A stretch of DNA of 37,233 nucleotides from Octopus bimaculoides (Eukaryota), in NCBI RefSeq assembly GCF_001194135.2, contig NC_068994.1:3625964-3663196 (forward strand), in the 5' to 3' direction. Below, in pieces: positions 1-37,233 of this stretch (the first letter of the stretch is position 1; each line of letters starts with the position of its first letter). The position numbers and the translations under genes are program-made. Under the pieces are notes generated by a model. That model ran no database searches. It was given only the letters and a program-made list of their open reading frames with translations, and had not been told where the DNA came from.

Positions 1-599
1 TATATATATATATATATGTGTGTGTGTATACATATACATATATATATACACACAAAACAACACAGCTACATTTATTCAGTCGTATATTTATTCACTCACT
101 TCCAGACACCACCATAGAGAGAGTTGGTGTGCGTGTCGAGGCAGTGTCCAGATTGGCTCGTCGTTTCTAATTCTCAGCGCACACACACACTTCCAAGTGG
201 CTGCCAGAATAACTGCCGAATGTCCAACAGCCATCGCTAACCATCCATTCTCATTATTATCATCATTAGTTTTGATTGCAGTTGATATTGTGATTGTTGT
301 AAGCGTAACCCTTCCACACAGAGAGAGAGAGAGAGAGAGACCCCATACACACACACACACACACACACACGCATTCATCCAGTTCTGCATCTCCCATGTT
401 ACATTACATCACACACATGCACGCACGCACACACATAGATGCATATAAACACATAGACGTATGCACACAGCTACATAGTGACATATAGAGCCACATCGAG
501 ACGTAGATACACAGCTACATGTAGGCACATAACCATATAGATACATAGAGTCACACACACGCACACATAGGCTATTATAGACTGCACTACAACCAGAAC

Positions 600-940
600 A
601 TACGGCTACCACTCGCAGTGCACCACCGCCACCGCCACCATCATCATAACCACCATCACCATCGGGCACCCGCCGCCCGCCGCCCCGTCCTTGCCTCTGC
701 TCCTATCCTCCGTCGTCTAATACTTGCTCTTCTTTCTACACTGCTCCATGACTCTCTGTCGCTAAATGTCTGTCTGTCTGTCTCCCTGTGAAACTCTTCT
801 TCTTCTTATCTATGTCTCCTCCATGCACGGGCGAGAAGCAGGAGGCCGGCCTCTTTAGCCAGCACTACATTTACACGGGTAAAATATCAACCATGGGTTC
901 CTGGCGGTTTTTGTCTTCAACCGTTTCAATCGGTAAGATT
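600..940 (+). promoter_or_regulatory. CpG/GC-rich island with candidate first exon ending at a donor (TCG|GTAAGA, GT at 933-934)
   Basis: GC-box-like CCGCCCGCCGCCCCG (about 670-686), several CpGs, and an abrupt switch to AT-rich sequence after the donor. Confidence 0.4.
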
Positions 941-1089
941 ACCATATAAGAAAAAAAAAATACCACATTAAATTAATAATAATAATAATGATAATAATAA
1001 TGATCATCATCATCATAATGATAAATTATATTAATTTAGCGCACCTTTCCTCTTTTTCTTAGCGATTAATTAATTGTATTCTCTATGTA

Positions 1090-1243
1090 TTGTGCCAAAA
1101 CCATCATATACATCCATTCATATATACACACTCACTTATATATAAATATATATGTATATATGTAAGTATGTATCTATATGCATATATATACTTCTACACG
1201 TTTATATATAGATATATTTACAAATATGTACAGGTGTACATAC

Positions 1244-1275
<32 letters not shown>

Positions 1276-3721
1276 GCGTGTGTATGTATACATACGTTAT
1301 ATTTATATCTATTCTATATATGGAATGTGGCAAGTGTTCTGGGCCAGTGTTTATATAGGTTGTATAATATTTGTGTATATTGTAAGAAGCATGTTTCTTA
1401 CTGTAAATACAAGCGATCTCTGTCTATCACTATATATACATATATATATTATACATAGTCTATGTTTATATATATATATATTTATACATAGTCTATGTTT
1501 ATGTTATATATATATATGTGTGTATGTGTGTGTGTCTTGTTTTATGTTAAGTTTATTGATCATTTCTCAGTCTCTATATATATATACGTATATACACACA
1601 GACACATTACACGTCTTAGCGACGTCTTTTGCAAGTGTGTATAGAGAGATTCATGATAGGAGAAGAGCTAGATGTGCCATGGAAGAGAGAGAGAGATTAC
1701 CAGACGTTTCGAAACGGGCATCCCTTTTTTCGTCCATTCCTTTTCCACGAATCTTACCAAGTTCCCTCTTCTGTCCCAACATCTACCATTTTCACACTTC
1801 TATAATTATTAATTCCATGTTCACCAGTTGGAGCAATCTCTTGTATGGCTTATATATATATCTTCTCCTGAATTATCCATCTATCTATCCCCAGCTCAAC
1901 CATTGATAGCCGCCACCTTCTTGACAAACCATTACACCTCAACTAATATTATTATCACTACAACTACTACTCCTCATAATAGTCTCCATGGCTCTCTTAA
2001 CAGTACCAGCTTGGTTTGTTAGATGTTGCTTTTGTAGTTCTTTTTTTATGAATGATCGTCTTGGGGGCCTCTCTCTGTATAAATAATGTATATATGCTTG
2101 TCTAATTAAGGTGACATCCCTCCCTCCCCACTCCGTCTCTTTGCCACCTGTCTGATCATTGCGGTTGTGATAACCCCCATATTTCTATATTCCCTCTTAT
2201 ATATACATATATACATACGATATACATATATATACATAACACACACACACATATATACACTATGTATATATATTAAATATATGTATGTTTATACGATGTC
2301 TCTCTCACATACATATATAAACAAAAACTATATTTATATACGCGTTTATTATTTATAGACCATTTCCACTTACACATTTGAACACTATAAAAATATATTT
2401 CACTATATATATACACCTATATAATTCTCTCATGGTAGGATGTAAATACTATACATATATGTATATACACTGTATATATATGTGTGTGTGTGTACAGTTT
2501 ATAAAATACACTATATATATACATACTATACAAGCCTCTTTTACACCATATATATATGTACACATACTATATGTAAGCTGTATTTACAGTATATGTATAT
2601 ATACTTTGTATACACTATAAGCTGTTATTTACGCTGTATATATATATGTGTGCGTGTGTATGTATGTGTGTATATCTATCTATCTATCTATATATATATA
2701 TATATATATATATATAGATATATACATATATATATATATATATATATCGATCTTCTCTTTCTATGCCTCTATTGTTGTTATGTCACTAATTAACGGTGTG
2801 GTACTTTTTAGACAGACCGATGTGACAGAAGAGGAAGAGGGTACCTTGTCATCATCATTATTACAAGACATCATCATCATCCTTATTATTATAGGAGAGT
2901 TAATGAAGAAAAGCCCGCCATAGCCAATAATAATCATCACCTATTCTATGTTTCTGTCTCTTTCCTCACCTAATGGACAAGAATTCCTCCTCTATATACC
3001 CACATAATACAGACTTTGGGGTCTGATTTACCATCCGCCAGTCCACTTTCTCTCAACATACAAACCGACACACCCTGAGACTTGCCTCAACGTACCCAGA
3101 CATCTATTTATCAATTTATACAGCTGTCTATTTTATTATTAGCTACTCGCGAGAAAGTAATATATATATAGAGACGGAGACCATATATACCCGTAATTTT
3201 ATACACACACGTTCAATTATTTCTACACTAAACATACCGTAATGTGTGTGCCTGTGTATAGAGTGTGTGAGGTATATAAATAATTGAATGGGTGCGTGTA
3301 TGAATCTACGGGTATATGTGGTCTCTCGTATAAAATATATAATGTTATGATTTAGTATGTAAATCCACGTATATGAAGTGTATATAAACATGTGTAATAT
3401 ATAAACACAGTAGTATATAAATAAGAACGGTTCAACTATGTATGTTTGTGTGTGTGTGTGTGTGTGTGTGTTTATAACGTGTTCGAGTGTTGTGTATCGA
3501 TAGCATATAATAGTGTAATGTGTATATTTTTACTCTATGTATGTGTGTGTATAATGTCTTTTGGTATTGTGTACACTCAGAACTAGATAAGATAAAGCTA
3601 CTAACGATAAACTTTAGTTCTCCGATGTTTAAATCATCACGAATGGTTAGTGTTATCAAAGAAACCAAGCCATAGAATTGTCATTATACAGCTGTGTCTA
3701 ACTTCGCGTTACCAGTGTATG

Positions 3722-3785
<64 letters not shown>

Positions 3786-3790
3786 CTATA
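1090..3790. repeat. Dense compound (TA)n/(TG)n/(CA)n/(TATC)n microsatellite region
   Basis: Direct reading. Similar blocks lie at 1-60, 20680-21180, 23455-23520, 24660-24790, 31160-31225, 31790-32010 and 36900-37233. Confidence 0.95.
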
Positions 3791-4639
3791 GCTACGTACG
3801 GGTGTGTGTGTGTGTCAGAGATACCAGGATGGGTTTATCTTTCGTTCCTGGGTGTGATGCAAGTAAAAAGTAAATTGCCCCCTGGCTAGGATGGCAGTCT
3901 ATCACAGCTAGCATTTCTCATATGATCTGGTACCGACTGCTAAAAGCTACATAAATTAGCATGCGAAATAAAGTGTTCTGCTCAAAATCTCAACAAAATA
4001 CCTGCAACTGATTTGAACTCGTAATCTTGCAGTCAGTCTCTTACTTATCACCAACTTGGTTGTCTTTATATGTATACTTCCACACGAGCTACGGCCGTCA
4101 TGACAGCATTATTAGCCCCTTGGCAAATCAATCACTGGGTCCTTTTTATTGACAGCAAACCACAACATCCAAAAATCAGAATTGGGTCCCTGGACTCCAG
4201 GGGCCCTCTGGGAAGCTGTCCAGCGTGCACATAGCACAAGGCTGCCCTGGCACGTGCACAGATATATAAATAGATGGGGGTTTTCTGTTTCTTTTAGTTT
4301 GGAGGGGAGAACCATTGTCTTGAACCTTTTCAGGGCCCCTGACAGTTGAGAGGAAAGGAAGGAGGTACCTTTAAATGTAAGCCCCGGTCTGGGTGCTTGT
4401 GACTGGGTCAACTCTACTTAAAGTCCCCCAAGGCACCAGGTAGTGGTGTTAGACTGGACAATGAATTAAGTCTTATCACTGATGCAGGACATAACAGGGT
4501 TTAACAAAAATCTATTTTATAAGGCATCTCTTCGTCCACTACTCCACTTTATTTATCAACCCTGGAAGGATGAGAGCCAAAGTTGAGCTTAGGAGATGTG
4601 AACGCACAAAGTAAGATGACCAAATGTCTCTGCCAATTC

Positions 4640-4870
4640 ATCTTTCTACCCACCTTAGCTAGACTCTTCATCTCTCTACTCCTCTACTCACCATAACCAG
4701 ACAGACTCCTCAACTTTCTGCCCACAATAGACTCCTAATCTCTCGACCCAACTTAGCCAGACTCTTCATCTTACCACCCACCTTATCTCGACTCCTCCCC
4801 TCTCTTTGTCTCTCTCTACCCACCTTAACTAAACTCCTAATCTCTCTATCCAACTTAGCCAGACTCTTCT
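4640..4870. repeat. Degenerate ~31-bp minisatellite (about 7-8 units)
   Basis: Recurring CTCTCTACCCACCTTAGCCAGACTC(T/C)T(C/A)AT-like unit. Confidence 0.75.
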
Positions 4871-5003
4871 CCCCCTCCCCCTCATCTTTACACCCATCTC
4901 ATATACCCCTTCACTCTTAATTACTTCAACAGTACCCTTATTTTTTCTATTCACCTCAACTGATGTTACCTCTATCTTCATATTGCACCCCCCCCCCCCC
5001 CCC

Positions 5004-5022
5004 NNNNNNNNNNNNNNNNNNN
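5004..5022. other. Assembly gap (19 N) after a poly-C run
   Basis: N run. Confidence 1.
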
Positions 5023-5689
5023 AGACCCCTCATCATTTATCTCCAAATGCAACAAGCCCTCGACAGAACAACATTGCCCTATTTCATACCACCGAACCAG
5101 TTAGTCAAAGAGAGGAGTGGAAGAGCAGAGAAACGGATTTGCTGTTGCATAGCTACAAGTCTTCCAACTTCTACATTACGGCCCTTAGCCACTCTAATCT
5201 CCTCGCTTCCATCACCAGTATTAAGTTACGGACTTGGCACAACTTATCTTACATTTTCTTTTTTTTTTTGCGTGTGAGTCTGGCCTGTTGCTGTAAACTC
5301 TAGCTCTTTGATTGCTCTTCACTGTATGCTACCAATGCACTCTGAGCAGTTGCAATGCACCAGCCAACTGCATGTCAGACATACCACTTCCTTTTGAACA
5401 TTCCCTTCCCTTCATTTTCCTCCTCTTCGTCATCATTCTATTCATTATCATTGATTTAATGAGAGTCAGACCTGCAGAACAGCTGAACTTTCTGTCCCCC
5501 ACACCCAGCTCTTTATTCTTATCACTTCATCCATCTTTCTAGAGGTCGTCCTGCCATAACCAGCTTGCAAGGGTCACTCAACACCATTTGTCTTTTCCTT
5601 ATGGAATTATGGGATCAGCCTTGCCTTCTGTCCTTACAAGATCAATAAAATAAAGTACCAGTTAAGCACTGAAGTTGAAGACATTGGTT

Positions 5690-5872
5690 TCAAACTTTGG
5701 CACAGGGCCAAAAATTTGAGGGGAGGGGCAAGTCAATTACATCGACCCCAGTGATCAGCTGGTCCTTATTTTATCGATCCCAAATGGATGAAAGGCAGAG
5801 TGTAAAAACGGACGAAATACCACTAAGCATTTTGCCCAGTGGGCTAAAGATTTGGCCAACTAACCACCTTAA
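5690..5872 (-). mobile_element. SINE family A copy
   Basis: Contains GGCACAGGGCC...ATCGACCCCAG...GGATGAAAGGCA...CTAAGCATTTTGCCC. Opposite-strand copies or fragments lie at about 5610-5670, 5945-6090 and 6095-6250. Confidence 0.75.
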
Positions 5873-6505
5873 CTGAAGCCAAAGAAGAACTGACAAACCC
5901 TCTTCCCTTAAAAACTTTCTGGTCAGTACCAATTGGTAAGAGCAGTACTGAGTTCAAATCCTGCTGGGGTTTACTTTGCTATTCATCCTTTCAGGGTTGA
6001 TAAACTAAGTACCAGTTGTGCACTGGGGTCAGTGTAATCAACTTACCCCCTACCCTTAATATTGCTAACCTTGTGCCAAAATAAGTAAGAATTATTAAGG
6101 GCAATTGGCAGGCAGAATCATTATTAAAAATACCTTGCTGTATTTCTTAGGTTCTCGGTTCAAATCCCACTAAAGTCAACAGAACATTTCATCTTTCTCA
6201 GGTTTAAGAAGCGAAGTACAAAGGAAGTCCTGGGCTTGATTTCATTGGTTTTTAAAAAGGGTTTTTTTTTTGGCAACTATACAAACCTGGTGAAGAAACA
6301 TCCAGCTACATGTGTATGTCACTGAGTGCATTTCCAGTCTGAGCTAATGGTTGATTCATGGAATTTCCAACTGCAAGAGCAATGAGGAAACGTGCATAAC
6401 TCGTTACAGAACAAATATAACAAAGGACTTTGTTCAAATGGTTACCAGTTCTTAAATTTTTAATACCAATATTTACATCCTTCCCCACCAGCTCCAATAA
6501 ATATA

Positions 6506-6750
6506 TACATCATTTACATTATTTACATTTGACAGATATTTGTCCGCATCTTGTTTGTTGTTAATACAATGTTTCAGCTGATATACCCTCCAGCCTTCGT
6601 CAGGTATCTTGGGGAAATTTCGAACCTGGTATATGGCATAGTGGTTGAGAGTGCGGGCTAGGGCTACTAACCCCAAGATTCCAAGTTCGATTCCAAGCAG
6701 TGACCTAAATAATAATAATAATAATAACATCGATAAAATACCTTAGGAAT
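6506..6750. mobile_element. tRNA-headed repeat with a Penelope-like hammerhead-containing tail; rearranged copy (tail on -, head on +)
   Basis: 6632-6706 has Pol III A box TGGCATAGTGG (6634-6644) and B box GTTCGATTCC (6685-6694), then (AAT)n and AAAATACCTTAGGAAT. 6506-6629 is the reverse complement of the sequence that directly follows AAAATACCTTAGGAAT in the copy at 28398-28520. Confidence 0.75.
6563..6608 (-). ncRNA. Degenerate minimal type-I hammerhead ribozyme motif (Penelope-like)
   Basis: Minus strand reads GATAC-CTGACGA-A-GGCTG-gagggtatat-CAGCT-GAAA-CATT-GTATT. Core boxes, stem II and stem I (GAUAC/GUAUU) are present. Stem III ACAU looks like a CpG-decayed palindromic ACGU. Confidence 0.65.
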
Positions 6751-7264
6751 ACATATGGTTGGAATGTGAACTTCTTAACCACACTCAGACACACACGCAT
6801 GTATATATAATGGGCTTCGACACAGTCTCCACCTACCAAACTCCATTCACAAGACATGGGCCACTCCAAGACTGTGGTAGAAGTGACTTGCTCTAAGGTA
6901 CTGTTTAGTTGAATTGAACCTTGAACAACCATTCCTCTGCCTTATGATAAATAGATCCTGTCTAAGGTCTACGTATTGTTTTACTTCCAACTGATATATT
7001 GACTGTGAGCTTGAGTGATGCTCTTCACTCTACTTTTATAACATGGCATTTTCCCAAGTATCTTGTTGGTTTCGTGATGTTTATTGATCTCTTTCTCTTT
7101 CCTGACATCTTGCTCCACCTTCAATATTTCACACCGTTTAATCTTAACTCTTAATCAGATATTTCACTCAAATTCCCATTGCATGTAATAATCTCAAGGA
7201 GGAGGAGGAGGAGGAGCTGCTGGTGATGGTGGTGGTGGAGGAATAGGAGGAGTTCTTGCTTACT

Positions 7265-7650
7265 TTTATCTTCTATCTTTTACTTGTTTCAGTCATTACC
7301 CTGTGGCCATGCTGGGGCACCACCCCGAGGAATTTTCATTGAATGAATCTACCCCATTACTGTATCTTTTTTTATTTAAAGTCTGGTAGTTATTCTATCA
7401 GTCTCTTTTGCCAAACTGCTAAGTTACAGGGATGTAAACACATCAACATTGATTGTCAAGCAGTGTGGGAAACAGACACACACACACACATACGAAGGGC
7501 TTCTTTCAGTTTCTATCTACTGAATCCTTTCACAAGGCTTTGGTCAACCAGAGGGTATAGTAGCAGAGGACACTTGCCCAAGGTGCCACACAGTGGGACC
7601 GAACCTAGAACCATGTGGTTGAGAAGCAAACTTCTTACCACACAGCCCCA
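7265..7650 (-). mobile_element. tRNA-derived SINE, family B (CORE-like ACCTTGGGCAAGTG segment, internal (CA/TA)n)
   Basis: Minus strand has head GGCTGTGTGGTAAGAAG...GGTTCGGTCCC, then GGCACCTTGGGCAAGTGTC and tail ...CCAGCATGGCCACAG...ACAAGTAAAAGA. It resembles octopus CORE-type SINEs (from memory). Confidence 0.8.
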
Positions 7651-7844
7651 CCTGCTGTTTATAATCTTAACTAAATGTGGATCAGACTGAATGCAAACCT
7701 ACTCTTCCATCTTCTCTGCCTTAATATCCAAACATCTGATTTATAGACAACACCAAACTACTTCTCGATCTGGAGATGTTTGCCTTTGTAGGAATCGTAC
7801 AAATCTTTGTTGGTTGTTTTCTTTTGTTCTTGAATTTGTATTGA

Positions 7845-8173
7845 CCATCGAGCGTTGGGTCTCACAGGGGCAGTGACTGATGACCGCGACTTTTGGCAAT
7901 ACACCATGCTTGAGAATACCCATCATGCCAAGTGAGATCGTGGTCGTGGTCAATGCCGGTGTGACGTCAATGGCACCCGTGCTGGTGGCATGTAAAAAGC
8001 ACCCACCACACTCTTGGAATGGTTGGCATTAGGAAGGGCATCCAGCTGCAGAAACCATGCCAGATAAGATTGGAACCTGGTGCAGTTCCCCGGCTTACCA
8101 GTTTGCAGTCAAACCATCCAACCCATGCCAGCATGGAAAGCAGATGTTAAATGATGATGATGATGATGATGAT
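7845..8173 (+). mobile_element. 5'-truncated LINE (RTE-like) 3' end with (GAT)n tail
   Basis: 7852-7935 reads ALGLTGAVTDDRDFWQYTMLENTHHAK*, an LGL...DR..W ORF2-terminus motif. The 3'UTR ends CCAACCCATGCCAGCATGGAAAGCAGATGTTAAA(TGA)n. Confidence 0.75.
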
Positions 8174-9221
8174 TACAGCCATGACCCCGCTGGAGGACTG
8201 CCAACATAATATGTTGTACACCTCACTGCTTGGTTTATTGTATTTGAACTGGCATTCTGTTGGTTGCAACAATCACTGATCCAATCAGTGAAACAGCTGA
8301 CTTGTGAAATTAATATGCAAGCGGCTGAGCACTCCACAGACATGTGTACCCTTAATGTAGGTCTCAGGTTTTTTTCCCATTTTTACATTTTTTAGTCAGT
8401 GGGGAAGGCATAACTCATGCCCCTGTACAGAGCCTCCAAGACTGATGAGAGGGAAAAAGTTATCCCTAAACCGGACATTGAGGGCCCTTAAGGCTTTCAA
8501 CAGACTAGGATCCACGAAAGGCACACTAAGTGCAGAGTGAAGCAATTGGGTGAGAATTCGGGGGTTATGGAAGTTTGGCACAACCAACTGGACACTGAAG
8601 TGTTTTCGTCAAAGTACTTTACGACATTGGTGACACACGCATGCGCACACACACAGAAATACATGCACACATGCATATATATTAATGTTTTTTTTTTTTG
8701 TTTATTTGTAAAAACCATTTTACATTGATCTGATGGGTTACTCTATATTTTTGTAGAGTAAAAATTTATCATTCCAACAATGGCTTAACTGGCTGAAACT
8801 TCGAAGTCACTGTCAGTAATATTCCCATTTAAGAATAAATATATATTAGAGAGGGGGAGAAAGAGAGACATTCCAATTTATTAATTGAACACGAATGACA
8901 AACATTTTCTCCTCATGAGAAATATGGTCAGAGAGAGCAAGGTGTTGAGAGATAATGTGAGAAACATTAAAATGTCTGATACTCAGCATCAAATCAGTGG
9001 TGCCAAGTGGGCAGCGCCAAAACGGCTGTGCCAAAACATCCCATACACCACTAAGTGCCAGCTGGTAGTTAAACTAAGTGATGGATTAAGTTTATCATTT
9101 TTATAGGCCATAACAGGATTTGAACTCAGAACAAATACCACAAGGTGTCTGGTTGGATTTTCTTATAGTTCTGTGCCAATCCACAACCATAGATTAGTCT
9201 TCTCTTTTTTATGGATCTGGT

Positions 9222-9405
9222 GCCACATAAAAAGCACGCACTCCACTCCGTAAAGTGGTTGGTGTTAGGAAGAGTATTTGGCCATAGAAACCATGCCAAA
9301 GCAGACAGCAGACCTTGGTGCAATGCTATGGCTTGTCAGCTTTTGTCAAACTGTCCAACCCATGCCAGCATGGAAAATCAATGTGAGATGGTGGTGGTTG
9401 TGGTA
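9222..9405 (+). mobile_element. 3'UTR fragment of the same LINE family
   Basis: Shares AAAAGCAC...GGTTGG..TTAGGAAG...GAAACCATGCCA...CCAACCCATGCCAGCATGGAAA with 7990-8150. Further fragments lie at about 13495-13680 (+), 10625-10690 (-), 10972-11055 (-) and 25470-25520 (-). Confidence 0.7.
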
Positions 9406-10221
9406 ACGGATCTGAAAGGACGTCAGTCATTTTGTCCAGTGATCCAACGACTCTGCCAGTTTGCCATGGTAATGTGTCAGACTTTTAAGGAAATAATCCA
9501 CTGACGGAGCATCTATGTGGTCACTCCATCTGCTAGAAATAGCTGCCAAATCAGTGAAATCACAATATATATTTATAAAGCACGCGTTGGATAATGTATT
9601 CCAACATAGTTACAAAAAGAGGAGATGGTCATGTTTGGCCTAATCAGGGATGACCTTGGACTAAACAGCAATAATGAAGAAAGAAAGGCCCTATATAGTC
9701 ACTTGACTTGCTAGAAATAGCAACCAAATCACCCTCATCACAACCTTACATACCAATTAACAGATGGAGTGAGAGCTAAACGACCTTTTTTCAGATGAGA
9801 CAAAACAGACAACAGATGATACCAGTGCCATTGAAAAGGCTGTTAGGAAGGAGGCCCCAGGGATAACTCCAGTTCAATAGTGCAGGTGGAGGGAGCAATG
9901 AAAACATAACAAAGTTCCGTTTATTCAAACCCTGTGGAAGGATTCCGACCACCACCTCAAGGAACTAAAGGTGGACTAACTCATTAAAGAACTTTGAGCA
10001 ATTGGCAGTTCGGGTTGGCAAGCAGTTCACTGTGAGCTGTGATTGAGAGGGGTGAGTCTCATGTAAATAGTAACAGGAGTGCAACGTGTAAGTACTTTCT
10101 TTCCCCCCTGCTTCGTTATTGTGGATATCCAACAGACAAGGATATAAGATAAACTAAGTAAGTACTTGAGGGAAACTAGCTTTCCCTGTGCTGTCCAAAA
10201 CAATGAAATCTGTTACAAGTA

Positions 10222-10335
10222 CAAGCAGCAACAGCAGCAGCAACAGCAGCAACAGCAGCAGCATTGTCATCACCAGTACCACCACTGTCATCATCATCAT
10301 CATCTCATCATCCCACATCATCATCACCTACATCA
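10222..10335. repeat. Compound (CAG/CAA)n-(CAT/CAC)n trinucleotide microsatellite
   Basis: Direct reading. Confidence 0.9.
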
Positions 10336-10480
10336 CTGGTTCTCAACCAGAGCCTTTATGACCCTTGGGGTGGGGTCCACATAAGATTTTGCTGTTTCTG
10401 TGCAATAAACTGGTTATACTTCTACAGTACACAAAATACTTAAACATAAAACAGGGAGAACATTTGGGACCATATATGGT
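10334..10480 (+). mobile_element. Possible hAT (Charlie-like) MITE remnant
   Basis: Starts CACTGGTTCTCAACC, close to the CAGTGGTTCTCAA terminus of Charlie-type elements, followed by GGGGTCCAC. The matching end was not found. Confidence 0.3.
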
Positions 10481-11989
10481 CTGCTTCAATGCGAATGGGT
10501 TAATATCAAACACTTTACAAAGTGCGCTGGGTATATTTTATCAGGGTGCAAGCTCTGTGTCCCCAACACTACAAGGTCCTTTGATCCCTTCATTGTTTAT
10601 ACTCAGCTCCCAATCGCTTTACATACATCATCACCGTCGTCATCATTCCTCAACATTTCGTGCCTGTATGCCATGCTGTCATGGGATGGATGATTCGACA
10701 GGATTCATGGCAGATTTTAATTGGACTTCCAATCTTACTTTCCAAGACAGATTGGAGGATCACATCTCACTCAGACATCTCAATTTTTGAGAACGTACAG
10801 AATTGTTTAAGATAAACAAAAGGTACTTTACACAATAGATAAATCCTGAGTTTTGCTTCATTGGATTCTAAACAGCTTACAGAGTATATAATCAAGACAT
10901 TGTAAAGAAGAATGAAAAATTCTACATCTTCAAAATCCGATATTCCTTCAAGGACTGCATCATGCTCCAGTGTCTGCTTTGGCATAATCTGTGCAGCTGG
11001 ATGCCCTTCCTAGCACCAACCATTTTACTGTGTTTGCTGGGTACATTTTTATGCAGCTTGCAGGGATAAAACAAAAAGTATGAGAGAAAAAGAAAAGACC
11101 TGGAGCAGAACAGTTCTCTTGGTGATGAGCAGCTTCATCACTACTCCAATATTCATTATACTATTAAATGTAGCTTTATCTGTTTCAAGTTCCACCGTTA
11201 AAAATGATTTACTTCATATCTCTTGAAGTTTCTTAATTCCTATGCTGTTAGCATCTTCCAATTCTCATGACCAAGAACAAACCTTCTAAAATGGATGAAG
11301 AAAATCTCAATGGCTTCTTTGGTATAATGGTTCTACTTGTGTCTCAAAGCAACCTTGACATGTCTACAGAAGATGTGGGTTTGGGTGTTATCAGCCCTGG
11401 AAAAATAAAAGGCAAAGGTGACATCAGCAGCTTTTAAATTCCAAAGACTGGATCCTCCATGATATTAGTTTTACCTCTGTGACTTAGTAAGGTGCAAGTG
11501 AGGGCCTCTCAATGTTTCTGAGATGCTGGACACTCACCTCATACTTTCATCTTGACCACCTTCAGAACCTCTTAACCAGATCCAGATCCTTTCCTCAACA
11601 ATACGCACAGGATTGCCATTATGTGCAAGTTGAGTGGCAGCTTCAAAACAGCAATAGTCTTGCATCTTGCTACAAAATTACAGTAATTACAGGTGCAATA
11701 TTAATCTGGTTCATTTAACAAACTCTTTGCTGAAATTTATTTGATCAAAAATGGTTTTCATCTGTTTCACCAGAAGCATCCAGAAAAACTATTCCCCACG
11801 AGTTTGATGTCATCAATTGCTCGATCCTTGTAAAAACTTTGTCTTTCATCAGGAACCTAAAGTGGTTCTTTCAGTAGACCTATTTTTGGATGTCAGCTGG
11901 TTGCCTGCCTCAGCTGAGGGTTGCAGCTGGCTGTCCCCACTGTACAAGATCTTTATCAGCCATAACACCATACAGCAATTTCCTTTCTA

Positions 11990-12186
11990 CCATAGGCACA
12001 AAACCTGAAATTTTGGTGGTTGGGGAGAAGTCAATTACATCTACCCCACTACACAACTGATACTCATTCCATCGACCCTGGAAGGATAAGTCAACCTCAG
12101 CTGAATTTGAACTCAGAACATGAACACAGATGAAAAACCATTAAGCATTTTGTCCAGCATGCTAACAATTCTTGCAGCTCATCACT
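11990..12186 (-). mobile_element. SINE family A copy (old)
   Basis: Contains ATAGGCACAAAACCTGAAATTTT...GAATTTGAACTCAGAAC...AAGCATTTTGTCCAGCATGCTAAC. Confidence 0.75.
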
Positions 12187-13076
12187 CAAGACTTTACAGT
12201 AATAATTTCAATAAGGATCAGTGCTTGACTGCACAGAACAGGGGTAAATGCCAGGTTTTTTTAAAATCTTGTGCTTCAAGAGAATGCTCTACTGGGGATT
12301 GGATGGTGAGCAGGCAGAGAAAACGATAGCAAAGAAGCTTCTGATCTTGGAGAGTGCAAGAGTACAACCTTTGCATCATCTTCCATGAGATGTCTTCTCT
12401 GTATCAAGCATACTAAGTTTTAAGCTACTGCTATGAAATTGGCCCATTGTGCTGGAGCCGTCTAAAATTTAATCCTTTTTGTTGCCATATCTCTATTGAA
12501 ATACACTGACTGCAATTAATTATGAAAATAATGCATTTAGTAAAATAACTTTCAATTAACAAGAGATTTTGATGGAAGGTTTTAATTGAGATTTTTTTTG
12601 AAGCAGGTTCATATCACAAAACCAGGGTTGGTGTCAAAAGCATTCAACACATTCGTAAAAATTCCTCATTTAAAATTCTCCCTTTTAAAAGTTGCTATAA
12701 GGTTTCAAATAGCATGAAAGACAGAATATAATGCTTTCATTATTTCAAATAAAATGAAAAGTAAACACTATTATGCTTAATTTTTTTTTTGTTTTGTTTT
12801 GTTTCTAAAGTATTCATCTGTTAAAGTTTATATTATTTCAAATATTATTGCAATTAATAATTCCAGCTTTCAAAAAACATAAAAATCATATTCAGAAATA
12901 CAATGAAATTTAAATGTGATGTTGAAAGAATGAATTGTTTTTCAATCTTCCCTGATATTTGAAATCACATACTTAACTTTTCAATGATATGATCTTTAAA
13001 TATGGAATTTAATAACAACAGCATTCTAGGTACATACATTGTCCTGCCCCCCCCCCCTCTCTATATATGTATATGT

Positions 13077-13238
13077 TCTTTTATTCTTTTAGTCATTTGA
13101 CTGCAGCCATGCTGGAGCACCGCCTTTAGTCGAACAAATCGACCCCAGGACTTGTTCTTTGTAAGCCTAGTACTTATTCTATCATTGTCTTTTGCCGAAC
13201 TGCTAAACACACCAGCTTCGGACAAACACAGACACCAA

Positions 13239-13286
<48 letters not shown>

Positions 13287-13410
13287 ATGTATATGACAGG
13301 CTTCTTTAAGTTTTTGTTTACCAAATCCACTCACAAGGCTTTGGTCAGCCTGAGGCTATAGTAGAAGACACTTGCTCAAGGTCCCACGCAGTGGGACTGA
13401 ACCCGAAACC
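13077..13410 (-). mobile_element. SINE family B copy
   Basis: Colinear with 7265-7650 and with the reverse complement of 35911-36215. Confidence 0.85.
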
Positions 13411-14654
13411 TTCCAGCACCTGGCACAAATCCACCTACTACTCAATCAAGGCAGGAAGGGCTTTCTTTGTCTTATGAATTAGATGACAACCCCCACTAGT
13501 GCTGGTGTCGTGAAAAGACAACAAACCATTCAATACACTCTGTAAAATGGTTGGGGAAGGACATCCAGTCATGTCAAAGCAAACATTGGAGCTCTGTTTA
13601 GTCTTCTAGCTCGTTGGGATCCTGTCAAATTGTAGAACCCATGCCAGCATAGAAGACGAAGATTATTGTTGTTGTTGTCATTAACAAATTGCATGGAGTT
13701 TTATATGTGAGGGATAAAAAATGTAGTTTCAGACACTTGTCTCTTATCTTAAAGGAAATAGATTAAAGGGGCTAACAGTGGGGTTTTCTGAATTAACTTT
13801 CATCAATACAGACCCCATAAATTTCCTTGGATCTCAGACCTTACATTAAAATGTTATTGTTATTGTTTTTCCTGTCGTTTTCCAGGTTGAAAGCGGAGCA
13901 TTTTGCAGAGACAAGACATCTCCACATAAAGCAAAAAACTGTGTGTCCCTTCTTTGGAGAATGTACCAGGGGTTTCAGGGTTTTACGTCGCAGACCAGCA
14001 GCTGTGAAAATATTTGTGAGAATGTATCACTAATGTTGTGGCATGTTTGGGGGTTCAAAGCCCAAGTATGACCAGAAGTTGCACTCAAGAAGAAGAATGT
14101 GGGATGCAAGAAAGAGGAAGAAGAAAAACAAAAAGAAACGTTGAAGAAAAGAAAGGTTTGTACTTTGTCATGTCGTTGTTGCTGTTGTTATTGTTTAGTT
14201 TCTGGTTGGTTTTTGATCAAATAGATCTATGATAGAAAGAGGTTCCACCTGTAACCATTCCCCCATTTTTTTTTCAACCCCCACCCCCCAGTCAGGGGCT
14301 GGGGTGGGGGTGTAAGATGTGGAGGCAGAGTGGGTTCTTGTAAAAGAGCTTCTCAGTTACTCACATTTAGTAATGAAGAGAGGGAATGTGTGTGTGTGAA
14401 ACTTTTGCTTTTAAATGCTGGTGTTGATATTATTTATGTGTTTCCATTTGAACTCACACAGAACAGGTTATTTACTGTGGAAACAAACACCTGTTGATAT
14501 TGAAGTTTCAGGTGACTGGCAGATGTCTACCTGGGATCACATCATCGACCACAGTCAGATGTGGAACTGACACTGCACACGCACGCATGCAAACACACAT
14601 GCGCTCACATGCATTCACACGCATGCAAGCAAACACACACACACACCACAGTTG

Positions 14655-14800
14655 TTGTTTAGCCCCAGGTAAGCAATAATCAAGAGGGCTTACAATCAAA
14701 GGCATTCCTGCCATGACCATCATCCAGTGTTTTTTAAGGACTTCATGCTGTAAAGTTGTGATTTGAGGGGAATTTAGCTGCTGTTTCTATTAGGACTATC
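14655..14800. mobile_element. Unclassified repeat, family D
   Basis: TGTTTAGCCCCAGGT...ATCAAAGGCATTCC..CCATGACCATC...GATTTGAGGGGAATTTAGCTGCTGTTTCTA. Related segments are at about 9510-9750 (opposite strand) and about 30466-30530. Confidence 0.5.
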
Positions 14801-16564
14801 AACCAAATATGCTTGGGCCAAAGATGTTAAAAGGTTAAGTGACCAACAGTGACTTTGGTCAGTGTTATATAGTTTTTTTATTAGTATCCTTCACTGCATG
14901 ATATGTTGCTTTACACTGGCCTCTGCTCATGTAGCCACATGGAGAATTGTATCATCAATATTATCAACAACAAGGTGGTACAGTCAGCACATGACTTTAT
15001 ACTAACTTGTTCCCACCAACACCATCCTGCTACCCATTATGCCACCCCTATTATAACTTTCATTATATCTTGCCCTCTTCTTTTATTTTTATTACATTTT
15101 ACCCTGCTGTCTTTGTATTTAAATCCTGCAAACATTGTTATGTCCCATGTGGACCAGATTTCATATTTTCACACATTTCTTCTGTTTCTTTTTCTTCTTC
15201 TTCTTCTTCTAGGGTAACAGTTTTACTGTGGAGACTTTAACCCTCGACTTGATGTGAAGCTGGTTTTGTTACATTGTTAATAGCAACACACTGATGTATC
15301 TGATAGTCTAATGTAGTGTGTGTGTGTGTGTGTGTGTGCCACCATAAACAGACTGTATAACAGCTACTACTTTACAACAACCTGCAACAATCTTCTCCCT
15401 AAACATTGTCATATTGGATTACTAAATTTGTGTTCCTGCTGTTAAATAGCTCTGGTGGCCAACCGGTCATTGGTCAACCGTACTGTGACTGGATAGTATT
15501 GACAACTTAGCTCTGACTGAAGTATATTGGTCAACAGGGTTGTGACCAATGTACTTCAGCCATTGGAATACTGACTGGTGAGAGAAAAAAAAAACAAACC
15601 CTTGGTCAACATAGGCACTGACCAAAGTTAATTAATTAATCAGTGTAACCTGGTGATTGGACCTTCGACATAATTGATTATTTTAATTCAGTATTAAACT
15701 GGTAATGTGAACAGTGGCACAGTGAAGATAAAAATATCATTATAAAGAGTGGCAGACTCAATGAATATGATTAGCAGCAGAATCAACATAAACAGTGGCA
15801 GAACCAACATGATCAGGGACATTATCAACAGTGGCAGAATCGTAATAAAAAGTGACAATACAGGCTGTGAGAGAATGAACATATAACAGTGGCAGAAGTA
15901 ATAAACAGCAGTGGTAGATAATAATAATAATATTGATATTAAGAAGAACAGTAATGACTGAAGTATAAAGTATCATTTGATGGTGAGAGACAGACGATAA
16001 TAAATGATACGTGATTTTGAAAAATAACCGCAGGCCCTACCAAATATTGTTTGCTAGTGGCTTCTGTAAATTGGTTGTGTAGGGTTACAGAAGGCAGAGA
16101 AACTGGTATAAACAGTGACCGACAGTTAACACTTTACAATGTGCACTGCAACCACAACAAGTAGGTAGCAAGTTGTTAAAAGGAACCCCAACAGTTAACA
16201 AACTGTACAACAGTAAACAGTAGAACAACAGTGAACAGCAGAACAACAGTGAACAAGCTGTAAAGTTACAACAACAGCAATTGCAATCAAACAGAAAAAT
16301 ATCTAAATGACAAATAAACCATTTACACCAACAGCAACTACAACAACAACTTGGCCATTTACAACAACAGCAATTGTAATATTTCTTATCTATAATGACT
16401 TTAACAGATCCAACTAATTGTGAAGTTAGAACAAGAAATAAGCACAGCAGCGGCAGTGCAGTAGCTGCTGCTGCTGTTGCAACTTGTAAGCTCCCCCAGC
16501 AACAGTGCAGTTGTATTGATATATTTACACCAAGTTTCTCCTTCCAATCAATCCAACACTAACC

Positions 16565-19500
16565 ATGTATCCAGGTCAGCCCACCTTCCCCACCCTTGAA
16601 AATACCCAGTGTACAATATACGGGCAGCCTATCTACCAGATAAACCAGTTGAAAATACCCGAACGAAGCCCTGTCAATGAAACGGGCTACTTCCCCAATC
16701 TTCTTTGGAAAGACCAATACCAAGGTCTTGGGATCTCTAATAATGTCCAAAACCTCACTCCGAACCGAGTGTCTGTCCCTTCTGTAACCCCATCCCCCAG
16801 CCCCAGCTATAAAAATAGCACCAACACAATCAGATTTGCCAGTTCTGAGAGCAGCAATGTTACTACAGACAGGAATCTGCGTATTCCTGATGTCTCTAGG
16901 AAAAGTGTTTACCAAGGAACTACCGGTTCTGATTCTTCACGAATACACAATGAAGGGGAACCGAAAAACTATCGAGTTCTCAACATACCAGGTAAAAGCT
17001 TTTCTTCCCCAGAGCCAGTCTCGAATAATCGCATGGACACTTCTGCAAAGACACAAAAAGGGGACTTCCCATGTAAATATTGCGGGAAGGTCTTCTCTTG
17101 TGAATTCTTTTTGAAGATTCATACTCGCATTCATTTAGAAGACACATCCTCTCCACCACCGCCACACCCCAATCATACCTCTCCCACCAACATTAGCAAC
17201 AATAACAACAACAGCAACAATCATCTTCATCACAACAATAACAGTCACAACAATGCTATTAATAACAACAGTCATATGAATAATAATAACAACAACAGTC
17301 ACAACAACCACAATAACACCAGCAACCACAACAACAACAATAACAACAATAATAATAATTTTTCTAGTAATCAAATTGGAGGTGGCAAAAGCGACTCCTG
17401 TTTCCAGGCACCATCCCCTGTCAAACCCCTTCATATGAATCCACACTTTAACACTGGGAACATCAATTCTTCTGGATCTGCTGTTGACAAACCGTTCCGT
17501 TGTAGTATTTGCTCAAAGACATTCAGTCATCTAACTAATCTAAAACTTCATCTTCGCACACATTCTGGTGAGAAACCATTTAGCTGTGATGAATGCGGAA
17601 AATCCTTCGCTCAGAAGAGCAGTCTCAAAGATCATCGGCGTCTTCATACTGGAGATTTGTTCTATTGCAGTTATTGCAAAAAACCATTTGCAAACCGCTT
17701 CTTTCTTCAGAACCATGAACGTAGCCATACAGGAGAAAAGCCTTTTAAATGTGATTTCTGTGGTAAAGCATTCGGCCAACGTACGAATCTTAAAACCCAC
17801 CTCAGGACTCACACGGGTGAGAAACCATTTCAATGTGATCTGTGTGACAAATCTTTTGCGCAGTTGAATTGTCTAAATGACCACAGACGGCTTCACACAG
17901 GAGATACTTATGTGTGTGGTATTTGCAAAAGAGAATTCTCGAACCAATTCTTCTTGAAAAGTCATGAACAAACCCACAAGTCAGGAGAGATTTTCAAATG
18001 TACAATCTGTGGAAAGACCTTTTCCAACAAGTTCTTTTTGAAAAATCATTCCAGGATTCACAGTGGGGAAAAGCCATATGCTTGTGAATTCTGCGATAAG
18101 AAATTCTCGCAAAACGGGAATTTAAAGACACATCTTAGAATTCATACAGGAGAGAAGCCATTTATCTGTGACATTTGTGGTAAGGCATTTGCACAAAGAA
18201 ACTGTCTGAATGATCATAAGAATCTACATACAGGTGAAACATTCAAGTGCGAATTGTGCAGTAAAAGCTTCTCCAACCAGTTTTTCCTAAAAAGCCATGA
18301 ACAGATACATACTGGCGAGACTTTTAACTGCAATATATGTGGCAAAAACTTTTCAAATAAATTCTTTCTGAAAAACCATTCAAGAATTCATTCAGGTGAG
18401 AAACCATTTAAATGTGATATTTGCGATAAGCAGTTTTCCCAGAGAGGCAATTTGAAAATTCATCTGAGAATACACACAGGGGAGAAACCATTCGTATGTA
18501 ATATTTGCGGAAAAGGATTTGCGCAAAGAAATTGCCTTAACGACCACAAAAGGATCCACACTGGGAACATGTATTACTGCTCCATATGTCATAAAGAGTT
18601 TTCTAATGAATTTTTTCTCAAAAGTCATCAGCAAGTCCATAAGAATACAGATGAAGTTTACACATGCTCAATTTGTGACAAAACATTTAACAACAAGTTC
18701 TTCTTAAAGAACCATGAAATATCCCATTCTGGTGAGAAACCATTTACCTGTGAAATTTGTGACAAGTCCTTCTCTCACCGGACAAACCTAAAAACACATT
18801 TAAGAATACACACAGGGGAGAAACCCTTTCAGTGTGATATCTGTGATAAAGCTTTTACACAGAAAAATACCCTGAACGATCACAAGAGGATCCACACCGG
18901 ACAGCTGTTCTATTGCCCTGTTTGTAATAAAGGGTTTTCTAATCGCTTTTTCCTAAAAAGCCATGAACTCAGTCATTCGGACCAAAAGTCTTACGAATGT
19001 GAATTCTGCCAAAAACGTTTTACACTATCAGGTAACTTAAAAATGCACTTAAAAACACATACTGGAGAAAAAGATTATATCTGCGACATTTGTGGGAAGG
19101 CCTTTGCCCAGAAAAACTGCCTAAACGACCACAAAAGAGTACACACAGGAGACTTGTTTTATTGCAGCTATTGTAAGAGGTCTTTTGCCAACCAGTTTTT
19201 CCTTCGAAATCATGAGCGCACGCACACAGGGGAGAAACCATTCCAGTGCAGTTTTTGTGATAAAGCTTTTGCTCAGCGAGGTAACCTAAAGACGCATCTA
19301 CGCAAACACACAGGTGAGAAACCATTTCATTGTGATATATGTGGGAAGTCCTATTCTCAGAAGAACTGTCTAAATGATCATATGCGTATGCACACAGGAG
19401 AATTGCTCTTGTGCCGCTTTTGTGGCAAAGAATTTTCAAACCGCTTCTTTCACCGTAACCACGAGCGTCTTCACACTGGGGAGATCCCATATCATTGCGA

Positions 19501-20206
19501 GTTGTGTGGGGAAGTGTTCTCCCACAGCTCTGCGCTAAAAGCCCATACCAAAACACACACAGAAATAGGTAAGAAACAAGTATTCTACTGTGACGGTTGT
19601 AATAAATATTTTACAGACCGGAACAACTTTACAAAACACAACTGCTTTCAAACAAACAATTCTGAGTTGTCGAAACATCAGCCTTCCATTAAGTCCCCAA
19701 TGACAAACATCAGAACTAACAACAACAACAACAACAACAACAGCAACAGCATCAACACCAACATCAGCACCACCCCCACTCCACCCCCCTCTAACAACAA
19801 CAACAGTATATACAACAGTAACAACACCACCACCACCACCAACAACAACAACATCAATAGCATTAAAGCAAATCCTACATCTATTCAGGAACCCACTACA
19901 GATATGTCAAAAGGGCCATGTCGAACAGACTCAAACTCTTCGGCTTCTATCAAATCCGACTCCAGCAAAGACTCGTTGACTCCAATAATAGTCCCCTCAC
20001 CTGCTCCCCCCACATTCTTACACGAAATGCCCCCCAGTTGGGAGAACAACTACATTTGGCTGAGAGAGTTTCCTCTGCCCCCCATGTTAAGTTCTGGCTG
20101 GACTAATGTCCCCAACACAATGAATTATGACTGGAACAAAAATAATAAACAAGAAGACGAAGAAAACGCTCAGCAAAGCGCTAATTCTTCACCAAAAAGC
20201 CACTAA
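16565..20206 (+). CDS. Intronless multi-C2H2 zinc-finger protein (1213 aa): 1 isolated finger, Asn/His-rich linker, 25 tandem fingers, 1 degenerate finger, Asn/Thr/Pro-rich tail
   Basis: 3.6-kb uninterrupted ORF. It repeats C-x2-C-x3-F-x5-L-x2-H-x3-H with TGEKP-type linkers. The ATG is in an AACCATG context, with an in-frame TGA upstream at 16517-16519. No KRAB, ZAD, BTB or SET domain was recognised in the N-terminus. Confidence 0.97.
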   Translation: MYPGQPTFPTLENTQCTIYGQPIYQINQLKIPERSPVNETGYFPNLLWKDQYQGLGISNNVQNLTPNRVSVPSVTPSPSPSYKNSTNTIRFASSESSNVTTDRNLRIPDVSRKSVYQGTTGSDSSRIHNEGEPKNYRVLNIPGKSFSSPEPVSNNRMDTSAKTQKGDFPCKYCGKVFSCEFFLKIHTRIHLEDTSSPPPPHPNHTSPTNISNNNNNSNNHLHHNNNSHNNAINNNSHMNNNNNNSHNNHNNTSNHNNNNNNNNNNFSSNQIGGGKSDSCFQAPSPVKPLHMNPHFNTGNINSSGSAVDKPFRCSICSKTFSHLTNLKLHLRTHSGEKPFSCDECGKSFAQKSSLKDHRRLHTGDLFYCSYCKKPFANRFFLQNHERSHTGEKPFKCDFCGKAFGQRTNLKTHLRTHTGEKPFQCDLCDKSFAQLNCLNDHRRLHTGDTYVCGICKREFSNQFFLKSHEQTHKSGEIFKCTICGKTFSNKFFLKNHSRIHSGEKPYACEFCDKKFSQNGNLKTHLRIHTGEKPFICDICGKAFAQRNCLNDHKNLHTGETFKCELCSKSFSNQFFLKSHEQIHTGETFNCNICGKNFSNKFFLKNHSRIHSGEKPFKCDICDKQFSQRGNLKIHLRIHTGEKPFVCNICGKGFAQRNCLNDHKRIHTGNMYYCSICHKEFSNEFFLKSHQQVHKNTDEVYTCSICDKTFNNKFFLKNHEISHSGEKPFTCEICDKSFSHRTNLKTHLRIHTGEKPFQCDICDKAFTQKNTLNDHKRIHTGQLFYCPVCNKGFSNRFFLKSHELSHSDQKSYECEFCQKRFTLSGNLKMHLKTHTGEKDYICDICGKAFAQKNCLNDHKRVHTGDLFYCSYCKRSFANQFFLRNHERTHTGEKPFQCSFCDKAFAQRGNLKTHLRKHTGEKPFHCDICGKSYSQKNCLNDHMRMHTGELLLCRFCGKEFSNRFFHRNHERLHTGEIPYHCELCGEVFSHSSALKAHTKTHTEIGKKQVFYCDGCNKYFTDRNNFTKHNCFQTNNSELSKHQPSIKSPMTNIRTNNNNNNNNSNSINTNISTTPTPPPSNNNNSIYNSNNTTTTTNNNNINSIKANPTSIQEPTTDMSKGPCRTDSNSSASIKSDSSKDSLTPIIVPSPAPPTFLHEMPPSWENNYIWLREFPLPPMLSSGWTNVPNTMNYDWNKNNKQEDEENAQQSANSSPKSH
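17066..17134 (+). other. Isolated N-terminal C2H2 finger (FPCKYCGKVFSCEFFLKIHTRIH), Phe-Phe type
   Basis: Canonical C2H2 spacing, separated from the array by about 120 aa of low-complexity sequence. Confidence 0.9.
17198..17359 (+). repeat. Coding (AAC/AAT)n low-complexity tract (poly-Asn with His)
   Basis: Translation NNNNNSNNHLHHNNNSH...NNNNNNNNNNF. A similar Asn/Thr tract lies at about 19718-19860. Confidence 0.9.
17495..19558 (+). repeat. Tandem array of 25 C2H2 fingers (aa 311-998) built from 7 higher-order modules of 3-4 fingers plus a final finger
   Basis: Manual parsing of the translation. Modules start at 17495, 17744, 18077, 18407, 18743, 18992 and 19241; the last finger starts at 19490. 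Confidence 0.95.
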
Positions 20207-20934
20207 AGACAAAAAAAAAAGTGGAGTTTTTTTTTTGCAATTTTTTTTTTTTCATGTGTGCATGTTTGTACATATATGTATGTATGAGTGTGAGTGTGTG
20301 TGTGTGTATGTGTCCTCCATTTGTTATATTTCATGTGTGGGATCTGCTATTGAAATTAGAAGTCAACTTTTCTGACAATCAGTGTACGAGTTTCACTGTT
20401 AGCTTGCTTTGGTTACTAGACTTTTCTGTTCATTGTGTCCACATCGTTGCTGAACATAAGTGTTCACCAACACATGTGCGTTCAGTTTTAGCCGGGGGTG
20501 TTGAATGCGTGTTCGCTGCTTTAATGAGATTTTTAAAACCCATACGTTCACTGTTTTAACAGGATTGCTGAACGTATGTGTGTTCACTGTTTTAACAGGT
20601 TTGTTGGACATTTGTGTTTACTGTGTCAAACAGCAGCAATATCTTCTACATAACCTCATGTCAAGATATTATAAACTCATTTCATTCACATATAAATATG
20701 TGTGTGTGTGTGTGTGTGTAGAATATATATACATATAGATGTGTATGTGTTTGTGTATGTAATTTATGTACGAATACTTACTCAGATCAACAAATGTTGA
20801 CCATACATACACAAACACCCAAACACACACACACACACACACACACATTCTGATACTGTTGTAAATACTTAAATACATATATATTACATATTTGGGTACT
20901 TCTATATATACATACATATGTGTGTGTGTGTAAA

Positions 20935-20975
<41 letters not shown>

Positions 20976-21058
20976 NNNNNNNNNNNNNNNNNNNNNNNNN
21001 NNNNNNNNNNNNNNNNNNNNNNNNNNNNNNNNNNNNNNNNNNNNNNNNNNNNNNNNNN
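20976..21058. other. Assembly gap (83 N) within (TA)n
   Basis: N run. Confidence 1.
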
Positions 21059-21071
21059 ATATATGTATGTA

Positions 21072-21105
<34 letters not shown>

Positions 21106-21657
21106 CCCCAAATAGCAACTATACCTATGTATATACATGTAACATATTGATGTATGTGTATATATGTGTGTATACTTGCAGTTGTGTATGTCTTTTAAGA
21201 GCAATTCCTGTTGCTTGTCCTAAGTGTAGTGTGAGCGACCAGCCAAAATGAAATAGTTTCAGAATGAAATTAATTTCTCAGAGAAAGGATCAGCCTCTCT
21301 CATCTAAAGTGAAGAGCTTGAGTCTGTGCAATTTGGACTGAAAAACCTTTCGTTAAACTCTCTTTCTCTACAATGCTCCTTCTATAGCTCAACATAAACT
21401 TGTTCCTCTCTCTTTCTCTCATTCTTCTTCTCTTTTTCATTCAAGACAATTTGCTCTTGGATCTATAAAGCAGTTTTCATTCAGTTTTTGTGGTTATCAA
21501 TCACCAAGTGTCATCCCAGCCCGTTGGCGTCAACATTGCAATTAGGCAACCTGAAGTAGAAGAAGGGAGTCTTTCTAAGCATCTTGGCCAAAGATGGGCT
21601 ACAGGCTGCACATGTGATGTAATTGTTTACTCCTTACGAATGGAAGGCTATCTATTG

Positions 21658-21688
<31 letters not shown>

Positions 21689-23453
21689 CCTCTCCCTACC
21701 AAACCCTTCTCCCCTCCCCCTCCCTAGGGCAAACAACATTTTATGGTTTACAAATATCCAAAAGTCAACTGTTGGGAAAACGGTTTTGTTCTCTGGGCAT
21801 CTTCAAAGAAGATAACATCCACGTATTTTTCTTCTGTTTTTTTTTTGATCATTTATTCACATCTTTTGTAGAAATCCACATTAGACAGTCATCGTGTGCT
21901 GGATACATTACAACTTAACTTAAAATTTCTATTTTTCAAAAGAGCGTCTGCTTTATCAAACTCTATCCCACTGCATAACTCAGCCTGCCAGAGACATTGA
22001 TCAACAGCAAAAACGACTTTCATGATTCCACTGATAAATTATTTCTCCAGAATTTCTCAAAGCCACGTTATCAATAGACATCTTCGGTGCCACTCTTGTT
22101 CTTGGACAACTTAAGCAACTCCCTCTCACCTGTCCTCATACTCTTTATTTTCATACCTGGATCTGTACTGACTGCAGTCTTTAGATTAAGGCCACTACTT
22201 CCCATCAGCTTAGGGTTCCTCTCATGGTCTCTCCAGAAGATTATCTTGCTTCATAAATCCAAAACCATTTTGGTAAACAGCAAAACAAAATCACTGACTT
22301 TTCTTGGTTTTTTTTTTTTTTTTTTAAGAAAATTCTAATAACTTGCAAACAGGGCTGGTTGGAAGTGGGGATGTTCATTGCTGGCCAATGAGATACACAG
22401 TTTTCTGATGAGCAGTTATACATGTTGATGAATGAATTGAGAAAGACACAAGTTGAAAGCAGAAGGCAGTAAAACACAATTAATATATATTTATATGGGG
22501 ACTATGAATCTCAGACAACCAGTTATGGAACCCGTGGGCCTCCATACATAGACAGCAAACACAGTAAATCTCATAGCTAACGAGACATGGAATTAATTAG
22601 TTTTGTAGATGAGTTGAAGTATGTGAACATGAGAGTTAATTAAACATGAAACATGTAGATACCACAGATAACCAAACATGGAGCCTTTGACTCCCATACG
22701 GCCCCTATATATATATATATATAACATGGAGCATTTTCCCCCTCATGAAACATGGATCACATGGGTATTTAGACAGGAACATACTGAGGAAGTTTGTGAA
22801 TGTTGTACAGAACAAAACTACACAAAGAAGCTTCCAGATGTTATTAACAAGGTATCTGTGGGTCTTCATGTTCCCTTCTGACAGCATGTAATCCCCTTTT
22901 AAACTTTAGTCAACTCATGACTCTCATGCAACAGAAAAGGACTCCTGTCAGTAATAAATAACAACAAAGGACCTCTATTATCGACCTTCAAACTAAACAC
23001 GACCCCTATGGACTCAACAAACAGCAACAGTAAACAAGAGAACCCTATTGAACTACTTTATGAGCCCCCAACAAAGACCAAAAACGAAAAGGGACCTGCT
23101 ACCAAGTGAGACCTTTGATGCTTCTCAGTTTTGTACATGTGACTTGTGTTGTGTTGGATGAAATCTAATAAAGCGCCTTTTCCTGGCTTCAGGTGTCCAT
23201 TCGGATGACGTCACCAATGGTGACTCTTCCTGTGGTGCCTACGTCCAGCTGGCTAAAGGTATCAACCGACATGTTTTGTTGCTATTATGCTCAGTTTAAT
23301 GATATGTGAAAGTTACCATTTTTACCTACAGCACAATGGGGACAGATTCTGAATATTTAGCACCCACTTTTGAAAGGGTCATGTAAATATATTGGGGACG
23401 GTTGTGAACAGAGGATTAGAAAGAAAGTATTTGCAATTTGTGTGTCTGTATGT

Positions 23454-23517
<64 letters not shown>

Positions 23518-23711
23518 ATATAAGAAATAATTGAGAATCAGTTGAATTAGGTACTTAAACTGAGCCAAATCTATATGGTTGGCTGCTCTGAGGAGAGCAC
23601 TTTATTTCAAATTGATGTAATGTTTTCATTGATTGATTCAGTGGAGCCGCTTGAAACAGCCGTAATGCACTGATACCAGGACATCCTTGTTGCTTATTTG
23701 CTATATATATA

Positions 23712-23870
23712 GGAGCGGCTGTGTAGTAAGTAAGCTTGCTTACCAACCATGTGGTTCCAGGTTCAGTCCCACTGCATAGCACCTTGGGCAAGTGTCTTCT
23801 ACTACAGCCTTGGGCTGACCAAAGCCTTGTGAGTGGATTTGGTAGTTGGAAACTGAAAGAAGCCCATTCA
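23712..23870 (+). mobile_element. SINE family B, 5' half
   Basis: GGAGCGGCTGTGTAGTAAG...GGTTCAGTCCC...CACCTTGGGCAAGTGTC...GAAACTGAAAGAAGCCC. Other fragments lie at about 6760-6935 (-), 24795-24925 (+), 26735-26830 (-) and 27477-27525 (+). Confidence 0.8.
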
Positions 23871-24455
23871 GATAAAATTTGTAGATGTTTGTTAATTCAT
23901 GTGTTGGAGGTCAATGTGTATGGTGATAACGAGAATGAAAAAACTTGTCAAATGGCTGAGAGTAAAACCTCTTTTAGTGACAGAGTAAGACATGTGAATT
24001 ATCTTTGGTCTGCATAAAGGAGAGAGAAATATAGAGACCATTGAGTACATCATCATTAAACACTAGATATGGTCGTATCTGGTTGACTGACCAGGAATTT
24101 AAATCATAAGTTAGACAAATGAACTGGTATAAGTGCCAGCAGCAACTAGGAACTGTTTTGGTAAGTTGAAAGTAGAAAATGTGAAGGGAGACATAATGGA
24201 TTAGTATTTCAATGGAGAAAGAAATTATAGTGATCTACCTATTTATCTGTGTGTTTTGAAAGTAAACAAATATTTTATTTACATAACACCAAACTTATAT
24301 GTTGGTTTGAGGGAGAGTATGTTTATTCCACCAAATTTGACTGTCTACTCAAGATTTTCATTCTGCTCAAGAGACAAGGCTGGGATCTCTCATTAACCTG
24401 CCAACTTTTAATATAATAAATGTGTGTGAGTATATATATATATATATATATATAT

Positions 24456-24666
24456 AATCTTTTCTACTCTAGGCACAAGGCCTGAAATTTGGGGGGAGGG
24501 GGCCAGTCGATTAGATTGATCCTAGTATGCAATTGGTACTTAATTTATCAACCCCGAAAGGATGAAAGGCAAAGCCAACCTTGGCGGAATTTGAACTCAG
24601 AACGTAAAGACAGATGAAAAACCATTAGGCATTTTGCCCAGCATGCTAACGTTTCTGCCACCTTGC
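24456..24666 (-). mobile_element. SINE family A, full length, CpG-decayed
   Basis: Colinear with the reverse complement of 29019-29231; most differences are CpG to TpG/CpA. Confidence 0.85.
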
Positions 24667-24935
24667 ATATATATATTATATAATATAACATACATATATG
24701 TATGTGTATATATATATTATATATGTTAATATAATATACGTACATATATGTGTGTATATATATGTATATTATATAATATACATGTATGTGCAAGTGTAGC
24801 TGTGTGGTAAGATTCTGTCCCACTGTCTAGCACCTTGGGCAAATGTCTCCTACTATAGCCCCAAGCTTCATTAGTGGGTTTGATAAAAACTGAAAGAAAT
24901 TCATTGTATGTGTGTATGTCTGTATATATATAGGA

Positions 24936-25116
24936 AGAGCACTCCGTCGGTAACAATGACGAGGGTCCCAGTTGATAGGATCAACGGAACAGCTTGCTCG
25001 TGAAATTAACATGCAAGTGGCTGAGCACTCCACAGACACGTGCATTCTTAACGTACTTCTCAGGGAGATTTAGAGTGAGACAGAGTGTAACGAAGCTGGC
25101 CCTTTGAAATACAGGT
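24936..25116 (+). mobile_element. Unclassified interspersed repeat, family C
   Basis: GTGAAATTAA(C/T)ATGCAAG(T/C)GGCTGAGCACTCCACAGACA(C/T)GTG is shared with an older copy at about 8225-8370. Confidence 0.7.
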
Positions 25117-25269
25117 TTAAATGCTAAAGGGTTAACTAATTGTTTTAAGGGGCTTATGTGGTAAAAACTTGACCTGGACTCTCTGTTAATCCCTTCATTT
25201 TTCCATGACCCAAAGGGTCATCCAGGATGTGACAGCAGAAGAGAGAGACAGAGACCTGCATCAGTGACC

Positions 25270-25405
25270 AGCCAGTGTTTATTTACAACTAAGTACAATG
25301 GAGCAATGTGAAATAAAGTGCCTTGCTTAAAGACAAAGCATGCTACCGGGCCTGGAATTGAACCCACAGCACTATGATTATGAGCTAAATGCCCTAACCA
25401 CTAGG
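25270..25405 (-). mobile_element. tRNA-derived SINE fragment (further family)
   Basis: Minus strand reads CCTAGTGGTTAGGGCA...GGGTTCAATTCCAGG (A and B boxes) then AAGGCACTTTATTTCACATTGCTCCA. A related fragment lies at about 3950-4060 (-). Confidence 0.6.
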
Positions 25406-25975
25406 ATTTATACCTCCACTGAAAACAGAATAAGGGAAAAGGCTGGTTTGAAATAAGTAGGCTCCCACCACCATCAACAGCAGCATTTTTGCTTTTCCAT
25501 GCTGGAATGGGTTGGCTTGGTCTACTCCCTCACATTGTCTTGCCACAAATAAGCATGAATCAATGAATTTCTAAAATGCCACATATTTATTGACAGTTTA
25601 CACACAATTCAAGAGTACAATGCACGTCTGCAATTGGACACAGCAAATAATGAGATAAGAAGACAAACAAAGGTAAGAAAATATTTGAACATTTTCATGT
25701 TTCTTTTTCTCTAAAATCCACCATCTTCCCATCCAAACTTGGTCGAACACAATGTATTCCATGGAGATGTAGTGATCTTCATACTGCATTTTTATTGATC
25801 ATCCTGAAAAGACAGGTCAAATATTTATTTTAAATTGCAATTAGTAGACAATAGCAGTGGTGGTGGTCATTGGTTCCCACTGGACCAAGCTCTGGTTCAC
25901 TGCATTGCTGACCATCAAAACCAGAAATGAGTGTCGGTAACTTGATGCAGTTATGTATGTGTGCGCATATATATA

Positions 25976-26723
25976 TTGGGTCATCCGATAAATATTGCGG
26001 TTATTGTCAAATGCATGAACTAAAAGTCAGAGGGGGGCAGGATAAACTGCCTGTATCAACTTGCTTTAAAAGCAGGTAGTAATTTTACCTTGTACTTATT
26101 CTTAGTACATGTTTTGAAGAGTGCAGTTCAATTTTAACAGTTATTTTATCAAAGCTGTAAAGGGAGTGACAAAGGAGCATATTTTGCTTTATGAGTTCAA
26201 TAAAAGCAACAACGGAACAGAAAGGGTGAGGAATATTAATGCAGTATATGGAGATCGGACAATAAGCGTAAGCCAGTGTCAATGGTTGTGCCAGAAATTC
26301 CAAGCTGGAAACTACAGCCTAGAAGATGATCCTCATCTTGGAAGATCTGTAGAGCTTGATGAGAAAGTCCTGCAAACTCTGGTGGAACAAATCCCATTGT
26401 AACTGTTGAGGAACTAGCAGAGAAGCTTGGATTTGGTCATTCAACCATTCATCAACACCTGTATGCCATTGGAAAAGTTAGCAAATTGGGTCAATGGGTT
26501 CCTCACAAACTTTCCGAGTCTAATTGCGGGCAGAGAGTGAATGAGTGCTCCACTTTGCCCTCATGCCTCACGAATGAACCTTTTTTGGACTGAATAGTGA
26601 CTGGTGATGAGAAATGGGTTCTCTATAAAACCGAAGAATGTGCCAGACTAAAGAAGGCCTTCACCCATGTAAGGTGTTATCTGTTTGGTGGGATATGAAA
26701 GGTTTAGTTCACTTTGACTTTTA
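25976..26723 (+). mobile_element. Decayed mariner (Tc1/mariner) transposon, 5' half
   Basis: TA-flanked 5' TIR-like TTGGGTCATCCGATAAATATTGCGGTT. HTH region HILLYEFNK...FQAGNYSLEDDPHLGR, then a frameshift near 26390. WVPHKL (26495-26512), a stop at 26591 and IVTGDEKW (first catalytic Asp) follow. After an internal deletion comes LHPCKVLSVWWDMKGLVHF. No right TIR was seen. Confidence 0.9.
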
Positions 26724-27959
26724 AACGCAAGGTTATAGCAGAATACAGTTGCTCAAGGTTCCATGCAGTGGGATAGAACCAGGAACCATGGAGCTGAAAA
26801 GCAAGCTTTATACCATGCAGCCATGTTATGTATGTCCACTTCTGCACGGTTTTGTATCCCCAATTTCACTAACGAGGTATCAGCCAACCTCCCGACACCA
26901 GTCAAAACAAATAACCTCCATTATGAATCCAGAGAAGCCACACTTCCGACTCAATTGAAACATGTTCCTATCCATTACCTTAAAATATATTTTACAATGA
27001 ATTTATAAGAAACATTGTAACATCAGCAGACAATTGGATTAAAATATTCATCAAAAAGCAGAAAAAAAGGTTTGGGTGGAACGCTATCAACTGTAACCAG
27101 ACTCTCTTCTTGAACTAAGAAACTTCAAAATATTGGTCAGTGTTGACCTTTTGCCCTCAGTGTTGTTTCTACTGTTCATAAAACTTCCTTGTCAGAATTA
27201 TTTTTATGAGAAAAATAATACCACCATTAAAGATGTCTGAATCATCTTGATTTTGTCAGTGTATTGTGTTTTATTAAATGTCTCAAAGTAAATTCAAACA
27301 TTCTCTCTCCTCTTTATATGTTTTTCCTCTTTTCTCTATTGTCATGTTTGATATTTTCTGGGTTTATTGTCTGCTGAGTGTCATTAAAATGTTCCAGAAT
27401 TACAGGAAAGTAATAAGGCCAAGTCGTAGACGAGTTCCACCCACCATCTTCCCCCAGACTAGTCATTTACTGTGAGGTGCAGGCATGGCTGTGTGGCAAG
27501 AAGTTTGCTTCCTGCGCATATGTGTCAGTCTGTTTGCTGTATTGAATTTTGACGAGATGGACAATTTTTTGTGCTGCTTGGCAGCGGTTTGTGACTGGAC
27601 GAGTATGAGCTGTCCTCAGTGGAGGAGGAGCTCGTTAAGGCGGTAAATAGAATGGGCGAGCATTTGGAAAGAGTAAAGAGTTTTGCAGAGGTGGACCTAG
27701 CCGGACTGAAGGTGCTGAGTAAGATGGGCAGTGATGTAAAGTTATTACCCCCGAAAAGGGTTATGGAAAAGAAGACCATCACCTCCAAGGTGTACTCAGT
27801 GGAGAGTAAGAAGGTGGGGCGGATGGAGATGGAAAATTCAAGGGAGGTTACTCACCAAATTTCAACTGATCAACAATTAAAGGGAAATATTTATGGGGTT
27901 TGAGCGAGGCTGATATTTGGCAACCACAGAGACAACTTTTGACAGGTTTCAATGTTATT

Positions 27960-28385
27960 AGTCCTCACCAGCCTAACATGGTCTCCTTCACAGCTGCCAA
28001 CATGTCAGAACAACAAGCTACGACAGCTTTAAAATGGCAAACACAACAACTTTAATTAATTAAGACTATAGTCTTATACTGAGTTCATTTGAAGTCATCA
28101 CTCAGAAAAAAACAATGGACAGCTTCCAGTTCACATGTTTAAGGAGTGTACTTGACATCAAGTGGCTGCAAAGAGTCCTAAATTACACAATTGGGACAGC
28201 AATAGGCATCAAGTGGGTCAGTGATGAAATAAGTTGCAGACACTGGAAGTAGACTGGAAATGTGCTCAGGCAATATCAAGAAAGTGATTCTATGGTGGCA
28301 CTAAAGTGGAAACCTGAAGGGGGGGGGCAGCAGGGTGTCGTGAAACCATATGGCAAAAGGACCATTGACAAGGAAAGGAGGCAAT
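27960..28385 (+). mobile_element. RTE-clade LINE ORF2 C-terminal remnant
   Basis: 28115 onward translates MDSFQFTCLRSVLDIKWLQRVLN...EISCRHWK*TGNVLR...VALKWKPEGGGQQG...KRTIDKE. This matches the typical RTE pattern (F..RCLRRILGI.W.DRV.N...RW.W.GHVLR...W.P.G.R..GRP..TW), with a TGG-to-TAG stop at 28250. Confidence 0.8.
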
Positions 28386-28520
28386 CAACAACAACAACGA
28401 AAAATACCTTAGGAATGAGAATCCAGGTTCGAAATTTCCCCAGGACACCTGATGAAGGCTGGATGGTATATCAGCTGAAAGATGGGGACAAATATCTGTC
28501 AAATGTAAATAGTGTACATA
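28386..28520 (+). mobile_element. Second (5'-truncated, internally deleted) copy of the hammerhead-bearing repeat
   Basis: AAAATACCTTAGGAATGAGAATCCAGGTTCGAAATTTCCCCAGGACAC-CTGATGA-A-GGCTG...CAGCT-GAAA (core 28449-28480). About 25 nt spanning stem III and the 3' strand of stem I are missing relative to the 6.5-kb copy. Confidence 0.75.
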
Positions 28521-29018
28521 TTTATTTATATGATATTTTATGTAGCATTATGATATGGGAACCTCAGCAACTAACAGTTGTTACCAATGCACAGAAACAA
28601 TTGTGATTTGTGATTAAAGCCTGTTCATTCTATTTTCTTATTTTATGAATATATATATAGAGAGAGAGAGAGAGAAAGATAGCTTGATAGATAGATAGAT
28701 GGATAGTGAGAGAGGAGAGGGAGAGTGGAGAGGGAGATTGTGTATAGATTCTTGTGAGAAATATATTAATTCACATGTCAAGCCAACAGGATTATATTTC
28801 TAAAGAACAGTTACATTCAGTTGGTCTCTTTGACTGTTCACATTCCTTGTGTGTACAATCGATCAAAAGACTAATTGAACAAAGGCTAGGAATCATAAAT
28901 ATTATAAATAAATAAAACATTTTTATTTGTGTGTTTTATTTATTTATAATAACTTTTTACACTTTCTTATAATCTATACACATACACGTTCTTCTTGTTT
29001 GTGAATAATTGTGCCTAG

Positions 29019-29231
29019 TAAGGCGACGAGCCAGTAGAAACGTTAGCGCGCCGGGCGAAATACTTAGCGGTATTTCGTCTGTCTTTAAGTTCTGAGTTCA
29101 AATTCCGCCCAGGTCGACTTTACCTTTCATCCTTTCGGGGTCAATAAATTTAGTACCAGTTGCGAAGTGGAGTCGATCTAATCGACTGGCCCCCTCCCCC
29201 AAAATTTCGGGCCATGTGTCTAGAGTAGAAA
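29019..29231 (+). mobile_element. Near-intact tRNA-derived SINE, family A (central domain resembling the MetaSINE-type core)
   Basis: tRNA-like head with B box GTTCAAATTCC (29096-29106). Central CTTTCATCCTTTCGGGGTCAATAAATTTAGTACCAG. At least 14 related copies occur in the window. The superfamily label is from memory and unverified. Confidence 0.85.
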
Positions 29232-29499
29232 CGTGTATAATGCCATCTCAGTCTCAGACTTCAGTTGTTTGGATAATCGGTACCGTGAAACTGTTACGAC
29301 TCTAGACGTTTCGCGTGTATGTGTGAGTGCATGTGTGTATGCATGCGTATTAAGGCGACTGATCGGCAGAATGTCTACCAAAGGACGACAAAATGCCTGC
29401 CAGCCTTTAGTAACGTCTCTGTTTATATATTCTGCATCCAAACCATGTCAAGATCAATACTATAAATACCAATCAAGTACTTGAATCGATCTAATTGAT

Positions 29500-30300
29500 T
29501 ATACTTGGCACTCATCTACACAATGTGGCTTCGCGTCGACGTTAGCAGGCATTGTTTTCGTTTGGTGAGGCTGCGAATTAATCGACTTTTGTTTAGTATT
29601 TCAATAAAACACATTTTATATACACACACAATTAATGAAACACTGACATTCACATAAGCATTAGCTTATGTACCTGCACACACACAAATACAAGAATCAT
29701 TGAAACACATTCACAACTGCATACACTACTTTACACATCTATACGCATACTCTCACACTCAAATACAATGCAAAAGTTTATTTTATCCAGAAAAATACAA
29801 CCAAAGCCATGGAAAAAAACAACGGTAACGTAAAGAATAATAGAATTAGAATCCAAAGAATTTGCCAGGAAATGCTTCTCCTCTTTCTTTTCTCCCATTC
29901 TTCGTATCATCCATGTTCGAGAATATCGGCAAAACGCTTCACCAAGTCCTGTCGTGTTTGTCACGTGACTTCTACCATTCCTAGAAGACGAAAATTATTG
30001 CAGTTGCCTCCCTTGGATATTGTGTAACTCTCTCGTGATTTTATTGAGAAAAAGCAACAAAAATCTCTGAAATGAAAGAAGTCATGGGATGAGCAATTAT
30101 TTATAGGATTTGTCTGAGAAAACGAGAGACAAAAAAAAAAAAAAAAAAAATACAACACTTATATTTTGTTTATTTGTCCTTTATTCAGTCATCATTTCTT
30201 TTTTAGCACAGAAAAAGATGTTTATCGTTTTAAAACAAGTTAATTTGTTAATTAGTGAAAAGGTTAATTTACCTGTCCTTACGTCAATGGGGCTGTGACC
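29500..30300. promoter_or_regulatory. CpG-retaining promoter-like region with a perfect GTCACGTGAC E-box palindrome (29960-29969) and TTACGTCA (30279-30286)
   Basis: Motifs read directly from the sequence; CpG visibly denser than in 5-28 kb. Confidence 0.4.
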
Positions 30301-31157
30301 AGTTAACCAGTTGACATATGAGTCGAATAGAAATTACAAGGGGCAGACATCAAATTCTTCGATGAAAATCATCTCCCCACACATTCATCTTTTCACCATC
30401 TTTCAACTGCGGAAAAGGGGTAATAAAAATGTAAGCCCTTTCGCACGTTTCTTGCTTAAATACATTGTTTAACCCCGGGTCAGCACTGATTGAGTAAGTG
30501 TATGATCAACAGCCTTCCATCTGAGACCATCATATGCTTCACGAAGACACAAAGAATCTACATCTAAGTTTTCCAAATGTTATTTTTTTTTCTACCTCTT
30601 AAAGTAGTATAGTGTAATTAAGCTGCTATGTCTAACAGCTCGAGCAAGCACGTACAAGCATCCCTTTGGTTCGTCAGGGAGTATTTTCTAAATCGCAAGC
30701 TAATCAACAATTTTCGGAAAATCAATAATATCGATACTTATTGGACAAGAAAATATATTTCAAAAAATATCGATTACATTCGATCTACAAATCCATCGAT
30801 ATAATGTTTTTTTTATTTTTTTTTTCAAACAAGGATAATAATTAAATTTGGATGATAATGAACGGCAATTTGCTTTGAAGAAATAATATATCCTCTCCAG
30901 CTTTTCAGGATTTCTTTCTTCTGGCATTACTTCAATAATTTACGTCGTGTTTGAAGTATTTCTGTCCCCCATAAAAGACAGCCAATGCGGAGAGAAATAT
31001 GTACACTATGGCTCATATGTTCTATTTGCGACGACTAACATTTATGAACACATTTTTCATCTTCAATTTCTGATAAATCCGAGAAATATATTAGTCGAGA
31101 TACAATGAAAGTCGGGGGGTATTAAACATGTTAACACGAAACAACGTTGAGTTAAGA

Positions 31158-31225
<68 letters not shown>

Positions 31226-31314
31226 CAATAGTCTTTGTCTATTTTTGTGTTGGCGTTCGGCAAGCATGGGAGATAACTCAGGATATGTTTGGTTTTTCTT
31301 AGACCTCATCAGCG

Positions 31315-31577
31315 NNNNNNNNNNNNNNNNNNNNNNNNNNNNNNNNNNNNNNNNNNNNNNNNNNNNNNNNNNNNNNNNNNNNNNNNNNNNNNNNNNNNNN
31401 NNNNNNNNNNNNNNNNNNNNNNNNNNNNNNNNNNNNNNNNNNNNNNNNNNNNNNNNNNNNNNNNNNNNNNNNNNNNNNNNNNNNNNNNNNNNNNNNNNNN
31501 NNNNNNNNNNNNNNNNNNNNNNNNNNNNNNNNNNNNNNNNNNNNNNNNNNNNNNNNNNNNNNNNNNNNNNNNNNNNN
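31315..31577. other. Assembly gap (263 N)
   Basis: N run. Confidence 1.
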
Positions 31578-32709
31578 ATACACACATTCGCTGCTTTCTT
31601 CCAAGGAATCTAATGCTCTTAGCTTAGTTTTTCCTTGGAGTTGGCCAGATTTGAGCAATATCGAGAATAACCAGCCGAAATTTCAAGAATAATCTGGATC
31701 TCGACTGAGGAAAGAAAACTCCGAATGACCTGTCCTTGTTTCCTTCTATCGCCTGTCTGGATGTTTTGCATCCTTGTCCCATTCTGTATTATTTATACAT
31801 ACATACATATATATATATATATATGCGTGTATATATATATATGTGTGTGCATATATATATATGCGTGTGTGTATATATATAGAGAGAGAGTCGCCAACAC
31901 AGCAAAACGTTTTATAGGTGCGAAACCAATGGTCATTCTCTGACCCTTTCAAATACACACACATACATACGCTCGCACACGCACTTATACATACATACAC
32001 ATATGAGTATGAATGTATAATAAAAGTATTAGCCAACAGTAAAAAAAAAAAAAAAATTTTTAAGTGATTGAAGGTATTTACGTTTTACTTTTCTTACCAA
32101 CACCCAGGAAAGACGTCGGTCTGTTACTTTGAAGATATTAGTTATTTGGAAAACCCAGAGTGTGAAGAGATTGCAGAGTTATCTCCCTTAGGCTGACATT
32201 ACCTGAATAGCAGACGGTCTGTTGTGCAAATGACACATTATTATAATGATAACCCCACTTGTTCCAAGCACGGGGAATTACCCTCAGCATGCATCAATCT
32301 ATCTATCTATTTCATATAGACATGTCCTTTACACACACATACATTTTAAACGTCGGCATTCTTTCTGCAATAGACCATTTTAAAGTTTTCCATATGTTTA
32401 TTCTTACTTCATGAGCCAAATAAAAGATGAAGAAAATAGCAAATTTCGGCAATCAAAGCAGCAGTGAACTGCCCCCCCCCCTCACACCAAACAATCAAGT
32501 ATTTGGCCGAATGGGTGCATGAAACGTTTTGGCGTCCCTGATTCTATGCTCACCATTTGGCGTTAAACGTCTTAATGTTTCTTTCCTCCTCTCACTCACT
32601 CTCTGTCTGTTTATGTATGTGAACGTATTTCTCTGTGTATGGGGGAAAGGAAAGAGTTTTTATATTAATCGTATTCAGTTAATAAACTGTAATGTCTCTC
32701 TTTCCCTAT

Positions 32710-32946
32710 CTTATTTCTTTATTGCCCACAAGGGGCTAAACATAGAGGGGACAAACAAGGACAGACAAAGGGATTAAGTCGATTACATCGACCCCAGCGC
32801 GTAACTGGTACTTAATTTATCGACCCCGAAAGGATGTGAAAGGCAAAATCGACCTCGGCGGAATTTGAACTCAGAACGTAACGGCAGACGAAATACCGCT
32901 AAGCATTTCGCCTGGCATGCTAACGTTTTTGCCATTTTGCCGCCTT
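32710..32946 (-). mobile_element. SINE family A, variant with a different 3' tail
   Basis: Reverse complement of the 29019 element over the head and core; the 3' part is replaced by a ...CCCCTCTATGTTTAGCCCCTTGTGGGCAATAAAG tail. Confidence 0.85.
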
Positions 32947-33729
32947 CTATCTATCTATCTGTCCGTCCGTCCGTACGTGTATACTTCTGTGTGTTTGCTT
33001 CTAGCGCCAAAAACTACTGTAGCTCAAAAAAGCAGAATATCCAGTCAGCCATGCCAAATCATCAGCATCCAAACGACTGCGCCCAATCGTCCGAGGGTGG
33101 GGTGGTGACCATCGATAAACATACAGCACAAAATTACTTGCAAAGGTTTTGTAGAGAAAAACGTAAGTGTTGAAGATGAAGACGATCACAGAACAACCAT
33201 CAGCGAATGACAACATAAAAGAGAACTGGGATGCCATTGAATCCTTGCATATTTAACCCACCCCTCTCCACCTCACCATGACTCTTTCTGGATGTCTTCC
33301 TATTCTCCCAATCACCTTTATCTCTCTCTCTTTCTTCCTCTTTATATATGCCAGCAATCTGATTAACTCCCTGATCCACAGCTCCTTCTCACATACGTCT
33401 CTCTCTTCTGATCCCCTCAACTTCCTCCTTCAAACCAGCAATCTGATTAACCTCGTACTTTGCACCTGTTATACACATATCATCATTATAATCACCATTT
33501 TACATCTTGCATGATTTAAAGGGGTCTTTTCCAGGACAGGATCTCACCACCGACTGCGGTCCCTTCTCATCTCCGGGCTTTTTGTCTCCCATGTCTCTAT
33601 CTTAAACAATTTCCTTCCACACTTAACATTAACCAATGCTTTTTTTACCAAATTATTGTCCTTCGTAAACTTCGCATCTCCATACCAACCATCTTCTCTG
33701 TTTTACCTGTTTTTCTCCCAAGATTATTT

Positions 33730-33862
33730 GTGATCCATCCTTCATGAGGCCAAAGTTTCATCTGAATCAATCCAGCAGTTCTTGAGATATCTTGTCTGTG
33801 ACAAACAAACAAACAAACATGGCTGAAAAGAACACCTCCGCCTTCGCTAAGGCTGGGGTAAT
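33730..33862 (+). mobile_element. Helentron/DINE-1-like non-autonomous element 3' end
   Basis: AAGTTTCATC...TTGAGATATC, then (ACAA)n, then terminal hairpin ACCTCCGCCTT-cgct-AAGGCTGGGGT (33834-33859) followed by AATAA. The classification rests on this architecture only. Confidence 0.5.
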
Positions 33863-33894
33863 AATTCACATTACAACAAGGCAAAAAATGTTGG

Positions 33895-34502
33895 TGGGAG
33901 GGAGAAGCATAGTCAAATAACACTGAAACCCAAAATATAACTGGTACTTATTAATTTTATTGACCCCAGAGATATTAAAATAATAATTAAAAAAAAAAAA
34001 AGAGAAAAATCTCAAAGTTCAAATCCGTCAGAACTTGAACCCAGAACATAGCAGGATGAAACTAAATACTGTAAGGCATTTGATGAGGTGTTGGTGTCAT
34101 CAATGGTTTGTAAGATAGGCACAAGGTCACAGGGTGGGGGTAGTGCTGATCAAATCAGTCCTAGGTTGATAAAAAAGGCAATGTTGACCTCAGCAGGGAT
34201 TGAACTCAAAACAAAAAGACTTAATTAGAAAACATGTCTGTTACTTACCAATTTTACCACCCCACGATACTACTACTACTAATAATAATAATAATGGCTT
34301 CAAATTTTGGCCCATGGCCAGCAGTTTTGGGGAAGGGGGCTAAGTCAATTAAATGAAACCCCAGAGCTTAATTGGGACTTATATTATTGACCCCCAGGAA
34401 AGGCAAATTTGAACCCAGTGGAATTTAAACTTAGAACATAAAGATGAATGAAATGACTAAGCATCTTGTCCATCATGCTAACGATTCTGCCAGCTCATCA
34501 CC

Positions 34503-34541
<39 letters not shown>

Positions 34542-35530
34542 GTATTAGTAGCTGTTGTTTTTGATTTAGACAGAAAACTGGCAGTTTTTAGGGAAGGAGG
34601 TTAGTCAATAACACTGACCTCAGTACTTGAGAGCGGTACACAATTTTATGGACTCCAAAACAATGAAAGGCAAAGGTGACTTTCATGTGATTAGAACTCA
34701 GAACATAAAGTACCAGAGGAAATACCATTACGCATTTTCTCTGGCATGCTAACAGATGTGCCAAGTTGTTGCTTGATTAACCCTTTTGTTACGATATTTC
34801 TGTTGAGATGCTCTGTGGTTCTTTCAATTAATTTTAAATATAACGAAGAATTTAGTAAATTAACTTGGTTATCATTCAGCTAGTTAGGAACATAAATTGT
34901 GATTAAGGTTTGGTGGAAGATTTTAATACAAAACTTATGAAAACAAGACATTTGTACAACAGAGCCAGAGCTGGTTTCAGCCAGGTTGGTATCAAAAGGG
35001 TTAAGAATGATAACAATCCTTTGTACTATAGGCACAAAGCTGAAAGTATTGGGGGAGGAAGGTTAGTTGATTACATCGACCCTGAAAGGATGAAAGGCAA
35101 AGTCGACCTTGGCAGAATTTGAACTCAGAACACAAAGACAGATGAAGTGCTTGCTGAGCATTTTGCCCAGCGTGCTAACAAATCCACCAGCTTGCCATCT
35201 TAATAATGATAATAATAATAATAATAATAATATAATCCTTTCTACTATAGGCACAAGGCCTGCAATTTGGCAGGAGAGGGACTAGTTGATCACATTGACC
35301 CCGGTTTTTCACTGGTACTTAATTCATCGACCCCGAAATGATGAAAGGCAAAGTCAACCGTGGCAGAATTTGAACTCAGAACGTGAGGACGGACAAAGTA
35401 CTACTAAGCATTTCGCCCAGCGTGCTTTCCAATTTTGGCACAAGGCCAACTGATTACATTGAGGTCCCCAGTGCATGACTGGTACTTATTTGAGCTCAGA
35501 ACTTAAAGGAGCTGCAAGAAATACTGCTAT
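33895..35530 (-). mobile_element. Cluster of about 7 co-oriented family A SINE copies separated by (AAT)n
   Basis: GAACTCAGAAC, GAAAGGCAAA and GGTACTTA motifs recur at about 33895-34085, 34105-34245, 34280-34505, 34560-34772, 35020-35200, 35232-35425 and 35430-35530. Confidence 0.8.
34781..35000. mobile_element. piggyBac-like MITE (220 bp) with TTAA target-site duplication
   Basis: TTAA|CCCTTTTGTTAC ... GTATCAAAAGGG|TTAA gives 12-bp TIRs with 1 mismatch and TTAA on both sides (34777-34780, 35001-35004). An older copy lies at about 12473-12643. Confidence 0.85.
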
Positions 35531-35537
35531 TATTTAA

Positions 35538-35712
35538 CCCTTTAGCATTTCCATCAGCCATGTCTGGCATCTCACACCTACCCTACAATGTTATTTTAAC
35601 AATAATCACATCATCAAAATCTTGAAGTTACAAGATTAATTCTTGATCAATTCAAAAAATAATGTGAAAAAAATAAACCAAAATTTCACAGAATAATCTG
35701 AATGCCGAAGGG
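35538..35712. mobile_element. Second piggyBac-like MITE family (175 bp)
   Basis: TTAA|CCCTTTAGCATT ... AATGCCGAAGGG|TTGA (TIR with 2 mismatches). A solo right end AATGCTAAAGGG|TTAA lies at 25120-25135. Confidence 0.75.
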
Positions 35713-35910
35713 TTGAAACTGGCAGACATTTCGTCCAGCGTTCTTAAGATTTCCAACTTCGGTAGAAGGCCTCCCGCTGATACGAGAAATACTGGAAATG
35801 GAACCAGAGGCAGTAAACATTTAGTTCATATTTTATCACCTTGCTCCCCCCACCCATCCCTGAAATACAAGGCAAGGCTGACCTTGATCAAGTTTAAAAA
35901 AAAAAATTAT

Positions 35911-36500
35911 CATGTGTTAGGTAGCTTGCTTATCAGCCACATGGTTCCGGGTTCAGTCCCACTGTGTGACAACCTTGGCCAAGTGTCTTCTACTATAACC
36001 TCAGGTCGACCAAAGCCTTGTGAGTGGATTTGGTAGACGGAAACTGAAAGAAGCCTGTCGTACACACACACACATATATGTGCATGTATATGTTTGTGTG
36101 TGTGAACGTGTTTGTCCCCGTAACTTAGCGGTTCAGCAAAAGAGATCCGATATAAAGAATAACTCCTGGGGTCGATTTGCTCGACTAAAGGCGGTGCTCC
36201 AGCATGGCCGCATGGTAAAGAAGTTTGCTTTGCAGTCATAGGGTTTCAAGTTCAGTCCCAAGGCTCAGCATCTTGGGAAATTGTTTTAATTTAGCCACGG
36301 GCTGACCGATGTCTTGTGAGTGAATTTGGTCGATGGAAACAGTGTGGAAGTCTATTTGATATGTTTGTGTGTTTGTGTGCGTGTGTGATGTTTGCGTTTC
36401 CCCACCACCACTGCTTGATAACTAGTGCTGGTTTGTTTACATCCCCATAACTTTGTGGTTTGGTAAAAAAGAGACCAACAGAATAGGCACCAGACGTTTT
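35911..36500 (+). mobile_element. Two tandem SINE family B copies (35911-36215 and about 36215-36500)
   Basis: GGTTCAGTCCC...CCTTGGCCAAGTGTC...GGAAACTGAAAGAAGCC...GGCGGTGCTCCAGCATGGCCG, followed by an older copy of the same element. Confidence 0.85.
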
Positions 36501-36704
36501 TTTTCAATCAGCAACAAAAAAAAAAAAAAGATCACTCCCCACCCCCTCTCCAGAAAGAAGAACAACAACAAGACTACTATTCGTTTCCACACCCCATGGT
36601 GGAGGAGTAGGAGGAGGAAAATAAGTAAACATCTACACACCACCACCACCACCACTACCAGCATCACCACTATTTACCCTTGAAGTGTCTTCCAATGTTT
36701 GCAT

Positions 36705-36735
<31 letters not shown>

Positions 36736-37202
36736 TCTTGGAAAAAGACCCACAGGGCTGGGCCATGCTGGAAGCAGTCAAAATCGGGAGGAGGACAAAT
36801 GAAGGACTACATTGAAATAAATACAGCTAGGGGGTGTGGGTCCTCATCCCAACCTCAGTGACAATGGGACTAGCCTGGACTGCAGTGCTCACCTGACAGC
36901 CTCACACACACACACACACACACACAGGACTTTTTGACACCTTTGATGGGTTAATAAAATGTCTGTTTATACATGCATATAAAGTGTGCGTATGTGTGTC
37001 ACACATTTGATAAATTACAAAACTGAAGTACAATTTGTATGTACGTTTACCTGTGTGTTTATGCGGATGTTTAAAGGTGTATATAGTTAATGTGTACATG
37101 TATGATTCAGTTAAATGTGTATATACATGTAAACACATTTACATATACAAATGCACGTTCATACTTGTATGTCTGTGTGTGTGTGTGTGTGTGTGTATAT
37201 AT

Positions 37203-37233
<31 letters not shown>

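Follow-up and report, generated by a model that had tools for sequence, protein, structure and literature searches.

A 27-finger C2H2 gene of Octopus bimaculoides carrying seven old finger cassettes, and its relatives in octopods

Gene and genomic context

Within the window analysed, a stretch of 37,233 nucleotides from Octopus bimaculoides, a single open reading frame at positions 16565..20206 (+) encodes a poly-C2H2 protein of 1213 amino acids plus stop, corresponding to about 3,642,528-3,646,169 on chromosome CM046614.1. The coding sequence is complete in one exon, as indicated by in-frame stops directly 5' of the ATG, by agreement of the start with the N-terminus of its family (MYPxQP) and by a recorded gene call in GCA_001194135.2 with exactly this product. 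The exact protein was not found in a collection of 15 billion proteins, and neither an ortholog nor a protein record of the gene was found for any species in the databases searched. The assembly around the reading frame contains gaps and repeats.

The protein opens with a motif (MYPGQPTFP...IYGQPIYQINQLKIPERSP, 16565..16672, +) that aligns with paralogs P0251, P0337, P0228, P0253 and P0252. An isolated first finger follows (FPCKYCGKVFSCEFFLKIHTRIH, aa 168-190, 17066..17134, +), located 122 residues N-terminal of the main array by regex parse, and then an Asn/His-rich low-complexity spacer encoded by AAC/AAT repeats (17234..17352, +; TRF and translation). Downstream of the array lie a terminal variant finger with its second His replaced (FYCDGCNKYFTDRNNFTKHNC, aa 1007-1027, 19583..19645, +), compared with the sequences of P0251 and P0228, a second poly-Asn tract encoded by an AAC repeat (19718..19774, +; TRF and translation) and a C-terminal motif (FLHEMPPSWENNYIWLREFPLPPMLSSGWTNVP, 20015..20113, +) aligned with the paralogs, which match window positions 19976-20113 in tblastn searches. 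An earlier description of this DNA, made from the sequence alone (hereafter the original prediction), had overlooked the isolated finger, the terminal variant finger and both conserved terminal motifs. Together with 25 contiguous C2H2 fingers, the isolated and variant fingers bring the total to 27.

Organization of the finger array

Parsing of the 1213-aa translation with the regular expression CX2CX12HX3H returned 26 canonical fingers, all with intact zinc ligands. The 25 contiguous fingers span aa 311-998 (nt 17495-19558), precisely the range originally predicted, and the three finger types proposed there recur in the same strict order: ABC, ABCC', ABCC', ABCC', ABC, ABC, ABC, A. On the forward strand, the finger parse places cassette 1 (fingers 2-4, A B C) at 17495..17743, cassette 2 (fingers 5-8, A B C C') at 17744..18076, cassette 3 (fingers 9-12, A B C C') at 18077..18406, cassette 4 (fingers 13-16, A B C C') at 18407..18742, cassette 5 (fingers 17-19, A B C, then the irregular link SDQKS) at 18743..18991, cassette 6 (fingers 20-22, A B C) at 18992..19240 and cassette 7 (fingers 23-25, A B C) at 19241..19489, with the A-like finger 26 (HSSALKA) at 19490..19558 by regex parse. 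The helices likewise read as described, namely HLTNLKL, QRTNLKT, QNGNLKT, QRGNLKI, HRTNLKT, LSGNLKM and QRGNLKT in the A fingers, QxNCLND in five of the seven B fingers (exceptions QKSSLKD and QKNTLND), and ten NxFFLx(S/N) helices with one deviating (NRFFHRN) in C and C'. Two exposed Phe residues lie on the helix face of 11 fingers, including the isolated N-terminal one, whose helix (CEFFLKI) is C-like. Finger 25 is degenerate (FFHRNH, core Leu lost, link TGELLL), and finger 20, whose nearest neighbour is finger 6 of P0250, seems to combine features of a fourth-slot finger with those of an A finger. Lys or Arg after the second Cys, a residue that contacts phosphate, is kept in every finger, the C copies included.

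Links between fingers, counted from His to Cys, follow the finger type. A-to-B links have seven residues and read (T/S)GEK(P/D) at 7/7 junctions, B-to-C links have six, one residue short, at 7/7 (TGDL, TGDT, TGET, TGNM, TGQL, TGDL, TGEL, then an aromatic residue), and C-to-C' links are irregular (KSGEI, TGET, KNTDEV), all as first reported. The links from C or C' to A, which had gone unreported, are TGEKP, SGEKP (three times), TGEKP and TGEIP, with SDQKS the one exception; they are canonical at 5/7 junctions, and one more, TGEIP, is near-canonical. The block defined by canonical links is therefore (C/C')-A-B rather than A-B. The C fingers of cassettes 2-5 are flanked on either side by non-canonical links.

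We compared these features with 327 unrelated poly-ZNF proteins (7,545 fingers, 5,940 links). Six-residue links made up 2.6% of the background links, Phe-Phe at helix +2/+3 occurred once among the background fingers, and no solved structure carries it. The 26 fingers hold only 13 distinct contact tuples (0.50), against a median of 0.89 across 198 arrays of 20-35 fingers, only four of which had a ratio as low. The finger pattern exceeds chance. As it arose by duplication, however, the repeats of link and helix are not independent events. Two features are unusual, Phe-Phe at helix +2/+3 and the periodic short B-to-C link. Internal copying of finger blocks is a common route with precedents among other zinc-finger proteins, about 140 human C2H2 proteins being documented examples (PMC13541613).

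Searches with Pfam detected no KRAB, SCAN, BTB or ZAD domain and matched generic C2H2 models only, with weak overlaps of zf-C2H2_jaz and zf-met on C and A fingers. There was no match to a curated family, in keeping with the original remark that no described family could be recognized.

A family of octopod paralogs

A scaffold-masked search for relatives gave scores of 226, 191, 143 and 133 bits, then, after a clean gap, 81 bits, and identified three paralogous gene types in octopods (Octopus species and Argonauta), with Octopus vulgaris, O. sinensis and Argonauta hians among the cluster members. All carry generic names: 'zinc finger protein 2 homolog / ZFP2' (XP_014769006.1, CAI9733335.1), 'ZNF665-like' (XP_029644900.1, CAI9733332.1, Argonauta hians GAB1604214.1) and 'ZNF271-like / ZFP2' (XP_014771536.1, XP_029645462.2, CAI9733406.1). 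Two O. bimaculoides paralogs lie on the same chromosome as the 1213-aa gene (3.39 and 4.99 Mb versus 3.64 Mb), and one paralog is 91% identical between the Octopus and Argonauta hians proteins. The family appears from these sequences to be small, slowly evolving and so far confined to octopods, and a large C2H2 expansion in octopus, to which the original prediction had appealed, is borne out by the literature (PMC12513265).

The paralogs share with the 1213-aa gene a single coding exon, the N-terminal MYPxQP..YGQPxY..LK, the isolated first finger (in all family members), an A-B-C cassette structure in which the His-Cys spacing is 7-7-6 and a fourth finger is optional, a terminal variant finger (whose paralog counterpart ends ..LNNHKC) and a C-terminal SWENNYxW motif (PYLHxMPQSWENNYLWSRGFPMPP). 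Finger types are homologous across the paralogs. The 1213-aa gene is larger, however, with seven cassettes and 27 fingers compared with about three cassettes and 13-14 fingers; it alone has poly-Asn tracts and lacks a protein record or ortholog in the databases searched, and its distal C-terminal tail is lost or has diverged (CGVKQxKQxPW in the paralogs). It also differs in having Asn-Cys at +2/+3 of B and Phe-Phe in the C and fourth slots. In the paralogs, the slots occupied by Phe-Phe hold Ile-Asn instead, with C-slot helices LQINLRN or QQINLRN in P0253 and fourth-slot helix QKINLKN in P0250; the Asn at +3 is typical of base-reading fingers.

Age of the cassettes and selection

Fingers group by type rather than by position, and this clustering holds across the paralogs. 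Nucleotide identity within one finger type is 58-66%, and TRF detected no tandem repeat at the DNA level within the array. Between cassettes, pS is about 0.96 and pN 0.23, and sites encoding the same amino acid use identical codons in 44.3% of cases versus 45.1% expected at random. The cassettes are ancient, their synonymous sites being fully saturated. They are under purifying selection that is strongest in the recognition helices (pN 0.20 at helix positions -1 to 6; 0.36 at other variable positions). The paralog cassettes are also saturated at synonymous sites with pN of 0.02-0.07; cassettes differ more within the 1213-aa gene (0.23) than within paralog P0250 (0.07). Saturation at synonymous sites combined with a conserved protein implies long-term selection on the array or its direct ancestor. 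What had been proposed as a new higher-order code is instead an old internal cassette duplication, common to a small octopod family.

Structural models and predicted binding mode

An AlphaFold2 model of one A-B-C unit (pLDDT 91.6, pTM 0.64) superposes on the DNA-bound fingers 3-5 of Gfi-1 (TM 0.85, 1.6 A), on Aart (TM 0.83, 2.3 A) and on Zif268 (TM 0.78), a range of TM 0.78-0.85 and rmsd 1.6-2.3 A that should be read in light of the tendency of AlphaFold2 toward the canonical arrangement. A moderately confident six-finger model (pLDDT 80, pTM 0.42; slightly lower pLDDT over B-C-C') showed a loose fit to DNA complexes of six fingers (TM about 0.6, rmsd 6-7 A).

With modest confidence, we favour the reading that this is an octopod-family gene whose array grew by old cassette duplication, whose slots are held by selection and whose product binds DNA. 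Growth would have proceeded by tandem duplication, in register, of a cassette of three or four fingers within one exon, reaching seven copies, with selection afterwards keeping every slot true to type, whether A, B, C or the optional fourth. The product is predicted to bind double-stranded DNA sequence-specifically, and most likely it is a conserved reader of reiterated elements of ~9 bp, the reading block being the triple (C or C')-A-B, whose fingers are joined by canonical links. Under general recognition rules, the A fingers, with Gln at -1 and Asn at +3, and the B fingers, with Gln at -1, suggest an A-rich site. The short B-to-C link, with one residue less, may act as a hinge, or a break in register, between one block and the next. 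Since contact residues barely differ among the seven blocks, the protein could occupy several nearby copies of one short element or use alternative blocks at different sites. Our best guess for the Phe-Phe fingers is that they remain in the major groove and have a changed specificity of hydrophobic character, such as for thymine methyl groups, and the conserved terminal motifs are probably partner-binding motifs.

Alternative explanations

The interpretation offered by the original prediction is partly supported. It held that only A-B pairs read DNA, about 6 bp each, and that C and C', the Phe-Phe fingers, serve as spacers in the structure or as surfaces for interaction, so that the protein could be a multivalent reader of a regularly spaced satellite, microsatellite or TE motif. 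Such a role, comparable to that of TFIIIA fingers 4/6, fits the non-canonical B-to-C link in all seven cassettes, the C fingers of cassettes 2-5 with non-canonical links on both sides, the near absence of Phe-Phe from ordinary fingers and the lower pLDDT over B-C-C'. By the rule on which the same proposal relied, that TGEKP links mark consecutive docking, the C or C' fingers nevertheless dock consecutively with A at 5/7 junctions, and TGEIP makes a sixth, which weakens the spacer role. The Lys/Arg kept in every C copy and the Asn at +3 in the same slots of P0253 and P0250 also speak against it, as does, if weakly, the A-B-C model lying over all three fingers on a canonical DNA-bound path. We therefore regard this alternative as unlikely. 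Its idea of a reiterated target remains reasonable, given near-identical recognition helices in all cassettes and the recognition of alpha satellite sequences by the internally duplicated human ZNF721 (PMC13541613), but the conserved helices and saturated synonymous sites argue against a fast-evolving repeat target and fit poorly with an arms-race role against satellites or TEs.

It is improbable that protein or RNA, and not double-stranded DNA, is the ligand of the Phe-Phe fingers and perhaps of the entire array, with the repeated hydrophobic fingers forming a multivalent scaffold or a surface for oligomerization. Two exposed Phe residues in 11 fingers, one of them isolated, invite this reading, and single C2H2 fingers can dimerize via hydrophobic surfaces (PMC12774644), but the dimerizing CGx-Phi type is limited to dipterans and requires an extra beta-strand (PMC12774644). 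The jaz and zf-met matches, which might point the same way, reflect generic overlap with canonical fingers; the contacts by Gln/Asn in A and B, like the TGEKP links, point to DNA, and Phe-Phe alternates with Ile-Asn in the paralogs.

A non-working gene, either unexpressed or recently silenced, seems more doubtful still. It would account for the missing protein record and ortholog, when three paralog types are annotated in several species and no close match was found, and for the degenerate finger 25 and the diverged C-terminal tail. However, the frame is unbroken over 3.6 kb with all zinc ligands in 26 fingers, the N-terminal motif is retained along with most of the C-terminal one, long-term selection has acted on the array or its direct ancestor, and the gaps and repeats in the surrounding assembly could explain the missing annotation. 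A fast-evolving TE repressor of the KRAB-ZNF/PRDM9 kind, arising by recent minisatellite-like finger turnover, is very improbable and largely refuted, for although lineage-specific octopus C2H2 expansions have been linked in discussion to repeats (PMC12513265), the array has no DNA-level repeat, saturated synonymous sites, contact helices that are its most conserved variable positions, no KRAB, SCAN or similar domain and a paralog 91% identical between Octopus and Argonauta.

Comparison with known systems

Vertebrate ZNF646 and ZNF646-like proteins (P0210/P0333 from Lissotriton, P0227 from Geotrypetes) contain finger pairs on a six-residue His-Cys link (xxGxYx), the length of the octopus B-to-C link, and their second helix, N-x-hydrophobic-hydrophobic-L-K-N-H (NLMALKN), resembles C/C' (NKFFLKN). 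The likeness is one of link and helix pattern, whereas the ZNF646 pairs are dispersed between long spacers, form no A-B-C cassette and have Met-Ala in place of Phe-Phe. The nearest analogue for how the octopus array might work is found in TFIIIA, whose fingers 4 and 6 are spacers flanked by non-canonical links, and in CTCF, where finger 8 is the same; in both, canonical base-reading runs are broken at such links. The structures 1TF6 and 5YEF/5YEL gave only generic matches to the octopus array. There the breaks recur periodically, a canonical link usually connects the finger that follows the short link to its successor, and nothing indicates that any finger leaves the major groove.

In human ZNF775, three homologous arrays of three fingers each (1-3, 5-7 and 9-11), separated by single fingers, have been conserved since the marsupial split and bind related sites, and blocks of ZNF721 recognize alpha satellite sequences in a GHT-SELEX study (PMC13541613). 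As in the octopus protein, blocks of adjacent fingers were duplicated within one array; there is, however, no sequence relationship beyond the generic finger, and the octopus cassettes are far older than the criterion of that study, <=5 edits per finger, would admit (PMC13541613). Seven copies, the periodic shortened link and the Phe-Phe fingers are features of the octopus array. PRDM9 and KRAB-ZNF proteins, which supply the top sequence and structure matches, resemble it in their long tandem C2H2 arrays with TGEKP links, but their DNA is minisatellite-like whereas the octopus DNA repeats have fully decayed, and their contact residues are the most variable, whereas the contact helices of the octopus protein are its most conserved variable positions.

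Organization of the zinc-finger array

The entire finger array is carried by a single long ORF (16565-20206, forward strand) of 1213 aa, the sole substantial ORF of the 37-kb window, with in-frame stops just upstream of its ATG. An identical product exists as a gene call in Octopus bimaculoides assembly GCA_001194135.2 (chromosome CM046614.1, about 3,642,528-3,646,169), and the exact 1213-aa protein was absent from a collection of 15 billion proteins. Regular-expression parsing identified 26 canonical CX2-4CX12HX3-5H-type fingers, of which 25 are contiguous (F2-F26; aa 311-998, nt 17495-19558) and one is isolated upstream (F1; aa 168-190), and a variant finger lies downstream of the array at nt 19583-19645. 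Pfam matches over the full protein were zinc-finger models only (zf-C2H2, 375 bits; zf-H2C2_2, 534 bits) and no KRAB, SCAN, BTB/POZ or ZAD domain; these models are generic, in keeping with the original prediction, which recognized no described family.

The three finger types, A, B and C, with C' as an optional finger in a fourth slot, follow exactly the order anticipated for 17495-19558, namely ABC, ABCC', ABCC', ABCC', ABC, ABC, ABC, A. The B helix is exact in five of seven copies, and ten helices of the array carry Phe-Phe at helix positions +2/+3 (FF fingers), one of them deviant (NRFFHRN); the isolated upstream finger is also of the FF type (CEFFLKI). A complete table of the links, counted from His to the next Cys, bore out the type-specific linkers noticed earlier: A to B is always a TGEKP-type link of 7 residues, (T/S)GEK(P/D) (7/7), B to C always has 6 residues rather than the usual 7 (7/7), and C to C' is irregular. 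The table also extended the pattern to the links from C or C' into A, which are canonical at five of the seven junctions (TGEKP, SGEKP three times, TGEKP), with the near-canonical TGEIP as the sixth and SDQKS as the exception. Non-canonical links flank C fingers F7, F11, F15 and F19 on both sides, whereas F4, F22, F25 and all C' fingers have (T/S)GE(K/I)P downstream and so are not doubly non-canonical. Overall, the original observation is confirmed and extended, and its interpretation is partly supported.

Several local features of the array are of note. The C fingers (17660-19474) divide into a subtype reading ..NHERxH and passing through TGEKP or TGEIP straight into A (F4, F22, F25) and a subtype reading ..KSH(E/Q)xxH and passing through an irregular link into C' or F20 (F7, F11, F15, F19), which suggests separate duplication of the three-finger and four-finger cassettes. 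Finger F20 (YECEFCQKRFTLSGNLKMH; window 18992-19060, aa 810-832), preceded by SDQKS, the sole irregular link from C to A, has a first half nearest to the fourth-slot finger of the family relative P0250 (..SFTLQINLKNH) and a helix nearest to the A fingers; it resembles the trace left when an in-register unequal crossover joins a fourth-slot finger to an A finger. In F25 (window 19406-19474) the core Leu is replaced by His (NRFFHRNH) and the short link leading into it has no aromatic residue (TGELLL); the final cassette appears to be decaying. An antisense ORF of 178 aa within the array (19020-19556, reverse strand) has nothing to support it and probably stems from the codon composition that zinc-finger arrays have.

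Rarity, age and selection

As a background for these features we used 327 unrelated poly-ZNF proteins gathered during the searches (7,545 fingers and 5,940 links). Among the background links, 94% have 7 residues and 2.6% have 6, and Phe-Phe at helix +2/+3 occurs in one of the 7,545 fingers. The 26 fingers of the octopus protein use 13 distinct contact tuples (positions -1, 2, 3 and 6), a ratio of 0.50, against a median of 0.89 in 198 comparison arrays of 20-35 fingers, four of which were as low or lower. Amino-acid identity averages 57-67% within finger type and 40-44% between types over 23 core residues. The pattern is real and is the product of duplication, not of independent events.

Recent tandem duplication and gene conversion were both rejected, as nucleotide identity within finger type is low (58-66%), Tandem Repeats Finder detected no repeat across the array and synonymous sites are saturated. 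Nei-Gojobori counts across the seven cassettes gave pS of about 0.96 and pN of 0.23, and where two cassettes share an amino acid the codons are identical in 44.3% of cases, compared with 45.1% expected if codons were drawn at random according to their usage in the array; saturated pS and codon identity at the random level indicate that the cassette duplications are ancient. At helix positions -1 to 6 pN is 0.20, against 0.36 at the remaining non-scaffold positions, and the cassettes of the paralogs are more constrained than those of the window gene (pN 0.02-0.07, pS saturated). These counts indicate that the type-specific helices are held by purifying selection.

Family members and genomic context

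A full-length search and an exhaustive profile search of the 83-aa cassette, the latter suggested by the original prediction, were both swamped by giant generic poly-ZNFs because score rises with finger number; a motif scan of their matches recovered one true relative, P0228. A query that joined the two terminal motifs gave no match, short artificial queries apparently escaping the word index. We then masked the query, replacing scaffold residues with X and retaining the 12 helix residues of each finger and the terminal motifs, and a local check ranked the relative above almost all of the giant poly-ZNFs. The masked search returned P0251 (226 bits), P0228 (191), P0252 (143) and P0253 (133); after a clear gap came generic proteins, at 81 bits or less. 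Cluster look-ups distinguished three paralog types: "Zinc finger protein 2 homolog / ZFP2" (687-688 aa; O. vulgaris, O. sinensis and O. bimaculoides), "ZNF665-like" (780 aa; O. vulgaris, O. sinensis and Argonauta hians, the Argonauta protein being 91% identical to the Octopus one) and "ZNF271-like / ZFP2" (807 aa; O. bimaculoides, O. sinensis and O. vulgaris). The last type also has a more distant relative found in Logan only, P0252, whose overall identity with the O. bimaculoides ZNF271-like protein is 72% although the cassettes are nearly identical (pN 0.02-0.05). P0252 comes from a more distant cephalopod, a hint that the family extends beyond Octopus and Argonauta. The short Logan contigs L005 (SRR29271456) and L003 (SRR11869390) hold complete family genes with uninterrupted CDS. 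In the protein searches the family has so far been seen only in octopods.

Alignments placed the N-terminal motif MYPxQP..Y(G/D)QPxYxxNxLK in all members, including the window protein. Every member has an isolated first finger, a spacer, an array of A-B-C cassettes whose His-Cys spacing is 7-7-6 and which may include a fourth finger, and a terminal variant finger after the array; the 7-7-6 spacing and the helix types recur in all five proteins compared. The family C-terminal motif is PYLHxMPQSWENNYLWSRGFPMPP..SxWPNVP, and the window protein conforms to the pattern (Y/F)LHxMPxSWExNYxWxRxFPxPP..SxW, with a paralog tblastn match to the motif at window 19976-20113. The distal tail ..C-GVKQxKQxPWxxxQxxH has been lost from the window protein, which has NYDWNKNNKQEDEENAQQ there instead. 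Across all members, fingers group with others of their own type (A, B or C), so the cassette is older than the paralogs. These differ chiefly at helix +2/+3, where type B has Asn-Cys in the window gene, Asn-Ser or Asn-Asn in P0251 and Ile-Asn in P0250 and P0253; in the C slot three paralogs carry Phe-Phe and P0253 either Ile-Asn or Ile-Ser; and the fourth slot has Phe-Phe in the window gene and P0251 and Ile-Asn (QKINLKN) in P0250. The window gene is the expanded member, with seven cassettes compared with about three in the paralogs.

The same O. bimaculoides chromosome carries two paralogs, at about 3.393 Mb and 4.986 Mb, each with a single coding exon. Full-length and masked protein searches found no ortholog of the window gene in any species: P0250 and P0253 were rejected as orthologs because O. 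bimaculoides has their genes at other positions of the chromosome that carries the window gene, and P0251 because it belongs to its own cluster with Octopus and Argonauta members. A tblastn run covering the window and the P0250 flanks found no further family genes. The remainder of the window is AT-rich, with many microsatellites and two assembly gaps, and gave no match to tRNAs, SINEs or structured RNAs (Rfam). Repeats of the (TA)n, (CA)n and AT-rich kinds are dense throughout, and the gaps lie close 3' of the gene as N runs at about 20750-20900 and about 31300-31560; together, gaps and repeats may account for the lack of a protein record. On either side of the array, AAC/AAT microsatellites encode long poly-Asn tracts (17234-17352 and 19718-19774), and similar tracts are present in the O. 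bimaculoides paralog P0253 (L004) and absent from the distant relative P0252, so that coding microsatellite expansion may be a trait of this lineage. Two tandem repeats outside the CDS, one upstream (16207-16255; 18-bp unit, 2.7 copies) and one downstream (20546-20624; 36-bp unit, 2.3 copies), have no evident relation to the gene.

Candidate mode of DNA recognition

The explanation that accounts best for these results, and which we hold to be somewhat more probable than all others combined, is in-register duplication of a cassette that yielded a DNA binder with reiterated blocks. An ancient duplication of a three- or four-finger cassette inside one exon, with slot identity maintained by purifying selection, is shown by the cassette comparisons; the product would bind double-stranded DNA sequence-specifically through reiterated three-finger blocks whose contact residues are nearly identical. 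Taking the TGEKP rule together with the complete link table, (C or C')-A-B would form the classical three-finger unit and the short B to C link would mark the break between blocks. Recognition rules link Gln at -1 and Asn at +3 to A-rich triplets, and the Gln -1 and Asn +3 of A and the Gln -1 of B would thus favour such triplets. The protein would bind one short element at several neighbouring copies, or else would use alternative blocks at alternative sites, as in human examples.

The original prediction had applied the TGEKP rule differently, with each A-B pair reading about 6 bp and the C fingers serving as spacers in a multivalent reader. Spacer fingers are described in TFIIIA and CTCF; a finger of the TFIIIA kind is flanked by non-canonical links, leaves the major groove and contacts no bases. 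In cassettes 2-5 a C finger with non-canonical links on both sides is consistent with a TFIIIA-like spacer role for those fingers. As a model of the whole protein the original reading nevertheless seems unlikely to us, since the link from C or C' into A is canonical in most cassettes (and TGEIP in one more), which makes (C or C')-A-B, not A-B, the canonical block. The C fingers also keep the Lys/Arg after the second Cys, a residue that contacts phosphate, and paralogs carry Asn at +3 in the C and fourth slots. From 17 cassette sequences AlphaFold2 gave a model of A-B-C (pLDDT 91.6, pTM 0.64) that superposed over all three fingers on the DNA-bound three-finger structures of Gfi-1 fingers 3-5 (TM 0.85, rmsd 1.6 Å), Aart (TM 0.83, 2.3 Å) and Zif268 (TM 0.78), a likeness to be weighted lightly, given the bias of AlphaFold2 towards the canonical arrangement. 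A six-finger model computed without DNA (A-B-C-C'-A-B; pLDDT 80, pTM 0.42) fitted six-finger complexes too loosely (TM about 0.6, rmsd 6-7 Å) to trace the path across B-C-C', and among solved structures there were generic matches only and no FF finger. The kept Lys/Arg, the Asn at +3 in paralogs and the three-finger model argue that the C fingers are ordinary groove-binding fingers with changed specificity.

That the FF fingers instead bind protein or RNA we regard as improbable: the FF slot alternates with Ile-Asn in the paralogs, and for this reason an altered hydrophobic base contact would be favoured over a role away from DNA. Still less probable is a non-functional window gene, a reading with which the failure of the protein searches to find an ortholog and the absence of the exact protein from the collection are both compatible. 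A fast-evolving repressor of transposable elements is scarcely credible, given that the DNA repeats are decayed, the helix positions are the most conserved of the variable sites and KRAB and SCAN domains are lacking.

Implications

For cephalopod genomics, the analysis defines a small, slow-evolving, single-exon C2H2 family with its own terminal motifs, sets this MYPxQP...SWENNYxW family apart from the large, recent lineage-specific ZNF expansions and draws attention to an intact member of 27 fingers for which the collection searched has no protein record. For zinc-finger biology, the array provides a natural, selection-tested example of a periodic link one residue short, a Phe-Phe finger type almost absent elsewhere and seven near-identical reading blocks in one protein, which makes it a convenient system for the effects of link length and block reiteration on DNA recognition. 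The finding would gain weight if the FF fingers or the short link had a distinct recognition mode, or if the target were a structural tandem repeat. A bolder conjecture, which we consider a long shot, would make the family an octopod, perhaps coleoid, invention in which the cassette is a fixed "word", a new FF class reads DNA hydrophobically through methyl groups (thymine or 5-methylcytosine) or binds a partner, the link one residue short sets the spacing of the words, and the seven-cassette member is dedicated to multivalent binding of a tandem repeat under conservation, for example a structural satellite at centromeres, next to telomeres or elsewhere.

Relation to known zinc-finger systems

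Vertebrate ZNF646 and ZNF646-like proteins (P0210 and P0333 from Lissotriton helveticus, P0227 from Geotrypetes) contain dispersed finger pairs with HAGSLxN, a 6-residue link xxGxYx and NxMALKN. Their second helix, N-x-hydrophobic-hydrophobic-L-K-N-H, and the 6-residue link resemble the octopus B-C/C' pair, possibly through convergence. PRDM9 and KRAB-ZNF arrays combine near-identical DNA repeats with hypervariable contacts; the octopus array is the opposite, with decayed repeats and conserved contact helices. The C2H2 expansion in octopus cited in the original prediction is documented (PMC12513265), with 1,453 C2H2 sequences in O. bimaculoides and no mention of links or cassettes in that paper; the present slow-evolving family, comprising three paralog types and the window gene, looks unlike the large recent octopus C2H2 clusters.

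A parallel exists in human proteins, about 140 of which carry internally duplicated blocks of adjacent C2H2 fingers according to a GHT-SELEX study (PMC13541613). ZNF775 has homologous blocks at fingers 1-3, 5-7 and 9-11, whose sites are related and whose conservation reaches back to the marsupial split, and in ZNF721 the duplicated blocks recognize sequences found in alpha satellite (PMC13541613). Blocks were defined in that study by at least two adjacent fingers related to a second block with at most 5 edits per finger (PMC13541613), and the octopus cassettes fall outside this definition, since 5 or fewer mismatches are reached by single pairs only (F8/F12, F10/F21, F10/F14 and F4/F22) and never by two adjacent pairs. 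Block homology is clear, and by sequence comparison the octopus cassettes represent the duplication mechanism of PMC13541613 at a much greater age. Since finger-block duplication is already established, the finding extends known biology and overturns none of it.
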